From: Nitrosopumilaceae archaeon
GTDB taxonomy: Archaea; Thermoproteota; Nitrososphaeria; Nitrososphaerales; Nitrosopumilaceae
DNA length: 64,000 bases
NCBI GenBank assembly: GCA_965208905.1
Contig: OZ242365.1
Coordinates: 1,856,001-1,920,000 of the forward strand
Direction: 5' to 3'
Position 1 is the stretch's first letter. Each line of letters begins with the position of its first letter. The translations under genes were made by a program, and so were the position numbers. The notes beneath the pieces are model-generated. The model did not search any database and was not told the origin of the DNA. It worked only from the letters and a program-made list of their open reading frames with translations. Positions 1-64,000 of the stretch are shown piece by piece.

Positions 1-468
1 CTATTCAAGGAAGCCACCTCAGAAAACGTAGTAGATGTGCTGCGACAAGCAATAGCGAGATTTGGTACACCGGCCACTATCCTCTCAGATAATGGTAGGT
101 GTTTTAACGGGGGAAGAAGGCATGACGATTCACCTAAGGGCAAATGGAAGCCTACTGCGTTTGAGGCCGAGTTGTTAGACCGTGGAATCGAGATGATAAA
201 CTCACGACCGTATCATCCGCAGACAAACGGCAAACTGGAACGCTTTCACGGTAGTATAGAGACAGAGATACATCATTATGATAGTCTATCTTCCTATATA
301 GAGTACTATAATGAGCGCAGACTTCACTTTTCGTTGGATATTGACAACTACGAGACACCACTACAGGCATTTTCTGTCAGAAAGGCCACAAAAGCGATCA
401 GAGAAAAGGACCCAAAATGGATGGAGAGAGATACCGATGATTAACGAACATAATTTTCATATAAAACA
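1..468 (+). mobile_element. IS481-family element, 3' part (transposase C-terminus to 444 plus right end)
   Basis: rve motifs SDNG and RPYHPQTNGKLERFH. Terminal sequence cgaacataattttcatataaaaca (445-468) resembles the ends of the neighbouring copy. The 5' part lies outside the window. Confidence 0.9.
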
Positions 469-483
469 GTACAGGATTCGCTT

Positions 484-1527
484 TGTATTATGTCGAAATT
501 ATTTCGCCTAGTCATCGGTGTCCCTCTCCATCCATTCTAAGTCACTCTTCCTGACATCATCTGGTACTTTTTTGTTGTGAAATGCCTGTAGCGGGGTCTC
601 GCCATTGTTTATGTCTAAAGACCAGTGCAGTCGCACCTCGTTGTAGTACGCGACAAACTCCGCTAGGCTGCCAAAATGACATAGTTCTTCTTCCAAGGTG
701 CGGTGGAACCGTTCAAGCTTGCCGTTTGTTTGTGGGTGGTAGGGGCGGGTGTTGATCAACTCAATACCCCGGTCAAGCAGCTCTGCCTCAAATATAGTGG
801 GGGTCCATGATTTTGCAGGAATCTTTCTTCTCACACCCACAAAGCACGATCCGTTGTCGGAGAGTATGGTGGCCGGGGTTCCAAACTCAACAATGCTATT
901 TTGCAGGACTGTTACCGCGTTCTCGGATGTGGCCCCCTTGAATATCATGGCTCCAACCACACATCTTGACGCATCATCAAGATATGTGATTAATTGGTAG
1001 CCTTGAAAACGTGGATCTTTCATCGCATGCCAGTCCGTATGCCACATCGCATTGGAGTATCTGCGCTCATAGCGTATCCATTTACGCCTGCGCGATTTTG
1101 CTGCAGATAGAGTGACCATATTGTTTTCTTTCATGATTGTGTATACCGTTTTTTCACTTATTTGTATGCCCTTGTGATTTAAGTACTTGGTGATCCTTGT
1201 GACGCCTGCTGGCATTATACGATGTGCTGCTAGTACGACGTTGGTTTGCTCCTCGGTGGGAGGAATCTTGGGTCTGCCTGGCATTTGTAGTGTGGGAATC
1301 TTGCCCGTTGCACGATACATTGCCCAGAGTTGTTGTACGCGTCTCTGGCTAATCTTCATCTCTGTAGCAATGTGTGATGTACTACTACCTTTCCTGCATT
1401 GTCGAATGATATAATCTATCTGCTTCTGTGTCAGATTGACTCTCATGGGTTTGCGTGATCTATATAGACTAAAATATTCTTTGGTTGGCAGTCTAAAGTT
1501 AGGGCGAACTAATTTCCGCACAATAGA
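484..1527 (-). mobile_element. IS481-family insertion sequence, apparently complete
   Basis: Imperfect terminal IRs tgtattatgtcgaaattatttcgc (484-507) and gcgaactaatttccgcacaataga (1504-1527) enclose the transposase. No clear target duplication. Confidence 0.85.
508..1446 (-). CDS. IS481-family transposase
   Basis: N-terminal HTH, then WHTD, LDDASR, SDNG and TNGKLERF. Start placed at ATG 1446 (MRVNL) because the longer track start lies inside the IR. Confidence 0.92.
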   Translation of the reverse strand: MRVNLTQKQIDYIIRQCRKGSSTSHIATEMKISQRRVQQLWAMYRATGKIPTLQMPGRPKIPPTEEQTNVVLAAHRIMPAGVTRITKYLNHKGIQISEKTVYTIMKENNMVTLSAAKSRRRKWIRYERRYSNAMWHTDWHAMKDPRFQGYQLITYLDDASRCVVGAMIFKGATSENAVTVLQNSIVEFGTPATILSDNGSCFVGVRRKIPAKSWTPTIFEAELLDRGIELINTRPYHPQTNGKLERFHRTLEEELCHFGSLAEFVAYYNEVRLHWSLDINNGETPLQAFHNKKVPDDVRKSDLEWMERDTDD

Positions 1528-1559
1528 GTTACCAATAATGGGTATTTTAAACGATTTTT

Positions 1560-1723
1560 TAGCATTTAGTAATCACTACTGGTTGTATCTGGTGTCTCAA
1601 AAAATGAAACACACCTTCAAGGCATTCTGTACCAGGAAGGCAACCGAGGACGCCAGATCTAATGCTCTCAATTGGAAGGAGGCGGAGTCAAATGACTGGT
1701 GAAACTAATTTTCATATAGTACA
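1560..1723 (+). pseudogene. IS481 transposase C-terminal remnant plus right end
   Basis: KAFCTRKATEDARSNALNWKEAESND aligns with QAFSVRKATKAIREKDPKWMERDTDD. It is followed by gaaactaattttcatatagtaca. Confidence 0.75.
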
Positions 1724-1740
1724 GTAAACATCATGTATCG

Positions 1741-2376
1741 ATGGGAAAAATAATACCCGGAGTCCTGCTGACCATACTGCTGGTGGCGGGACTTAGCCAG
1801 GCCCATGCAGAGCTGACCATCTGGCAGGTTGAGAACAACCCACCTGGTATCGACAGCGGCAACGAGTGGCTGACTTTGATAAATCTGGGTGAGTCAGACA
1901 CCTTTAACGGATATGGCATAAAGACGACGCATGGACGTATCGCGAGTTACCCGGTTCCGTCCATCACTCTAAATACATGTGAGTATCACAAGATGACCCT
2001 CCCAAGGCAGGCCATAGACAACGAGAACGACACCGTAAAACTGCGCAAACACGGAACGACTATCTATGAGACACCCATCATCAAGGACACCAGAAACGAT
2101 GACCGTTTCTGGACAAACCCGGACGTGGCAGCCATCTGTGATGATCCATATGCGGCACCAGCTGAACCCATACATGAGTATGATTCCGGCCCGCCAGATG
2201 AGATGACATTGGAGCAACGAATCCAGGCACTGGAGGAGAGGGCCGATGAGATGGATACCATCATTGGGGTATTGTTAGAGAGTGTCGCCCTTTTATGGGC
2301 AGAGATCGAAGCCATGGCCAGTATCATAATGACTATCCAAGAAACAATTGATGCCCTGTTTGATGGCACGAGCTAA
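1741..2376 (+). CDS. Secreted lamin-tail-domain protein with C-terminal coiled coil
   Basis: Signal peptide ending AHA. The LTD-like motif I-x-VENNPPGIDSGNEWLTLIN is present, followed by heptads LEQRIQALEER. Confidence 0.75.
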   Translation: MGKIIPGVLLTILLVAGLSQAHAELTIWQVENNPPGIDSGNEWLTLINLGESDTFNGYGIKTTHGRIASYPVPSITLNTCEYHKMTLPRQAIDNENDTVKLRKHGTTIYETPIIKDTRNDDRFWTNPDVAAICDDPYAAPAEPIHEYDSGPPDEMTLEQRIQALEERADEMDTIIGVLLESVALLWAEIEAMASIIMTIQETIDALFDGTS

Positions 2377-2465
2377 CCACATATTTTTCCGTCTTTCAAA
2401 AGATCCCACTGCATACGGTTCTATCCGGCCTAGATAACACACGTCATCTCCGCCCCCTGCGCATA

Positions 2466-2949
2466 CTAGCGGACAATAGGATCCGATAGCATATCTGGCG
2501 AAGGACGACACCTATGCGGTTTTTGTCAAAGTTCTATAGTTTCAGTGCGGTCAGTAGTACAGGAAAAACAGGTAGGAGCAGGCGGCGCGCCATCGCGCGT
2601 ACATTGGATATCTAGAACCTCATGCAGTAATAACACCAGTCATCCTAACGGAACGCGCCTCTCCGGTCTTGACCAGCCAGATGACGCTGTCAGTATGAGC
2701 AGTTTTTTGGGGATCTCCTTGCAGCTGGGGATGACTGCAATCATTGATTCCAGTTCCGCCTCTGGAGCATCCGGAAGGTATTCGTCTCTGGCGGGAATCT
2801 TTTCCGATTTAGTTCGTGCCATGTAGGTGCGGGAGGGCATGCCTGATCTTAATACTTCGGTCGGTAGTACCGCAAACCATCCGATATGGGGCAAATTCGT
2901 AGATCCGGGTCATTGAGCCCAAAATCTATTGGATTCTATTGTCCGCTAG
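2466..2949. mobile_element. IS630-derived MITE (internally deleted), copy 1
   Basis: TIRs ctagcggacaataggatccgatag / ctattggattctattgtccgctag, with TA on the left. Homologous to the copies at 27508, 34502 and 49035. Confidence 0.85.
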
Positions 2950-2997
2950 TGCCCCCAAAATCAACAACCCTTATTTCTCTATTATATGTGATATTGT

Positions 2998-3474
2998 ATG
3001 ATGATTGCGATTATACGAATGGTCTTTACTCCCAAATATCTGGCAATGTCTGTTGCCATCACCGGTGTGATGTTGTTTGGTCTGTTACTCCTCTCTGAGT
3101 TTCTGTTTCTTGAGCCATATGTGATAGGGCACATTCCACCTGGTACTGAGGTTGGGTTTATTCTTATAGTGTTGATATCTACACTATCTGGATTTGTTAT
3201 ACCCATGAACATATACCGAATTGCCATGCTACAGACATCCAAAACCAAGATGGGTCGAGGTCTTGTGGGTACAATAATTGGAACGGCGGCGGGTGCCTGC
3301 GGTTGTGGACCTGTAGGGTTTGCCATAATATCCACCTTTGGCAGCGTGGGTAGTGCAGCATCATCGTTTCTTACCAACTATGAGATTCCAATTCGTATAG
3401 CTGCAGTCTGTGTGTTGGCGCTTACAATATACACCACACATCGCTCGCTAAAGACAGAGTGCTCTTTGGAATGA
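2998..3474 (+). CDS. Membrane protein with CGC motif, function unknown
   Basis: About four hydrophobic segments and GACGCGP. It overlaps the start of the next gene. Confidence 0.75.
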   Translation: MMIAIIRMVFTPKYLAMSVAITGVMLFGLLLLSEFLFLEPYVIGHIPPGTEVGFILIVLISTLSGFVIPMNIYRIAMLQTSKTKMGRGLVGTIIGTAAGACGCGPVGFAIISTFGSVGSAASSFLTNYEIPIRIAAVCVLALTIYTTHRSLKTECSLE

Positions 3475-4631
3475 TAACCACATCCAGAGATGCCAGGTTG
3501 GCAGCACTAGAGAGATGGAACAAGATGCTCTCTAATAATCCAGGTTTATTCTCATCAAATAATATACAGGGATCAAGTCCACCATCAGTATTTGTGGGGT
3601 CTTATGGGTATCCACATGTATTGGCAGGACCACTGGTTCCGCCAAAGTTTGGCGATACGTCAATACTGGACTCGCCGGAGAGTTGGACCGGCAGACCAAT
3701 CTCGGATATAATACAGTATAGAATGAATCTGGTTCGAGGGATAAAGAGTGTACCTGCAAAGGTGACAACCTCAAGATATGTAGAGGACTTGCAAGACTTG
3801 GCAATGGGTGGTTCTCCCACCGATGCAGACATTACATTTTCAGGATCCCTGCGCGGAGTTGGTCTGGCCGATGGTCACAGCGCCCCGTATGGACCTGCTG
3901 GAAAGATTCAAGAGTCGCACATATCAAACATCACTCCAGATAAGAGAATACAGAGGTGCTACTATGATACGGACCTTAAAGCATCTGAAGCCATCACACA
4001 CCTGTACCGAACCGGGACCAGCATATCCAGCATACAAAAATGCTTCAGCGTTGGCATGTTTGGCACAGAGCGCCGACTGGTCCCCACAAAGTGGAGCATA
4101 ACTGCCACAGATGATATTATATCCAAACATATGATACAGAAGATACAAGAGTACCATATGATAGACTCGCATCGCGTATTTGCATTCGCCCACATGGGAA
4201 ATTCATACTCGGTTATTATTTGGCCCCGCCGGTGGGCGTTTGGGTTTTCAGAGGCGTGGTTTGTTGATGGTAATGCATTATTTGGCTCGGACTGCGAGTT
4301 GGGCAGAGGTTTTGTAGGTCCGCCAAATACTGCGGGCGCATACTATGCCGCCAGATTGGCGGTTGCCGAGTACATGGAGCAGAACCAGTTTCAGGGTGGC
4401 GCCGTAGTCATCCGGGAGATCTCTCCAGACTACTCCATACCCGTTGGAGTCTGGCAGGTTCGAGAAGGCATACGGGCGGCTTTGCAGAGTGATTGCACAA
4501 TCTGCCACTCCATGGATGAGTCATGGAATGTGTCGTGTAGTAGAATGAGCATACCAAAGGATGCATGGCAGTCTCAGGAAGGTATATCCAGAGTAGTTCG
4601 ACAAAAGACCATATCAGACTACATACTGTAG
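3471..4631 (+). CDS. nreA: Nre-family DNA repair protein
   Basis: GSSPPSVFVGSYGYP, RRLVPTKWSITATD, GAYYAARLAVAE and PVGVWQVRE, with a C-terminal PIP box QKTISDY. Confidence 0.9.
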   Translation: MITTSRDARLAALERWNKMLSNNPGLFSSNNIQGSSPPSVFVGSYGYPHVLAGPLVPPKFGDTSILDSPESWTGRPISDIIQYRMNLVRGIKSVPAKVTTSRYVEDLQDLAMGGSPTDADITFSGSLRGVGLADGHSAPYGPAGKIQESHISNITPDKRIQRCYYDTDLKASEAITHLYRTGTSISSIQKCFSVGMFGTERRLVPTKWSITATDDIISKHMIQKIQEYHMIDSHRVFAFAHMGNSYSVIIWPRRWAFGFSEAWFVDGNALFGSDCELGRGFVGPPNTAGAYYAARLAVAEYMEQNQFQGGAVVIREISPDYSIPVGVWQVREGIRAALQSDCTICHSMDESWNVSCSRMSIPKDAWQSQEGISRVVRQKTISDYIL

Positions 4632-4640
4632 TTTTTATTG

Positions 4641-5582
4641 ATATGGCCAAATTATTCATATGTGCAATATGCAATGATGCTTGGCATTGGAGTAGCGGCA
4701 TCCCCCATACTATTCGCCCTGGCCGCATACCCGGACAGCTTCAGTTTGAGTTGGAATCAGGGACGGGGCGGCTTTCTGTTTGCGCTGGTATTTTTGGTTG
4801 CTGAATTGATTGGGTTGCGGTTGGCGCCCTCAATCAAACGCGTCATGCTGTCAATACCCATCGCAGGTGCAGTCATCATATATCTGATAGTGATGGAGTC
4901 TGGATTTCAGGATGTATTGACAGCTACTGCACCTGAGTACGGCGTACAGTTGGTATACTCTTGGATATGGATGTGGGACTTTGTAGTGATGTCACTGTTT
5001 TTAACAGCGGTCTTTGTGCTATACTTTGGCAAAAGATGGATTCGCATAGCGCCTGCAGCACCCATGTTTTTGGGGGGCAGCGCAGTCATACTATCACTGG
5101 ATGCATTCTTTCCATACGACACGTTAGGGCCTCTACAGTATGTGGTACCATATCTGGTACAAGCCAATGTGGGACTGATACAGTTGTTGGATCTAGGTAC
5201 TGCAACGGCCCGTGACAACATAATGTTTCTTCGTGGGGATCATGGCCCCATGGTACTGCAGGTATTTTGGCCTTCTGCAGGCGTGCACAGTGTCATTATA
5301 TACTCGCTGGTTATGGGTGCATTTCTGTTAAAGATGAACATACCTCGTAATCGCAAGGCCATCTACTTTGGCTTGGGCATACTGGGTACGATAGTTGTCA
5401 ACATGATTCGAATATTTTCACTGTCATGGTATGCCTTGAAGGTGACCGCAGACCCGCAACGGTGGGAGGAGTTCCATTCGGTGGCCGGCGAGATAATGTT
5501 TCTACCTTGGCTGTTTGTGTTTCTATTTATAGTGATGATTGTTGAGACACGACGCGTGCGCAAAGTTAAAAATAATTCCTAA
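4641..5582 (+). CDS. Thaumarchaeosortase (exosortase/archaeosortase family)
   Basis: Multi-TM protein with SWNQGRGGF, VFWPSAGVHS (Ser at the usual Cys position), NMIRI and FHSVAGE. Confidence 0.85.
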   Translation: MWPNYSYVQYAMMLGIGVAASPILFALAAYPDSFSLSWNQGRGGFLFALVFLVAELIGLRLAPSIKRVMLSIPIAGAVIIYLIVMESGFQDVLTATAPEYGVQLVYSWIWMWDFVVMSLFLTAVFVLYFGKRWIRIAPAAPMFLGGSAVILSLDAFFPYDTLGPLQYVVPYLVQANVGLIQLLDLGTATARDNIMFLRGDHGPMVLQVFWPSAGVHSVIIYSLVMGAFLLKMNIPRNRKAIYFGLGILGTIVVNMIRIFSLSWYALKVTADPQRWEEFHSVAGEIMFLPWLFVFLFIVMIVETRRVRKVKNNS

Positions 5583-6657
5583 TGTCTTGTTGACCTCGGG
5601 CCTCACCTAGTTCACTGACCTTTACGCCCAAACGGCGAACTGTTCTCTTCTCGTGTAGCGCCTCTTTTAGTAGAGCCGTTGCCGTCTCCTTGAGTACCAT
5701 TAGACTGGCTGTATGCTTGCGCACTGTTTTAGAGCGAGAGCGTCCTGACATATCCGAGTGTATGAACTGTATCCCCACCGTACGGTATTGCAACTCCCTC
5801 TCAGATATTACATTGTGTAATGTATCGCATAAAGTAGACAATACAGGGTATAGTTCCTCAAAACTGTTGGTATCCTGACTTAGAGTGACCATCTTGCTGT
5901 ACTGGACATTGGGGGATCTCTTCTGAACCATACCATCATCCACACCCCGGACCGAGTTGTATAGCGCAGTTCCTGCCTTTCTACCAAACATCTTTTGCGC
6001 ATCAAAGATATCTATCTTTTGCGCATCAGGTATGGTGTGGACATTTATGGACTCGAGTCTTTTGAGTGTCTTTTTGCCCAAACCATGTATGTCCTTTAGC
6101 GATATATTGTTTAAAAAGTCCTGCGTCTTATCTGGATGTATGATGGTCAACCCATCGGGTTTTTTGTAGTTTGATGCCATTTTGGATAGTAGTTTGTTGC
6201 GTGATATGCCTACTGAGCATGTCATGCCAAGACTCTTGCGAATATCCACCTTGAGCTGTTGTCCTAGATGGGCTGCTATCTTGAGTGAGCCATCAGTACG
6301 TGCAGTTACATCCAGATATGCTTCGTCCCTACCCACATACTCAAACACATCTGCATACCCCTCCATGATATTCATGGCACGCTCAGATATGTCCGAGACA
6401 TACTCAAAGTCTACCGGTATAAAGTGACTATCTGTATCCTCCAGCAGACTCCGGGCCCTGTATATTGATAGTCCAGAGCGTACACCATACTCTCTTGCCA
6501 CATAGTTGGCAGTTGCCACCGCACCACTATCATCACCTCTATTCGAATATATGCACACACAGAGAGGTTTGTTTTTGAATTGAGGGTTGCGTATCTCCTC
6601 ACACTGTGCATAAAAGTAGTCAAAGTCTACATGTATTACACATCTATCCTCGGCCAA
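5566..6657 (-). CDS. dinB: Y-family DNA polymerase IV (DinB/Dpo4)
   Basis: HVDFDYFYAQCE, ATANYVAR, DEAYLD and KPDG, with a C-terminal PIP-like QQDIRNYF. Confidence 0.95.
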   Translation of the reverse strand: MAEDRCVIHVDFDYFYAQCEEIRNPQFKNKPLCVCIYSNRGDDSGAVATANYVAREYGVRSGLSIYRARSLLEDTDSHFIPVDFEYVSDISERAMNIMEGYADVFEYVGRDEAYLDVTARTDGSLKIAAHLGQQLKVDIRKSLGMTCSVGISRNKLLSKMASNYKKPDGLTIIHPDKTQDFLNNISLKDIHGLGKKTLKRLESINVHTIPDAQKIDIFDAQKMFGRKAGTALYNSVRGVDDGMVQKRSPNVQYSKMVTLSQDTNSFEELYPVLSTLCDTLHNVISERELQYRTVGIQFIHSDMSGRSRSKTVRKHTASLMVLKETATALLKEALHEKRTVRRLGVKVSELGEARGQQDIRNYF

Positions 6658-6829
6658 CTACCTTGATTGGTACATATGCCTAAAAAGTCTTGGAACTTTA
6701 TACCTTCAACTATGTTGCGTGTTGCATGTTATGTGCACAGACAATGACAAGATGTCTGGTAAATCTGTGAGATCATCTGCAATATGGTCCCAACAATGAT
6801 TTATTGATGGCGCAGCCAGTAAGGATCAG

Positions 6830-7470
6830 ATGAGAATCTGGGACATGCTGCCAGAGACTGTGCAGAAATCATCTACTTGGAGAGTGCCGCGAGCCTCACG
6901 CCATATGGTCGGTTATAACCCAAAGAAAGACTATACTGCGCATCCAGAGATTGTTATAGCGGCACGTAAAAGTTCTTGCACAATTGAAAATCGCCTAGGC
7001 ACGCATACAGTTCAGGTTGGCAGGACTGTGTGCGCCTGATTTTAATAAAACATTATACGATTGTGGTCAATACTGCACTTTTTATACGCCACTGCTACGT
7101 TTCCATATGACTACATGTCTGGCATTTCAAGACACCTTGTATCTGCAGTGTCATAACTGTCTATCTGTGGGTAGCTATGTTGAACTCATCAGGTACCTGC
7201 AACGACGTTACAAGAAGGTGGGTATCATCATGGACAACGTCAGTACCCTCATCTGTGTCGCCATGCGAAAGTGTCTGGACTACTTGGACGGTGACATGGA
7301 GATACCACACCACCGCCACATATGCCACAACTCAACACTATCGAGACAGAATGGGGGCGGATCAAGGCTGCCATAGCCAACACCCCCTTTGGGGACTTGG
7401 ACAAAATGCAGTACGCTATAAGGCAGATAATCCATAATGGGGAAGTACAGATCGTCAAAATGTTTGACTG
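6830..7470 (+). pseudogene. IS630-family transposase remnant (frameshifted)
   Basis: GIIMDNVS in one frame, then PPHMPQLNTIETEWGRIKAAIAN in another (DDE_3-like PxxPxLNxIE). Confidence 0.75.
6968..7072 (+). repeat. ~105-bp dispersed repeat, second copy at 55637-55740
   Basis: aaaagttc(t/c)tgcacaattgaaaatcgcctaggcacgca...gattgtgg is near-identical in both places. Confidence 0.85.
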
Positions 7471-7667
7471 ACTGCTGACCACATAGCGGCCCGACATGTC
7501 TTGGAACGATCACAGGGACGGAAGCGGACTGCTTGCATCGCTGTTCTTTACAAATCGTCATTCCAGCGGACCCGCCCGTCTTCTGCATCCAGTCCGCGAC
7601 AGGCGATGAGGTGGTAATGCTATCTATTCATCCTGATTTTTTCCATTATTTTTGGCGAGTATTATGC

Positions 7668-7801
7668 GCATGACCGTGCAGGTCATACTGCTCCGTCGGT
7701 AAAAATACGGTGGAGTATGTGAGAGAACAAGATCAGATGGAATTACGCAACAACCCTACCCGTTCAACAATAGTTATCACTATGGTGAAAAAACACTATT
7801 T
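7668..7801 (+). promoter_or_regulatory. Upstream region shared by both giant surface-protein genes
   Basis: Near-identical to the reverse complement of ~34362-34498. A regulatory role is inferred. Confidence 0.55.
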
Positions 7802-10800
7802 ATGCAAGAATGTAGCACGCTGGCGATGATGGCTATGGTGATTGTGACGGCTCTAGCGACAATCGGCTTTGTTATCAGTGGAGCTGAGGCGAGCCTGGTA
7901 GTTTCTCCGGTGGCAGCCATCTCCGATGGGATGGATGGGTTCACGGCGCTGGATGGTGCCTATGATGTCGCGATAGCGGAGATATCCGACAGGACGTACG
8001 CGGTGGTGACCGCCCGGTACGACAACGACGGCAGTGTACAGATCATAGACATCACCGTCCCAGCCTCGCCCGTACCGGTGGCCGAGTTTGATACACTGGG
8101 AGTGGAATGGGCCGGTGACCTAGCGATAGCAGAGATATCCGGCAGGACGTACGCGGTGGTCACCGTCTACCGGCACTTCTATCATGGTGTGCAGATCATA
8201 GACATCACTGTCCCGGCCTCGCCCGTACCAGTGAACGCGGCAACCGACGGGGTGGATGGATTCACGGCGCTGGATGGTGTCTACGATGTTACAATAGCAG
8301 AGATATCCGGCAGGACGTACGCGGTGGGCATTGGTAGCGACGGTATGCAGATCATAGACATCACTGTCCCGGCCTCGCCCGTACCAGTGAACGCGGCAAC
8401 CGACGGGGTGGATGGATTCACGGCGCTGGATGGTGTCTACGATGTTACAATAGCAGAGATATCCGGCAGGACGTACGCGGTGGGCATTGGTAGCGACGGT
8501 ATGCAGATCATAGACATCACTGTCCCGGCCTCGCCCGTACCAGTGAACGCGGCAACCGACGGGGTGGATGGATTCACGGCGCTGGACAGGGCTAGTGATG
8601 TCGCGATAGCAGAGATATCCGGCAGGACGTACGCGGTGGTCACCTCCTGGGACTTCCATAACGGCGTGCAGATCATAGACATTACCGTCCCGGCCTCGCC
8701 CGTACCGGTAGCCGAGTTTGATACACGAGGATACGGGACTGGTGATGTCGCAATAGCGGAGATATCCGGCAGGACGTACGCGGTTGTCACTGGCAACAAC
8801 GGCGTGCAGATCATAGACATCACCAGGTCGTACTTTCCCATCTGGGTTGCCGCGGCAACCGACGGGGTAGGCGGGTTCACGGCGCTGGACGGGGCCGGTG
8901 GTGTCGCAATAGCAGAGATATCCGGCAGGACGTACGCGGTTGTCACCGCCATAAACGATGACGGTGGTGTACAGATAATAGATATCGCCGTCATGGACGA
9001 TCCCCGGCCAACCGGCGCCATCATCACCAGTACACATTCCCGGAACGGCACCGTCACGGCGGCCATAGACCTTGACATGTCCGAGATATTACGCAACTTT
9101 TCCGTGACCGTGTCCTGTGGCGGCGCCTCGACGAATATAACCGGCATAGACATTAGCGTGGACGGTTGGCGGGAGCACCTCGTATTATTCTCCAAATTTG
9201 ACCTTACATTCATAGACGGGTCCCGGGACAAAATCCCAGACGTCCGGATAGGTTTCAACATAAATGGGACCCTAGTTGATGCAGCCTACCCGATATCCTT
9301 CTCCGACGCGAATCTGACGGTGAGCAGTACGCTTCCGTATGCCAATTCAGCACTAGTCAGCATATCATACGAGACGGCTGACGGCAGCTCGTGCGACATA
9401 AAAAACCAGGAAGACCAAGACTTGAATGTCTCTGGTGGTTCAGAGGTGGCCCATACTCAGCAGGCGCTAGACCAGCGCCCGTTCATCACCACTTGGAAGA
9501 CCGATGCCACCAACCAAACCATCACTGTCCCTCTGGGTGGATACGGCCTGACCGTCCACTGGGGCGATGGTACCAACAGTACTGGAGTCTCAGGACCAAT
9601 TACCCACACCTACGCTAATGCCGGCACCTACAAGGTCTCGGTCTACGGTGGCCTCGAAGCCATCTCGCTGGACAGCCACCCGGACGCGACCAAACTCGTG
9701 TCAATAGACCAGTGGGGCGACGTATCGTGGAGGACCATGAGGTCGGCCTTCCACGGTGCCACCAACATGGTCTACGAGGCGACCGATATCCCCGACCTCT
9801 CGCACGTCACCGACACATCCAATATGTTCGCCGGCGCCACCTCCTTCAACGGCAGCATCTCTGCTTGGGATGTCTCTTCGGTGACCAGCATGTCCAATAT
9901 GTTTTTGAATGCAGCCTCCTTTAACCAGAATATCTCCGCCTGGGACGTCTCCTCGGTGACCGACACATCCAATATGTTCGCCGGCGCCACCTCCTTCAAC
10001 GGCAGCATCTCTGCTTGGGATGTCTCCTCGGTCACCTACATGCCTGGGATGTTCAAGGATGCCACCTCCTTCAACGGCAACATCTCTACTTGGAACATTT
10101 CCTCGGTGACATACATGGGCGGCATGTTCGCCGGCGCCACCTCCTTCAACCAGAATATCTCCGCCTGGGACGTCTCCTCTGTGACCAGCATGTGGCGTAT
10201 GTTCCACGGCGCCACCTCCTTCAACCAGAATATCTCCGCCTGGGATGTCTCCTCGGTGACCGACATGTCCAGCATGTTCCTTGATGCCACCTCCTTCAAT
10301 CAGGACATCTCCTGGGATGTCTCCTCGGTCACATTTATGTCTCATATGTTCGCCGGCGCCACATCCTTCAACGGTGACATCTCCGCCTGGGATGTCTCCT
10401 CAGTTACCGACATGTCCTACATGTTCCACGGCGCCACCTCCTTCAATCAGAATATCTCCGCCTGGGACGTCTCCTCAGTCACCTCTATATACCATATGTT
10501 CGCCGGCGCCTCCTCCTTCAACCAACCTCTCAACACGTGGGACGTCTCCTCGGTGGCCACTATATTCGGTATGTTCGCCGGCGCCTCCTCCTTCAATCAG
10601 CCCCTAGATAGCTGGGATATCTCTTCGGTCACCTACATGGCCGGGATGTTCAAGGACGCCACCTCCTTCAATCAGAATCTGGGGCCATGGTACATCACCT
10701 TGAACAATTTGGCCGTCTCCAACGATGAGCGGACGGTCGGCAACATCTCGGTGCAGAACCGGATGCTGGCCAGCCACAAACCCACCTACAGTGTCGCCGG

Positions 10801-13800
10801 CGCCCACGCCGACCTCTTCGAGGTGGCTGACGGCACGACCCTCCAGCTCAAGCCAGGCCAGAGTGTCACCCCCGGTACTGCCTACCGGATTAACATCACC
10901 GCCTCCGGACCAGACCTCTTTGGCGGCAATAGCCACCACCGGATCATCCAGGTCACCGCCGTCAAGCCCATCGACCGCTTCTTAGACGATCCTGGTCAAG
11001 CCCCCGACCATGCCTTCGTCACCACTTGGACCACCAACACCTCCAACCAGACCATACAATTCCATGTCCGCGGATCTGACATCACCATCTACTGGGGCGA
11101 CAACAACACCACCCACGTCTCCGGCCCCCAGACCCACACCTACACAAAACCCGGAACTTACGTCGTTATCATCACCGGCGGCCTTGAGCGGTTCCACCTA
11201 GACAAAGGTCCCGGTGGGGCCAGTCTGTCCTCAATTGACCAGTGGGGCAGCAGTTCGTGGACCAGTATGGTGGATGCCTTCAATGGTGCCGCCAACATGG
11301 TTTACCGGGCGACCGATGCCCCAGATCTCTCTCGCGTCACTGACATGTCCAGAATGTTCCGGAATGCCTCCTCCTTCAACGGCAACATCTCCGCCTGGGA
11401 TGTCTCCTCCGTCACCGACATGTACGATATATTCCATAACGCCACCTCCTTCAACCAACCCCTCAACGAATGGGACGTCTCCTCGGTGACCAGCATGCAC
11501 GGCATGTTCAACGGCGCCACCTCCTTCAACCAACCCCTCAACGAATGGGACGTCTCCTCGGTGACCGGCATGTGGGATATGTTCAGCCACGCCACCTCCT
11601 TCAACCAACCCCTCAACGAATGGGACGTCTCCTCGGTGACCGGCATGTGGGATATGTTCAGCCACGCCACCTCCTTCAACCAACCCCTCAACGAATGGGA
11701 CGTCTCCTCGGCGACCCATATGGGCGCCATGTTCCATAACGCCACCTCCTTCAACCAACCCCTCAACGAATGGGATGTCTCCTCGGCGACTGATATGTGG
11801 TACATGTTCGCCCACGCCACCTCCTTCAACGGCGACATCTCCACCTGGGACGTCTCCTCGGCGACCCATATGGGCGCCATGTTCCATCACGCCACCTCCT
11901 TCAACCAACCCCTCAACGAATGGGACGTCTCCTCGGTGACTGATATGTGGAGCATGTTCAACGGCGCCACCTCCTTCAACCAGAATATCTCCTCTTGGGA
12001 CGTCTCCTCGGTGATCACTATGTTCGGAATGTTCCAAAGCGCCACCTCCTTCAACCAGCCCCTAGACCGCTGGGATGTCTCCTCGGTCACCGACATGTCC
12101 TACATGTTCGCCGGCGCCACCTCCTTCAACCAACCCCTCAATACCTGGAACGTCTCCTCGGCGACCCATATGGGCGCCATGTTCCATAACGCCACCTCCT
12201 TCAACGGCGACATCTCCTCTTGGGACGTCTCCTCGGCGACCCATATGGGCGCCATGTTCCATAACGCCACCTCCTTCAACGGCGACATCTCCTCTTGGAA
12301 TGTCTCCTCAGCGATAGAAATGTTACAGATGTTTGCCAATACGCCCTCCTTCAACCAGAACTTGGGTAGCTGGTACATCGTGATAGACAACACGTACATC
12401 GACAGGTCGGATGTCCCCGGCGCAGTCGGGGATATATCGGCCCTGAACTCCATTCTGGACAGGCAGAACCCCACCTATCTGATAGAGCCGGGCGACGACT
12501 CGCATAGATTCGCCATAACCGACGGCAATCGCCTCAGCATGGTCTCGGCAACCGCCAACCAGACTACCTACACGGTCACCATAACCGCCTCAGGAGATTC
12601 AGTCTTTGGTGACGGTAACAACCGGCGGACAATCCAAGTGACATTGGTGGGTGAGCCTAGCGACTCCCTACTGGATGCCGGGCAGCCGAGTCCGATTATA
12701 TCGGGACCGAGCCCAACCTCAGTGGTCTTTGACGGCTCGGGTGGGTTTGATGCCTTGGACGGGGCTAATGATGTGGATGTTTTCGAGGTCTGGGACCGGA
12801 CGTACGCCATAGTGGCGGCTTGGGATGATGGGGCGATTCAGATCATGGACATCACCGACCCGGCCAGCCCGGTTGCGGTCTCGGCGGTCTTTGGCGGTTT
12901 GGGTGGATTTGACACTCTGGACGGCGCGAATGGAGTAGAGACGTTTGGGGGCGGGAACCGGACGTACGCCATAGTGACTGCTGCGCGTGGTGACGCGGTG
13001 CAGATCATGGACATCACCAACCCGGCCAGCCCGGTTCCGATCTCGTCTGTCTTTGATGATTCGGGAGGGTTTGACGCTTTGGGCGGAGCGAACGATGTAG
13101 TTGTGTTCGGGAGCGGGAACCGCACGTACGCCATAGTGGCGGCTTGGGATGATGGGGCGATTCAGATCATGGACATCACCAACCCGGCCAGCCCGGTTGC
13201 GGTCTCGGCGGTCTTTGATGATTCGGGTGGGTTTGTTGCTCTGGCCGGGGCAAATGACATGGCTGTGTTCGATAGCGGGAACCAGACCTATGCCATAGTG
13301 ACCGCCTACAACGATGACGGGGTGCAAATAATAGACATCACCGACCCGGCCAGCCTGGTTCCGGTCTCGGCGGCCTTTGGCCCGGGTAGACTCACCACCC
13401 TTGATGGACCGCATGACGTGGCGGTATTCGATAGCGGAAACCGAACATATGCCATAGTGACCGCCGAGAATGATGATGGTGTGCAAATAATGGACATCAC
13501 CAACCCAGCCAACCCGGTTCCAGTCTCGGCGGCCTACGACGGCTTGTGGGGGTTCAGAGCGTTGAATGGGGCGACAAACGTGGAGGTGTTCTATAGTGGG
13601 AACCGCACCTATGCCATAGTGACAGCTTTCGACGATGATGGTGTGCAAATAATGGACATCACCAACCCAGCCAACCCGGTTCCGATCTCGGCTACCTACG
13701 ACGGCTCGGTGGCGCTCGGCGCCTTGGACGGGGTAAATGGTGTGGAGGTGTTTGGGAGTGGAGACCGGACGTACGTTATAGTGACCGCCATCAACGATGA

Positions 13801-15127
13801 CGGCGTGCAGATAATGGACATTACAGACCTAGCCAATCTGGAATCGACGGTATTTGGTGATTCAGTAGAGGTTGACGTAGAGCCGGGAGTGAGTCAAGAA
13901 TTGGCAGATGTGATTCTGGGAGCCACGAACAGCACGGAGTTGGCAGGTGCGGTGTTCGGTGTCGGAGATCGCACATATGCTGTGGTGTCCACACTGTATG
14001 ATAACTCCACGCAGATTATGGACATCACCAACCCGGCCAGCCCGGCTCCTACCTCGACCGTCTTTGATGATTCAGAGGAGCACTACGCACTATCCTTTTC
14101 ACATGATATGGATGAGTTCGTGGTCGGGGACCGGTCATATGCGATAGTGGCCGCCTCGTATGACGGTAGCGTCCAGATCATGGATGTCACCGATCCTGCA
14201 AGTATATCACACACCTCGGTGGTCCTTGATGGCGTGGCGGATCTCAGCGCTGTAGACAAAGAGATTGATGTAGAAACGTTCGTTGTCGGGGACAGCACCT
14301 ACGCGATAGTAGCCACCTTGTATGGTGGCGGAGTATACATCATAGACATCACCAACCCTGCAAACCCAACACACACCTCGGCGGTTCTTGACGGCTCAGG
14401 GGAGCTTGGCGATACGAGCATTCGGCTCGACATGGAGGTGTTTAGAGTCGGGGATCGCATGTATGTCATGGTGGCCGCCTGGCCGGGTGGCGGAGTATAC
14501 ATCATAGACATCACCAACCCTGCAAACCCATCGTCCATCACCTCACTGGTCCTTGATGATTCGGAGTTACGCAGCCTCTTGTTTGATCCGTTTGATGTGG
14601 GAGTGTTCGGAGGTGAAGACCATACATACGCCATAATGGCATCCGCCACCAACATCGACATCATGAACATCACCAACCCTGCAAACCCATCCCCCATCCA
14701 GCAGGAGGCCACCGTTGGGATGTTGGGCCAATATATCTTGCTTGTGCCGTATCATATGGATGTGTTCGAAGGTGAAGGCCGCACATACGCCATGATAACA
14801 ACCCTAATTGGAGGGGTCCACATCATCATAGACATCACCGACCCGACCAACCAGACACTAGTCTGGCCGGTCGGCGATCTCTCGGACACATTTGGACCGG
14901 AGTTCATTACGTTTTTTGCTGACGTATTGGGTGCTGAATCCGAACTTTCCACCACTCATGAAGAGTTCCCAGGATTCATTACACTTTTTTCTGATGTGTT
15001 CAGGAGCGGAGACCACACGTATGCGATAACATCACTTTTGCCTACAGGTACCAGAATCGTGGACATCACCGACCTCTCTAACCCGGTCCCCATCTCGATG
15101 AGCCTTGGTCTTGTACGGGATGAGTGA
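7802..15127 (+). CDS. Giant secreted repeat protein (2441 aa): LVIVD-like propeller repeats, PKD-like domains, two DUF285 (BspA-like) arrays, cadherin-like linkers, C-terminal LVIVD-like repeats
   Basis: Signal peptide, repeats [16 protein letters not shown], VHWGDG, and 25-aa repeats WDVSSVTxMxxMFxxATSFNQ. Confidence 0.9.
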   Translation: MQECSTLAMMAMVIVTALATIGFVISGAEASLVVSPVAAISDGMDGFTALDGAYDVAIAEISDRTYAVVTARYDNDGSVQIIDITVPASPVPVAEFDTLGVEWAGDLAIAEISGRTYAVVTVYRHFYHGVQIIDITVPASPVPVNAATDGVDGFTALDGVYDVTIAEISGRTYAVGIGSDGMQIIDITVPASPVPVNAATDGVDGFTALDGVYDVTIAEISGRTYAVGIGSDGMQIIDITVPASPVPVNAATDGVDGFTALDRASDVAIAEISGRTYAVVTSWDFHNGVQIIDITVPASPVPVAEFDTRGYGTGDVAIAEISGRTYAVVTGNNGVQIIDITRSYFPIWVAAATDGVGGFTALDGAGGVAIAEISGRTYAVVTAINDDGGVQIIDIAVMDDPRPTGAIITSTHSRNGTVTAAIDLDMSEILRNFSVTVSCGGASTNITGIDISVDGWREHLVLFSKFDLTFIDGSRDKIPDVRIGFNINGTLVDAAYPISFSDANLTVSSTLPYANSALVSISYETADGSSCDIKNQEDQDLNVSGGSEVAHTQQALDQRPFITTWKTDATNQTITVPLGGYGLTVHWGDGTNSTGVSGPITHTYANAGTYKVSVYGGLEAISLDSHPDATKLVSIDQWGDVSWRTMRSAFHGATNMVYEATDIPDLSHVTDTSNMFAGATSFNGSISAWDVSSVTSMSNMFLNAASFNQNISAWDVSSVTDTSNMFAGATSFNGSISAWDVSSVTYMPGMFKDATSFNGNISTWNISSVTYMGGMFAGATSFNQNISAWDVSSVTSMWRMFHGATSFNQNISAWDVSSVTDMSSMFLDATSFNQDISWDVSSVTFMSHMFAGATSFNGDISAWDVSSVTDMSYMFHGATSFNQNISAWDVSSVTSIYHMFAGASSFNQPLNTWDVSSVATIFGMFAGASSFNQPLDSWDISSVTYMAGMFKDATSFNQNLGPWYITLNNLAVSNDERTVGNISVQNRMLASHKPTYSVAGAHADLFEVADGTTLQLKPGQSVTPGTAYRINITASGPDLFGGNSHHRIIQVTAVKPIDRFLDDPGQAPDHAFVTTWTTNTSNQTIQFHVRGSDITIYWGDNNTTHVSGPQTHTYTKPGTYVVIITGGLERFHLDKGPGGASLSSIDQWGSSSWTSMVDAFNGAANMVYRATDAPDLSRVTDMSRMFRNASSFNGNISAWDVSSVTDMYDIFHNATSFNQPLNEWDVSSVTSMHGMFNGATSFNQPLNEWDVSSVTGMWDMFSHATSFNQPLNEWDVSSVTGMWDMFSHATSFNQPLNEWDVSSATHMGAMFHNATSFNQPLNEWDVSSATDMWYMFAHATSFNGDISTWDVSSATHMGAMFHHATSFNQPLNEWDVSSVTDMWSMFNGATSFNQNISSWDVSSVITMFGMFQSATSFNQPLDRWDVSSVTDMSYMFAGATSFNQPLNTWNVSSATHMGAMFHNATSFNGDISSWDVSSATHMGAMFHNATSFNGDISSWNVSSAIEMLQMFANTPSFNQNLGSWYIVIDNTYIDRSDVPGAVGDISALNSILDRQNPTYLIEPGDDSHRFAITDGNRLSMVSATANQTTYTVTITASGDSVFGDGNNRRTIQVTLVGEPSDSLLDAGQPSPIISGPSPTSVVFDGSGGFDALDGANDVDVFEVWDRTYAIVAAWDDGAIQIMDITDPASPVAVSAVFGGLGGFDTLDGANGVETFGGGNRTYAIVTAARGDAVQIMDITNPASPVPISSVFDDSGGFDALGGANDVVVFGSGNRTYAIVAAWDDGAIQIMDITNPASPVAVSAVFDDSGGFVALAGANDMAVFDSGNQTYAIVTAYNDDGVQIIDITDPASLVPVSAAFGPGRLTTLDGPHDVAVFDSGNRTYAIVTAENDDGVQIMDITNPANPVPVSAAYDGLWGFRALNGATNVEVFYSGNRTYAIVTAFDDDGVQIMDITNPANPVPISATYDGSVALGALDGVNGVEVFGSGDRTYVIVTAINDDGVQIMDITDLANLESTVFGDSVEVDVEPGVSQELADVILGATNSTELAGAVFGVGDRTYAVVSTLYDNSTQIMDITNPASPAPTSTVFDDSEEHYALSFSHDMDEFVVGDRSYAIVAASYDGSVQIMDVTDPASISHTSVVLDGVADLSAVDKEIDVETFVVGDSTYAIVATLYGGGVYIIDITNPANPTHTSAVLDGSGELGDTSIRLDMEVFRVGDRMYVMVAAWPGGGVYIIDITNPANPSSITSLVLDDSELRSLLFDPFDVGVFGGEDHTYAIMASATNIDIMNITNPANPSPIQQEATVGMLGQYILLVPYHMDVFEGEGRTYAMITTLIGGVHIIIDITDPTNQTLVWPVGDLSDTFGPEFITFFADVLGAESELSTTHEEFPGFITLFSDVFRSGDHTYAITSLLPTGTRIVDITDLSNPVPISMSLGLVRDE

Positions 15128-15227
15128 TGTGAAGGTGTCCGGGGATGATTTGATACGCATAAACTTTTGTATATCTCCAATCCACCACCTGAATTTGCTT
15201 TATATATGGTTAAACTAGCCGTGTTAC

Positions 15228-17753
15228 ATGCGCCTTGCCATAGCTTTGATGATGCTGGTACTGACAGGCACAGTTGGATTGGTTGCTGCTCAACCCTATG
15301 TAGACACTGTTACATTCATCAGAGTGGGTGAGGTAGAAGATGCTGTTGAAGGATTACAAAACGGCACATTGGACATGTACTATTACAGCATACCTCCACA
15401 TCTTATAGTTGATGCCGAAGACCTTGTTTTACACACGATACCTGCGGGCGGTTCCCTAAGTCTGTTGGTGAATCCTGCCGAGGGTGATGAGTTTAACCCA
15501 TTCCAGTTGCAACTTGTACGTTTTGCCCTCAACTATATGGTTGATCGTGATGGTATTGTGGATGAAATGTTGGGAGGATATGGGGCCCCTATGATATCAC
15601 CATTTGCACCCCACGACTCTTACTATATCACAACCTTGAAGCAGACTGAGTCGCTTGGCTTCTTTTATGATATTGGTGTGGCTCAAACCATAATAGATGG
15701 CGCCATGACAGATGCTGGAGCCGTGATGGAGGATGGTGTCTGGACTATGAACGATAAACCTGTGCAGATAACGATATTCCTCCGGGATGATGACCCATTA
15801 CGATTAAGCATTGGGGAGACGTTGGCATCAAATCTGGAGGATGTTGGATTTGTAGTAGAGCGCATGTATGGTGATTTGGCATTAGTGTATGATGTTGTGT
15901 ACGGTGCAAACCCCGGCAATCTGGAGTGGCATATATACACTGAAGGCTGGGGCGGCTCATTCTCTGCGGATAGTAGCAGTAGATTGGCCATCTTTTATGC
16001 ACCATGGACCAACAATATGCCGGGAGGTAACAATCAGGAGTTTTGGAATTATGAACATGCTGAACTCGATGAAATAACACAGAACATATACTACGATAAT
16101 TATGATGATGAGGCACACCGCAATGATCTTATACAGCAGGCTACGGTCTTGGGCGTGTTTGAGTCAGTACGAATCTTTTTGGTAGCACAAGCCGACACGT
16201 TTGTGACAAATGAGCGTGTAAAGGGTGTGGTTAATCACATAAACGGTGGAATATCCAACAGCTTGACACTTACAAATGCACAGACTCCATCTGATGATCT
16301 AAAAATTGGTGTGAGACACCTCAGCCAATCCTCTTGGAATCCGATAGCTGGTTTTGGTGATGTATACAGCTCAGATATCGCAGGACCACTGGGCATACCA
16401 TCTGCAATAGGACATCCACATACAGGCTATCTACTGCCCCACGCAGTACAGCGTAATGCGACTACTGCCGGGCCGGATGGAACTTTGGAGGTACCACCTG
16501 ATGTATTCCGTTGGGATCCATACACACAAGAGTGGATGGAGGTTGGAGAGAATGCTACGGCTATAACGATGGTGACACTAAACTACACATTCAGTAACTG
16601 GCACCATGGCCAGGCTGCAGATATGAATGATGTCATATACACAATGTACTTTGAGCGTGAGTGGGGTACCATTACAAGTGAGAATGATACAACTTGGGAT
16701 ACTGCATATACTCAGGCTGTGAATAGCAGCCCGGATATACTGGTTGGCGCAAGACCTACTGGCAATGACACTATGGATGTATACATCAACTACTGGCACT
16801 TTGAGCCCACTGCACTTGCCAACGCGGGAGTCTGGTGGGTTAGCATGCCTTGGGAGATAATGTATGCGATGGAGGGTGTTGTAATTGATGGTGACACAAA
16901 GTTCTCAGACACTGATGCACTGACCAATAATGTCTCTTGGCTGTCACTGTTGGATTCGGATGATGTATCACTAATTCGGGCGAAACTGGTCTCTTTCTTG
17001 GAAGAGGGTAGCGTGCCCAAGCCTCTGGAGGGAATGGATTCCGAATATTACACTGCCAGATATCAGGCAGCAATATCTTGGATTGATCAGTATGGACATG
17101 CATACATAGACAATGGCCCCTTCAGCCTTACAAGCTATGATGATGAATCTGGTATTGCAGTCTTGACCGCCTTCCGAGATGACACGTACCCGTTTACCAA
17201 GGGAGTTTGGTCTCACTTTAGTGAACCAATATTCCCCACAGTGGTTGGTATATCTGCACCCAGTCTCAAGACAGATGAAAAATACGACTTTGATGTCTTT
17301 ACTACAAACACTGATGCGCTAAACTACTTTTTGAGTCATGAGACCGGAGTATTGATAGACAGCGGCCAGGTCAATGCGACGGGAGCCGATACCATAACCA
17401 TACCTGCCAATACTATATCTGATGTGGATACGTGCTCATTGAAACTACGTCTTTATGCGCTGTCTGATGTAATACTGATACCGGATACTTTTGAAACCAC
17501 AATTGATGTGACACAATGTGGCACATCTGTGGAGGAGAGGCTAGCCGAGCTGGGAGTGACCGAGAAGGGTGAATTCCTAAGAACTTTGGCTAGTGTGGTG
17601 GAGTCGGCAATGGAGAGCGATAGTATTGCTGTGGAAGAGATAATACGAATAGTGGATGATGAAGAGCTAAGCGAGGCATCCATCATACTACTTACCATAA
17701 TACTGGATGATGCTGTTGATGCGGACAGCCTCTTTGAGTATCTACAGCCCTGA
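15228..17753 (+). CDS. ABC transporter substrate-binding protein, family 5 (peptide/nickel-like)
   Basis: Signal peptide, NPFQLQLVRFALNYMVDR, WHHGQ and NGPF. Confidence 0.85.
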   Translation: MRLAIALMMLVLTGTVGLVAAQPYVDTVTFIRVGEVEDAVEGLQNGTLDMYYYSIPPHLIVDAEDLVLHTIPAGGSLSLLVNPAEGDEFNPFQLQLVRFALNYMVDRDGIVDEMLGGYGAPMISPFAPHDSYYITTLKQTESLGFFYDIGVAQTIIDGAMTDAGAVMEDGVWTMNDKPVQITIFLRDDDPLRLSIGETLASNLEDVGFVVERMYGDLALVYDVVYGANPGNLEWHIYTEGWGGSFSADSSSRLAIFYAPWTNNMPGGNNQEFWNYEHAELDEITQNIYYDNYDDEAHRNDLIQQATVLGVFESVRIFLVAQADTFVTNERVKGVVNHINGGISNSLTLTNAQTPSDDLKIGVRHLSQSSWNPIAGFGDVYSSDIAGPLGIPSAIGHPHTGYLLPHAVQRNATTAGPDGTLEVPPDVFRWDPYTQEWMEVGENATAITMVTLNYTFSNWHHGQAADMNDVIYTMYFEREWGTITSENDTTWDTAYTQAVNSSPDILVGARPTGNDTMDVYINYWHFEPTALANAGVWWVSMPWEIMYAMEGVVIDGDTKFSDTDALTNNVSWLSLLDSDDVSLIRAKLVSFLEEGSVPKPLEGMDSEYYTARYQAAISWIDQYGHAYIDNGPFSLTSYDDESGIAVLTAFRDDTYPFTKGVWSHFSEPIFPTVVGISAPSLKTDEKYDFDVFTTNTDALNYFLSHETGVLIDSGQVNATGADTITIPANTISDVDTCSLKLRLYALSDVILIPDTFETTIDVTQCGTSVEERLAELGVTEKGEFLRTLASVVESAMESDSIAVEEIIRIVDDEELSEASIILLTIILDDAVDADSLFEYLQP

Positions 17754-17988
17754 TTGAACCTTGTGATGCACCTACGCTTTTCGTTTATATGATATATCTA
17801 TGCAATCCCAAAATTAGTTAGCCCTCTATGTAACATCATATACTTCACCTGATGGCTCGTCTACCACGGTGTATCTTTGAGTAGATCAAGTTTTGCCATG
17901 ATCCTGTAGTGTTTTTCTCATTCCATACATATCGCTTGTTGATCTTATATCTTAAATAGCGAACTGATTTTCAGGACTATATAGTTAT

Positions 17989-18471
17989 ATGAAGTTCCTT
18001 TTACATCAAATATACTTGAAGACATTGTATCTAGCTAATCCATACGGCTTTTCTGAGTCACAACGTCAGACAATACTGCCACAACTTGTAGATATACTAG
18101 AAGAGATGGGCTTTACAGTGTGGGAACCATTCACTAAAAATCAAGACTTGACACAGCACAATGATCCATACCGCGTAGGACAGGCAGACATGAACGATGT
18201 GTATAACGCCGATGGCATATTTGCCGTTGTAAATGGAACTCCGCCAGATGAGGGTGTCATGGTGGAGCTGGGCATGGCCATTGCCAAGGGCAAACGCATC
18301 TTTCTCTTCCGGGATGACTTTAGACGATGTACAGACACTGATACATACCCATTAAATCTGATGTTGTTTGTTGGATTTGCCAAAGACACATGGAGGGATC
18401 ACTACTATACAAGCATTGATGAGATTAAATCTCCCAGAAAAGCACTATACCAATGGATGCATTCCCAGTAG
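17989..18471 (+). CDS. Nucleoside 2-deoxyribosyltransferase family protein
   Basis: YLANPYGFS and DEGVMVELGMAIA. The true start may be a few codons downstream. Confidence 0.85.
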   Translation: MKFLLHQIYLKTLYLANPYGFSESQRQTILPQLVDILEEMGFTVWEPFTKNQDLTQHNDPYRVGQADMNDVYNADGIFAVVNGTPPDEGVMVELGMAIAKGKRIFLFRDDFRRCTDTDTYPLNLMLFVGFAKDTWRDHYYTSIDEIKSPRKALYQWMHSQ

Positions 18472-18516
18472 ATACAGAGATTATTTAAATCAGGCAAGTT
18501 ATAATTAATCTGTATA

Positions 18517-19827
18517 ATGACACAGATGTCTGATGCGCGTCAAAACCGCATCACCCCACAAATGAAACAGGTTGCCAGAGACGAGGATGTATCTGAAGAC
18601 TGGCTTGTCCGTCAAATAGCACGCGGCTCCATAATCATACCCTCAAATAATGTAAGGCCGCAGACCATACACAATGTAGGTATAGGAAAAGGTCTAAAGA
18701 CAAAGGTCAATGTCAATATAGGAACATCTACACTACATGAGGATTTGGCCATAGAGAAGGAGAAGGCACGCGTCGCTGTTCAAAATCACGCAGACACCAT
18801 AATGGATTTGAGTGACGGGGGAGATGTGGGCGCAATACGTCGTGCATTACTGGCCGAGGCGCCCATTACATTTGGTACGGTTCCCATATATGAGGCGTAC
18901 AATATGGCCATTACAAAGTACAAAAATCCCATGGCACTGACAGAGGATGACTTTTTAAACGCCTTTGAGAACAATGCCAAAGATGGTGTCGATTACACCA
19001 CTATCCACTGTGGTATTACACGTGATATAGCAAAACGTATACTAGAAACAAAACGGTATGCTGGTGTAGTGAGTAAGGGCGGCACCATTACGGCTGCATG
19101 GATGTTACACCACCAAAAAGAGAACCCATACTATACACACTATGACTACCTGATGGAGGTGGCAGCAAAGTATGATGTAACGTTTAGTCTTGGTGATGCA
19201 CTCCGGCCCGGATCCATACTGGACGCACACGATGAACTGCAGGTGCAAGAGATGATCAATGTAGCCAGACTGACTAAACGTGCGCATGAAAAAGATATAC
19301 AGGTGATGGTGGAGGGACCAGGACACGTTCCATTAAACGAGGTGGCGGCCAATGTACGTCTGGCAAAGTCTCTAATCGGAGATGTTCCGTACTATGTATT
19401 GGGGCCGCTGGTGACCGATATAGCCTCTGGCTATGACCACATAGCCAGTGCCATAGGTGCAGCAGTGTCTGCAGCCGAAGGTGTAGATTTGCTATGTTAT
19501 CTGACTCCGTCTGAACATCTTGCATTACCCAACGCCGAAGAAGTAAAGGAGGGCCTTATCGCTTATCGAATAGCTGCGCATGCTGGAGATCTTGTAAAGA
19601 TACGTGATAAATCTATAAAGTGGGACAGAGATATGAGCGTGGCAAGACGCACACTAGACTGGGAGAAGCAGATATCCCTATCAATAGACCCCGAAAAAGC
19701 CGCTCGTATACATGCAAGAACCGGCCAGCATCCAGGAAATAATGTGCCCTGTACAATGTGTGGCGGTGCATGCGTTTACATAATGCTCCCCAGCCAACGC
19801 TCCTACGCTTCCCAAGAGCAAGAATAG
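18517..19827 (+). CDS. thiC: Phosphomethylpyrimidine synthase
   Basis: KVNVNIGTS, TIMDLS, EGPGHVP and CTMCGGAC. Confidence 0.97.
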   Translation: MTQMSDARQNRITPQMKQVARDEDVSEDWLVRQIARGSIIIPSNNVRPQTIHNVGIGKGLKTKVNVNIGTSTLHEDLAIEKEKARVAVQNHADTIMDLSDGGDVGAIRRALLAEAPITFGTVPIYEAYNMAITKYKNPMALTEDDFLNAFENNAKDGVDYTTIHCGITRDIAKRILETKRYAGVVSKGGTITAAWMLHHQKENPYYTHYDYLMEVAAKYDVTFSLGDALRPGSILDAHDELQVQEMINVARLTKRAHEKDIQVMVEGPGHVPLNEVAANVRLAKSLIGDVPYYVLGPLVTDIASGYDHIASAIGAAVSAAEGVDLLCYLTPSEHLALPNAEEVKEGLIAYRIAAHAGDLVKIRDKSIKWDRDMSVARRTLDWEKQISLSIDPEKAARIHARTGQHPGNNVPCTMCGGACVYIMLPSQRSYASQEQE

Positions 19828-20174
19828 TATACTGTTTAAAGCTGGCACTGTATCGTATAGTGTTAAATCTGTGGGACGTATCCACCTATATGCAACATTC
19901 TCAGAGTTTAATCGCACATTGCCATGCGCCAAGCACAGTACAGAATGAAGCCATATGCCCTCTGTTATCTTTGTTGAACATGATGATAATGAGCGTATGT
20001 CTACAATTCCAGTCTCTTCATGTATCTCTGTGCGCATTCTATATGGTATTGTTTCATCACCCTCGATGGTGCCGCTGACCGCCGACCACAGTCCTGGCAT
20101 TGTGGGCATAAATTGACTACGTTTTAACAACAGTATCCTGCCACTCTGACACAAGATGGCAGTGACGGCCCGCA
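19681..20174 (-). CDS. NUDIX hydrolase
   Basis: ILLLKRS and Nudix box GTIEGDE...TEIHEETGI. Start placed at MRAVTA. The 3' end runs antisense into thiC. Confidence 0.8.
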
Positions 20175-21026
20175 TCAGGCGTCTATGGCATTGGCCATCT
20201 TTATCATCTTTTTGTAAGCTTTGGCTGAGCTCGTACTGGACTGTATGTTTTCTTGACACTTTTGTATATATGCTAGAATCTCTTCAGTCTTTGACTCCTG
20301 CGTTGCAGTAAGAAGTCTACCTATATCCTTCCACAACTCTTCAGCATGCTTTCGCATCTCTGGATTCGATATTATGGTCTCGATTAAGTCTGCAGATTCA
20401 GACATAATCCCTTCAGATAAAGTGCGTTGTAACTTAAAGGTGGGCCCCGACATCTTTTCAATCAACGGCGTCCTACCATCCTTTGATATCACACTTGCAA
20501 AGCACAGATTCACTAAATGTGGAATACCTAGTATGATGGCCATCTTTTTGTCATGCTCTGATGCATCTATTGTGACAAAGTTTGCACCCGAGAAGAGTTT
20601 CTTGGCTACGTTTAACTCCATCTTGGCATCCCGAACAGGTATGGATACTATGTTACGGTTTTTGAGTGTGCGAATTCCTGGCCCAAACATTGGATGTATG
20701 CATACAGGGTGTATCTTGGCAGGCGTACGGGACAGAGAGCTCATTACCTTTGATTTTTCTGATGATATGTCTATAAGATAAGATCCACGCTTCATCTCCT
20801 TTGCTATGAGTCGTATTATCTCTGGAGTACGTTTTGTGGGTGTACACAACATTACATAGTCGGCCTGCAGTATGCCACTTATTAGAGACTTTGCTACTTT
20901 GACATCCTTTGTGGTGATTTCAGATTCAGTGTCAAAACCCGTAACATCAAATCCAGAGTCCACAAAATACTTTGAAAACCAACTCCCCATCTGTCCCCCA
21001 GATCCAATTAATGTTATCTTCTCCAT
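20175..21026 (-). CDS. tyrA: Prephenate/arogenate dehydrogenase
   Basis: IGSGGQMG, HPMFGP and EHDKKMA. Confidence 0.92.
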   Translation of the reverse strand: MEKITLIGSGGQMGSWFSKYFVDSGFDVTGFDTESEITTKDVKVAKSLISGILQADYVMLCTPTKRTPEIIRLIAKEMKRGSYLIDISSEKSKVMSSLSRTPAKIHPVCIHPMFGPGIRTLKNRNIVSIPVRDAKMELNVAKKLFSGANFVTIDASEHDKKMAIILGIPHLVNLCFASVISKDGRTPLIEKMSGPTFKLQRTLSEGIMSESADLIETIISNPEMRKHAEELWKDIGRLLTATQESKTEEILAYIQKCQENIQSSTSSAKAYKKMIKMANAIDA

Positions 21027-22384
21027 CTCTCCTCCTTTAGAACATCGCATAGTATATTCATTCCGTCTGTAACTCTGTCAGTACCAGCAGATATGCGAAC
21101 AAACTCTGGATAGTGACCAAAACCAACTCCCGGAGCCAATGCCAGACCCCTATCCAAACATCGTTCTACCAAGTCAATCCCCTGTATTCCATCTGCCCGA
21201 CCAAATATATACATGGCTCCATCCGGCCTCATAAACTCCAAGTTTGCCTCACTGGCCATCTTGCACATGGTATCAAGCCGTCTCTGTATAGTTTGAACAT
21301 TGTGTGTAGTATCATGGTTCAATGATTTAAGAGCTGCGTACTGAATAAAGTCTGGCACATTAGTGAGGCAGAGTGCCGCAATACGACTCATACTGTGTAT
21401 TATATCTGGATGCGCAACACCATAACCTATTCGAAACCCCATCATGGCGTGCGACTTTGAAAACGACTGTGTGACTATGCTCTTTTTATACCCGTACTCT
21501 AGTATGCTCTTTGATGGTATACTGGAGTACTCGCTGTATATCTCATCACTGAGTATGTACATGTCATTCTCCTTGGCATGTTGCACAATCTGGTTTATGA
21601 TGCTTGGTGATAGTACCTTGCCGGTGGGGTTGGATGGATAACAGAGCACAATCATCTTGGTCTGGGGAGTTGTAATCTTTTTAATGTCTTGTATGTCTAA
21701 CTCCCATCTATCTTCAAGTGTTGTATGTATGATATGTGGTTTGGCGCCGCAATGTATGGCTGCCTCCTTGTAGGCGGGCCATGTAGGTTCAGGGATTATA
21801 ATCTCATCGCCCGGCTGTAGTAGTGCGTTTATTGCAGCAAATACAGCAAATCTAGCTCCCGGCGTTATGATCACCTCATCTGACTGTATCGATGTATTGT
21901 ATCTCTGTGATGTATGATCTGCTATGGCTTGCCGGAGTGCTGGCATGCCCGTGGGCAGACCGTACCTCGTGTAACCTTCTTTGAAGCCTTCTACCAGAGC
22001 ATCCCCTGCTATGGGCGGAGGTGCAAAGTCAGGCTCTCCCACCTCCATGTGTATGATATCTCTACCGTTCTGTTCCAACTCCTTGGCCTTTTTGAATATG
22101 AGCAGATGTGTGGGCGTAGGGCTACTCTCCATATATACGGCCTCACTTATCAGGTGGTTCAGAAATCTGGCAGCGATATCTTGATTTAGATTTATGGATT
22201 TGGCCTCATCTAGTATGCGTTGACGCAGTGCAAATTCACGGGCCCCATTCGATATGGATAGCCCTCTTTGATGTTTTATATCTCCAATCTGTCCAGTTAT
22301 GTCACTACGTCTCTTTAAGAGGTGTATCATCTGTAATGTTATATCATCAATACTTTTTCGTAGAGTATCAAGAGAATCAGTCAT
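21014..22384 (-). CDS. Chorismate mutase / class I-II aminotransferase fusion
   Basis: N-terminal LRKSIDDIT...R...IGDIK, then VGEPDF, PSNPTG, SDEIY and SFSKSHAMMGFRIG. Confidence 0.9.
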   Translation of the reverse strand: MTDSLDTLRKSIDDITLQMIHLLKRRSDITGQIGDIKHQRGLSISNGAREFALRQRILDEAKSINLNQDIAARFLNHLISEAVYMESSPTPTHLLIFKKAKELEQNGRDIIHMEVGEPDFAPPPIAGDALVEGFKEGYTRYGLPTGMPALRQAIADHTSQRYNTSIQSDEVIITPGARFAVFAAINALLQPGDEIIIPEPTWPAYKEAAIHCGAKPHIIHTTLEDRWELDIQDIKKITTPQTKMIVLCYPSNPTGKVLSPSIINQIVQHAKENDMYILSDEIYSEYSSIPSKSILEYGYKKSIVTQSFSKSHAMMGFRIGYGVAHPDIIHSMSRIAALCLTNVPDFIQYAALKSLNHDTTHNVQTIQRRLDTMCKMASEANLEFMRPDGAMYIFGRADGIQGIDLVERCLDRGLALAPGVGFGHYPEFVRISAGTDRVTDGMNILCDVLKEERWRR

Positions 22385-23472
22385 AGTACTGCTCCTATGT
22401 GACCTGTCAGCATGGCGTGATCTGCTAGTACCAAAGATGCCATGGCATCTATAACCGGCGGTGCCCGTGGTACCACACAGGGATCGTGCCTACCTTTAAC
22501 CTGTAACTTGGCAGTCTTCATGGTCTCTGTATTTATGGTGTACTGGGGTTTGGCTATGGATGATGCAGGCTTGAACGCCACACGAAATACTATGGGCATT
22601 CCATTGGATATGCCACCCAATATCCCGCCAGAGTTGTTGGTCGTAGTCTTTATCGTATCATTCTGTATTGTGTATATGTCGTTGTTTTTTGAACCAGTAC
22701 TCTTTGATCCCGCAAAGCCAGAACCAAACTCCACCCCCTTTACAGATGGAATAGAGAACATGGCGGCCGACAAGTCTGACTCTAAGGTGTTGTATATGGG
22801 CTCTCCCAAACCTGGAGGTACATCCGTTGTGACCGACTCTATGATACCTCCTAATGTATCTCCATTACTGCGGGCTTTGATGATGGCATCTCGCATGTCT
22901 GCGGCGGCATTTTGATCTGGGCAACGTGTGTCATTTCCGTATATGATATCATGTGTAATATCATCGGATATGTCTGCCTGTACATCTCCTATGCTTGTGG
23001 TGTACGAGTGAGTCTGTATGCCTAGTGTACTGAATAGTAGTTTACGGGCTATGGCACCTCCCATCACCTGCGTGGCGGTGAGCCTTCCGGAGAATATGCC
23101 TCCACCCCGTGGGTCGTTGTATCCGCCATATCGTACTTTGGCTGTGTAGTCTGAATGTCCTGGTCTTGGCATATTTAACAGGTTGTCATAGTCTGTGGAT
23201 CTGTGGTCCTTGTTGTGGATTATCATTGTTATGGGTGCACCCGTGCTTTTTTGATGATATACGCCTGAGAGTATCTGTACCTTATCTAGTTCTTTTCTCT
23301 GGGTGGTTATGCTGGATTGACCTGGCCGTCTCAAGTCTAACATGGGTTGAATGTCAGACTCATTTAGTGGTAAACCTGCAGGACACCCAGTCAATACTGC
23401 GCCCACACATGTCCCGTGACTTTCACCAAATGTTGACAGCACTAGTTTGTGACCAATTGACGCGCCAATCAT
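22381..23472 (-). CDS. aroC: Chorismate synthase
   Basis: FGESHG, PRPGHSDY and GRHDPCVVPRA. Confidence 0.97.
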   Translation of the reverse strand: MIGASIGHKLVLSTFGESHGTCVGAVLTGCPAGLPLNESDIQPMLDLRRPGQSSITTQRKELDKVQILSGVYHQKSTGAPITMIIHNKDHRSTDYDNLLNMPRPGHSDYTAKVRYGGYNDPRGGGIFSGRLTATQVMGGAIARKLLFSTLGIQTHSYTTSIGDVQADISDDITHDIIYGNDTRCPDQNAAADMRDAIIKARSNGDTLGGIIESVTTDVPPGLGEPIYNTLESDLSAAMFSIPSVKGVEFGSGFAGSKSTGSKNNDIYTIQNDTIKTTTNNSGGILGGISNGMPIVFRVAFKPASSIAKPQYTINTETMKTAKLQVKGRHDPCVVPRAPPVIDAMASLVLADHAMLTGHIGAVL

Positions 23473-23547
23473 ATTATGTGGTTATAGAAAGGCGTAATTA
23501 TATTTTATATCGTGCAGAAGGTGTCAAGAAACGCTGACCTACACGTC

Positions 23548-24030
23548 ATGCCCGCAGGGAGCCCCATCCATGACATAAAGGAGGTGAAAGACGCCGTTGG
23601 GCTGTCAGCTAGAATCATCAGGAGGAGGCTGATGCGTCTAGAGGAGTTGGGGCTGGCAGACTACAAACGTGGAAAATTCACGATAAAAAGCGAGGTTGTA
23701 TCCCAACCGCACCATGTGCTGCGGAGCATCATCCCATCACTGATGTCGCTCAAAAAAGCCAGAAGGTTCGGTAGATATTACAAGCCTACGGATGTTAATT
23801 TTGTAAAGAAAAATCTCCCGGATGGCTCGATCATAACGCTTGACTACAAGGTTCACGAACTAACAGGATTTCAGACACCGCTGGATTTGTATGTCTATGT
23901 TGATGATATAGAAGACATCTCCAGGTTTTTGAAAAGCAATCGGTTTCGGGAGGGGCGAAAGGGCAATGTGGTACTTCTCCCAAAGATCGGCTCCTTTGAT
24001 AATTTAATTGAGAGGGCGTTCCTCGACTGG
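23548..24030 (+). pseudogene. Truncated paralog of the wHTH protein at 26259-26948
   Basis: Near-identical DNA from ~23561 to ctcgactg (24029), where a TIR replaces the 3' end. Confidence 0.88.
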
Positions 24031-24274
24031 GCTGTGATGTTATCTGCGCGTGTTGTATAACACACGCATTACACAGCTGCTACACACTTAGGCTTGCGCC
24101 CAATGCAGTAAATGTTGGTGGTGAACCACCATCCAGAGGAGTATGTGACGATACTACACACCCAGATCTTTACTCGTTTGTACTTTCCCATTGTGGACGA
24201 GTACGTGCCTTACGAACTAATTTGAATGATTCCCAACCAGATACTACGTTCAATCCCATCTATACTTGGTATAT

Positions 24275-24526
24275 TCAAACGCTTCCATACTCCGCCTTCA
24301 ACCTACGGAGATGTCTGTGCGACTCTTTTATACGGTCCTCCACATCAGAAGCCATCATCCTATATTTCACCAACTCGGCGCTCACCTGGTCAATTTCGGC
24401 AGAATCCGTCAGCATCATCTCCCGGCGCGTCAGAGCTTTGCAAAAGTCAAGAAACCCTTCCATTGTTTTTGTGTCGTCCCGTATACTACTCTCCAGTATA
24501 TGTATATCGTCGCTAAATATCGCCAA
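24275..24526 (-). CDS. Coiled-coil ORF B1, +1 frame relative to A1
   Basis: From LAIFSDD onward it aligns with B2 (IR...M...EI...L.K...H..LRRL). Start uncertain. Confidence 0.7.
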   Translation of the reverse strand: MAIFSDDIHILESSIRDDTKTMEGFLDFCKALTRREMMLTDSAEIDQVSAELVKYRMMASDVEDRIKESHRHLRRLKAEYGSV

Positions 24527-24644
24527 TGTCTCTAACTGTCTTGGCGGCGCTCTCTGCTGTCTCTGCCAATTCCGGATTGTTATTCTGTCTGGCAAGCTTG
24601 GCAAGCCTCTCAAACTTTTGCGCCCGTAGTTCATGTTGTCTCAT
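24513..24644 (-). CDS. Small ORF A1 (43 aa, not in the ORF track)
   Basis: Hand translation MRQHELRAQKFERLAKLARQNNNPELAETAESAAKTVRDIGDI*. Homologous to A2 (41427-41594), with TTTATAAA ~25 nt upstream. Confidence 0.75.
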   Translation of the reverse strand: MRQHELRAQKFERLAKLARQNNNPELAETAESAAKTVRDIGDI

Positions 24645-25081
24645 TAATAATATTATATCTCAGCATTTTATAAATATGATGATCTGTGGGTGAACTGTTC
24701 TGTATTGTACACAGCACGTCGTGTATAACGCGTATAGGTACCACATACGACTCTAACCATACGACTCTAGTGTGTAATATGACTGAGTCACCAGACAGGA
24801 CGGTTCAGTTGGGGCGCGTTATACAAGATATTTGTTGGTAGGTTGGCAGTTGTTTCAACCTACCAACGGTGTCTCTAGTCAGGTAGACATTTAGTAGTAA
24901 TAAGCTAGCCATCATATGGATGGCACGGGTCGAGGTGCCTGTCGGTGTGAGGGTTATGCGGGTCGTATTTCGTGGTCGGTAGTTGAGTGGTAATTAAACA
25001 TCACATTCAATACCGACATCTGCGCAGTAGTAGGCTGTCAAACGCGCATTATACGGCACGCGCAGATAACGTCACAGCCCA

Positions 25082-26030
25082 TATGCCATTCGGCAGTTGG
25101 AGAAGGGTCGGGGTACCAAGGTGGTAGCTGAGGAGCTTTGTGTAACTCAGAGGCACATACAGCGTCTGTGGGCCAAATACTGTAAAACCGGCACGATTCA
25201 TGTTCAAGGACATGCAGGACGACCCGCCAGCCCGCCACCATCTGAACAAGAGATAATAACAGTACTGGATGTTCACAGCAAAAGTCTCGAGGGCGTGGTG
25301 CGTACTGCAAAAAGACTGCGCAAGGAGGGACATAATATAAGCCGTAACCGTACATATCATATAATGAAGTCCAAGGGCATGGTGGCAGATTCAACTATAA
25401 AGAATAGGCAACGCAAGTGGGTTAGGTACGAACGTATATACTCGAACGCCATGTGGCACACAGACTGGCACACTATGAAGGATCCGCGCATGAGGGAACT
25501 AAACCTCATAACATATCTGGACGATGCTTCTAGATGCGTCACGGGTGCTGCTCTCTTCAATGAGGCTACCTCCTTTAACGCAGTAGCTGTACTCAGACAG
25601 GCAGTGGATAGGTTCGGCGTGCCAGCGACCATTTTGTCAGACAATGTATAATGCTTCGTAGGTAGAGGAGGTCGCAAGAAACAAACCAGTTCTTGGACCC
25701 CAACCATGTTCGAGAGAGTTACTCGGCCTTAACATAGGACTGATCAACTCACGACCATATCACCCACAAACCAATGGGAAGTTAGAACGATTCCACAGGA
25801 GTTTGGAAGATGAGATTTGGTACTATTCGAGCCTAGATGATTATATCGAGTACTACAACACTGCCCGCCTACATTTCTCGCTTGACATAGACAACTATGA
25901 AACTCCATTAATGGCATTTCACAAAAAGAAGGCAACTGTTGAAACAAGAAGTTAAAACCCTACATGGATGGAGGATGATATTCATGACTGACGACCAAAA
26001 TGTAGCGCGACATGATTTCCGGATAAAACA
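25082..26030 (+). pseudogene. IS481 element, 5'-truncated and degenerate
   Basis: YAIRQLEKGRG..., WHTD and LDDASR, followed by stops and frameshifts after SDN. Right end gcgacatgatttccggataaaaca. Confidence 0.9.
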
Positions 26031-26258
26031 GGATGTTTTTTGCACGAATACCTTTTTGTATTAACAGTGTTCGAGCAGCGTAGATTGTGCTGTACGTTAC
26101 CATGCTTGGCGCGTGGGTAGAATCGAGACGGCCTCTGCTTTCCGATAGCAGAGGACTTCAGATGCATCTAAAGATGGCAGTTTATGATGTGCTATTTTAT
26201 ATATAAATGGAATTTTTTGTCTAAAATATATATAGTCTGCACATACTATTATTATTGC

Positions 26259-26948
26259 ATGAATGAGGATAAGTATGCATCAATGTTGAAAAGTGCAAAG
26301 GATGCAATCAGGTTTGCCCAGGAGCTGTCCCCCAGCCCAATCTATGACATACAGGAGGTGAAAGACGCCGTCGGGCTGTCAGCTAGAACTATCAGGAGGA
26401 GGCTGATGCGTCTAGAGGAGTTGGGGCTGGCAGACTACAAACGTGGAAAATTCACGATAAAAAGCGAGGTTGTATCCCAACCGCACCATGTGCTGCGGAG
26501 CATCATCCCGTCACTGGTATCGCTCAAAAAAGCCAGAAGATTTGGTAGATATTACAAGCCTACAGATATTAATTTTGTAAAGAAAAATCTCCCAGGTGGC
26601 TCGATCATAACGCTTGACTACAGGGTTCACGAACTGACAGGGTTTCAGACACCGCTGGATTTGTATGCTTATGTTGATGATATCGAAGACATCTCCAGGT
26701 TTTTGAAAAGCAATCGGTTTCGGGAGGGGAACAAGGGCAACGTGGTACTTCTCCCAAAGATCGGCTCCTTTGATAATTTAATTGAGAGGGTGTTTCTCGA
26801 CTGCGTGGCGAGCGGCGGGCGAAGTTTTCTGGATGCCGCAGCAATCATGCTGACCCATAAGGACGCGATAAAAACTAGAGTAAGGTTTGCAGGAGACACC
26901 ATATGGAAGGTGCAGGAGGACATGTTGCGAAATGATGCCACTCATTAG
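26259..26948 (+). CDS. wHTH-containing protein, putative AbiEi-like (type IV TA) antitoxin
   Basis: HTH VKDAVGLSARTIRRRLMRLEELGL and C-terminal IERVFLDC. It overlaps a nucleotidyltransferase gene. Confidence 0.6.
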   Translation: MNEDKYASMLKSAKDAIRFAQELSPSPIYDIQEVKDAVGLSARTIRRRLMRLEELGLADYKRGKFTIKSEVVSQPHHVLRSIIPSLVSLKKARRFGRYYKPTDINFVKKNLPGGSIITLDYRVHELTGFQTPLDLYAYVDDIEDISRFLKSNRFREGNKGNVVLLPKIGSFDNLIERVFLDCVASGGRSFLDAAAIMLTHKDAIKTRVRFAGDTIWKVQEDMLRNDATH

Positions 26949-27438
26949 AGAAGCTGTTTGTATTTCCCGGGATTTTGGAACTACTACGTTTGTCGGGGCG
27001 GTTGCAGTCACACTGCATACTGGCGAGCAGCGGCAATCCATGGATTTGGATTTTGCCGTTGCCGAGCAGATAACAAGCGATGAGCTTTTGGACAAGGGAT
27101 ACACAGTCGACCAGTACAGTGGTAAAAAATTTACGCCAAGGGGGTACAAGATTGACGTGTATGAAAAACGAGACTTGAATAATATTCCGCTGAAGTACAT
27201 CATAAAAACGGCAGTGGCAATCCCGGTGGACAAGAAAGGAACCGCAGTCAACGTCATCACATTGGAAGGATTGGTCATTACAAAGTTTAGGGCAGGACGT
27301 GATCAGGACATCGAAGACCTCCGAAGGCTGGCAGTTCGCTGCAGGTCAAAAATTAACTGGAATGAAATCAGGCACCTTGCCAAGTCCGATATGGAATACT
27401 CGCAAATAGAGCAGGCCCTACGCCTTTATGCAGCCTGA
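26932..27438 (+). CDS. Nucleotidyltransferase (AbiEii-like putative toxin)
   Basis: VGAVAV...RQSMDLDF and LVITKFRAGRDQDIEDL. Confidence 0.8.
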   Translation: MMPLIREAVCISRDFGTTTFVGAVAVTLHTGEQRQSMDLDFAVAEQITSDELLDKGYTVDQYSGKKFTPRGYKIDVYEKRDLNNIPLKYIIKTAVAIPVDKKGTAVNVITLEGLVITKFRAGRDQDIEDLRRLAVRCRSKINWNEIRHLAKSDMEYSQIEQALRLYAA

Positions 27439-27507
27439 TAAGTCTTGTCAAGACTGTCTAGTGCAAGGTTGGCATCTGGTGGAAAAACCAAAACGTATTA
27501 GCGTGTA

Positions 27508-27810
27508 CTAGGGAACAACAGGATTCGATAGTCTATCAGGCGAAAGGCGATGCTCATGCGGTTTTTGTCAAAGTCCGATGGTTTCAGTACGGTCAGCCGT
27601 CAGCATTCTGGGGATCTCCTTGCAGCTGGGGATGGCTGCAATCATCGATTCCGGCTCTCCGCCCGTTATGACGCGCGCCATGCAGGTACGGGATAGTGTA
27701 CCTGATCTTAACGTTTCGGTCAGTTGCACCGCGGAGATATTCGAATGTGGGACAAATTCGTCGAACCGGGTCATCGCACCCAAAATCTATCATATCATAT
27801 TGTCCGCTAG
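27508..27810. mobile_element. IS630-derived MITE, copy 2
   Basis: Same TIRs as 2466-2949, with TA on both sides. Confidence 0.85.
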
Positions 27811-28076
27811 TACCCACTCGGAGGTATCGGGGCCGGCAAGCGAACTCCGGTCACCAGCCAGGAACTTTTCCTTTCATCCGTAGACGGTCCGGGGTACAAA
27901 GTTGTGCTCGCGGCACATCTCCGCCATGCTGGTCTGTGGCTTAAAGGTCTGGAGTACGATGCGTATCTTTTCGTCCGTACTCCACCGTGATTTCTTGTCT
28001 GTCATACCCTAGCTGGCCTCCTATCGCTAAAGTGTGCATCGCTGATCGGTCTTATTCCAGCAGGGTCCGCCCCACA
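27811..28076 (-). pseudogene. IS3-family OrfA remnant with probable left end
   Basis: From ATG 28005: MTDKKSRWSTDEKIRIVLQTFKPQTSMAEMCREHNFVPRTVYG*KEKFLAG. It is cut by the MITE, and a TG-starting end lies at 28076. Confidence 0.75.
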
Positions 28077-28312
28077 CATCTTGAAAAGAAATACCATCAA
28101 CGTCATGCAGTGTAACAACCCAACATGATTTTCACATAGATGACTCTCATGATACTGGAGGATGAACTATTTCTAGAAAATATACAGAAACTTATGCACT
28201 CTGCTATGCGAACAGAGATGCGCCTCGGCTTCAACCGTCCCTCCGGGCGGGCACGGTACGGGGTATCGGCGCGCAGCCGGCCATACCGAACCTCCCTCTG
28301 AACATATTCACA

Positions 28313-31300
28313 TTACCCATCCCGTACAAGACCAAGTCCCATCAGTATAGGTACCGGGTTGGAGGGGTCGGTTACATCCACGATACTGGTACCGGTAGGC
28401 AAGAGTGATGTTATCGCATACGTGCGGTCTCCGCTTCTGAACACATCAGTAAAGAGTGTAATGAACCCTGGGAACTCTTCAGGAGTGGTGGAAAGTTCGG
28501 ATTCAGCACCCAATATGTCAGCAAAAAACGTAATGAACTCCGGTACAAATGTGTCCGAGAGATCACCGACAGGCCAGACTAGTGTCTGGTTGGTCGGGTC
28601 GGTGATGTCTATGATGATGTGGACCCCTCCAATTAGGGTTGTTATCATGGCGTATGTGCGGCCTTCACCTTCGAACACATCCATATGATACGGCACAAGC
28701 AAGATATATTGGCCCAACATCCCAACGGTGGCCTCCTGCTGGATGGGGGATGGGTTTGTGGGGTTGGTGATGTTCATGATGTCGATGTTGGTGGCGGATG
28801 CCATTATGGCGTATGTATGATATTCATCTCCGAACACTCCCACATCAAACGGATCAAACAAGAGGCTGCGTAACTCCGAATCATCAAGGACCAGTGAGGT
28901 GGGGGACGATGGGTTTGTGGGATTGGTGATGTCTATGATGTATGCTCCGCCACCAGGCCAGGCGGCCATCATGACATACATGCGATCCCCGACTCCAAAC
29001 ACCTCCATGTCGAGCCGAATGCTCGTATCACCGAGATCCCCCAAGCCGTCAAGGACCGCAGAGATGTGTGTTGGGTTTGCAGGGTTGGTGATGTCTATGA
29101 TGTATGCTCCGCCACCATACAAGGTGGCTACTATCGCGTAGGTGCTGTCCCCGACAACGAACGTTTCTACATCAATCTCTTTGTCTACAGCGCTGAGATC
29201 CGCCACGCCATCAAGGACCACCGAGGTGTGTGTTGGGTTTGCAGGGTTGGTGATATTCATGATCTGGACGCTACCGTCATACGAGGCGGCCACTATCGCG
29301 TAGGTGCGGTCCCCGACCACGAACACCTCTATGTCATGTGAAAAGGACAGGGCGCCGAGCTCCGCTGAATTATCAAAGACCGCAGAGACCGGAACCGGCC
29401 TGGCGGGGTCGGTTATGTCCATAATCTGCGTGGAGTTATCATACAGTGTGGCCACTACTGTGTACGTCCGGTCCCCGACCCCGAACACCGTACTTGCCAG
29501 CTCCGTGCTGTTCGTGGCTCCCAGAATCACATCTGCCAATTCTTGATTCACTCCCGGCTCTACGTCAACCTCTACTGAATCATCAAATACCGTCGATTCC
29601 AGGTTGGCCGGGTCTGTAATATCCATTATCTGCACGCCGTCATCGTTGATGGCGGTCACTATAACGTACGTCCGGTCTCCACTCCCAAACACCTCCACGC
29701 CATTTGCCCCGTCCAAGGCGCCGAGCGCCACCGAACCGTCAAAGGCCGCCGAGACTGGAACCGGGTTGGCCGGGTTGGTGATGTCCATGATCTGAATCGC
29801 CCCATCATCCCAAGCCGCCACTATGGCGTACGTTCGGTTCCCGCTATCGAACACAACCACATCGTTCGCTCCACCCAGAGCATCAAACCCACCCGAACCG
29901 TCAAAGGCCGCCGAGACTGGAACCGGGTTGGCCGGGTTGGTGATGTCCATGATCTGCACACCATCATCGTAGTAGGCGGTCACTATAACATACGTTCGGT
30001 CCCCGCTATCGAACACAGCCATTTCACTCGCCCCAGTCAGAGCATCAAACCCTCCCGAGCCGTCAAAGGCCGCCGAGACTGGAACCGGATTGGCCGGGTT
30101 GGTGATGTCCATGATCTGAATCGCCCCATCATCCCAAGCCGCCACTATGGCGTACGTTCGGTTCCCGCTATCGAACACAACCACATCGTGCGCTCCACCC
30201 AAAGCATCAAACCCTCCCGAGCCGTCAAAGACCACTGAGGTTGGGCTCGGTCCAGATATAATCAGACTCGGCTGCCCGGCATCCAGTAGGGAGTCGCTAG
30301 GCTCACCCACCAATGTCACTTGGATTGTCCGCCGGTTGTTACCGTCACCAAAGACCGAATCTCCTGAGGCGGTTATGGTGACCATATAGGTAGTCTGGTT
30401 GGCGGTTGCCGAGACCATGCTGAGGCGGTTGCTGTCGGTTATGGTGAATCTATGCGAGTCGTCGCCCGGCCCTATCAGATAGATGGGGTTCTGCCTGTCC
30501 AGAATGGAGTTCAGGGCCGATATATCCCCGACTGTGCCGGGGACATCCGACCTGTCGATGTACGTGTTGTCTATCACGATATACCAGTCACCCAAGTTCT
30601 GGTCGAAGGAGGTTGTATTGGCGAACATCTGGAACATGTCTAGTGCCGAGGAGACGTCCCAAGAGGAGATGTCGCTGTTGAAGGAGGTGGCGCCGGAGAA
30701 CATGTTAGACATGTAGTTAACCGAGGAGACATTCCAGTCCCCGATGTCCTGATCGAACCTGTCGGCGCCGTGGAACATGTTGGACATTCCGGTGACCGAG
30801 GAGACATTCCAGGTGTTGAGGGGTTGGTTGAAGGATGCGGCGCCGTGGAACATGTTGGACATTCCGGTGACCGAGGAGACATTCCAGGTGTTGAGGGGTT
30901 GGTTGAAGGATGCGGCGCCGGAGAACATGCTCCACATATAAGTCGCCGAGGAGACGTCCCAAGAGGAGATGTCGCCGTTGAAGGAGGTGGCATCATGGAA
31001 CATGACGCCCATATCGGTCGCCGAGGAGACGTCCCAAGAGGAGATGTCGCCGTTGAAGGAGGTGGCGCCCTCGAACATGCTCCACATATCAGTCACCGAG
31101 GAGACATCCCAGGTGTTGAGGGGTTGGTTGAAGGAGGTGGCATTATGGAACATGGCGCCCATATGGGTCACCGAGGAGACATCCCATTCGTTGAGGGGTT
31201 GGTTGAAGGAGGTGGCATTATGGAACATGGCGCCCATATGGGTCACCGAGGAGACGTCCCATGTGTTGAGGGGTTGGTTGAAGGAGGTGGCCCCTCAAAC

Positions 31301-34300
31301 ATTCTCCACATATCAGTCACCGAGGAGACGTCCCATGTGTTGAGGGGTTGGTTGAAGGAGGTGGCGTGGCGGAACATGGCGCCCATATCGGTCACCGAGG
31401 AGACATTCCAGGTGGAGATGTCTTGGTTGAAGGAGGAGGCGCCGTCGAACATGTACCACATATCAGTCACCGAGGAGACGTCCCATGTGTTGAGGGGTTG
31501 GTTGAAGGAGGTGGCGCCCTCAAACATTCTCCACATATCAGTCACCGAGGAGACATTCCAGGTGGAGATGTCCTGGTTGAAGGTGTCGGCACCGTGGAAC
31601 ATAACGTTCATGCGGGTCACCGAGGAGACATCCCAGGTGTCCAGGGGTTGGTTGAAGGAGGAGGCGTGGCTGAACATGTTGGACATGTAGTTGACTGAGG
31701 AGACATCCCAAGAGGAGATATCTTGATTGAAGGAGGTGGCGTTATGGAACATGTAGACCATGACCCTGACCGAGGAAACATCCCAGGAGGAGATGTCCTG
31801 ATTGAAGGAGGTGGCGCCAGAGAACATGCCGGCCATGCGGGTCACCGAGGATACGTCCCAGTCTCCGATGTCCTGATCGAACCTGGCAGTGTCGCTGAAC
31901 ATGTATTCCATGTCGGTCACCGAGGAGACATCCCAGGAGGAGATGTCCTGATTGAAGGAGGTGGCGTTATGGAACATGTAGACCATGACCCTGACCGAGG
32001 AAACATCCCAGGAGGAGATGTCCTGATTGAAGGAGGTGGCGCCAGAGAACATGCCGGCCATGCGGGTCACCGAGGATACGTCCCAGTCTCCGATGTCCTG
32101 ATCGAACCTGGCAGTGTCGCTGAACATGTATTCCATGTCGGTCACCGAGGAAACATCCCAGGAGGAGATGTCCTGATTGAAGGAGGTGGCGTTATGGAAC
32201 ATGTAGTCCATGACCCTGACCGAGGAAACATCCCAGGAGGAGATATCACCGTTAAAGGAGGCTGCATCCTGGAACATTTCAGACATATCGGTAACCGAAG
32301 ATACGTCCCAGGAGGAGATATTCTGATCGAACCTGTCGGCGCCGCGGAACATGCCGGCCATGCTGGTAACCGAGGATACGTCCCAGGAGGAGATATTCTG
32401 ATCGAACCTGTCGGCGCCGCGGAACATGCCGGCCATGCTGGTAACCGAGGATACGTCCCAGGAGGAGATATTCTGATCGAACCTGTCGGCGCCGCGGAAC
32501 ATGCCGGCCATGCTGGTAACCGAGGATACGTCCCAGGAGGAGATATCACCGTTAAAGGAGGCTGCATCCTGGAACATTTCAGACATATCGGTAACCGAAG
32601 ATACGTCCCAGGAGGAGATATCACCGTTAAAGGAGGCTGCATCCTGGAACATTTCAGACATATCGGTAACCGAAGATACGTCCCAGGAGGAGATATCACC
32701 GTTAAAGGAGGCTGCATCCTGGAACATTTCAGACATATCGGTAACCGAGGATACGTCCCAGGAGGAGATATCACCGTTAAAGGAGGCTGCATCCTGGAAC
32801 ATTTCAGACATATCGGTAACGTGCGAGAGATCTGGGGTGTCGGTCGCTGTGTAGACCATGTTGACGGCATTTTGAAAGGCAGACCTCATGGTCGTCCACG
32901 ACACATCACCCCACTGATCTATTGACACGAGCTTGGGCGCATCCGAGTGGCTATCCAGCGAGATAGCTTGGAGTCCGCCGTAGACTGAGATCTGGTATGT
33001 GCCGGGATTAGTGTAAGTGTGGGTTGCAGTTCCCGGGACAGCAGTGCTGTTGGTGCCGTCGCCCCAATGAACAGTCATGTCGGATCCCACAAGAGGAATG
33101 GAAATAGCCTGGTTGCCGGCATCGGTCTTCCAAGTGGTGATAAACGGGCTCTGGTCCAGCGCCTGTTGAGTGCGTGCTGCCTCTGAACCACCAAAGATGT
33201 CCAAGTCATGGCCTTTTTGGTTTTTTACGTCGCACGAGCTGCCGTCAGCCGTCTCGTATGATATGCTGACCAGCGCTGAATCCGCATACGGAAGCGTGCC
33301 GCTCACCATCAAGTCGGCGCCGGAGAAGGATATCGGGTAGGCTGCATCAACTAGGGTCCCATTGATGTTGAAACCTATCTGTACATCGGGGATTTTGTCC
33401 CGGGACCCGTCTATGAATGTAAGGTCAAATTTGGAGAATAATATGAGGTGCTCCTGCCAGCCGTCCACGCTAACGTCTATGCCGGTTATATTCGTCGAGG
33501 TGTCGCCACAGGATACGGTCACGGCAAAGTTGCGCAGTATCTCGGACATGTCAAGATCTATGGCCGCCGTGACGGTGCCGTTCTGGGAATGTGTACTGGT
33601 GATGATGGCGCCGGTCGGCCGGGGATCGTCCATGTCTGCGATATCTATGATCTGTACATTGCCGCCGTCGTACCGGGTGGTGACCACCGCGTACGTCCTG
33701 CTGGATATCTCCGCTATTGCGACGTCATTGGCCCCGTCCAGCGCCGTGAACCCGTCCATCCCGTCGGTTGCCGCGGCTACCCAGATAGGAAAGTGCGGCC
33801 TGGTGATGTCTATGATCTGTACGTCGTCGTCGGTCCTGACGGTGACCACCGCGTACGTCCTGCCGGATATCTCAGCTATTGCAACACCACCGGCCCCGTC
33901 TCCTCCCAGTGTATCAAACTCAGCTACCGGTACGGGCGAGGCCGGAACTGTAATGTCTATGATCTGCACGCCGTTATAGAAGTCCCCGGAAGTGACCACC
34001 GCGTACGTCCTGCCTGATATCTCCGCTATCGCGACATTCCTGGCCACATTCAGCGCCGTGAACCCGTCCACCCCGTCGGTTGCCGCGGCCACCGGTACGG
34101 GCGAGGCCGGGACGGTGATGTCTATGATCTGCACGCCGTCGTCGGTCCGGGCGGTGACCACCGCGTACGTCCTGCCGGATATCTCCGCTATCGCGACGCC
34201 ATTGGCCCCGTCCAGCGCCGTAAACCCATCCACCTCGTCGGAGATGGCGGCTACCGGAGAAACGACCAGGTTCGCCTCGGCCCCACCGATAACAAAGCCG

Positions 34301-34383
34301 ATTGTCGCTAGGGCCATCAAAATCACCATGGCCATCATTGCCAGCGTGCGACATTCTTGCATAAATAGGGTTTTTTTCACCAT
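28313..34383 (-). pseudogene. Giant LVIVD/DUF285 surface protein, paralog of 7802-15127, split by a 1-bp deletion at ~31292
   Basis: ORFs 31243-34383 and 28313-31246 join. ggaggtggcccctc here versus intact ggaggtggcgccctc in the sister repeat at ~31510. Confidence 0.88.
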
Positions 34384-34501
34384 CAGTGATAACCATTACT
34401 GAACGGGTGGGGTTGTTGCGTAATTCCATCTGATCTTGTTCTCTCACATACTCCACCGTATTTTTACCGACGGAGTGGTATGACCTGCACGATCATGCGT
34501 A

Positions 34502-34723
34502 CTAGCGGACAATCGGATCCGATAGTCTATCAAACGAAGGGCAACACTCACGTAGTTTTTATCAAAGTCTGATGGGTTTGGTGCGGTCAGCAGTACAGGG
34601 GCGGGAAAATGTGTCTGATCTTCGTGTTTTGGTAGGTCGTATCGTAGAACTACCCGGATGTGGGGCAAATTCGTCGATTCAGGCCATCGCGCCCAAAATC
34701 TATCGGATCCTATTGTCTGCTAG
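34502..34723. mobile_element. IS630-derived MITE, copy 3
   Basis: ctagcggacaatcggatccgatag ... ctatcggatcctattgtctgctag, with TA on both sides. Confidence 0.88.
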
Positions 34724-34774
34724 TACTCATAAACTCTGGTAGTCTAGTTAAATACTAATTATTCAACTATTTGA

Positions 34775-37700
34775 TGATTGAAGATAGTAGTTGGAATTTT
34801 AGTGGTGATGGCTGTACTGCCTGTAGCTGCACATGCCCAGCTGACGTCGGCCGAATATACAGTAAATACTGGCGAGATGAGCCTAAACTTTGATACACCA
34901 TATGACACGCTTAGCATACTGCTCAGTCGTATACAGATAACCGACGGGACTGAAAATGTTACAGCCTCGTTCAACGACTTTGTCCGGGCGCGGCCAGGCA
35001 TATTATATCTGAATATGGACACCGAAAAGATGAATACTATAAACAACATGAGTAATCCAATCTTAGTAATGAATGAGGGCGCCGTCAAGTTCGGCGGCGT
35101 AAATAATGTTGCGCAAAGTGTGCCCCTGACTGGAATTATACAGGTGGGCGCCGTCATACCCAAAGGCAATGAAGACATACTCTCTGTGGCGGAGCTGTCC
35201 GTTGATCATTTTAATCATGTATTGGAACAGCATGATGCTCTCTGGAGACTGGAGATGGTTTTGAAGGATTACGATGATCAGATACTGTCATTGTTGGAGC
35301 TGCAACAAGCAAACATTCACGTGGCGATTGGTACTGAGAGCCTTCTGGCAAAGAATAGAATTGCGCAGCTGGGTATGACTGTAATAGCATGTTGTGCCGC
35401 CCATACAGACTATGATATAGTACATGCTGACCCGTTATCTTTTGCCATAATACCAGATGATGACCATGCTCTGGAAGCTACAATTGCCTTGATGAACGAG
35501 AGAGGAGTGAATCGCATACTGCCGGTGTATCCGGCAGATGATCGACATGTGCTTGATCGTATAGACCATCTGGCGCAAACAGCAGTGGCTGAGGGCATAC
35601 AGTATAACCTTCTGCATAGTGGCGAGGATATCGCCTCGTATGTGTCCAATGCTGTAGTGTCCGATTTGATGTCGGTGCCTGGCATTAGACTTGGTGTGCT
35701 ATTGACCGATACCGAAGATGCTCCACGAATACTGGAGGCTGCCTCCAAAGACCGGTCACTGACTCGCGTAATGTGGTTTGGTCAAAGTCCGAACGATGAC
35801 ATACTGAACAACTCTAATGCTACATCCTTTGCGCAAGAGGTGGACTATTCGGTACCACATCCTTCCGGCCTGGAGAATCCAGTTACAGTATCATTGGACT
35901 CTCATGTGTATAACACACTATACCGCGTACCAGACCCAACTGCCTTTGGTGCTTATGATGTAGTTCAGATAGTGGGACTTGCAATACTTGGTGATGTAAA
36001 TATACACAAGAGTGCGGTTGATACGTTTGGGAGTTTGAACTTTGCAGCTGAGGATGTTGCCAGCGCAATTCCAGAGATATCTGGCGCATATGGTGGGTAC
36101 ACAACATATACTGGTCTGGATGAGAGTGGGGGGCTTACGGCTCCCGTGTACCAAATACAGACTATACGAGACGATGATTGGGTTCGAATAGGCATGTATA
36201 ATAATCCAAAACATACGTCAAGTGGAGCAATATCGTTTGGAGATACAATACTCCCGCATACACAATACACTGCAGGAGAGCCACTAGTCCATGATGTAGT
36301 TCCTGTCGGCTTACTGGTGCACGAGTACGATGCTCATGCGGCCGGCCTTGCCGCTCGTATGGGATTGGCACTAATGAATGATGAATATACACTAGTCGTG
36401 GATGATGTTACTAATGATGACATCGAATCCAGCATGAATCTCTTTAATGATGTGGGCATTCCAATAGTTCTTGTACATGCACCTGAACTATCCATGCTTG
36501 AGGCATCCCAATATGCGCAAAATAATGACATGTTGATAATCGGTACAGCATCAACGACAAGAATATTTGCTACACCAAACGATGACACCTTCCGCATGTT
36601 GCCATCTGATGTATGGCAGGCAAAGGCGCTGGCAGGTATAATGCAACACGACAACATACAGGGTGTTGTGGCCATCTATCCTGATAGTCCCGAAATACGT
36701 CTACTACTTGAGGATGTGGCTACCGAGTTTACCGGGGAGATAGATATGACGCATTCGTATGATGATGTAAACAATGCAATGAGTGATGCAGCTGCGTCCA
36801 TACGGAGTATGGCAGACAAGTATGGCACCGGGAGTACGGCAGTCTTAGTTATGGCAGGTGATGACACTGCTGATATAATGAATGCCGCAAGAGGTACTGC
36901 CAAACAGGTGAACTGGTATGGCTCACTGGGAATGGCTGGTTCACATAAGATACAAAATGAGGCTACTGACATGATAAACCTCGCTGCAATATCACCAGCA
37001 ATGTCGGATGGTGGACCTGCACAGATTATACTTGATTCATTATCTAGTACACAACTACCCATGTATTCGGCAAGTCTGTTTGAAGCTGCCAGATTGGCGG
37101 GAGCAGCCATGACTGAATCTGACTCCAATACCAGCATAGCCCGAGCCATATTGCCCTCGATAGCCGATGGGGCTGGCTTGATCTTTGATCATACGACTTT
37201 GGATGGGAATGGAGACTTGGCATCCAACGCATATGATATATGGCGATTAGATGATAATATGTGGACTCGTGACTCCGCGTATGATGCCACAGGTGGCTAT
37301 ACAACCAAGATCCCCATAGGGGTCATGACTCCACTGACAGGCCCGGATACGCAACGGGGCATACAACAGATGTGGGGGGCTCATTTGGCAATATCGGCAC
37401 AAAACGATATGCTGAAACAGGATGGCATGCCATGGAGACTGTCACAGAGAGTGGTGGATACTGCTACGGTCCCCAATGTGGCGCTGGATGCCGCACGCAC
37501 ACTGCATAATTCGAACATACAGGTTGCATTAGGTCCTCCTGATGCAGCATCAATGGACATGATAGGTGAATTTGGTATAGATAATGACTTTACAGTCGTA
37601 TCTTGCTGCTCGCACACACTGAATGTCAACCATACAGGCACAACATCTCTGGGCTCCACACAGATACATCAGTTCCTAACTATTATGCACATGCTGAATG

Positions 37701-38377
37701 ATGATCAAATAACAAGTCTTTTGATTATACAGTCCAATAACAATACTACAGATATAATACTGAACAATATAATATCTAATTTTAATGGCCTACTAAATGT
37801 GCAAAGGTATGCGGCCAACGATACGTACAGCCAAATAACGACCAGTGCTGAATCCACAATCTCTGGCATGCTGAATTCATACAGCAGCTCATCGGTGGGA
37901 GTGTTACTGTTGACGTATGATGATGCAGCATCAATTCTTGAGGCGGCATTACACCAGAACAATCTGCAGTATGTCAATTGGTATGGACTATCTGTCGATG
38001 GTGCATTGCCTTCCATACTCTCAAGTCCAGATGCCGTAACAACAGCGACGAATACCAACTTTGCTGTGGCCACGCCGGCCATACCACAAGATGTCTCTGA
38101 ACTAACATTAGAACTACAAACATCTATGGGATTTACCCCATCATCTGATGCCTATCTGATGTATGATGCGGCAACACTATTGTCAACTACCATAATACGA
38201 TTGAACGGTAACTCCGCGGCTTCCGCTGTTGCTGAAATAATGCCATTACTGGCACAAGATATGGTTGGCATAACAGGTCTGCTGACCCCTGATGTAAATA
38301 ATCAAAGACTGCACATCTCTCATGATGTGTGGAGTATTGTTGGTGGCGAGTGGCGATTACAAAAAACCATACCATAA
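34775..38377 (+). CDS. Secreted protein with about three tandem LivJ/ANF-receptor-like (type I periplasmic binding) domains
   Basis: Signal peptide and repeated blocks (I.VG.., P.D.., W[FY]G, YD/FE-AA.L, LD.NG.L...Y.I...W). IPIGVMTPLTGP in the third block. Confidence 0.78.
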
Positions 38378-38763
38378 CGATGACTCGTATTTTGTCTCCA
38401 AAGTTAGCAACACAAATTGTACAATGCAGATGACTTTGTCCCGTAGCTGGACCTTGTATATCGTTTGGTGGTTCTATTGCAGCAATGCGTCTGTGATGTG
38501 CATACTCGCATCTGGACCACACAACATTACTCTTGTACACCGCACCCTATAGGTCATCTATTGGAGTCTTAATTTGATCATACTTCTTGTACATTGTAAC
38601 TCTACTATCCGTTGCTTTTTTGGCTTCCTGTACCCTACATATATCATAATTATTACTAGCATTTAAAATCATTAATTGAATTTTGTTGACTATTCTCCAA
38701 ACTTGTAGGGGCCGAACCTTAATGACACAAGATTTTTTAATAAGACTTTTGTGTTAACTACTA

Positions 38764-39245
38764 TGATTCCAAGATTTGTACCAGAGGGTAAAAAATTTTT
38801 ACCAAAGGTAACAATGCAAAAATTACGAAGCTTACATAAGAAAGAAAAATCAGAGAAGCGTAAACGATATTATGTTGCAGCCATAAAGCGAAAAGAAGGG
38901 CTATCAGTTAGGGAGATAGCTGATGATGTCAATATGAGCGTCGCTACCATAAGTACGTGGTTGCGGAATATGTCAACACGCGGCGATGCCGAAGGTTATG
39001 GAACCAGACAAGGGAGACCGCCAAAGTTTACCCCCGAACAACTAAAGGAACTAAGTGTTGATATGAAAAAATCCCCATCAGCATATGGTCTGGATTCTGC
39101 CAGTTGGACATCTCCTGTCGTGGCACAGTATGCCCTTCAAAAGTTTAATGTTGAAATTACACCAGGTTCAATGCGTCGCATTCTGGTACGTAAACACATA
39201 GACTGGCCCGGTTCAGCAGAAGCGATGCGAGCAAGACAAAAGTAA
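38764..39245 (+). CDS. Winged-HTH protein resembling the IS630 transposase N-terminus (no DDE domain)
   Basis: GLSVREIADD...TISTWL, GRPPKFT and PSAYGLDSASWT. Confidence 0.75.
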
Positions 39246-39573
39246 ATAATCTTTAAAATTCTTTTACATTAAATTTATTTTTGTGTGTATAATATTAATT
39301 AATAATTTCTGTATATTAAATGTGAAATTAATATCGAGCCAAATTTCGACTTGGACAATAATTATTTAATTTTATTGATATTTTTTTATAATAATTAATT
39401 ATATCATACTAAAAGTGCAAAGTGTTAGAGTCAGAACGCCAAATCAAAGTTGTGTTGCGCAGTGGGTTATGCTAAAGTATGACGTCAAATCAAAGATATT
39501 ATACAATTGCCGGTTGAAGATGATATCATTATGTATTATAGACAAAATATATAGTTCTGGGCTTTGTGGGTTA

Positions 39574-41041
39574 TGGGAATTATATACAAAAGTACACAGC
39601 TTCGGCTGTACACTCATGCCTTTTCTGACGACTTCGTTGTATGGAGTGGAGCATAGAAGGTGTTGGCTTGTAGTCCTCCTTATGCCCCGGCCGTCTTAGG
39701 ACGACGTTCCCCGCCGCCCTATACAGAATATTCCAGGCGGCATTGACATCCGCGTGGAATACCCTGGTACAATTAGTGCAAATGAATTTGTCGCGTGTGA
39801 CACGCGACTTAGCATCCACCGTACCACACACATGGCACGTCTGGCTCGTATATTTGGCCGATGCCCCCAACAGCGGTATGTTGTGCATCTCACACCACTG
39901 CGCAAGCTTGCGCAGGAACTCCCCAACATGGTTCTCCCGCATTGAACGGTTCATAGCGCGTTTGTAATTCCCGCCATGTGTGGTCATATCCTTTACGGAG
40001 AGCGATTCGACCACGACTGCGTCCATGCCATTAGTTATCTGCGCAATCGTCTGATTTATGGTGTTCGCAGCTATGTTGTTGGCCTTCCTGTATAGCCGCT
40101 TTATTTGATCATTCAATATATGCCACTTCCGGCCATGCCGTGTCTTGCGGTCGCGCAAACTCTTGAGAGCGTCAATCTCCCGCAGGATTGCTCTATGGCG
40201 GGTGTTGTGTATTGTGACGTTGCCGTCCGTATCTACCGTGACGGCGAGATGCTTGCCGCCCACATCAACGCCACGCATTACACCCGTAGTATGGTGCAGC
40301 TCGATCGGTATGCGTAACGCTATGTGCAGCTCAAACATGTGGTCGGACGGTTTGGTATGTTTAGTCACCTTCTTGGTGACATCGACTATCCTAAATGACC
40401 GCATGTCCCATGTTTTATAAATGGGTTTTGCGATCTCCACTGTACCGTAGCCGGAGATATGTACGGTGTGATCACCCTTCCGTACAGGCGGTGTAACGGA
40501 ACTAAGTATGATGCGGTCGTCTTTGCGGCGGTATGGCGCATGGCCGGAGTTGTCATCCATGACTCTCCTACATGCGACGGATGCATCTTGTATGGCGCCC
40601 CTGCCAAACACCATAGGCAAGTCAGATACCCATGCATGTTCAGCGCGCCACTCCGTAAGCTGCTTGAACATGCCGTACTTTAATGCTATCTTTGACGGCC
40701 CAAAATCATATGTATGGTAGTCATCGTCCAGCATACCTGATGTAAAATCCAGCTTGCCCGGTAGTTTGAAGGACTGCAGGATGTCCACTACCACCCTCTC
40801 CATATATTCGCCACCAAACAAATACTCTGATACGGCGCGGTTGTATGCATATCTTGACGCATGATTCGTGCGGTGCACCCACTCTGCAAACAACACATCC
40901 CTCCGTAGCGGTACCTTAACTATCCGTATCATAATATATAATACGGTATACTAGTATTTAAGGGGAGTTGTATGGACGCGATCCGTGGTTCAGGCATTAA
41001 CTCTCAGAATCGGGGTTGTGTACTTTTGTATACGATTCCCA
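39574..41041 (-). mobile_element. TnpB-only element bounded by 31-bp terminal inverted repeats
   Basis: 39574-39604 matches the reverse complement of 41011-41041 at 26/31. Confidence 0.75.
39580..40932 (-). CDS. tnpB: RNA-guided endonuclease TnpB
   Basis: RuvC-I GVDVG, RuvC-II VVESL, zinc finger TSQTCHVC...CTNC, RuvC-III HADVNAAWNI. Confidence 0.93.
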   Translation of the reverse strand: MIRIVKVPLRRDVLFAEWVHRTNHASRYAYNRAVSEYLFGGEYMERVVVDILQSFKLPGKLDFTSGMLDDDYHTYDFGPSKIALKYGMFKQLTEWRAEHAWVSDLPMVFGRGAIQDASVACRRVMDDNSGHAPYRRKDDRIILSSVTPPVRKGDHTVHISGYGTVEIAKPIYKTWDMRSFRIVDVTKKVTKHTKPSDHMFELHIALRIPIELHHTTGVMRGVDVGGKHLAVTVDTDGNVTIHNTRHRAILREIDALKSLRDRKTRHGRKWHILNDQIKRLYRKANNIAANTINQTIAQITNGMDAVVVESLSVKDMTTHGGNYKRAMNRSMRENHVGEFLRKLAQWCEMHNIPLLGASAKYTSQTCHVCGTVDAKSRVTRDKFICTNCTRVFHADVNAAWNILYRAAGNVVLRRPGHKEDYKPTPSMLHSIQRSRQKRHECTAEAVYFCI

Positions 41042-41209
41042 ATATTATTGTACAAGGTGTATCGACAAGTCTGCCATGGAAGGTGTCAAGACACGGTGAC
41101 CTATAAGAATCTGTCAAAAAAGTGACCTGCACCAAACTTGACAACCATCTCCACACGAGGTTACCTTTTTGGCAATTCCTCACAGGTTACCATACATGTC
41201 TTATACCGG

Positions 41210-41467
41210 CTAAGTTGAATCCCGTAACCCTTCCAACCGACGTAATTCATCATGAAGTAGTCTAATTACATGTTCATCATTTTTTACAAAATTCTTGCAT
41301 TTGGCGAGATCTTGCCTGTGATCTATTATTTCATCATACTTCTCGGATATTATGGCGGCAACCTCATCACATTTTTTGATATCTTCTTTTATTTTATGGA
41401 GCATGCGGTTCAGATGTTGGCGTATCTTAGTAATCTTCTCCGAAAGCTCGTCTGAAATCTTCTCCAA
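41210..41467 (-). CDS. Coiled-coil ORF B2, +1 frame relative to A2
   Basis: LEKISDEL...HDELRRL aligns with B1. There is no ATG upstream of the homologous part. Confidence 0.7.
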   Translation of the reverse strand: MEKISDELSEKITKIRQHLNRMLHKIKEDIKKCDEVAAIISEKYDEIIDHRQDLAKCKNFVKNDEHVIRLLHDELRRLEGLRDST

Positions 41468-41594
41468 CCTCTCGTACGAGCGCTGCACAACCACGTATCT
41501 GCTCAGCAAGACCCTCGGCTTCCGGTATATTGCGTGCCTCTATAGCGTCTGCCCTTCTCTCAAAATCACTCGCATATCTCTCTATCTCACTCAT
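41427..41594 (-). CDS. Small ORF A2 (55 aa, not in the ORF track)
   Basis: Hand translation MSEIERYASDFERRADAIEARNIPEAEGLAEQIRGCAALVREVGEDFRRAFGEDY*. Homologous to A1. Confidence 0.75.
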   Translation of the reverse strand: MSEIERYASDFERRADAIEARNIPEAEGLAEQIRGCAALVREVGEDFRRAFGEDY

Positions 41595-42010
41595 ACATTA
41601 CATATACCCACTATAACATAAAAACCATCACGCCGACACGGGACTGGTAAGAAGTGCTGACCTTCGTATGGTTGGAAAAGATCTAACGTCTGATTAGAAA
41701 GTTTGTAACCTGATGTATGGTACGCTCCGACCCGTTTCTGCCCCCACTAGGCACTACCTGAATTTCCACACCGAGTCACTTTTTTGACAGTTACTCATAG
41801 GTCACCATGTCTTGACACCGCCCTTGACACGGGTATGATTCTCCCTGTGGTTGGAGCAACCCTTTCTGGTACGCGGAAGGCTCATTATATCCCTCTGGAT
41901 GGTAGAAACACCAACAGCGTGTTATGTGTTTCAGATCGCTTGAAAGTGGTTTGATTACGCATAAACTCTACTCCTAAATCCTTAAAGCAAGTATGTAATT
42001 ATAGACAGAC

Positions 42011-42313
42011 ATGAAAGATTATGACCATATAGTGGTCTGGCTGGATTACTTTAACAAAAACCTGTCTCGCTCTCAGGGTAGACGACTGAGCAAAGACTAT
42101 TGTGTATCGGCCCCAGTATTGGATGATTTAAGTGCAGCTGCAAAGATGGCCGGCTATACTGTCCAAGACACAAATTATAAAGTCCGTCACCCCCGTCGTG
42201 CCAACATTAGATCAGGATATATCACTATACCAAAGAGTGACCCAAAGACTCGCGTACTGTATAGGATTGCTCCAAAACTTGTGCGGGTAGACAAGGGCAG
42301 TAAAAAAAAATAG
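42011..42313 (+). CDS. srp19: Signal recognition particle protein SRP19
   Basis: VVWLDYFNKNLSRSQGRRL and HPRR. Confidence 0.92.
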   Translation: MKDYDHIVVWLDYFNKNLSRSQGRRLSKDYCVSAPVLDDLSAAAKMAGYTVQDTNYKVRHPRRANIRSGYITIPKSDPKTRVLYRIAPKLVRVDKGSKKK

Positions 42314-42374
42314 GCTACTTTGTTTAAAAAAACAAACAATATAGTTTGTAAATATGTACATTGCAACACCTGCT

Positions 42375-42614
42375 ATGAAACAGATGGGTGTAGTACTACA
42401 TCAGGCTGGTAGTGGACGTGTAATAATAAGACTGAATGGAGAGGCTTCTGAGGGAGATATATTGTGTAATTCGCAGGGTGTGCGCGTAGCCCGAATTCGA
42501 GAGGTTATAGGGCCGGTAAGGGCACCATATGCTTCGGCTGAACCACTAACTAACAATATACAACGGCATATGGGTGAGCCGGTGAGCATATGTAACAGGG
42601 GGAAGAAACATTGA
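42375..42614 (+). CDS. gar1: H/ACA RNP protein Gar1/Naf1
   Basis: VARIREVIGPVRAPY, in the conserved srp19-gar1-tfb gene order. Confidence 0.85.
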   Translation: MKQMGVVLHQAGSGRVIIRLNGEASEGDILCNSQGVRVARIREVIGPVRAPYASAEPLTNNIQRHMGEPVSICNRGKKH

Positions 42615-43552
42615 TGTCTGAAACCTCTAGATGTGCAGAGTGTAGTGCTCCACTCATACATGATATGGATAGTGGGGAGATGGTATGTTGCAAATGCGGT
42701 ATTGTGGCAGATGATCACATGCCGGATCCTGTCATGTCGCCCTTGGGTTTGTTTGATGATCAGGGTCAAAGAATGCCCCGGGTTTCGGGCCAGCTGACGC
42801 TATCTCAGCATGATATGGGTGTGATGACAGGTATTGCATCTGGCAGCACAGACTTTAGCGGAAATGTCATAGCGCGAGTCACACAGTCAAAGATGACCAA
42901 ACTACGAAGATGGCAGAATAGAATTCGTATTAATGGAAATCGGGACAGGCGTACATCTGAAGTTTTGAATAGGGTTTCTGATATATGCAATGCACTGTCA
43001 TTACCAAAGACAGTTTTGGAGAGTGCCTCGCTGACATATCGTAACTTAGATAGTACTGTGGATCTTAAAAATAAATCCACAGTGGCAGTTGCATGCGCCA
43101 TGGTGTATATGGGCTGTAAAAAATGTGATGCCATAAGATCCATGCAGGAGCTAGTCAACTCCATCTGCCCGCAAAAGGAGGTGCGCCTCAAAACAAGATT
43201 GGCGAACCGCTACTATCGTACACTGGTACTAGAGACCGGAAGTCCCCGTTCTGAGCCAATACCAATAGACAAGTATATCTCAAAGATATCGAACATATCT
43301 GAGGCTAGTGGACATGCTGAGCGATTGGCCTTACGACTGGCCCACAAGACCAAAAATCAAGATATTAGTAATGGTCGTGACCCCGGGGGTCTGGCCGCCG
43401 CATATCTATGCATCGCAAGTATGTTGCTCAGTCCAGACAATATTCAGCGAGACATTACTGAAGCGTCGGGCGTAACCAATGTTACCGTCAGGGGTAGATG
43501 TAAAACAATACTCTCCACATATGATATACGTGTGACACTAAATCCTTCATAA
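42614..43552 (+). CDS. tfb: Transcription initiation factor IIB
   Basis: Zn ribbon CAEC...GEMVCCKCG, LRRWQ and cyclin repeats (GRDPGGLAAAYL). Confidence 0.93.
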   Translation: MSETSRCAECSAPLIHDMDSGEMVCCKCGIVADDHMPDPVMSPLGLFDDQGQRMPRVSGQLTLSQHDMGVMTGIASGSTDFSGNVIARVTQSKMTKLRRWQNRIRINGNRDRRTSEVLNRVSDICNALSLPKTVLESASLTYRNLDSTVDLKNKSTVAVACAMVYMGCKKCDAIRSMQELVNSICPQKEVRLKTRLANRYYRTLVLETGSPRSEPIPIDKYISKISNISEASGHAERLALRLAHKTKNQDISNGRDPGGLAAAYLCIASMLLSPDNIQRDITEASGVTNVTVRGRCKTILSTYDIRVTLNPS

Positions 43553-43606
43553 TTAGCACAAGCTAAATTTCGCAGGCATTTTATATAGAACAATGATATC
43601 TGCAAT

Positions 43607-44368
43607 ATGGCAAAACTCAAGATAGTGGATTTGCATGTAAAGCGAGACGGTAAGGAGATTCTCAAAGGGGTCAACCTTACTACGGGACCTGGCGAGGTAC
43701 ATGCCATTATGGGCCCCAATGGTTCGGGCAAGTCTACCTTGGCATATACGCTGCTTGCCCATCCAAAGTATGAGGTCACATCTGGCGATATACTGCTGGA
43801 TGGTGAAAGTATACTGGAACTGACCGCTGATGAGAGAGCACGTAAAGGGCTTTTCTTGGGATTTCAATACCCTACAGAAGTATCCGGAGTCGGGTTTTCG
43901 CATTTTCTCAGAACCTCATACAACTCATTGAGCAAGGCCATGCAGGGCGAAGACCGGGAGGTCTTTATTACTGTCCGGGAGTTTCAAAAGTATCTGAGGA
44001 ACAATCTTGAGCAGGTGGGTTTGGACAAAGAGTTTCTTAGTAGATATTTGAACGAGGGCTTTTCTGGAGGCGAGAAGAAGCGTTCTGAAGTGCTACAGAT
44101 GGCAGTACTCAAACCCAAGATATCGATTCTAGATGAACCCGACTCGGGTTTGGATATAGATGCGGTACAGGCTGTGGCAAAGGCCATTAGTGATGTATCT
44201 GTAAGTGATGCCACTGTAGTGGTGATAACCCACTATGCACGAATATTGAAGTTTCTGAAAAAACTAGACTATGTACACGTCTTTGCCAAGGGTCAAATAC
44301 TCCGCAGCGGCGACGCTTCACTGGCCGAAGAGCTGGAGAAGCGCGGTTACGAATGGATAACACAATAA
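43607..44368 (+). CDS. sufC: Fe-S cluster assembly ATPase SufC
   Basis: GPNGSGKST, FQYP, NEGFSGGEKKR and DSGLDIDA. Confidence 0.96.
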   Translation: MAKLKIVDLHVKRDGKEILKGVNLTTGPGEVHAIMGPNGSGKSTLAYTLLAHPKYEVTSGDILLDGESILELTADERARKGLFLGFQYPTEVSGVGFSHFLRTSYNSLSKAMQGEDREVFITVREFQKYLRNNLEQVGLDKEFLSRYLNEGFSGGEKKRSEVLQMAVLKPKISILDEPDSGLDIDAVQAVAKAISDVSVSDATVVVITHYARILKFLKKLDYVHVFAKGQILRSGDASLAEELEKRGYEWITQ

Positions 44369-44392
44369 GCATACAATCAGGTGCGTCCGCCA

Positions 44393-45013
44393 ATGGCAGA
44401 CATATTTGACATATTTACAGAATATTCGTACGCGGGCATATTTGCAATATTGGTGGCATTGAATGCCGCACCCCTACTGATGCCACCCACTTGGATTGTA
44501 TTGGCGTCATTTTATACTGTAGACCCCACATATGATGTGCTGTTGCTGTCTTTGGTGGGCTCGAGCGGCGCCACACTAGGACGTTTTATACTGCAACGGT
44601 ATAGCAGCTTCTTTCGACGCTTTGCTGGGCCACAAAGACGTGCCGGCTTGGACATAATAAACAAGACACTGTCCAAGAGACGGTACGGGTACGGCGTAGC
44701 CTCATTTTTGTTTGCGGCCACGCCCTTACCTAGTAACATGCTGTTTGTGGCATATGGCTTGATGGGTGCCAAAAATATTGGCATGTATGTGGGATTTTGG
44801 TGTGGGCGAGTGGTCTCATACTATGTGATGATATCTGTGAGTCGTGTGGTCTTGGTGCCGTTTTTGCAGTTATTTCAAGACAGGTATGTGGGAATTCTTG
44901 TGGCTGACGCTGCGGGCGTAGGTGTTGTAATATTGTTTGCATGTATCGATTGGGACCTGTTGTTGACTGATAAAAAGTTACGATTCATACGACCTCGAGT
45001 GTGGCGATTATAG
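44393..45013 (+). CDS. DedA/VTT-like membrane protein
   Basis: Hydrophobic, with MPPTW, GATLG and FAATPLPSN. Confidence 0.7.
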   Translation: MADIFDIFTEYSYAGIFAILVALNAAPLLMPPTWIVLASFYTVDPTYDVLLLSLVGSSGATLGRFILQRYSSFFRRFAGPQRRAGLDIINKTLSKRRYGYGVASFLFAATPLPSNMLFVAYGLMGAKNIGMYVGFWCGRVVSYYVMISVSRVVLVPFLQLFQDRYVGILVADAAGVGVVILFACIDWDLLLTDKKLRFIRPRVWRL

Positions 45014-45887
45014 CGGGAATGGCAAACCCAATTATCAATAACACTCCGGATATACGCGAATACATCAGGGCATACCTCATCTGTCTCTTTGGCATCACGT
45101 GGTCTCTGCGCAAATTCTTGTTGGCTAGTACCCCAAATGGCATACTGAATAGCGATATCATACAGTATATTGGAAATGCATTACTGTATATGCCGTATAA
45201 TATTATTGCAGTAAACAATACGGGAAATATTATGCATAGTCGGGCGGCACGTACTGGACCTAAACGTATCACCAAAGTCTTGCGACCACCACTCTTATCG
45301 GCATCATGGTCCGGGAATGATGTCATGTATAGGACAAACGCAGATAGCGAACCTGCAGCAACTCCTGCCAGTACGGCTATCTCGTTTAGTTGTGTGGTTT
45401 GTATGTAGAATGATCCCAAAACGATAAGGGCCCCCTTTATGCCAACAAATGTCTCTCCTAAACCCCAATCCACTATCTTTGTTGAGTAAAAGTATATGGA
45501 GAGTATGGCAAAGCCCAAAATTATGCCGACCACCACTCCATGCGTGTATATGTAATATGCGCCTACTGCGCCACCAACAAGCAGGCACAGTATGCCCGCC
45601 CTGTATACTGTATTGGGTGGGAGTAGTCCTTCTGGAAGTACACCTGTACCACCACTCATACCGGTCTTTTTGGTTTTTGTATCAATACCGCGCTTGTAAT
45701 CCCTGTAGTCGTTTAGCAGGTCTACACTCGCATGCAATGCCATGACTCCAAATATGACAAGCAGTAGATCAAGCAGGTTTATCGTATGGTGCGTGTATAG
45801 TGATATTATGCCTCCCAATGTGGCGGATATGACTGATGATAACAGAAACTTTACCCTAATGGCCCTAAGCCAGACGTATGGGGACAT
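44985..45887 (-). CDS. UbiA-family prenyltransferase (MenA-like)
   Basis: WLRAIR, NDYRDYKRGID and PDHDADKSGGRKTL. Confidence 0.9.
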   Translation of the reverse strand: MSPYVWLRAIRVKFLLSSVISATLGGIISLYTHHTINLLDLLLVIFGVMALHASVDLLNDYRDYKRGIDTKTKKTGMSGGTGVLPEGLLPPNTVYRAGILCLLVGGAVGAYYIYTHGVVVGIILGFAILSIYFYSTKIVDWGLGETFVGIKGALIVLGSFYIQTTQLNEIAVLAGVAAGSLSAFVLYMTSFPDHDADKSGGRKTLVIRLGPVRAARLCIIFPVLFTAIILYGIYSNAFPIYCMISLFSMPFGVLANKNLRRDHVMPKRQMRYALMYSRISGVLLIIGFAIPAIIATLEVV

Positions 45888-45956
45888 TATACACTCTATC
45901 AGTACCATCATACATAGTAAAATAGATACTGCGTAATTGAGTGAGTATAACTCTAG

Positions 45957-46211
45957 CTACGTGTCAGGAATTTTGTACCAGAGCCTTTTGGGCATAAGAA
46001 ACCACTTTACCACAAGTGCCGTTCCTACAAGGTATATCATTATGCCTATCGGCTCTATCCAATTTTGGTTGCCCACACCCGCACTTATGTTTAACATCGG
46101 TTCAACACCGTACAGGAATATGACTCCGACAGTCAGTGGGGCCATACCCACAAAGAAGAGCATTAGGGTACCTGTATCACGTATGGCTCGCAGAAGGTCT
46201 CTATGTACCAT
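45957..46211 (-). CDS. Small two-TM membrane protein (possibly the C-terminal part of the FNT gene)
   Basis: Two hydrophobic segments and an 11-nt overlap with the FNT stop. Confidence 0.6.
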   Translation of the reverse strand: MVHRDLLRAIRDTGTLMLFFVGMAPLTVGVIFLYGVEPMLNISAGVGNQNWIEPIGIMIYLVGTALVVKWFLMPKRLWYKIPDT

Positions 46212-47097
46212 GCGGCTTCTTCCATTTGTTTGGTCCTTGCCATATCTGCATGCCGCCGATATACCAATACACCATACCCTGAAATATCATCGCGCCAATT
46301 ATGTTTCCCAATGTTACAGGTACCAGATTGTTAAACCATGCCTCGCCCCAGGTGTAGTCGGCCCCCGCCCATATGCCTGCCGCCAAGGCAAAGTGATTCA
46401 CTATACTGTGCTCAAATCCTATGGCAAAGAATACGGATACGGGAATTCCAATCAAAAGAATCTTTCCGACAATTGACTGTGTTCTGTATCCTCCCCAAAC
46501 ACCCATGGCAATCAACCAGTTGGCAAATATGCCTCTATAGAATAATTGATCCCATGAAAGGTCATGCACCTTTGTGGTGCCTATCTCTGCAAGTGTATTC
46601 ATTAATGTGGATCCTATGGGGCCAGCCTGACCTGCGCCGATTATTATCATCCAGCCTATGACAAAACCCGCAATCCAGTGTCCGGAATGAGTGATGGACC
46701 ATTCCCAGAGCACCTCTCGCCACCGGGAGCGGCGTGTCATAAGCGATATGCCGCTAGTCATGTAGTCCCCGGTTACCAGATTTGAGCCATACAGTATGAC
46801 CAGGACCAATGCCGAGAATCCGAATACGGCAAACGAGAGAAACTTGGCCAAACCCTCAGACAGGTCCACGGCTACTGTGGATGCGATCATCCATGCCAAA
46901 AATGCGGCAAATGCCAGATAGACGGTTGCCTGCCAACCCATGAGTATTCCCTGAGCTGGATTCACCTTGGTCTTTGCAACTCCCAGATTACTCAATGCCC
47001 TTATGGTGTCTGGAATGTTAAAGAGGCCTGTCATTATACGTGGCGGAGACTCTTCCTGTTCAGAGTCGTCTTTTATGTCATCATGATCCTGAGCCAT
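46201..47097 (-). CDS. Formate/nitrite transporter (FNT) family
   Basis: GSNLVTG, GIFANWL, GFEHSIVN and PVTLGNIIG. Confidence 0.92.
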   Translation of the reverse strand: MAQDHDDIKDDSEQEESPPRIMTGLFNIPDTIRALSNLGVAKTKVNPAQGILMGWQATVYLAFAAFLAWMIASTVAVDLSEGLAKFLSFAVFGFSALVLVILYGSNLVTGDYMTSGISLMTRRSRWREVLWEWSITHSGHWIAGFVIGWMIIIGAGQAGPIGSTLMNTLAEIGTTKVHDLSWDQLFYRGIFANWLIAMGVWGGYRTQSIVGKILLIGIPVSVFFAIGFEHSIVNHFALAAGIWAGADYTWGEAWFNNLVPVTLGNIIGAMIFQGMVYWYIGGMQIWQGPNKWKKPHGT

Positions 47098-47146
47098 ATT
47101 GTAAGACTTTTGTGTTATCTTATTTATGTAATAGTTGTTCTGGGTT

Positions 47147-47575
47147 CTGGGAAGATGTGGTGACCTGACGGATGGTGGGAAATTGGTGACCTAAAACGGA
47201 GCTGGGTAGAAATGGTGACCTAGAAAATATTGGGTAATTTGTGACCTAGAGTGGGTAAAATGTGACCTACTACCTACGTTTCCAGTCCAGACCCCAATTT
47301 CCACTCCGGGGGAGCTGGTGAACTGTCCCAAATACAGCGCGTGTCCCAAAGCAGCGCGTAGACTCAGCGTAACCTACGTTTCCAGTCCAGACCTACGTTT
47401 CCACTCCACTGTGTGGACCCACATTTCCAGTCCACACTCCTGATCTCACTAGACCTCAGTTTCCCTCTGGGTCACATTTTACCCACTCTGGGTCACATAT
47501 TTCCCAATATTTTCTAAGTCACCGTATCTTCCCAGCCCCCACTTTGGGACAGGCGCCATTAATGGGACAGTTCAC
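47147..47575. repeat. Complex repeat: five direct GGG-N-GTGACCT units, about six ACCnnnnTTCCAnTCC units, three inverted GTGACC units
   Basis: Read directly from sequence. 47470-47535 is the inverted copy of left-arm units 1, 4 and 5. Confidence 0.9.
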
Positions 47576-47650
47576 ATAAAGTGTAACTACTGCATCTCCG
47601 GTACATGGTGAGTGGTGTTGTGTGGGGTACGTGATCACCCTTCGGAAGTG

Positions 47651-48967
47651 TTAGTCTCCAGCGGGGGTGCTCCCGTAGGCGGCACTACCCGTGACATTGC
47701 CCGTCAACTGAATTACCTGTACGGCGCTAAAAAACCCCATGACCACATAGGTGTGACCAGACGACTCGAAGATGTCTATATCTACGCTGAATGGACAGCA
47801 TGAGTGGTTGTTGTCTTTGGCGAGGTGTTCGGCTGGTGTGATATGGTACGGGTTGGTTAAATCCAACACCTGTGTACCTTCCCGTGAGGTGACGACCGCG
47901 TAGTCACGGTTGGCAGACTCAAAGGTGGCTATGTATCTAACGCCATCAAGGACGATATCTTCCCCGTCACCGATACCGTCAGTCGGTACGATGTTGTACG
48001 GGTCAGTTACGTCTAACACCTGCACACCATCATCCAATTGCGCGGCGATTACAGCGTAGGTGCGGTCGGCCACCTTGAAGGTGTCGCCATACCATGCCTT
48101 TTTCAGGTATAGGTCTTGACTATTGCCGATGATGTCAGTATCGATAAGTGTATGCTGGTCGGTAATCTTCTTCACATATACGCCGCTTCCAAACATCCAA
48201 ACCGCATAGGTATGGTTGGCCAACTCGAAGGTGGCGATGTCGCTCGCATACCCGTGACAGTCGTCGGAGATGCGGTCTGTTCGGAAGATGTTGTACGGGT
48301 CGGTTAGGTCGATTATCTGCGTGATGGTTTTATAATGTGTAGCCCCTATCAGGGGAGCGCCTAACCCGTCATAAGAGACTACGGGCAATGCCCTCTTTGA
48401 CGATATTATCGCGTAGGTGTGGTTTGCCGACTCGAATATGGCGATTTTGGGCGGCCAAATATGTACCAGACCGTCGTCGTAGGTGGCGGTGTAGCCGGCA
48501 GGGATGATATTGTACGGATCGGTCAAGTTAAACGTCTGAATGCCCTCGGTTGTGATGGTTGCGGCGTAGATACCGTCAGCCGACTCGAATGTTTCTATAT
48601 CCAACCCACCGGACTGATGAAGGCCGGCAGGGATGATATTGTACGGATCGGTCAGGTCAAGGACCTGCATGCCCCCGTGCGAGATGACTGCAAGATAGTT
48701 GCGACCGGCCGACCCGAAAGTGGCTAGGGCCTCTATGACGTCGAGGTTGAGACTGTCGTCGTCTGAGATGCGGTCAGCCACGGTCATGTTGATTGCGGTT
48801 GGCAACCCGGCCGCGAAAACGTGCGGCGGTCCGGAGGGAGCTGGTGCGAACGCGACGATGGCAGCTACCATCACTACGACGCTACCTGTACCAACGCTCG
48901 CCTGCAACACACATACATACGGACCTTTAATACTTAAATGGAGTGGTTCCCTCCTCAACTTGTGCAA
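47651..48967 (-). CDS. LVIVD-like repeat (beta-propeller) surface protein
   Basis: Repeats GVQVLDLTDPYNIIP and TYAV, with a hydrophobic N-terminal stretch. Start uncertain. Confidence 0.8.
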   Translation of the reverse strand: MHKLRREPLHLSIKGPYVCVLQASVGTGSVVVMVAAIVAFAPAPSGPPHVFAAGLPTAINMTVADRISDDDSLNLDVIEALATFGSAGRNYLAVISHGGMQVLDLTDPYNIIPAGLHQSGGLDIETFESADGIYAATITTEGIQTFNLTDPYNIIPAGYTATYDDGLVHIWPPKIAIFESANHTYAIISSKRALPVVSYDGLGAPLIGATHYKTITQIIDLTDPYNIFRTDRISDDCHGYASDIATFELANHTYAVWMFGSGVYVKKITDQHTLIDTDIIGNSQDLYLKKAWYGDTFKVADRTYAVIAAQLDDGVQVLDVTDPYNIVPTDGIGDGEDIVLDGVRYIATFESANRDYAVVTSREGTQVLDLTNPYHITPAEHLAKDNNHSCCPFSVDIDIFESSGHTYVVMGFFSAVQVIQLTGNVTGSAAYGSTPAGD

Positions 48968-49034
48968 TCCCGAAATTAGTTCGCCTCCTATGGAACATCA
49001 CACACGTTTCAGTCGGTCGCACCGCGGGTCATCT

Positions 49035-49101
49035 TATATGGGACAAATTCGTCGATTCAGGTCATCGCACTTAAAATCTATCGGATCCTATTGTCCGCTA
49101 G
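49035..49101. mobile_element. Solo end of the IS630-derived MITE
   Basis: gggacaaattcgtcgattcagg...ctatcggatcctattgtccgctag followed by TA. Confidence 0.82.
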
Positions 49102-49114
49102 TAGGGGTATATGA

Positions 49115-49272
49115 CCACCATTTTCACTCCAGAATTTTGACCTCATTTCCACTCCACGTATGAAGTATCTACAAAACAACCAGACCCCAGTTTCCACTCC
49201 GGGTCACATTTTACCCACTCTAGGTCACAAATTACCCAAACGTATGGTAGGTCACCATTTCTACCCAGCTCC
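49115..49272. repeat. Second right arm of the GTGACC repeat family
   Basis: Three TT[CT]CACTCC units, then 49202-49272, which is the reverse complement of 47198-47267 apart from one spacer. Confidence 0.9.
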
Positions 49273-49491
49273 CCTAAAACGTGGCTGTAAAATCTACGTG
49301 AGATTAGATACCTGTAAAGCGCGTGAGATGGGCAGAAATGATGGTTATGAAATTATCAACCTCCAAGCAGGTGCGCCTACAACGGTGTGTATGTATCTGG
49401 GATGATGCTAGTGATGTACAAGCCGCGTGGCGCAGTCTATGACACGATATCTTCAATACTTTGGAGATTCTCACACTTTCCCACACTGGCA

Positions 49492-49800
49492 CTACCTGGT
49501 GATAAACATGGCACCCACCAGTACCAGCGGTCCCGGTTTTTCATCTGTCCCGCCAGGCCTATCGTCTCCAACCCCTATATCTTCACCAATTTTCTTGATC
49601 TCTGATGCCAGTGACATTATATCATGGTCTGTATCATAGTCATCCAGCATATCCTCCAGGCGTTCCACCCACTGCCGTAGATCCGCCGACTTCAGTATGT
49701 GGTCGACTGTCTCGGCCTTCTCCAGTGTAAGGCCACCCATATCCATCTCATTGACCAATATCTCCTGAATGCGCATGATTGCCTTCTCTGCCTTTTTTGT
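49492..49800 (-). pseudogene. Acidic helical protein fragment, probably 5'-truncated by the TIR at 49800
   Basis: The frame stays open (PTKKAEKAIMRIQE) up to the TIR. Confidence 0.45.
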
Positions 49801-49883
49801 GGGCTGTGACGTTATCTGCGCGTGTCATAACAGCGCGTATTTGACACAACTGCTATACAGTTGGACTTGTGCCCAATACAGCA
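49800..49883. mobile_element. Solo left end of the TGGGCTGTGA-TIR element family
   Basis: Aligns with 24028-24110 over ~80 bp. No partner end found in the window. Confidence 0.8.
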
Positions 49884-49953
49884 TGTATAGCTCAGCGACA
49901 TCTAGTACTAAACGTGACGTTTAATTACCAACTCATCAATATATTATCGTGTT

Positions 49954-50637
49954 TTGAAAACCACATTAAGTGATTTGGACAAACTGGCGCATGATAATAA
50001 AATGCATCAAGACCGTTGGGTACGCGGTGATTACGTGCCTACCAAATTTGACAAAATAGTAAGCGAGATGGAGTCTACACACGGGGTTGACGCGGTATGG
50101 AACAGTGTTAGAGACATATTGTTGACAACTAACGATGAGTACGTGCGCCGTGAGCTGATCGAAAGTTATGGTAATAGTAAGGTTGATGATGAACACAAGA
50201 TGAGTCTCTTGGAAATGATACTACTCGATGACAAAATCAACAAAACCAGTAAGTCAACGGCGATGAAGGAGTTAAAGGAGCCTTTTTGGGATGATGCTTG
50301 GCCAAAATTTCTAAAGAGATTGTACCGTGTGGTTGACGATGAGGTGCGACAAACTCTCTGTTACGAGTTGGCTTTGATTGATTTTCACACATCCGGTATC
50401 AGGGATGACGCAAACAAGGACGACAACATATATCTTCAAAGACTGGTTTGGTATTTCTGTGAGATGTTGACCGTTTATCCGCGCGACAGAATATTAAGTA
50501 AGGTGGAGGACAAATACGTGCCAAAATACGGCAAGAAACAAGTCGTCAAGGTGTTGAATTTCATCCTGTATAATGAGTATTCAACCGATAGGACACGTGA
50601 TTATGCAAAATATGTTATGGGGAAACTGAACCCATGA
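49954..50637 (+). CDS. Hypothetical helical protein
   Basis: 227-codon ORF with an ATGA overlap onto the next ORF. No recognised motif. Confidence 0.65.
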   Translation: MKTTLSDLDKLAHDNKMHQDRWVRGDYVPTKFDKIVSEMESTHGVDAVWNSVRDILLTTNDEYVRRELIESYGNSKVDDEHKMSLLEMILLDDKINKTSKSTAMKELKEPFWDDAWPKFLKRLYRVVDDEVRQTLCYELALIDFHTSGIRDDANKDDNIYLQRLVWYFCEMLTVYPRDRILSKVEDKYVPKYGKKQVVKVLNFILYNEYSTDRTRDYAKYVMGKLNP

Positions 50638-51155
50638 ATATGTTATCGGATGCACTACGCAAAGTCAACAATAACAACTTTTTACGGGATTGGGGGATAA
50701 AGAGCCGTGAAGAAAAATTACAGGATGGTGATTTTAAAACAATACTAAACGAGTTGAGAGGGAAAACACTCTCCATGTACAAAAATACATTCTCAATGGG
50801 GTTTGCCGAAGATGTGGCCGCCATGGCCGTCAAAAGGAAGAATATACAAAGAACGTCATTTATTGTTTTCAGAAAAGTTGATGGTTGTTTGATGTTTTTG
50901 GATGGTGATGATACAGGTGGTACTGGTGTCGACGCGGTTGACAGAACGCATGTTGTGGCGTATGGTATAGACGAAGATAAATTACTGGAGATTCTAGATG
51001 GTATACATGATGAAGATTTTGTGACCATAGATGAGGATGGAGTCTACAGGGGGTTGGTGCGGCTTGAACGCGGTCAACCAAATCTAACTGAAATTTACGA
51101 TGGTGTATTTTCCGAGAGGAGGTTGAAAGTTTTAGATGAATATAGGAGTTTGTAA
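50634..51155 (+). CDS. Hypothetical protein
   Basis: 173-codon ORF coupled to the upstream ORF. No recognised motif. Confidence 0.65.
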   Translation: MNMLSDALRKVNNNNFLRDWGIKSREEKLQDGDFKTILNELRGKTLSMYKNTFSMGFAEDVAAMAVKRKNIQRTSFIVFRKVDGCLMFLDGDDTGGTGVDAVDRTHVVAYGIDEDKLLEILDGIHDEDFVTIDEDGVYRGLVRLERGQPNLTEIYDGVFSERRLKVLDEYRSL

Positions 51156-51555
51156 AATACGGAACTTCCATGTGTTTGGGTTGCTAAAACCCATTGATGT
51201 TATGTGTTGGTAATACATTTGGTTCGGTCCAAATGGTATAGGGCTGTCCGATTTTTAAGTATTAGGTGCATCTTTTCGCAAGCTTGGGGTACAAATACGG
51301 CATTATATAGTATGTAAACTCTATCCAAAGTGGTTTGAGTGTATGTCTTATGTAGATTGTGGGCGTATAGGAAATTATGGTGCGCAGAATCCCCCGCGCC
51401 CCCGGGAAAAGGGCAGGTGTTAACCCCGTGAAGTTGCAGATGGTTGGCTTTCTGCTGTATTATTTTTGAGCAACCAGACGGCGGGGAGGTACAAAGGGCG
51501 TTGAGCCGCCCCTCGCTGGGCAGGGGGCGGCGAAACGCCCCCGAACCGGTATGCC

Positions 51556-52630
51556 CTAGGCAATATCCCGGTTGGCCACGCGCCTGGCGTTGGTCATCTT
51601 GCGGTTGGTCATGGTTTAGTTGGGATGGTTATATGGTTCGTTCCTGGTCAGCATGTACCACATGTCCTCTAGCATCTCCCGAGCCGCGGCGACCCGAGCC
51701 TTCTGCGGGCCTCTCCTGGCGGCCAGTCGCTCGTATCTACCCTTGCGGCATGGGTCATGCCGAACAGCCACGAACGCCGCCTCTACGGCCGCGTTCCTGA
51801 GCCAGCGGGATCCGGACTTTGGTGATGCCGCCGGTCCGGACTGTGTCTGCGCTGTTCCTGTGGGACGGCACCAGACCCGCGTAGGCGGTCAGCTGCTCAG
51901 GCCTGGCGAACCGGCCTATGTCCCCTATCTCCGCCAGGACGGTCACCGCGGTGACCGGTCCCACCCTGGGCATGGTCATCATAAGACGGGCCCGCGGGTC
52001 AAAGATGGCTATCCTGCAGATCTCCTTTTCCAGCAGGGATATGCGTCTCTCGGTAGCATCAAGGATATACAGGTGGGAGTCAAGCGCCATCCGGTCGTAG
52101 TTCCGGACGGGTGCGGCCCGCAGCCATTCCATACCCTTGGCCGTGTAGATATTCGGGGGCCTCTTGAGCGGATATTTGGTCAGGATAGCGTGCACATGGT
52201 TCTTGTGTTCGGTGGCGTCGTACCGCAAATCCAGGCGGGTGCGGGTAAGCTCGCGCAGGTCCATCTCTTTCCGGGTGGGAACGTAGGATGGTCTATACAG
52301 GTCCCCCCTGGCCAGGTCGGACAACCTCTCAGAGTCGACATTGTCATCCTTAAACTTTGCCTGGGTGATGATCTTGAGGTCGTACGGGTTGACCAGGACC
52401 GGCTTGATGTCTGTCTCCTCCAGCTCGTTGTGGAGTACCTTCCAATAGTTACCGGTAGACTCAAAGATGGCTATCGCCGGCGTGTACCCGCGGTGCAGCA
52501 TTCTTCTGGCGAACGCGTGTATTCCGTCCAGGTCGTTGCTGAACTCAAACTGGTCTAACACCCTTTTAGATCTTTTCTTGGTGGTGGCCACACATCTTCT
52601 CATGTGTACGTCAATTCCGATGTAATGCAA
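51556..52630 (-). pseudogene. IS110-family recombinase/transposase with a frameshift at ~51819
   Basis: YIGIDV, FESTG, KDDNVDS and AYAGLVPSHRNSA. After removing one A it continues GSRWLRNAAVEAA...KARVAAAR. TAA at 51616-51618 and TAG at 51556-51558. Confidence 0.9.
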
Positions 52631-53160
52631 TTCTTTTTTTCATTTCACCTCCTTTTTAGTGGATAGTCGGACCTGACCATGGTAAACTTCCATCCGCCCT
52701 CGGAGGGGCTGAAGCTTTTCACGTACCTTGAGCCATTCTGGTAAGCGCCCTCGGAGGGGCCAGTTCCTGTCGACTCTCAGGTCCAACAGGAAGAGTACAT
52801 GTGTCGCCGATATAACAACGACACATAGCTTCTGGTAACTTGTTGTGAGATGGGCCACCGCAACGTGCGCATGCAGGCATGCAGCCTGCGCGGCATGTGG
52901 CGGTGCAATACGCCATGGACGTGCACCAGTACGTGGCGGCTGCGCGGCACCTCGATATGCCGCGAGCTGCGGCGGCGCATTGCCGAGGGCCCCTTGGCCA
53001 ATTCGCGCTGAGCCTAAACGCGTACCGACATCAGGATAGTGGAGAGTGGGGGACATGAAGTCTAGACCCAATCTTCTCAAGAACCAACCCGTACCGGTAT
53101 GTGGGACCCTGGCATTTCAAATGCCAACCTTTGGATGCTGTGTATTGCTCTTGAGCGAAA

Positions 53161-53586
53161 CTAGAACGTTTTCTTCTTCTTGAGAAATGCAGTTACTACT
53201 ACTTGGAATACTATCATCGATACGACATGGGAAACTATTGATGTCAAATACGGTTCTATGCCAATCTCGAGAAAATAGTAATGCGTAGACCACCTGATTA
53301 CGAAAAAGATTATCTCGCCAACCACAAGCGCGGAAATGACGTCAAACAATTCTTTCCTGACCAGTTTGGGCTCCATTCCCCTGTGGCGTACCCTGTTGTC
53401 AAGATAGAACAGGGACGAGAAAACCGCAAAAAACGCGAGATACCCTATGGCCACGGCGACTGTAGTGTTGATGTAATTGTCGTAGCCGGCCAAAAGTTGT
53501 GCAGCTACCGTGGACGATGCCTGTGAGGATAGCGAGCAAACAAGGAGGTTTCTGTTAATTTTCAGCAGGTGCTTGTTTAGAATCAC
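53161..53586 (-). CDS. Small four-TM membrane protein (GtrA-like)
   Basis: Hydrophobic pattern, GEIIFFVIRW and a Lys-rich tail. Confidence 0.65.
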   Translation of the reverse strand: MILNKHLLKINRNLLVCSLSSQASSTVAAQLLAGYDNYINTTVAVAIGYLAFFAVFSSLFYLDNRVRHRGMEPKLVRKELFDVISALVVGEIIFFVIRWSTHYYFLEIGIEPYLTSIVSHVVSMIVFQVVVTAFLKKKKTF

Positions 53587-53741
53587 ACGCTGGCTCGATC
53601 AGCTAATAATTTAAAGTATTGCACGCGTTTAGGCTCAACATAAACACCTTCTAGATTTTACTGGTTTGTTTGGTATGATCCATGTGGTTTGACATGCAAT
53701 ATGGCCAGCTCATACCTGTTATTGCTACAAAAATTGCCAGA

Positions 53742-54053
53742 TCAATACCGCCTGCACCCTCTCCAACAAAAGGTTCTACTCAATGGGACTGCTAGGCAAC
53801 GGCACCCTCTACTGCACTTGTTTACGATGTCATCATACGTCATGCCATCGCCAGAGTCCTCAATTGTTATTGTTGCATCCTTCCCGCGATTTGAAGCAAA
53901 GTTTTCGAACGCAACAGTGACTTTGGACGCATCGGCGTCATACCCGTTCTTGACGAGCTCGAAAAGCGCTGCCGTGTCACTGGAGACTGATTCCCGTCCC
54001 AACAACTGGGCCAATTTTCCACTGAACCGAAACTTTAGGGACTGTTGGCTCAT
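53742..54053 (-). pseudogene. Truncated GHKL (HATPase_c_3/MORC-like) ATPase, paralog of the 59094 N-terminus
   Basis: AQLLGRESVSSDTAALFELVKNGYDADA and IEDSGDGM. Homology stops at ~53817. Confidence 0.85.
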
Positions 54054-54159
54054 GACATCAAATGTATATTCACGGCTATATCTGTTATTTGTGTGCCAAA
54101 TCCGGACATGCACAAACAACCGCTTCTATTTCTGTTACATACATGCATGAGACTCAGAT

Positions 54160-55296
54160 CTACTCGCCCCTAGCCAGCAACTTTTTGATCTGTTCGGCAA
54201 TCACTTGGGCGAAAATTGGAGGCACGGCGTTGCCTATCTGCAAATATTGCTTCGTTCTGGGTCCCTCGAAAACGAAATCATCGTTGAACGACTGCAACCG
54301 TGCCGCTTCCCTAGGGGTAAGGGAACGGTTTTGTGACTTGTCGGGATGGATAAACATCAGGCCATCTTTGGAAAGGTGGGCCAGAACAGTGGAAGACGGC
54401 CTTTGCCAAGGCTGTTTCTTGTACTTATCCAAGAATATATCCCTCCGGTATGGGTTGTACCTGCTGGGTATGTCCTTTATAGTCTTTCCAGGTTTCAACA
54501 TTCTGAAAATTTTAAGATCTCTGTCATTGTGCATCCGTGCTACGTGGTTGTGTATTAGTCCGGATTTCGAGTGGAGCGACGTTGCATAGTCAGAACTCTT
54601 GGCAGTTGGAACGTACCCCATCATGTTTGATCCTTCCCCTGCATGAATTTTGGGCAGATCAGATATTGCCTCGCGCACGGTGACAAAAGGCTTTTTGTCG
54701 TCTGCCCCGCATGAGTGTGTCTCTTCTAGTTCCGGATTCTTTGATCTTATACGGTTTCCAATGGCCAGCGCGCGCCTCCTGTGCTGTGGAACGCCGAATC
54801 CTGCAACATCTTTTTTGTAAAATGACACACAATACTTGCCCCGTAGGATGGACTCCACATCACTTACGACTTGTCCGTCGCCGATGGAGAACATGCGTTC
54901 TACGTTTTCCATAACGAAGAATTTTGGGCGCACTTCCAAGACCAGACGCAGGAATTCCCTGTATAGTTGGTTTACCGGATGGCTCATGGTGCTTGGCCTT
55001 CCCAACGACCGCCACTTGGCAATCGCCACGGTGCTAAATGCTTGGCATGGCGGCCCCCCAGTCATTACGTCTATGACTCTGCGCCCCGAGTGTGCCCGGA
55101 TGTCTTTCCCACTGACTTTGGCGATATCAGCTGCCAATCCGTTTCCATCGTTATGCCGACTGTAAGTCGTAACTGCGTGTTCGTCTATGTCGATGCCAAG
55201 AACAGGCAAGAATCCAGCCCGTTTGAAGCCCTCGGAAAGCCCTCCGCAGCCACAAAATATGTCCACAACAACGGGTTGCTTCGTGCCGTCACTCAT
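54160..55296 (-). CDS. dcm: DNA (cytosine-5) methyltransferase
   Basis: DIFCGCGG, GGPPCQ, MENV, GVPQHRRR, REAARLQSF and QIGNAVPP. Start placed at MSDGTK. Confidence 0.95.
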   Translation of the reverse strand: MSDGTKQPVVVDIFCGCGGLSEGFKRAGFLPVLGIDIDEHAVTTYSRHNDGNGLAADIAKVSGKDIRAHSGRRVIDVMTGGPPCQAFSTVAIAKWRSLGRPSTMSHPVNQLYREFLRLVLEVRPKFFVMENVERMFSIGDGQVVSDVESILRGKYCVSFYKKDVAGFGVPQHRRRALAIGNRIRSKNPELEETHSCGADDKKPFVTVREAISDLPKIHAGEGSNMMGYVPTAKSSDYATSLHSKSGLIHNHVARMHNDRDLKIFRMLKPGKTIKDIPSRYNPYRRDIFLDKYKKQPWQRPSSTVLAHLSKDGLMFIHPDKSQNRSLTPREAARLQSFNDDFVFEGPRTKQYLQIGNAVPPIFAQVIAEQIKKLLARGE

Positions 55297-55636
55297 ATCC
55301 AAAAACGTACGTGCCATGTATTTAAATTCGTATAATTGGGCAATGCCAATCTCAGTCAATACAAATGTAATTCCAGCCCTCCGGCAGGCCCGGCGGAGAC
55401 TTTGACTAATGGCCAAGTCAGTGAGAAGGTGAAGCGTCTCTGCAAATTCCACTCCCCACTTGAGGTCTGAGGCGTTTGTACTGCCCATCAGAAGATGCGC
55501 CTTGGACATTCGGGCTTGTCGATTATCTACGCGTCATAAAAGAGGCGCGGGTAAAGCCTAACATGCGACCGCTGAGGTTCTGCATCGCGTTTTTGCGCTG
55601 TCCTGTAGTCTGTATCCGGCCTCTATAGCGGAATGC

Positions 55637-55875
55637 AAAAGTTCCTGCACAATTGAAAATCGCCTAGGCACGCACACAGGTTAGGTTGGCAGGACTGTGT
55701 GCGCCTGATTTTGATAAAACATCATACGATTGTGGCCAGTCATATTATCCCTGAGGTGATTAAATGCCTCCTCCGCATACTTTATACTGATTGTTTGACC
55801 CACAGAATCTTTTGCTAGTATTGCCAGCTTTAACAACATCTCCAACCTCTGCTCTCTATCTTGGGGGAACACCTA
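55637..55875 (-). mobile_element. Probable IS remnant (C-terminal fragment plus end) between dcm and vsr
   Basis: Shares ~105 bp with 6968-7072. The fragment AEEAFNHLR resembles the ExxF motif of IS4-like transposases (weak). Confidence 0.45.
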
Positions 55876-55900
55876 AAACAACTACTTGAACGTTAACATT

Positions 55901-56293
55901 ATGGCGGATGTCTTTTCGGTACGGAAGAGGAGCTGGGTAATGTCAAGGATACGCGGAAGGGATACGCAGATCGAAATAATCGTCCGCGACCTGCTGCGTT
56001 CCCGCGGACTGGCATTCGAGGATCATCCGAAAATATATGGCCGGCCCGACTTTCTGGTGGGTACGAGAACCGCGGTGTTCTGTGACGGGGACTTCTGGCA
56101 TGGTTTCCGGTATGATGAGAGGAAGTCCAGTAGTGTGTTCTGGAGGGACAAGATCGAGGGGAACATGCGGAGGGACAGAAAGGTGTCTAGGAAACTGCGG
56201 CGCGATGGTTATTCCGTCATAAGACTGTGGGAACACGACATAAAAAAACGACCCGAGGTATGCCTGAACCGGATAATCCGGTTTATGAGATGA
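55901..56293 (+). CDS. vsr: Very short patch repair endonuclease
   Basis: RSWVMSRIRGRDTQIE, GRPD, FCDGDFWHG, FWRDKIEGNMRRD and RLWEH. Confidence 0.95.
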   Translation: MADVFSVRKRSWVMSRIRGRDTQIEIIVRDLLRSRGLAFEDHPKIYGRPDFLVGTRTAVFCDGDFWHGFRYDERKSSSVFWRDKIEGNMRRDRKVSRKLRRDGYSVIRLWEHDIKKRPEVCLNRIIRFMR

Positions 56294-56380
56294 GACCTAT
56301 GTGGACTACGGGATTGTCGGGAATCACAACAAGCGGCACGTACATCAAATTTTTATGGATCCAAACCCGCATGTCATTCG

Positions 56381-57469
56381 TTGACCGTCTCCAAAATCTA
56401 CTTCAAGGATCTCCTTGAACAACAGGAACAGTGGGATGACTACTCACAATATTGCAGCGAAGTATCTGGAATCATTTCGCGGGAGGTAAAAGAGAATGCA
56501 AGGAACGAGGAGCATCTGATCAATGATTTGAAAAACAGTCCTGAGTTTGAACGCCTTTCCGTCAGAAGCGTCGGACCAAAACTTGAGGAGGCCGAAAAAC
56601 TTCTTACTGACGGACAGGTTGTGGGTGTCGATGGAACAATGGCAAAATATAACTTCCTGTCTGGCGTTCGCTGTCAGATCGGAGTTGTTGCGGTAAACTA
56701 TCAGGGGGAGCAGATCAAACACAGCTTCTTTATCTCACAGGCTGGTCTCAGGGAGGAGGCCGATGCCGTACTTGAGAGGATACTACAGCGTACGGAGGAT
56801 GATGGGGGCCTATCCGACATGCACCTACGCGGACTGATGATGTACAGGGAGAGGGAGGCGGGAATGAATTCAAAGTTTGAGGGAAAATACATAATGTATC
56901 ACGGCCCGCTGATGCCATTCGAGCTCATGTCAGGTCTTGGCCGTTTGCGAGCCTTGGATACCACCTTGGATATGCTGAAGAGAATGGTTCGTTCAAAAAG
57001 GGTGATGAGCGTTATCTCCGCACCGTTGCACAGGGACTATACGTATTTTGGGCTGGCAATGGAGAACGGACAATACTTTACGTATCCGAAAAACGATCTC
57101 GCGACCCACCTCCTACACGCAACAGAGTTTGTAAAGCAGAGGGAGAAATGGAGAGACGAGGAGTTGAGAAAGGTTGAAGAGTTTATCGGTGATTATGCTG
57201 CCCAGATATCAATCGGGGTAATTCGAATAGGACAGCGGCCTTATGTCTTTCATGCGCATAAGGATATTTTTGATACGGCTGCAGGAATAATTGCGCGTGA
57301 CTCAATGTTCCAGAGGGAGAAGGGGTTTCCATTACTGATTGACTACGCGGACAATCTCTGCACCGAGTACTTTCCAAATTCCCAGTTTGCCAGGATGATG
57401 GGCTGGGAGCTGGCAAAGACAAATCTCTATCTGCGGGAATCGGGGGAAAGGAGAATGAGGGTGAAATAA
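56381..57469 (+). CDS. nurA: NurA-domain nuclease
   Basis: VVGVDGT, HGPL and GFPLLIDYAD, immediately upstream of HerA. Confidence 0.8.
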   Translation: MTVSKIYFKDLLEQQEQWDDYSQYCSEVSGIISREVKENARNEEHLINDLKNSPEFERLSVRSVGPKLEEAEKLLTDGQVVGVDGTMAKYNFLSGVRCQIGVVAVNYQGEQIKHSFFISQAGLREEADAVLERILQRTEDDGGLSDMHLRGLMMYREREAGMNSKFEGKYIMYHGPLMPFELMSGLGRLRALDTTLDMLKRMVRSKRVMSVISAPLHRDYTYFGLAMENGQYFTYPKNDLATHLLHATEFVKQREKWRDEELRKVEEFIGDYAAQISIGVIRIGQRPYVFHAHKDIFDTAAGIIARDSMFQREKGFPLLIDYADNLCTEYFPNSQFARMMGWELAKTNLYLRESGERRMRVK

Positions 57470-57470
57470 C

Positions 57471-59090
57471 ATGGTGCAGGACGATCCGATTGGTTTTGTT
57501 AACTTTGATTCCGGTTCTACCGACAGCAACGAGGTTGAGATAATGATTCCACATTCCGGCATGCATGGTATCAGACGCGGTCAATACGTCAGAATCGAAT
57601 CCTCGTTTGAGAATGAAACAAGAAACTTTCTAGCACGTGTTTCAAGGGGTCCGTTCTTTCATCCTGATGCGGTAAGCAGGGATTCCGCATTTGCACGCGC
57701 CTCCGTACTGCATGCAGGAAGCGTCAAATTCAAACCCGACTACCATGGCATATGTTCAGCCCAAATCATGGGGGAGTTAAACCGTGTCGAGATGAAAAAC
57801 CGTGGAACCTTTATCAGGCCCAGACCCCAGGCATCTGTTCATGCCCTGTCGGCACAGGATGTTGAGCGGCTCCTAGGGCTGTCGGGAGACATGTACTTGG
57901 GACTGCTTAATGTCGACCACAAAGTCCGAATACGCCTACCCAGTGACAAAAATGCCGCACTGCCTAGGAATGTCGGAATTTTTGGAACCGTCGGCTCCGG
58001 TAAGACCAACACAAGTCAGGTTCTGATTGAGGAGGCATCGTCAAGCAGTTGGGCAGTCATTGTTCTTGACGTGGAGGGCGAATATGTTGACATGGATCAG
58101 CCATCAAAACAACTACGACTCCCATTTGAAAAATTCGGGGTCGGGCCAAGAGGTGTACAGGCGCTGGATGTCTACCATCCGATAAATACCGAACCTGCAA
58201 GGCCGGACAAATCTCATGAGTTCGGTATCCGGTTTTCATCACTCGAACCACACCTTCTGGCAGAAATCATGGGTCTTAATGAAACACAGAACGAGGCATT
58301 TTATGACATATGGCATGGCATCAAACGGAGGGAAATGCATACGCCCGCAACAAATGCCGGTCTTGTGAGGGCCATTCAGGATGACGAACAGGCAGGGGCA
58401 GGTATAACCCTCTGCGACATGATTGACGAAATCAAGACTATGATTGAAGCGCATCAACCGGGCATGCCTGCAAAATCGACCCTCAGGGTTTTGAGTCGGA
58501 AGTTCAGAAAGATTCAGAGGTACGGAGTTTTCGACCAAGGTGAGGATATGGGAGATTATGGAAACCTGCTCATGCCAAACCAAGTAAGCGTTATTGATCT
58601 CAGCGGCTCGTACAACGACACGATCAACAATGTTGTCGTCATGGATGTACTGAGAAGTGTTTTCGATCTAAAACTGTATGATAAAAACCACAGCCTGCCA
58701 AACGTCCTAATAGTGATAGAGGAGGCGCATACACTGGTCAGCAAGGACAAGGCATCCGAGATGGCGGAAACCTTGGACATACTACGTGAAATTTCCAGGC
58801 GGGGCCGTAAAAGATGGCTGAGTCTGTGCTTTATCAGCCAGCAGCCGTCACACCTGCCCCCGGAAATATACGATCTCTGCAATACGAAAATCGTACACCA
58901 GACATCGGGAGGAAACAACCTTGATGCCATCAGAAATTCTGCAGGCGGGGCGGATTCAGGTGTCTGGAACGACGTACCTGTGCTGGCACAGGGAACCTGC
59001 GTGTTCATCAGCTCATACTTTAAGAACAGGCCGATGTTTGTCGATGTCAGGCCCTGTTCCAGTGCCAGAAGACACGTGGAGGAGGAATAG
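57471..59090 (+). CDS. herA: HerA-family ATPase/helicase
   Basis: HAS barrel, GTVGSGKT, LDVEGEY, IEEAH and RRGRK...SQQP. Confidence 0.92.
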   Translation: MVQDDPIGFVNFDSGSTDSNEVEIMIPHSGMHGIRRGQYVRIESSFENETRNFLARVSRGPFFHPDAVSRDSAFARASVLHAGSVKFKPDYHGICSAQIMGELNRVEMKNRGTFIRPRPQASVHALSAQDVERLLGLSGDMYLGLLNVDHKVRIRLPSDKNAALPRNVGIFGTVGSGKTNTSQVLIEEASSSSWAVIVLDVEGEYVDMDQPSKQLRLPFEKFGVGPRGVQALDVYHPINTEPARPDKSHEFGIRFSSLEPHLLAEIMGLNETQNEAFYDIWHGIKRREMHTPATNAGLVRAIQDDEQAGAGITLCDMIDEIKTMIEAHQPGMPAKSTLRVLSRKFRKIQRYGVFDQGEDMGDYGNLLMPNQVSVIDLSGSYNDTINNVVVMDVLRSVFDLKLYDKNHSLPNVLIVIEEAHTLVSKDKASEMAETLDILREISRRGRKRWLSLCFISQQPSHLPPEIYDLCNTKIVHQTSGGNNLDAIRNSAGGADSGVWNDVPVLAQGTCVFISSYFKNRPMFVDVRPCSSARRHVEEE

Positions 59091-59093
59091 TTC

Positions 59094-61265
59094 GTGGAGG
59101 GCGATGAGGATCTTCTGGTATTGAGACCGGTAGCCAGAATGGCCCAGATTCTGGGCCAGCACCTGATTAGAGACAACATAGTCGGAGTTCTGGAGCTTGT
59201 AAAAAACGGGTACGATGCAGATGCCGAAAACGTGGTTGTAGATCTGAGACATCTGAAGGATCCGGCAAGGACGGAGATCATGGTATTGGATAACGGGACC
59301 GGGATGGACGAGGACACAATAAGAGGCCCGTGGTCGGAGCCGGCGCATGGTGGGAAACAAAACGACAAGAACATACAGAAGAGATCAGGGAAGGGGAGAC
59401 TTCCGCTTGGTGAAAAGGGTGTGGGGAGGTTTGCAACACAGAAGCTTGGAAGAATACTAGAAATGGTGACTAGGCCCAAGGGGAGCAGGTTTGAGTTTCT
59501 GGTAACAATCGACTGGGACGACTTTGACAATAGTGATGCGTACCTTGATCAGATCAGGTTTCCGCTTGAAAGAAGAATTCCGGAAGTCTTTGCCGGAGAC
59601 GCACACGGCACGCGGCTCCTTATGAGGAACTCGCCAACACCGTGGAAACCATCAAACGTAAAGGCTTTACAGGCAGGCATGATGCGGCTGCTTTCACCGT
59701 CAAGAGAGAACAGGGACTTTGCGGTGACGCTGCGCTGTGCCGAATATCCGGAGATGGAGGATCTTGAGAGAGGAATTGTATTGGAAAAGTTTCAGTTCAA
59801 GATTGAATGCCAGATCCGCGAGAACGGAGTTACGTCTTACACCTATGTCCACAGGAATCCTGACGGAACGACCGAAACAATCAAGGAACCGAAGATGAAT
59901 GTCTGGGCCAGTGTCAACAAAAACTGGCAGACGCGGGATCCGGTATGCGGACCGTTAAGGATTATACTGTATGCATGGCTGAGACCCATCGCCAACCTGA
60001 ATGAGTACGGACTCACAAGAGAGCAGCTTGACGAATTATCCGGAGTTAGCATCTACAGGGATGGTTTTAGAATAATTCCGTATGGGGACAAGGGGGATGA
60101 CTGGCTGCGGCTTGACATAAGAAGGACGAACCAGCCCGGTACAAAGTATGGAAACAATCAGATTATTGGTCAGATAGAGATAACGCAGGACAGAAACAAG
60201 GATCTTATTGACAAGACAAGCAGGGAGGGCCTCTGGGAAAACGATGCATATTCCGACATGAGGGATATCGTACTTGGCGTCCTCGGATGCCTTGAAACGG
60301 CAAGTATGGAGGAGCGCGGCAGGGCCAAAAAACAGACCAAGTTGGTAAAGACACTAAAGGCGAAAATAACCGAGCTGGAGAGGCAGGTCAGTGAAATCAA
60401 AAACAGACCCAAAACCCCTGACGTGGAAACCAAGGTAGCAGAAGATGAAGCGGCGACTTCAGAACCTCCGACAGTCAGTGTACCCATTGACAGGCTTGCA
60501 GGCATTGAACAAAGCGCAAGGGAAATAAATCTGTCATCCGACGAAGTTATTAGGGAATCTTCCGAGGTAGCAGAAGAAAAAAGGGAGGAGTTCCTGCATC
60601 TGATGGGGATGGGATTGTCTGCAGAAAGGTTTACCCATGAGTTTGACAGACTGGTCGCTGGAATGTCCCACAACTTTGCCAGAATAGAGGAGAAACACCC
60701 ACATTATGGATGGACCAAGGCTTTAAGGCGTAGTCTGGATCAGCTAATAAACGAGGTCAGTCTCATTTCAACTGCAAGATATGTTCGAAGGCCTCCGAAG
60801 GAACAGGTAGTAGATATCAGGAATGTTTTAAAAATGGCCCTGAACGCCCATCAGTCAATCATAGAGGAATACAAAATACGGGTTGAAATGCCCCAGGGAG
60901 GGGACTTTGAGATTAACATCTCGCTTGCATCCATCTCACAGGTCCTAGACAACGTGATATCCAATGCATTCTACTGGCTTAATCTGAAGAGTGAGATAAA
61001 TGATAGAAGAATTCACATAGCAATAAACGGGCAGGACAGGAGCATCATCATATCGGACAACGCCAGACCCATACCACGTCATATCAAAAACACCCTTTTT
61101 AACAACCCGTTTGTTACAACAAAACCAGACGGAAGGGGTCTGGGTCTTTACATCAGCAATGAGATTCTTAAGAAAAATAACGGAGAGATTGATTTTCTGC
61201 CCGACTCCGATCCGCGTAACATGTATGGACTGGCATCATTTATTATCAGTTTCCATCAGAAATAG
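59094..61265 (+). CDS. GHKL/MORC-like ATPase fused to a C-terminal histidine-kinase module
   Basis: N-terminal ELVKNGYDA, DNGTGM, GEKGVGRF and YRDGFRI. After a coiled coil come the H-box FTHE, N-box NVISNA and TTKPDGRGLGL. Confidence 0.9.
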   Translation: MEGDEDLLVLRPVARMAQILGQHLIRDNIVGVLELVKNGYDADAENVVVDLRHLKDPARTEIMVLDNGTGMDEDTIRGPWSEPAHGGKQNDKNIQKRSGKGRLPLGEKGVGRFATQKLGRILEMVTRPKGSRFEFLVTIDWDDFDNSDAYLDQIRFPLERRIPEVFAGDAHGTRLLMRNSPTPWKPSNVKALQAGMMRLLSPSRENRDFAVTLRCAEYPEMEDLERGIVLEKFQFKIECQIRENGVTSYTYVHRNPDGTTETIKEPKMNVWASVNKNWQTRDPVCGPLRIILYAWLRPIANLNEYGLTREQLDELSGVSIYRDGFRIIPYGDKGDDWLRLDIRRTNQPGTKYGNNQIIGQIEITQDRNKDLIDKTSREGLWENDAYSDMRDIVLGVLGCLETASMEERGRAKKQTKLVKTLKAKITELERQVSEIKNRPKTPDVETKVAEDEAATSEPPTVSVPIDRLAGIEQSAREINLSSDEVIRESSEVAEEKREEFLHLMGMGLSAERFTHEFDRLVAGMSHNFARIEEKHPHYGWTKALRRSLDQLINEVSLISTARYVRRPPKEQVVDIRNVLKMALNAHQSIIEEYKIRVEMPQGGDFEINISLASISQVLDNVISNAFYWLNLKSEINDRRIHIAINGQDRSIIISDNARPIPRHIKNTLFNNPFVTTKPDGRGLGLYISNEILKKNNGEIDFLPDSDPRNMYGLASFIISFHQK

Positions 61266-61356
61266 AATCCAACGTATTCGGCAGTCATGTCTGATTAATA
61301 TCCGCATTATAAAAAACCGGGTCGGGCGACGGGGGCAGTAGTCTTATGCCACGGGC

Positions 61357-64000
61357 CTATGATCCATCGCGTAATATTCTGACTGCTTCGACGTGCGAGC
61401 ATGTTGGTATAGTTCCTGGGTTACGTCTGGATGAACTTCGGAACCCCCTGCATGTACAGCGCATATTGGATACCGTGTAAGACTGGCCCGGCCTGCTGTT
61501 GGATTTCACCTCATAGGTACCGTTGGGATTGCGTATGATGCCATCTGCTGCCAGTGACCGTGCCTTCCTGTACATATCGTCACTTACTACAGGTGGTGCC
61601 AGACCGCAGTCTTGGCTCCCATCGTCACGATCCGCCGAACTAGGCGCCTCTTCAAGGTCTGGACCCACCTTGAAATCCTTATGGGGACATATTGTCTTAA
61701 AGTCGCATCCGCGACACTTGGACTCGTCTGGAGTAGGTTTGAAACTACGTTCCTTGATCATATTGACTTTTTCTATTATTCCCCTACGTGTCCCCTCCAG
61801 ATCCGCGGATCCTATGTCCACATCTTCGGTCCTTTCGGTGTCCAGGTAGTGAATGGTGGCCTTCTTGGGCAGGTATCCTAAGGCAGCCCGTACTGCATAC
61901 GCGTAGAATCTGACCTGCTCTCGGTGGTCCAGCTGGTAGTCGGCCCCCTTGTCGGTCTTGAAATCTATTATCTCCAGACTGCCCACCCTGCCGTTCCCGT
62001 CCAGCCTCTTGAGCAGATCTATACTGCCGGATATCAGCGCATCACCCAATGTAAACTCAAACCTCTTTTCGGTCTCAAGTATCCTTTCAAAGTCAGTACC
62101 GTGGACCTTCACATAGTTTTCAACCACCCGTATACCTGCCTTCCTCATGTTCTCGCTTTGTGTCCCCGGCGCAAAACGCATGTAGAACATCTTATCAAAC
62201 ATGCCTGCTATCTCGCCTCCAGTAGGAATGTGCCCGTTGCGTATGTAGTCCGAGTGTATCTTGTTAAGTATGTTGTGGATGTTGGTACCGTAGCCGAAGG
62301 CTGGGGGTACGCCGGCGTTGAACCCAATGTCATGTCTGAGCCGGTAATCATACGGACACCTTTCGTATAGTGAAAGTTCGCTGAACGATGACGGTATGGT
62401 TCCGACATGTACGGGCGGAATGGAGGCTGATGCCGATGGCAGTCTGATTTTCACGGTATCGGAAAACTCGTCCCCATCCATCTCGGCGGCAAAGCGTCGT
62501 GGGGCATACGGCTTTGTCCTAGTTTGGCCTACCTCGTGGCGGGCGGAACCTGTTATGAACAGGTACTTCTGTGAGCGCGTGACAGCCACGTAGCACGCCC
62601 GCCGATCATCCTCCTCGTCCCCACCATACCTTGCACTGTCATAGAGGTGATTGTCGACAAATATCCCTTGTGGGTATGGCCTGCGTCTTTCCTCAAACGA
62701 CGGCATGAATACTGCGGGAAACTCCAGACCCTTGGCCTTCCATATGGTCATTATCCTTACCGCGTCTGCCAGCCCGGGATCAGCATGTAACGTGTCGCCG
62801 TAGTTGGAATCGGCAAACATCCTGACGAACCATTTCAGACCTGCCACCTCCCTCGCCCTCAGGGACCTGTACACGTATTCATAGTCACCTATGACCCTAC
62901 TCAGGACGGCCAGACCATACAGGTCCATTTCGGAAAGCCTACCTGCCTCCGCCCCCATGATATTCAGTATGTGGTGGTAGAACTCCTGCAGTCCCAGTCC
63001 ACCTAGATAGTCCCGGCTCCCACCGGCCGATATGGCTGCCGCCCTTTGCCTAACATGCTCCAGATTGATGGCAAAGGCTTCTACGTCCCCTTTTGCTACC
63101 GCCATCCCGTATCGCCTCACAAGATCCTCAGGATCCGGAACATCATCAATGTTATATCCGTTGTGGCCGAATGCATAGAATATGCAGTCCAGCGCCAGCA
63201 CCACTATGTCGCTCCCGAATACGCTGGTACCACTGTCCGCAACGTAGGGTATGTCGTGTTCGGCGAGATACCCGGCCACACTGGCGGCATCGCCGTTGGT
63301 ACGTACTATTATGGCCATGTCTGCATAGGACAGGCGGCGCTCCCGACCATCCCTGTCCGAAAATGTAGCATGATGAAGTCCGTTAATCGTACTGACGATG
63401 AAGTCGAACTCTTCTGTATCCGTGTCGAAGTGACGGTGTACAATATCGCCCGACTCGAAGTGGTTTCTCCTCCCTGTATTGGCATCCATCATCTTTGGGA
63501 TGCGTATCGTATTGTTTCTAATCAGGCGGGATGCTACGTTTATCAATCCACCCGTGGCCCTGTAATTTACCTCCAGCTTCTTGGTTGTAACACCGTATCC
63601 GGAGTACTTCTTGTCAAAAGCCCGTATGTGGTGTATACTACTGCCCCTCCACTGGAATATGTTCTGGTCGTCATCACCTACCACGCAGACAGACACTGCT
63701 CCCTCCGAGAGAGCCTCCAGAAGGTCCTCCTGCAGTCCGTTTACGTCCTGATATTCGTCAAACACTACATGCCGTACATGCTCCCTGACGTACCTACGGA
63801 CTTCGTCCTGTTTCATGACCTCCAGCAGTGTAGATATTGTTGAGGCAAAATCAAAGAACCTTTCATCCCTGATCTTTTCTAGATATCTTTCATAACAGCC
63901 GGCAAATACCTTGTTTGATACCTTTGATACGTCCACCTTTTCTGTGATCATAATATCTACACTGGAACAGAATTTTCTGATGGTCCTCCACTTTCCACTG
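61357..64000 (-). CDS. UvrD/PcrA-like helicase fused to PD-(D/E)XK nuclease and SWIM finger (5' end outside the window)
   Basis: DEYQD, VGDDDQNI, NYR, TIWKAKGLEF and YVAVTR. Then CPY...IDLL...IDFKT...CRGCDFKTIC and CTC...CSH. Walker A is not in the window. Confidence 0.92.
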   Translation of the reverse strand, partial: SGKWRTIRKFCSSVDIMITEKVDVSKVSNKVFAGCYERYLEKIRDERFFDFASTISTLLEVMKQDEVRRYVREHVRHVVFDEYQDVNGLQEDLLEALSEGAVSVCVVGDDDQNIFQWRGSSIHHIRAFDKKYSGYGVTTKKLEVNYRATGGLINVASRLIRNNTIRIPKMMDANTGRRNHFESGDIVHRHFDTDTEEFDFIVSTINGLHHATFSDRDGRERRLSYADMAIIVRTNGDAASVAGYLAEHDIPYVADSGTSVFGSDIVVLALDCIFYAFGHNGYNIDDVPDPEDLVRRYGMAVAKGDVEAFAINLEHVRQRAAAISAGGSRDYLGGLGLQEFYHHILNIMGAEAGRLSEMDLYGLAVLSRVIGDYEYVYRSLRAREVAGLKWFVRMFADSNYGDTLHADPGLADAVRIMTIWKAKGLEFPAVFMPSFEERRRPYPQGIFVDNHLYDSARYGGDEEDDRRACYVAVTRSQKYLFITGSARHEVGQTRTKPYAPRRFAAEMDGDEFSDTVKIRLPSASASIPPVHVGTIPSSFSELSLYERCPYDYRLRHDIGFNAGVPPAFGYGTNIHNILNKIHSDYIRNGHIPTGGEIAGMFDKMFYMRFAPGTQSENMRKAGIRVVENYVKVHGTDFERILETEKRFEFTLGDALISGSIDLLKRLDGNGRVGSLEIIDFKTDKGADYQLDHREQVRFYAYAVRAALGYLPKKATIHYLDTERTEDVDIGSADLEGTRRGIIEKVNMIKERSFKPTPDESKCRGCDFKTICPHKDFKVGPDLEEAPSSADRDDGSQDCGLAPPVVSDDMYRKARSLAADGIIRNPNGTYEVKSNSRPGQSYTVSNMRCTCRGFRSSSRRNPGTIPTCSHVEAVRILRDGS

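Follow-up and report, generated by a model that had tools for sequence, protein, structure and literature searches.

The stretch of DNA analysed here (the window, 64,000 nucleotides in full) contains a tnpB gene enclosed by inverted repeats, and this raises the question of which enzyme moves such an element and what the nuclease does for it. TnpB is the ancestor of Cas12 and a compact genome-editing enzyme, and to our knowledge its natural role is understood only for IS605 and IS607, elements that excise without leaving a scar. The window belongs to a single-contig genome of 2.21 Mb that is 99.6% complete (G000). According to the list of open reading frames and the sequence, its tnpB gene lies on the reverse strand (39580-40932) and encodes 450 aa, and the TAA stop codon (39580-39582) falls within the repeat, as the original prediction for this locus had noted.

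A repeat search of the window returned one long inverted pair around the tnpB reading frame, with arms of 25 nt (39574-39598 and 41017-41041) that are 92% complementary, and the 26/31 match of the inverted ends on which the original prediction was built was reproduced on reading the sequence. The inverted repeat itself therefore stood, but the ends, which had been placed at 39574 and 41041, had to be moved: the outermost T/A is flanking DNA, as the homology between full copies stops one base further in. The true ends are 39575 and 41040, so that the element, on the reverse strand, measures 1466 bp and has tnpB as its sole gene. These limits follow from the homology with 14 other full-length copies and from contig breakpoints, since contigs that diverge from the window element, and derive from other copies, break exactly at 39575 and 41040. 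The 25-nt terminal inverted repeats start GGGAATTATATAC...; the right-end repeat, on the tnpB 3' side (39575-39599, read inwards GGGAATTATATACAAAAGTACACAG), has no mismatches with the family consensus and the left-end repeat, upstream of tnpB (41016-41040, GGGAATCGTATAC...), has three. In most copies the two arms agree at 24-25 of 25 positions.

A BLAST search of the element against its own genome revealed 15 full-length copies (77-100% identity), one further copy interrupted by a 1.1-kb insertion encoding an IS630-type DDE_3 transposase, one internally deleted copy of 640 bp, and three solo 3' fragments that retain only the last 164-201 nt of the element. When aligned, as had been proposed as a check, all copies start and finish at GGGAATTATATAC...GTATATAATTCCC, with homology ending exactly at the repeats, and target duplications became apparent: among the 16 copies that are full-length or split, 13 have a direct duplication of 8 bp at their flanks, perfect in 12 cases and with one mismatch in the remaining one. 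Copies with homology boundaries away from the repeats, or with ends of the IS605 or IS607 type, were looked for and did not occur. Given the same ends on many copies, the inverted repeat of the window element cannot be put down to chance.

The window copy is one of the three that have no duplication. Its left-end flank, where the duplication would be expected (41041-41048), matches the other flank at only 4/8 positions (in sense orientation, ATAATATT vs ATAACCCA). Both junctions are bridged by contigs from three independent studies with the same flanks, and the arrangement in the window is, therefore, real and probably old. With no duplication and with 3 changes in the 25 positions of the left repeat, this copy may no longer be mobile. 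A recombination partner that could account for the missing duplication was considered and rejected, as by eye neither flank resembles those of the two further copies that lack one.

In gene content, i.e., TnpB alone, the element is identical to the IS1341 group of the IS200/IS605 family, and its Pfam domains are the usual ones (OrfB_IS605, PF01385, E 1.4e-8; Cas12f1-like TNB, PF07282, E 3.2e-16). It could thus be read as an ordinary solo TnpB of the IS1341 type whose inverted ends are coincidental or local. However, the IS200/IS605 family, as characterised in the relevant part of a 2026 review (PMC13565253), is without terminal inverted repeats or target duplications, whereas 13 of the 16 copies here have both. 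Profile searches also returned no Y1 transposase from the window's own genome and no Y1_Tnp from any of the 10 genomes of the genus. The repeats, the 8-bp duplications and the absent Y1_Tnp refute an IS1341-type identity, to which we assign hardly any probability. The earlier statement that TnpA is lacking holds beyond the element, as none is encoded elsewhere in the genome either. An IS607 identity, which would call for a serine recombinase and for ends without repeats or duplications, was likewise rejected; the serine recombinase profile (Resolvase) gave no hits in the own genome and was found in 1 of the 10 genomes of the genus.

A transposase gene associated with the same ends, the search for which the original prediction had recommended, was indeed found. 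Four intact IS1595-family DDE transposase genes occur in the same genome, encoding proteins of 319-323 aa with DDE_Tnp_IS1595 (E about 1e-40) and Zn_ribbon_IS1595 domains. The elements that carry them end GGGAATTATA(TAC), have the first 10-13 terminal bases in common with the window element and are each flanked by a perfect 8-bp duplication. Two of them (1043578-1046414 and 1770047-1772736 of G000) end GGGAATTATATA(C/G) and two (675271-677401 and 1211856-1213986) end GGGAATTATAG; a DNA methylase-HNH passenger gene is present in two of the four (C/D). The same 10-13 bases are also found on two further TnpB families, with elements of 1639 bp and 1420 bp, and on MITE-like elements of 372-450 bp. 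Further inwards, the repeats of the TnpB elements and those of the transposase elements diverge. In the IS1595 family an 8-bp duplication is the rule (ISfinder), and ends of the type seen on the window element are presumably typical of it (ISfinder). No DDE_Tnp_IS1595 transposase is encoded within the window element and sister elements with the same termini do encode one; the former is, therefore, regarded as a non-autonomous derivative rather than an insertion sequence in the strict sense. The combination of IS1595-type inverted ends and 8-bp duplications makes it most likely that IS1595 transposases encoded elsewhere in the genome move it. On these sequence comparisons, we consider it highly probable that the window element belongs to the IS1595 type without being autonomous, that IS1595 transposases move it in trans, and that TnpB and a putative omega-RNA are its load. 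The earlier proposal that TnpB was captured by an element with terminal inverted repeats that is mobilised in trans is thereby supported by the copies, their duplications and the matching transposase elements.

A composite element in a congener (G001) bears on how such a capture may have come about. It measures 2562 bp (L060, 1789-4350), encodes an IS1595 transposase and TnpB on one strand, has GGGAATTAT... ends with one extra internal end, and is flanked by a perfect duplication, CCGGTATC. It looks like a capture intermediate. Its having moved as a unit via such ends also argues against a mover other than the IS1595 transposases, be it an unrecognised transposase or TnpB itself. That alternative would find room in the agreement of the repeats with IS1595 elements over the outer 10-13 bases only, and in the TnpB families with GGTTCC-type ends, which have no identified partner: TnpB families 1 and 3 carry a different repeat, GGTTCCTCCCGCAA..., and no transposase-bearing partner for it was found among the end pairs of the own genome. 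Nevertheless, 8-bp duplications and GGGAAT... ends are common to the TnpB elements and the elements encoding an IS1595 transposase, and DDE_Tnp_IS1595 was found in all 10 genomes of the genus. Furthermore, we know of no TnpB that integrates DNA, which counts against TnpB as the mover. We regard a different mover as improbable and IS1595 transposases as the preferred explanation.

The association of TnpB with inverted repeats extends well beyond a single family. The own genome contains 75 TNB-domain matches, which fall into 8 protein families; all eight include members bounded by inverted repeats. An 8-bp duplication can be recognised in families 0-4 and 6 but not in family 5. From four congeners 40 TnpB loci were fetched, 27 of which have GGGAAT-type repeats and an 8-bp duplication. 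In 24 of these 27 just 5 nt separate the stop codon from the end of the element and, consequently, the conserved TAA of the repeat closes the reading frame in several families. Apart from the own genome, 8 of 9 genomes of the genus yielded homologues (E <= 1e-20); the 21 further genera represented in the set of relatives searched yielded none. In a sample of the phylum (401 genomes, 161 genera), matches with E <= 1e-30 were confined to the own genus and one genome of a sister genus within the same taxonomic family, the element of which has the same architecture, with ends GGGAATTA... and a 7/8 duplication. Scanning public genome contigs with the protein yielded two loci, both in one Cenarchaeum MAG, and scanning public metagenome contigs yielded only two weak, irrelevant loci. 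In the sponge-associated genus Cenarchaeum, the entire TnpB complement appears to have moved onto elements with terminal inverted repeats that make 8-bp duplications, with no TnpA, and the motor of these elements is likely the IS1595 transposase.

The protein itself has been preserved. The window TnpB matches solved TnpB/Cas12f chains (best match 8iaz, E 8.5e-10), and these alignments confirm the RuvC acidic triad and the zinc finger that had been recognised from the sequence. The triad consists of D223, E309 and D395, supplied by GVDVG, VVVESL and HADVNAA (reverse-strand codons at 40264-40266, 40006-40008 and 39748-39750, as read off the sequence), and the zinc finger of C366, C369, C385 and C388 of the reverse-strand reading frame, supplied by CHVCG and CTNC. 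Intact reading frames of 450-451 aa occur in 14 of the 16 copies; the DVG motif is present in all 14 and ADVNAA in 13 of them. Over 90 pairs of these intact frames the median dN/dS is 0.21, from which it follows that the TnpB protein is kept by purifying selection. As an alternative, TnpB could have been domesticated and now serve its host, for instance in RNA-guided regulation, having ceased to belong to a mobile element. The window copy would be compatible with domestication: its left repeat is degraded, it lacks a duplication, and contigs of three studies all show it inserted at one site between identical flanks. However, the catalytic triad is intact, the family numbers 15 full-length copies, which occupy different sites and have fresh duplications, and there is no conserved neighbouring gene; domestication is, in our opinion, very unlikely.

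The 3' part of the element may have a second function. On the sense strand, the final 226 nt have a predicted fold of -80.6 kcal/mol (z-score -4.7), and from fold and covariation an omega-RNA scaffold is predicted in the last ~195 nt of that strand (39575-39770, reverse strand), overlapping the 3' end of tnpB. A consensus structure from 25 right ends (from G000, G001, G006, and G008) comprises 32 pairs, with 97.7% of the cells paired and 6 pairs with changes on both sides. Its covariation score was reached by none of 500 shuffles, and slid controls pair at 42-56%. The structure was tested on the alignment from which it was derived and overlaps coding sequence; these figures are, therefore, supportive rather than conclusive. 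The hairpin ACAGC-CGAA-GCUGU, reported earlier at the 3' end of the sense strand, turned out to be the apical part of a longer stem predicted at 39586-39619 (reverse strand), whose 3' arm is the inner repeat and beyond which 11 nt (39575-39585) are unpaired. In 7 of 7 subfamily representatives this terminal hairpin ends 11 nt before the end of the element, and the stems differ (CAUGAGUGUACAGC..., GGGAUAAG..., GCAUGGAUCGCGCC...). From this predicted pairing of the inner repeat with upstream sequence, which covaries between subfamilies, we infer, in line with the original prediction, that the terminal repeat doubles as part of the omega-RNA scaffold. The left end of the element folds differently from the right end. 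The last 66 codons are less diverged at synonymous sites (0.29 vs 0.48), and the solo fragments elsewhere in the genome retain just the putative omega-RNA stretch. A search of Rfam gave no match above threshold, the best being HDV-like (39680-39741; 21 bits, where the cut-off is 44; E 0.46). Contigs of one sponge metatranscriptome (X20) cover inner parts of the gene only (39688-40025 and 40689-40843); they are silent on ends and strand, and DNA carry-over may explain them. No empty-site joint was seen among the contigs examined.

Judged by IS605 TnpB, and by Fanzor elements that have the repeat in their scaffold, the guide would be taken from the flank, starting at 39574 and running towards lower coordinates. 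What we know of TnpB biology, together with the fixed end of the element, would make 39557-39574 (reverse strand, sense AUAACCCACAAAGCCCAG) the would-be guide, acquired by read-through transcription. This would move the guide start given in the original prediction by one base, to sense AUAACCCAC... from 39574.

Insertions were oriented by tnpB and empty sites reconstructed, which for the family of the window element gave 18 sites (13 from G000 and 5 from G006). At 17 of the 18 sites the base bordering the duplication on its 5', left-end side (-1) is G (binomial P about 2e-10, taking G as 0.23), with T at -3 in 12/18 and A at -4 in 10/18; the first duplicated base is T in 15/18, and at the mirror position (+1) only 3/18 have C. 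The window copy itself does not have this A-T-N-G motif. For the families with GGTTCC ends 17 elements were listed, one of which (585 bp) was omitted as unorientable. One family has W-T-A in 9/9, with C as first duplicated base in 8/9, and the other has T-T-G in 5/7; the difference between A and not-A at -1 is significant (Fisher P about 0.0009). Across 24 sites of other GGGAAT-ended families, from GC-rich congeners, there is no conserved adjacent base (G in 6/24), and these sites have an AT-rich, TATA-like box at -17 to -11, T at -8 (16/24) and C at -5 (14/24). Similar AT-rich boxes lie upstream of the left end in the GGTTCC families (about -12 to -6). Capture of a promoter, with insertions upstream of co-directional genes, was considered and found no support: by crude ORF calling, the nearest downstream reading frame (>=120 aa, <=150 nt) was co-directional at 5 and convergent at 4 of 13 sites of the window element's family. 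Equally crude calling placed 22 of 27 insertion sites simply in intergenic DNA.

As the motif is one-sided, family-specific and adjacent to the would-be guide, it is TAM-like in appearance. The AT-rich TAM foreseen by the original prediction would be partly borne out, in that the motif at the other copies is about A-T-N-G; the motif could instead be a preference of the transposase. The oriented motifs (A-T-N-G, W-T-A, and T-T-G) may be TAMs, enriched because only copies inserted beside one can have their emptied donor site cut again and restored, the others being lost on excision. We offer this tentatively. The distal AT box does not fit a TAM, nor does the G that lies on one side of the duplication in four of five TnpB-less elements with the same ends.

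The transposase itself may instead have selected these sites, the element being of the IS1595 type all the same, with TnpB as a mere passenger and the oriented motif reflecting the target preference of the IS1595 transposase. We would put this at somewhat below an even chance. Elements with the same ends that bear a transposase or lack TnpB also sit in AT-rich 8-mers and have G beside the duplication, on one side, in 4/5 cases, which is in its favour, although 4/5 has a chance probability of about 0.1 when either orientation is allowed. The duplications have an AT content of 85% in G000 and 97% in G006, even though the loci sampled from the latter have 58-62% GC, and a nuclease that reads a guide has no reason to impose such a bias. 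The lack of a conserved base directly 5' of the duplication in the GGGAAT-ended families of the GC-rich congeners points the same way. On the other hand, a two-fold symmetric DDE transpososome should have symmetrical preferences, and the motif is one-sided (17/18 vs 3/18); two families with a near-identical repeat (GGTTCCTCCCGCAA...) differ at -1 (A in 9/9 vs G in 5/7); and the dN/dS of 0.21 indicates that the protein is kept.

The following course of events can be envisaged for an IS1595-type element with a TnpB on board. The IS1595 DDE transposases of the sister elements would cut and insert it in trans. The tnpB frame runs uninterrupted through the putative omega-RNA scaffold to the TAA contributed by the repeat, and the inner part of the repeat would supply the 3' side of the final hairpin of that scaffold. 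Where transcription leaves the right end, it would append the 8-bp duplication and the flank as guide. TnpB, after the model published for IS605 and IS607, may then cut the emptied donor site, upon which repair would restore the element. If the motifs are indeed TAMs, they would represent natural, genome-wide evidence that an RNA-guided nuclease turns a cut-and-paste DDE transposon into a copy-and-paste one, and TAMs could be read directly from genomes. Irrespective of this, the genus provides a tractable natural system for studying the part that an RNA-guided nuclease plays for an element of the cut-and-paste kind; the composite, with transposase and TnpB in one element, would be an intermediate showing how capture happened; the whole would be a prokaryotic parallel to the capture of Fanzor by eukaryotic transposons; and several new mesophilic TnpBs become available with predicted guide positions and candidate TAMs.

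The IS1595 family, whose relatives in eukaryotes are the Merlin transposons, reportedly includes groups with passenger genes. The elements described here resemble it in the DDE_Tnp_IS1595 and zinc ribbon domains of the sister elements, in their AT-rich 8-bp duplications and in carrying a passenger gene (methylase-HNH); the window element differs in that it has no transposase of its own and carries an RNA-guided nuclease as passenger, with a putative structured RNA in one end of the element. With the IS1341 group of IS200/IS605 it has in common that TnpB is the sole gene and that a (here putative) omega-RNA overlaps the 3' end. The short motif upstream of the left end is also reminiscent of the TTAC/TTGAT target sites of IS200/IS605 given in the part of the review on this family (PMC13565253). 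However, that same account describes IS200/IS605 as having no inverted repeats, no duplications and a Y1 transposase, and the family of the window element is the opposite on all three counts.

The closest prokaryotic counterparts are the TnpBs associated with DDE transposases. In the main text of Altae-Tran et al. (2023, PNAS, PMC10691335) six such branches with inverted terminal repeats are described, including solo TnpBs whose ends are nearly identical to those of transposase-bearing relatives and which were inferred to move in trans. This kind of element has been in print since 2023 and is, therefore, already known. The partner named in that main text is IS630, and the review, where it treats the subject, names ISL2, IS630, and IS1031 and calls the TnpB-DDE pairing rare in prokaryotes and hard to explain (PMC13565253). 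IS1595 is not mentioned in the main text of PMC10691335, the supplements of which may hold an IS1595 branch. Full-text literature searches for TnpB with IS1595 returned nothing on the subject by title or abstract, and those for ISNwi1 were likewise irrelevant. As far as the main text of PMC10691335 permits comparison, both systems have TnpB in an inverted-repeat transposon with its 3' end near the transposon end, and repeats shared with DDE transposase elements; on our side there is also the G001 composite, with both genes and one duplication. Ours differ in the probable IS1595 partner, in the stop codon within the repeat, 5 nt from the end, and in the presence of about 70 tnpB genes of 8 families in one 2.2-Mb archaeal genome free of TnpA. 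New are the genus-wide scale, what looks like a capture intermediate, and the oriented motifs. The other close parallel is with Fanzor and Fanzor2* (Yoon et al., 2023, NAR, PMC10711439), which, in the sections of that paper devoted to these elements, are likewise TnpB-type nucleases that form the sole cargo of non-autonomous elements with terminal inverted repeats and target site duplications. The repeat of Fanzor elements is predicted there to contribute to the guide-RNA scaffold; their RNA continues past the duplication. The Fanzor elements treated in those sections are, however, eukaryotic or viral and belong to other transposon superfamilies, whereas here an archaeon and IS1595 are involved.

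The genome containing the window (G000) harbors, genome-wide, IS1595 elements that have termini in common with the TnpB element of the window and carry a passenger gene, for example at 1043578-1046414 and 1770047-1772736. This passenger gene encodes a fusion of an N6/N4 DNA methylase and an HNH endonuclease of 454 aa, and it is split in one of these two elements (element D). The TnpB element itself is also represented in G000 by a copy at 1972621-1975198 (locus L025), which is interrupted by an IS630-type element coding for a DDE_3 transposase of 335 aa, and by three solo 3′ fragments (1493807-1494007, 1694379-1694542, and 2197132-2197325). These fragments comprise only the 164-201 nt from the end of the element, i.e., the putative omega-RNA region together with the right repeat, and lack tnpB. 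Such fragments may have arisen by decay or may, alternatively, be stand-alone guide-RNA genes.

A second repeat type, starting with GGTTCCTCCCGCAA, has 69 listed matches across G000. It flanks two further TnpB families, whose elements measure roughly 1515 bp in one and 1615 bp in the other, as well as MITE-like derivatives of 355-585 bp, and 8-bp duplications occur at all of these elements, i.e., at both the TnpB families and the MITE-like derivatives. No transposase gene was found among the pairs of such ends in G000. Two identical TnpB elements of 1639 bp each (1455264-1456902 and 2049469-2051107) have swapped flanks: TAATTTCC is present on the left of one element and on the right of its counterpart, which suggests a rearrangement through recombination between copies.

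In GC-rich congeners, 24 sites at which elements of several TnpB families are inserted (loci L049-L079 in genomes G001, G005, G006, and G009) possess a TATA-like AT box at a fixed position, -17 to -11 from the target duplication. This box is confined to the left-end side of the insertion, i.e., the side upstream of tnpB.

Within the window, 31 nt separate the left end of the TnpB element from an inverted-repeat-bounded unit of 758 bp (41072-41829; arms of 55 nt, 85% complementary). This unit contains an ORF on the minus strand (41210-41509) for a coiled-coil-like protein of 99 aa, and an arm similar to its repeat was found at another place in G000. Further on, SRP19 (Pfam E-value 2.6e-13) and a 313-aa ORF that looks TFIIB-like by eye (together 42011-43552) mark the replicon as archaeal. 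On the other side and outside the TnpB element, the plus strand encodes a helix-turn-helix protein of 164 aa (38751-39245). The DDE domain is absent from this protein, and it resembles an IS630-type transposase encoded in G000 over the DNA-binding N-terminal region of the latter (27% identity, E-value 3e-8).

Follow-up and report, generated by a model that had tools for sequence, protein, structure and literature searches.

The locus at positions 41210 to 41594 of the window (the whole 64,000-nucleotide stretch of contig OZ242365.1 from a Nitrosopumilaceae archaeon that we analyzed) raises the question of whether two short reading frames are joined into one protein by a programmed +1 frameshift or are translated as two genes. 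The initial annotation had pointed out that this locus (locus 2) and a diverged relative in the same window (locus 1) each open with a short ATG ORF, that these two ORFs are homologous, and that the homology then resumes only in the +1 frame. We refer to the first frame as A and to the second as B, and to the point where one gives way to the other as the junction.

A multi-copy family with a shared frame offset

The short ATG ORFs were confirmed at both loci (with their stop codons, 41427-41594 and 24513-24644 on the minus strand; 55 and 43 aa). A1 and A2 aligned by BLASTP with 17/45 identities (pairwise E 5e-6), and the +1 frame is open 3' of the junction at both loci. Comparison of the two B sequences by pairwise BLASTP was not significant (E 5.1). 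Profile comparison did detect the relationship, as hhalign matched the locus-1-type B profile to a profile of 16 other B sequences with a probability of 68.8% and an E-value of 4.5e-5 over 41 collinear columns. The B frame of locus 1 happens to be open up to 24634, which gives an ORF of 119 aa (24275-24634). P0004 (92 aa), from a related genome, is 94% identical to locus 2 B and was called from GTG; P0034 (81 aa) is 78% identical to locus 1 B, with a called start 2 codons 5' of the junction. Gene callers were inconsistent, giving A long false N-terminal extensions and beginning B at various starts or at an internal Met.

Coordinates of the two loci and of the cassettes that contain them (positions in the window)
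Feature	Position	Strand	Remarks
Locus 2, gene A (A2)	41430..41594	minus	55 codons; from ORF list, A-family alignment and selected frame up to the stop
Locus 2, A2 stop TAA	41427-41429	minus	
Locus 2, B frame (+1 relative to A)	41210..41428	minus	from the base after the T of the A stop, to TAG
Locus 2, longest ORF in B frame	41210-41509	minus	99 aa; begins with TTG at 41509
Locus 2, candidate B starts	GTG 41486-41488; TTG 41465-41467	minus	
Locus 2, overlap zone	41427..41488	minus	both frames open; contains the GGAGAAGAT motif, repeated as a direct repeat, and the A stop
Locus 2, TATA-like box	41612..41624	minus	~20 nt 5' of A2 ATG; putative promoter element
Locus 2, cassette left arm	41072..41126		55-nt inverted repeat, 85% complementary; 758-bp cassette
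Locus 2, cassette right arm	41775..41829		same 55-nt inverted repeat
Locus 1, gene A (A1)	24516..24644	minus	43 codons; ATG ORF
Locus 1, A1 stop TAG	24513-24515	minus	
Locus 1, B frame (+1)	24275..24514	minus	79 codons and stop
Locus 1, candidate B start TTG	24524-24526	minus	3 codons 5' of the junction
Locus 1, TATA-like box TTTATAAAA	24666..24674	minus	22 nt 5' of A1 ATG; putative function
Locus 1, cassette left terminal inverted repeat	24028..24073		46-nt arm; 1054-bp cassette
Locus 1, cassette right terminal inverted repeat	25036..25081		46-nt arm

Both loci are members of a multi-copy family that is larger than had been noted. We delimited 18 copies from four genomes, comprising at least 12 subfamilies with protein identity down to about 20-30%; in these copies A is 43-64 aa long and B about 70-80 aa. 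Strong matches came from a single genus of sponge-associated archaea (4 of its 10 genomes), and 391 other genomes of the taxonomic family gave weak matches only. Spread inside the genus is patchy, protein evolution is fast, and there are 3-9 diverged copies per genome. Decayed copies are also numerous (e.g., G000 at ~597 kb and ~2006 kb; G005 at ~1454 kb; G006 at ~573 kb and ~649 kb; G001 at ~337 kb).

No hit above cut-off was found for A or B in Pfam, NCBIfam or PADLOC, and no relative in the PDB. A profile search of the PDB recovered designed coiled coils only, and the ESM Atlas and other remote searches gave coiled-coil noise or nothing. Among JGI metagenome contigs, none of the 597 pattern matches from an A-profile scan was confirmed, and none of 54 matches to a junction DNA motif encoded A or B by hmmsearch. 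The B profile also had weak matches in 17 genomes outside the genus (E 7e-5 to 0.01), 11 of them in open frames of 347-383 aa. We took these to be noise, since the one that was checked is a 348-aa AbrB+PhoU protein and none of 16 B sequences matched PhoU.

All 18 delimited copies have the same +1 offset (total length 1 mod 3), which exceeds what is expected by chance. In 16 of them TAG or TAA occupies one shared codon position of the alignment, after a conserved G-x-x-[I/V/Y/L] end; the consensus of the A tail is [K/R]-D-[D/G]-[F/L]-[R/K]-[R/K]-x-G-E-x-[I/V], then the stop. The exceptions are one subfamily, which has TGA two codons later, and a further copy, locus 3, which has the sense codon CAA. 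The junction strings quoted in the initial annotation were correct, but the family-wide junction of locus 2 is not the GAT TTC given there. It is the A2 stop, 8 codons downstream, where GAT TAC TAA G aligns with GAT ATT TAG C of locus 1.

A pattern of this kind might come from sequencing or assembly errors, or from dead genes whose frames only seem conserved. Several copies are clearly decayed, short-term changes in B of locus 2 were 4 synonymous and 7 nonsynonymous, and one metagenome variant of this locus carries a nonsense change in B. However, the offset is invariant over four genomes and at least 12 subfamilies that have diverged to ~20-30% identity, four independent metagenome assemblies of locus 2 were recovered without an indel, and both frames carry a clear codon-phase signal and a synonymous excess. 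Independent sequencing errors at the two window loci had been called improbable, and the four assemblies without an indel exclude them. Sequencing error and a homopolymer slip were both rejected on the basis of the shared offset and these assemblies, and because most junctions have no run. Artefact or decay is thus extremely improbable as an explanation, and for the family as a whole it is effectively refuted.

Selection on both frames and on the stop codon of A

The selected frame changes from A to B at the A stop. Counted by A-frame codon position (1/2/3), the minimum numbers of changes were 12/9/23 upstream of the stop and 20/15/12 downstream of it. Ortholog pairs had a synonymous excess in the A frame before the stop and in the B frame after it (e.g., 15 synonymous and 8 nonsynonymous changes; 25 and 15). 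The earlier proposal that both halves are under selection is borne out by these data.

The stop codon of A is itself under selection, as judged from the rare codons used around it. The B-frame pair TCT-AGG spans the stop in five GC-rich subfamilies, although elsewhere in these genes TCT makes up 4/59 of Ser codons and AGR 25% of Arg codons. The Gly codon before the stop is GGA in 5/7 subfamilies, compared to 8/47 elsewhere (17%, GC-rich members) or 15/67 (22%, all members). Within the gene, DNA conservation is highest over the ~20 nt leading to the stop, with 1 change in 36 nt among orthologs that are 18% diverged overall. Further upstream, all 8 subfamilies that have Phe 24 nt before the stop encode it with TTC, versus 7/24 elsewhere in these genes, indicating that synonymous constraint reaches well past a short shift cassette.

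Locus 3 lost the stop through a change from TCT to TCC that is synonymous in B, and A extends 13 codons more. Across this extension the B frame still resembles that of other family members, which fits with B being read separately.

How B is translated

We lean, though only modestly, toward an overlapping bicistronic module in which A follows a conserved TATA box without a leader and the start of B lies within the A tail. Overlapping co-directional pairs of small genes are common, and conserved frameshifting is rare. An AT-rich box (TTTATTA-like) was present at the same distance 5' of A in all 18 upstream regions inspected, and such a TATA-like box precedes A only, about 20-25 nt 5' of the ATG. 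Given the conserved position of the box, ~22-25 nt upstream, the mRNA of A is probably leaderless. A would then be the first gene of the transcript and encode an acidic protein of about 50 aa. B would encode about 75-85 aa and begin at its own codon within the A tail, at an ATG 29 nt before the A stop in most GC-rich copies and at a TTG, GTG or ATG at other nearby positions in the remaining copies. The stretch shared by the two genes would measure roughly 10-60 nt (32 nt in most GC-rich copies). The genes are probably translationally coupled, in that a ribosome finishing A would open a hairpin and free the B start.

Several observations bear on where B starts. A B-frame ATG, GTG or TTG without a later stop was found within 15 codons of the junction in 11/12 subfamily representatives. 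Against synonymous resampling of the A tail this gave P = 0.038, a weak enrichment because the composition of the A tail favors +1-frame starts anyway. The Asp codon is GAT, creating the ATG, in 6/7 of the D-[D/G] subfamilies, and in many 50%-identity clusters B was called on its own from that ATG, with M-T-S or M-V-S as its first residues. The initial annotation had raised the possibility of two coupled genes, and in this general form it is the reading that we favor; the start codons are different from the TTG suggested there. In a natural variant (run X10; P0004) this codon reads TGG, a change that is synonymous in A, and locus 3 and most other copies lack the TTG.

In the hairpin, the arm containing the AUG pairs with the last codons of A; 91% of cells were paired, compared to 40-59% when the arms were slid. 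There was one compensatory change (U-A to C-G), exactly in the subfamily with ACG in place of AUG. The hairpin is weak (folding term of -4.7 kcal/mol), 44 of 500 shuffles paired as well as the real sequences, some copies have another minimum-energy fold, and the alignment behind these figures is also the one from which the hairpin was derived. Most copies have no convincing Shine-Dalgarno sequence at the proper distance for B, and GGGAG or GGGAA is found 8 nt upstream in some.

The two-gene model has difficulties apart from the weak hairpin and the weak start-codon enrichment. The position of the B start is not conserved between subfamilies, and the A stop is selected far harder than the model strictly needs. 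An intact-looking copy at ~1.2 Mb of G005 has a B-frame TGA that is followed by ~35 codons, reaching into conserved B, without ATG, GTG or TTG; the database B of this copy starts at an internal Met only (P0037). There are also in-frame A-B fusions, which form three clusters (P0005/P0006, P0021 and P0042) among the proteins from two overlapping searches (18 and 28).

Some of these difficulties also speak for a +1 frameshift, in which a ribosome that started at the leaderless ATG of A and has reached the stop, so that TAG or TAA occupies its A site, skips the T and continues in the B frame to produce an A-B protein of ~120-130 aa beside the short A. The offset does not vary, the stop is at the same codon in nearly all copies, where rare other-frame codons hold it and GGA is over-used, and the frame under selection changes exactly there. 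The most conserved DNA directly precedes the stop, and in most copies a GGAG lies 5 nt upstream of the last sense codon, where it could stimulate the shift in the way of the internal Shine-Dalgarno-like element of bacterial prfB; the 3' end of 16S rRNA carries CCUCC, which could pair with it. Two subfamilies and locus 1 have GGC instead, and the GGAG bases at the same time code for the conserved Gly-Glu. A canonical B start is missing from the G005 copy, and the fusions P0005 and P0006, which are 11% apart with the ORF intact, join A to B 2-3 codons before the stop. The family also has at least five members and a conserved site, as called for by criteria given in Antonov et al. 2013, and the ATG of B, at 29 nt from the stop, lies outside the 10-20 nt coupling window described in the same paper (PMC3711429).

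Other observations argue against a frameshift. One version, slippage over the ATTT run as suggested in the initial annotation, was rejected as the common mechanism, as most copies have no T run (e.g., GAC ATC TAG GCT) and the conserved feature is the A stop. Immediately before the stop the copies have ATC, GTC, CTC, TAC, ATT or ACT, and the +1 codons at the junction (TCT, ACT, TTT, CTT) are ones with which the P-site tRNAs cannot re-pair. Slippage is therefore mechanistically unattractive, and we found no conserved shift-prone P-site codon able to re-pair in the +1 frame. In locus 3 the stop is replaced by CAA, and in one subfamily it is a TGA two codons further on. A B-frame start is kept in 11/12 subfamilies. 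The synonymous constraint (TTC, GAT) extends 24-30 nt upstream, beyond a shift cassette. The in-frame fusions have three different breakpoints, with P0021 and P0042 looking like secondary frameshift damage, and there are B-only forms with a foreign N-terminus (P0013, P0016). Restriction to one genus is a pseudogene-type feature in the list of Antonov et al. (PMC3711429), and a +1 shift in a cellular archaeal gene is not among the demonstrated cases within the scope of a 2021 review (PMC8211752). We consider frameshifting at the A stop rather unlikely. In particular, it seems doubtful that at least 12 subfamilies would conserve a GGAG-aided +1 shift at an in-frame stop that occurs without P-site re-pairing.

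In prfB the site is CUU UGA C, with an invariant shift codon whose tRNA, in the P site, can re-pair after the move to the +1 frame. The family shares with prfB a zero-frame stop at the switch, a downstream frame at +1, a GGAG just upstream and a location in the most conserved DNA. In contrast to prfB, the family has variable last sense codons that do not allow re-pairing, the downstream frame has retained a start in most copies, and two subfamilies have no stop at the site. The 2021 review describes only one demonstrated archaeal frameshift, a -1 shift, in fucA1 of Saccharolobus solfataricus, which has two ORFs with a 40-base overlap (PMC8211752). Both are archaeal genes in two overlapping ORFs, but fucA1 shifts by -1 on A-AAA-AAT, and its enzyme is defined by full-length homologues that are in frame. 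The present family has a +1 offset and no slippery heptamer, and its relatives are nearly all split.

General +1 shifting at stops in these genomes was considered using the split gene for cytochrome oxidase subunit II, and was rejected. The gene is split in 6/6 genomes, and it is an ordinary two-gene split because the offsets vary (0, -1 and +1) and two of the genomes have a stop followed by ATG.

A third explanation is termination-reinitiation or another non-canonical route. A ribosome that has terminated at the A stop and is held there by GGAG could restart B near the stop, or at a near-cognate codon; alternatively, a separate B could be accompanied by a minor amount of fusion protein. Under reinitiation B would need the A stop and no canonical start, which would reconcile the strong selection on the stop with the G005 copy, whose B frame has ATT and ATA. 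Clusters showing both frameshifting and coupling were reported by Antonov et al. (PMC3711429). However, there is no conserved start-like B-frame codon within a few bases of the stop, and we regard this explanation as quite improbable.

Cassettes, predicted structures and possible function

Both window copies are inside elements bounded by inverted repeats, as had been proposed, and the 55-nt and 46-nt arms are real. The repeat of the locus 2 cassette has one more solo copy in the genome; the outer 25 nt of the locus 1 repeat also form the ends of TnpB-only elements of 1.45 kb at other places in this genome. These features are shared with mobile insertion cassettes and MITE-like elements. Unlike such elements, 19 of 20 other places tested had no flanking inverted repeat (the exception was an 18-nt pair at ~571 kb of G006), and visual inspection of the four cassette ends at loci 1 and 2 showed no target-site duplication. 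It follows that the A/B module is not itself defined by the cassette ends.

The surroundings of the copies vary. Clustering of ORFs of at least 80 aa around 22 places, with Pfam analysis of 14 neighbors, revealed no recurring neighbor gene. Family copies occur near IS/TnpB and AbiE-like genes, and in G006 a gene for an H+-pyrophosphatase is flanked by one family copy and one decayed inverted copy.

A is predicted to be an acidic helical hairpin. AlphaFold2 predicted B alone as a single long helix (pLDDT 95.7); the natural fusion P0006 was predicted with low confidence (pLDDT 58.8), and the prediction of an A+B complex was uninformative (score 0.16, mark 0.32). B is thus predicted to be one long charged helix and a coiled-coil former.

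Type II toxin-antitoxin operons are the best-known kind of overlapping, translationally coupled bicistronic small-gene modules. The family resembles them in having two short co-directional overlapping genes behind one promoter, the upstream one smaller and acidic, and in its diverged and decayed copies, patchy distribution, presence in mobile cassettes and near IS/TnpB genes, and fast evolution. It differs in that it has no similarity to a toxin, antitoxin or defense family, and no membership in a toxin or antitoxin family or antitoxin DNA-binding fold was found with Pfam, PADLOC and NCBIfam. The predicted helix of B is not an enzyme fold, the overlap is long and almost invariant with a strongly selected A stop, and the B-only forms would be unexpected for a toxin. 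The patchy spread, the diverged copies, the decay, the two copies that are cassette cargo and the fast evolution lead us to guess that the module is selfish, either of an addiction type (toxin-antitoxin-like) or otherwise associated with mobile elements.

Most likely, the family is a genus-restricted module that has not been described before, is present in multiple copies and consists of two small genes on one transcript. If a +1 frameshift did occur, it would be the first conserved case in a cellular archaeal gene, to the extent of the review's scope (PMC8211752), and would offer more than 16 natural variant shift sites for studying the choice of archaeal ribosomes between termination and a forward shift. 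The natural variants (last sense codons, TAG/TAA/TGA, stop lost, start lost) would then be a ready mutational series. If A and B are a coupled pair, they would represent an undescribed lineage-specific small-protein module in the mobile gene pool of sponge-associated ammonia-oxidizing archaea, with an almost invariant 32-nt dual-coding overlap and a selected upstream stop, and would be a good model for translational coupling behind a leaderless first cistron in Archaea.

Reading frames A and B and their junction

Both minus-strand loci of the window (locus 1, 24275-24644; locus 2, 41210-41594) begin with a short ATG open reading frame (A1 and A2, respectively), downstream of which the +1 frame is open to 24275 and 41210. 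This bears out the initial annotation, which had described an unlisted short ATG ORF at each locus followed by a +1 frame. We refer to the upstream ORF as A and to the downstream +1 frame as B. Homology had been claimed for both halves. It was found directly for A (17/45 identities, pairwise BLASTP E 5e-6), but for B only between profiles: the B sequences of loci 1 and 2 gave no significant pairwise match, and a locus-1-type B profile matched 16 other B sequences with an hhalign probability of 68.8% (E 4.5e-5, 41 collinear columns). A tblastn search of the whole genome (a single contig, 2.21 Mb, 45.6% G+C; the window is bases 1856001-1920000) with four pieces, A and B searched separately, recovered a third copy (locus 3, ~713.8 kb) with the same A-then-+1 layout and frame offset.

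In a family-wide alignment, the frame switch is at the stop codon of A, following a tail with the consensus ...[K/R]-D-[D/G]-[F/L]-[R/K]-[R/K]-x-G-E-x-[I/V]. The junction reads ATC TAG G or GTC TAG G (five copies each), GTC TAA G (two copies), ATC TAA A or CTC TAA A (one copy each), TAC TAA G at locus 2 and ATT TAG C at locus 1. The stop is two codons later in one subfamily (ATC GAG ACT TGA G) and 13 codons later at locus 3 (ATC CAA G). The switch had been placed at the same aligned position in both window loci, which was correct for locus 1; at locus 2, however, the GAT TTC lies eight codons too early, because the motif GGAGAAGAT is present twice there and misled the hand alignment. Slippage over an ATTT run, as once suggested, is not supported as the common mechanism: most junctions, including that of locus 3, have no T run, and the conserved feature is the stop of A.

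Coordinates of A ORFs, element features and neighbouring genes (window coordinates unless prefixed; C1, genome; L-numbers, coded loci)
Feature	Coordinates	Strand	Description
A2	41427-41594	-	ATG ORF, 55 aa; ORF reading
A1	24513-24644	-	ATG ORF, 43 aa; ORF reading
TnpB-like gene	39580-40932	-	450 aa; Pfam OrfB_IS605 + Cas12f1-like TNB; directly downstream of locus 2 cassette, same strand
Two TnpB-only elements	C1:250605-252075, 2209813-2211265		1.45 kb; 432-435-aa TnpB-like protein; 25-nt terminal inverted repeat
Solo 25-nt repeat of locus 1 cassette	49800-49825		
Gene pair near locus 1	26184-27438	+	254-aa protein, then overlapping 183-aa nucleotidyltransferase (DUF6036, weak AbiEii match)
Truncated duplicate of 254-aa gene	23512-24060	+	Adjoins locus 1
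Gene pair beside locus 3	L001:5857-7273	-	TrmB-like 213-aa gene; 250-aa gene
H+-pyrophosphatase gene	L025:1347-3213, L052 (G006 ~571-574 kb)		Between intact A/B and decayed, inverted A/B
AbrB(MazE-like)+PhoU gene	L027:1432-2478	-	Conserved, with similar frames in other genera
Split cytochrome oxidase subunit II	C1:249646-250330 (L114:147-831)	-	83-aa N-terminal and 156-aa C-terminal ORFs; outside window

Extent of the family and its genomic setting

We searched 61 genomes, and then 401 genomes of the taxonomic family with a B profile. Strong matches occurred only in the window's genus, in four of its ten genomes (G000, G001, G005 and G006). Among 17 weaker matches in other genera, 11 were in open frames of 347-383 aa; the one checked was an AbrB+PhoU protein, and all 17 were treated as noise. 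The C-terminal helices of that protein weakly match the B profile, no B sequence matched the PhoU model, and the likeness is probably helical noise.

Twenty-three places were read in three frames. One was unrelated, four were remnants, and in 18 both the A start and the B end could be set, two of these having a truncated B and one (G000, ~71 kb) a divergent B end. The total length was 1 mod 3 in all 18. Locus 2, which occurs in sponge, coral and marine metagenome runs, carried 15 substitutions within the gene but no inserted or missing bases across four independent metagenome assemblies (X5, X8, X10 and X12). The constant offset and intact assemblies support the initial view that the switch is not a sequencing error, and artefact or decay is a very improbable explanation. 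Short-term changes in B of locus 2 were four silent and seven replacing, and one metagenome run had a nonsense change in this gene.

Further database members all came from the same kind of source. A word-indexed search using the read-through alignment returned 18 proteins, of which 5 were ORFs of A alone, 10 were ORFs of B alone and 3 were in-frame forms. When 1.84 billion representatives were searched exhaustively with a profile, 28 clusters were recovered at E up to 0.001, most of them ORFs of 43-94 aa containing B alone. No family in Pfam, NCBIfam or PADLOC was found for any member; the best PDB sequence matches were designed antiparallel coiled coils. We did not meet the family among the papers listed by a limited full-text search of the literature on programmed frameshifting and recoding in archaea, from which absence from print is not claimed. 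We conclude that this is a genuine, conserved family whose +1 overlap is invariant, and that it has apparently not been described before.

The initial annotation placed both window copies inside elements bounded by inverted repeats. This holds for locus 1 (1054 bp) and locus 2 (758 bp, 55-nt repeats), but no flanking inverted repeats were found at 19 of 20 other places tested, the exception being an 18-nt pair at G006 ~571 kb. The 25-nt ends of the locus 1 cassette are those of the TnpB-only elements, and the same mover appears to have served both. There was no recurring neighbour gene around the copies. Gene pairs near loci 1 and 3 are possible AbiE-like modules. In the four metagenome assemblies, depth rose several-fold at 41000-41040 and 41837-41900, and many contigs broke at 41039-41044 and 41823, indicating that the locus 2 flanks are a multi-copy repeat and that the surroundings vary between strains.

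Cytochrome oxidase subunit II was also found split, in all six genus genomes examined. Its offsets differ (same frame, stop-then-ATG, in G006 and G001; -1 in G009 and G004; +1 in G000 and G005), which ruled out recoding; this is an ordinary conserved gene fission.

Selection on the frames, the stop codon and the upstream region

Minimum numbers of changes at A-frame positions 1/2/3 were counted in 11 copies whose tail aligns without gaps. Over the 30 nt preceding the overlap they were 12/9/23, over the final 33 nt of A 10/6/12, and past the stop 20/15/12 in both of two 30-nt blocks. Thus, the third position is the most variable one in the A frame before the stop and in the +1 frame after it. 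Ortholog pairs show the same pattern: between G005 ~223 kb and G006 ~413 kb, A has 15 synonymous against 8 non-synonymous changes and B has 25 against 15, and just one site differs across the 36 nt at the overlap.

Codons that these genes rarely use elsewhere keep the stop of A in place. Across five GC-rich subfamilies, the B-frame codon spanning the stop is TCT (4/59 Ser codons elsewhere) and the following one is AGG (AGR elsewhere, 25% of Arg codons). The Gly codon before the stop is mostly GGA, used elsewhere at 17% (GC-rich members) or 22% (all members), and the last sense codon of A in GC-rich copies ends in C without exception.

Upstream of A, each of the 18 copies carries an AT-rich box (TTTATTA or similar) at 20-25 nt from the ATG, and most members (for example L045, L055 and L058) have an [A/G]AACC motif ~20 nt upstream of this TATA-like box, ~45-50 nt before the ATG. 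These conserved elements suggest that the A message is leaderless and that the AACC motif may be a shared, putative regulator binding site.

Separate initiation of B or a +1 frameshift

The most likely reading, which we hold with modest confidence, is that A and B form a coupled two-gene module. In 11 of 12 subfamily representatives, a B-frame ATG, GTG or TTG that is not followed by a stop occurs no more than 15 codons from the junction; when the A tail was resampled synonymously, 46-97% of cases for a given gene had such a start, which makes the excess modest (P = 0.038). Six of the seven D-[D/G] subfamilies encode the Asp as GAT, which creates an ATG 29 nt ahead of the stop; the seventh has GAC with a TTG two codons later. 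Many database B proteins start M-T-S at this ATG, a count biased to those that a gene caller could start. The TTG first aligned as the B start is not supported, being TGG in one metagenome assembly of locus 2 by a change silent in A.

The alternative of a programmed +1 frameshift at the stop of A is less likely in our judgement. In its favour, selection is much stronger on this stop than on the start of B. The G005 copy at ~1.2 Mb has TGA and then no canonical B start for ~35 conserved B codons, its database counterpart (P0037) beginning at an internal Met. A GGAG precedes the last sense codon by 5 nt, and 16S rRNA ends in CCUCC. Natural in-frame A-B fusions exist (P0005 and P0006, both 108 aa and sharing 89% identity), joined 2-3 codons before the stop (...R-I-G then K-S-R-L-K-R...), as would result from deletion of 4 nt within the GGAGAGAAAG stretch. 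By the criteria of Antonov et al. (2013; PMC3711429) for programmed sites, at least five members with a conserved site characterize such a site, as found here, and the ATG of B falls outside their 10-20 nt coupling window. However, other in-frame forms (P0021 and P0042) are broken at other points and seem to be damaged, some B-only forms have an unrelated N-terminus (P0013 and P0016), and the family is confined to one genus. Separate initiation of B is also favoured by the last sense codons of A, which vary and none of which could re-pair after a one-base forward shift. At 24 nt upstream of the stop, Phe is encoded by TTC in 8/8 subfamilies versus 7/24 elsewhere, so the silent-site constraint reaches beyond a shift cassette. 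Locus 3, too, speaks for a separately read B: it lost the stop by a B-silent change and keeps a family-like B frame over the 13 codons that now also belong to A. According to a 2021 review (PMC8211752), the sole programmed frameshift demonstrated in Archaea is the -1 event of fucA1; a +1 event has been proposed in a virus of haloarchaea, as has a shift in Mg chelatase. Other non-canonical routes to B are improbable.

For B from one copy, AlphaFold2 predicted a single helix (residues 2-79; pLDDT 95.7, pTM 0.55). The fusion P0006 was modeled with low confidence (pLDDT 58.8) as four helices (4-21, 24-47, 49-83 and 85-107), with a helix break at the junction Gly.

For the two-gene module, RNAalifold proposed a 9-pair hairpin between an arm containing the B AUG and the last codons of A plus the U of its stop. 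Its cells are paired in 91% of cases versus 40-59% with the partner slid, and one U-A pair is replaced by C-G in a subfamily with ACG for AUG. The hairpin is weak, some copies have a different best fold, it was derived from the sequences on which it was tested, and 44/500 shuffles matched its pairing. If it is real, a ribosome ending A would hold the 3' arm and free the B start, which suggests translational coupling and would explain the conserved ATG-to-stop distance.

The patchy spread, the several diverged and decayed copies per genome, the cassette cargo and the fast short-term evolution lead us to guess at a selfish, toxin-antitoxin-like or similar role.
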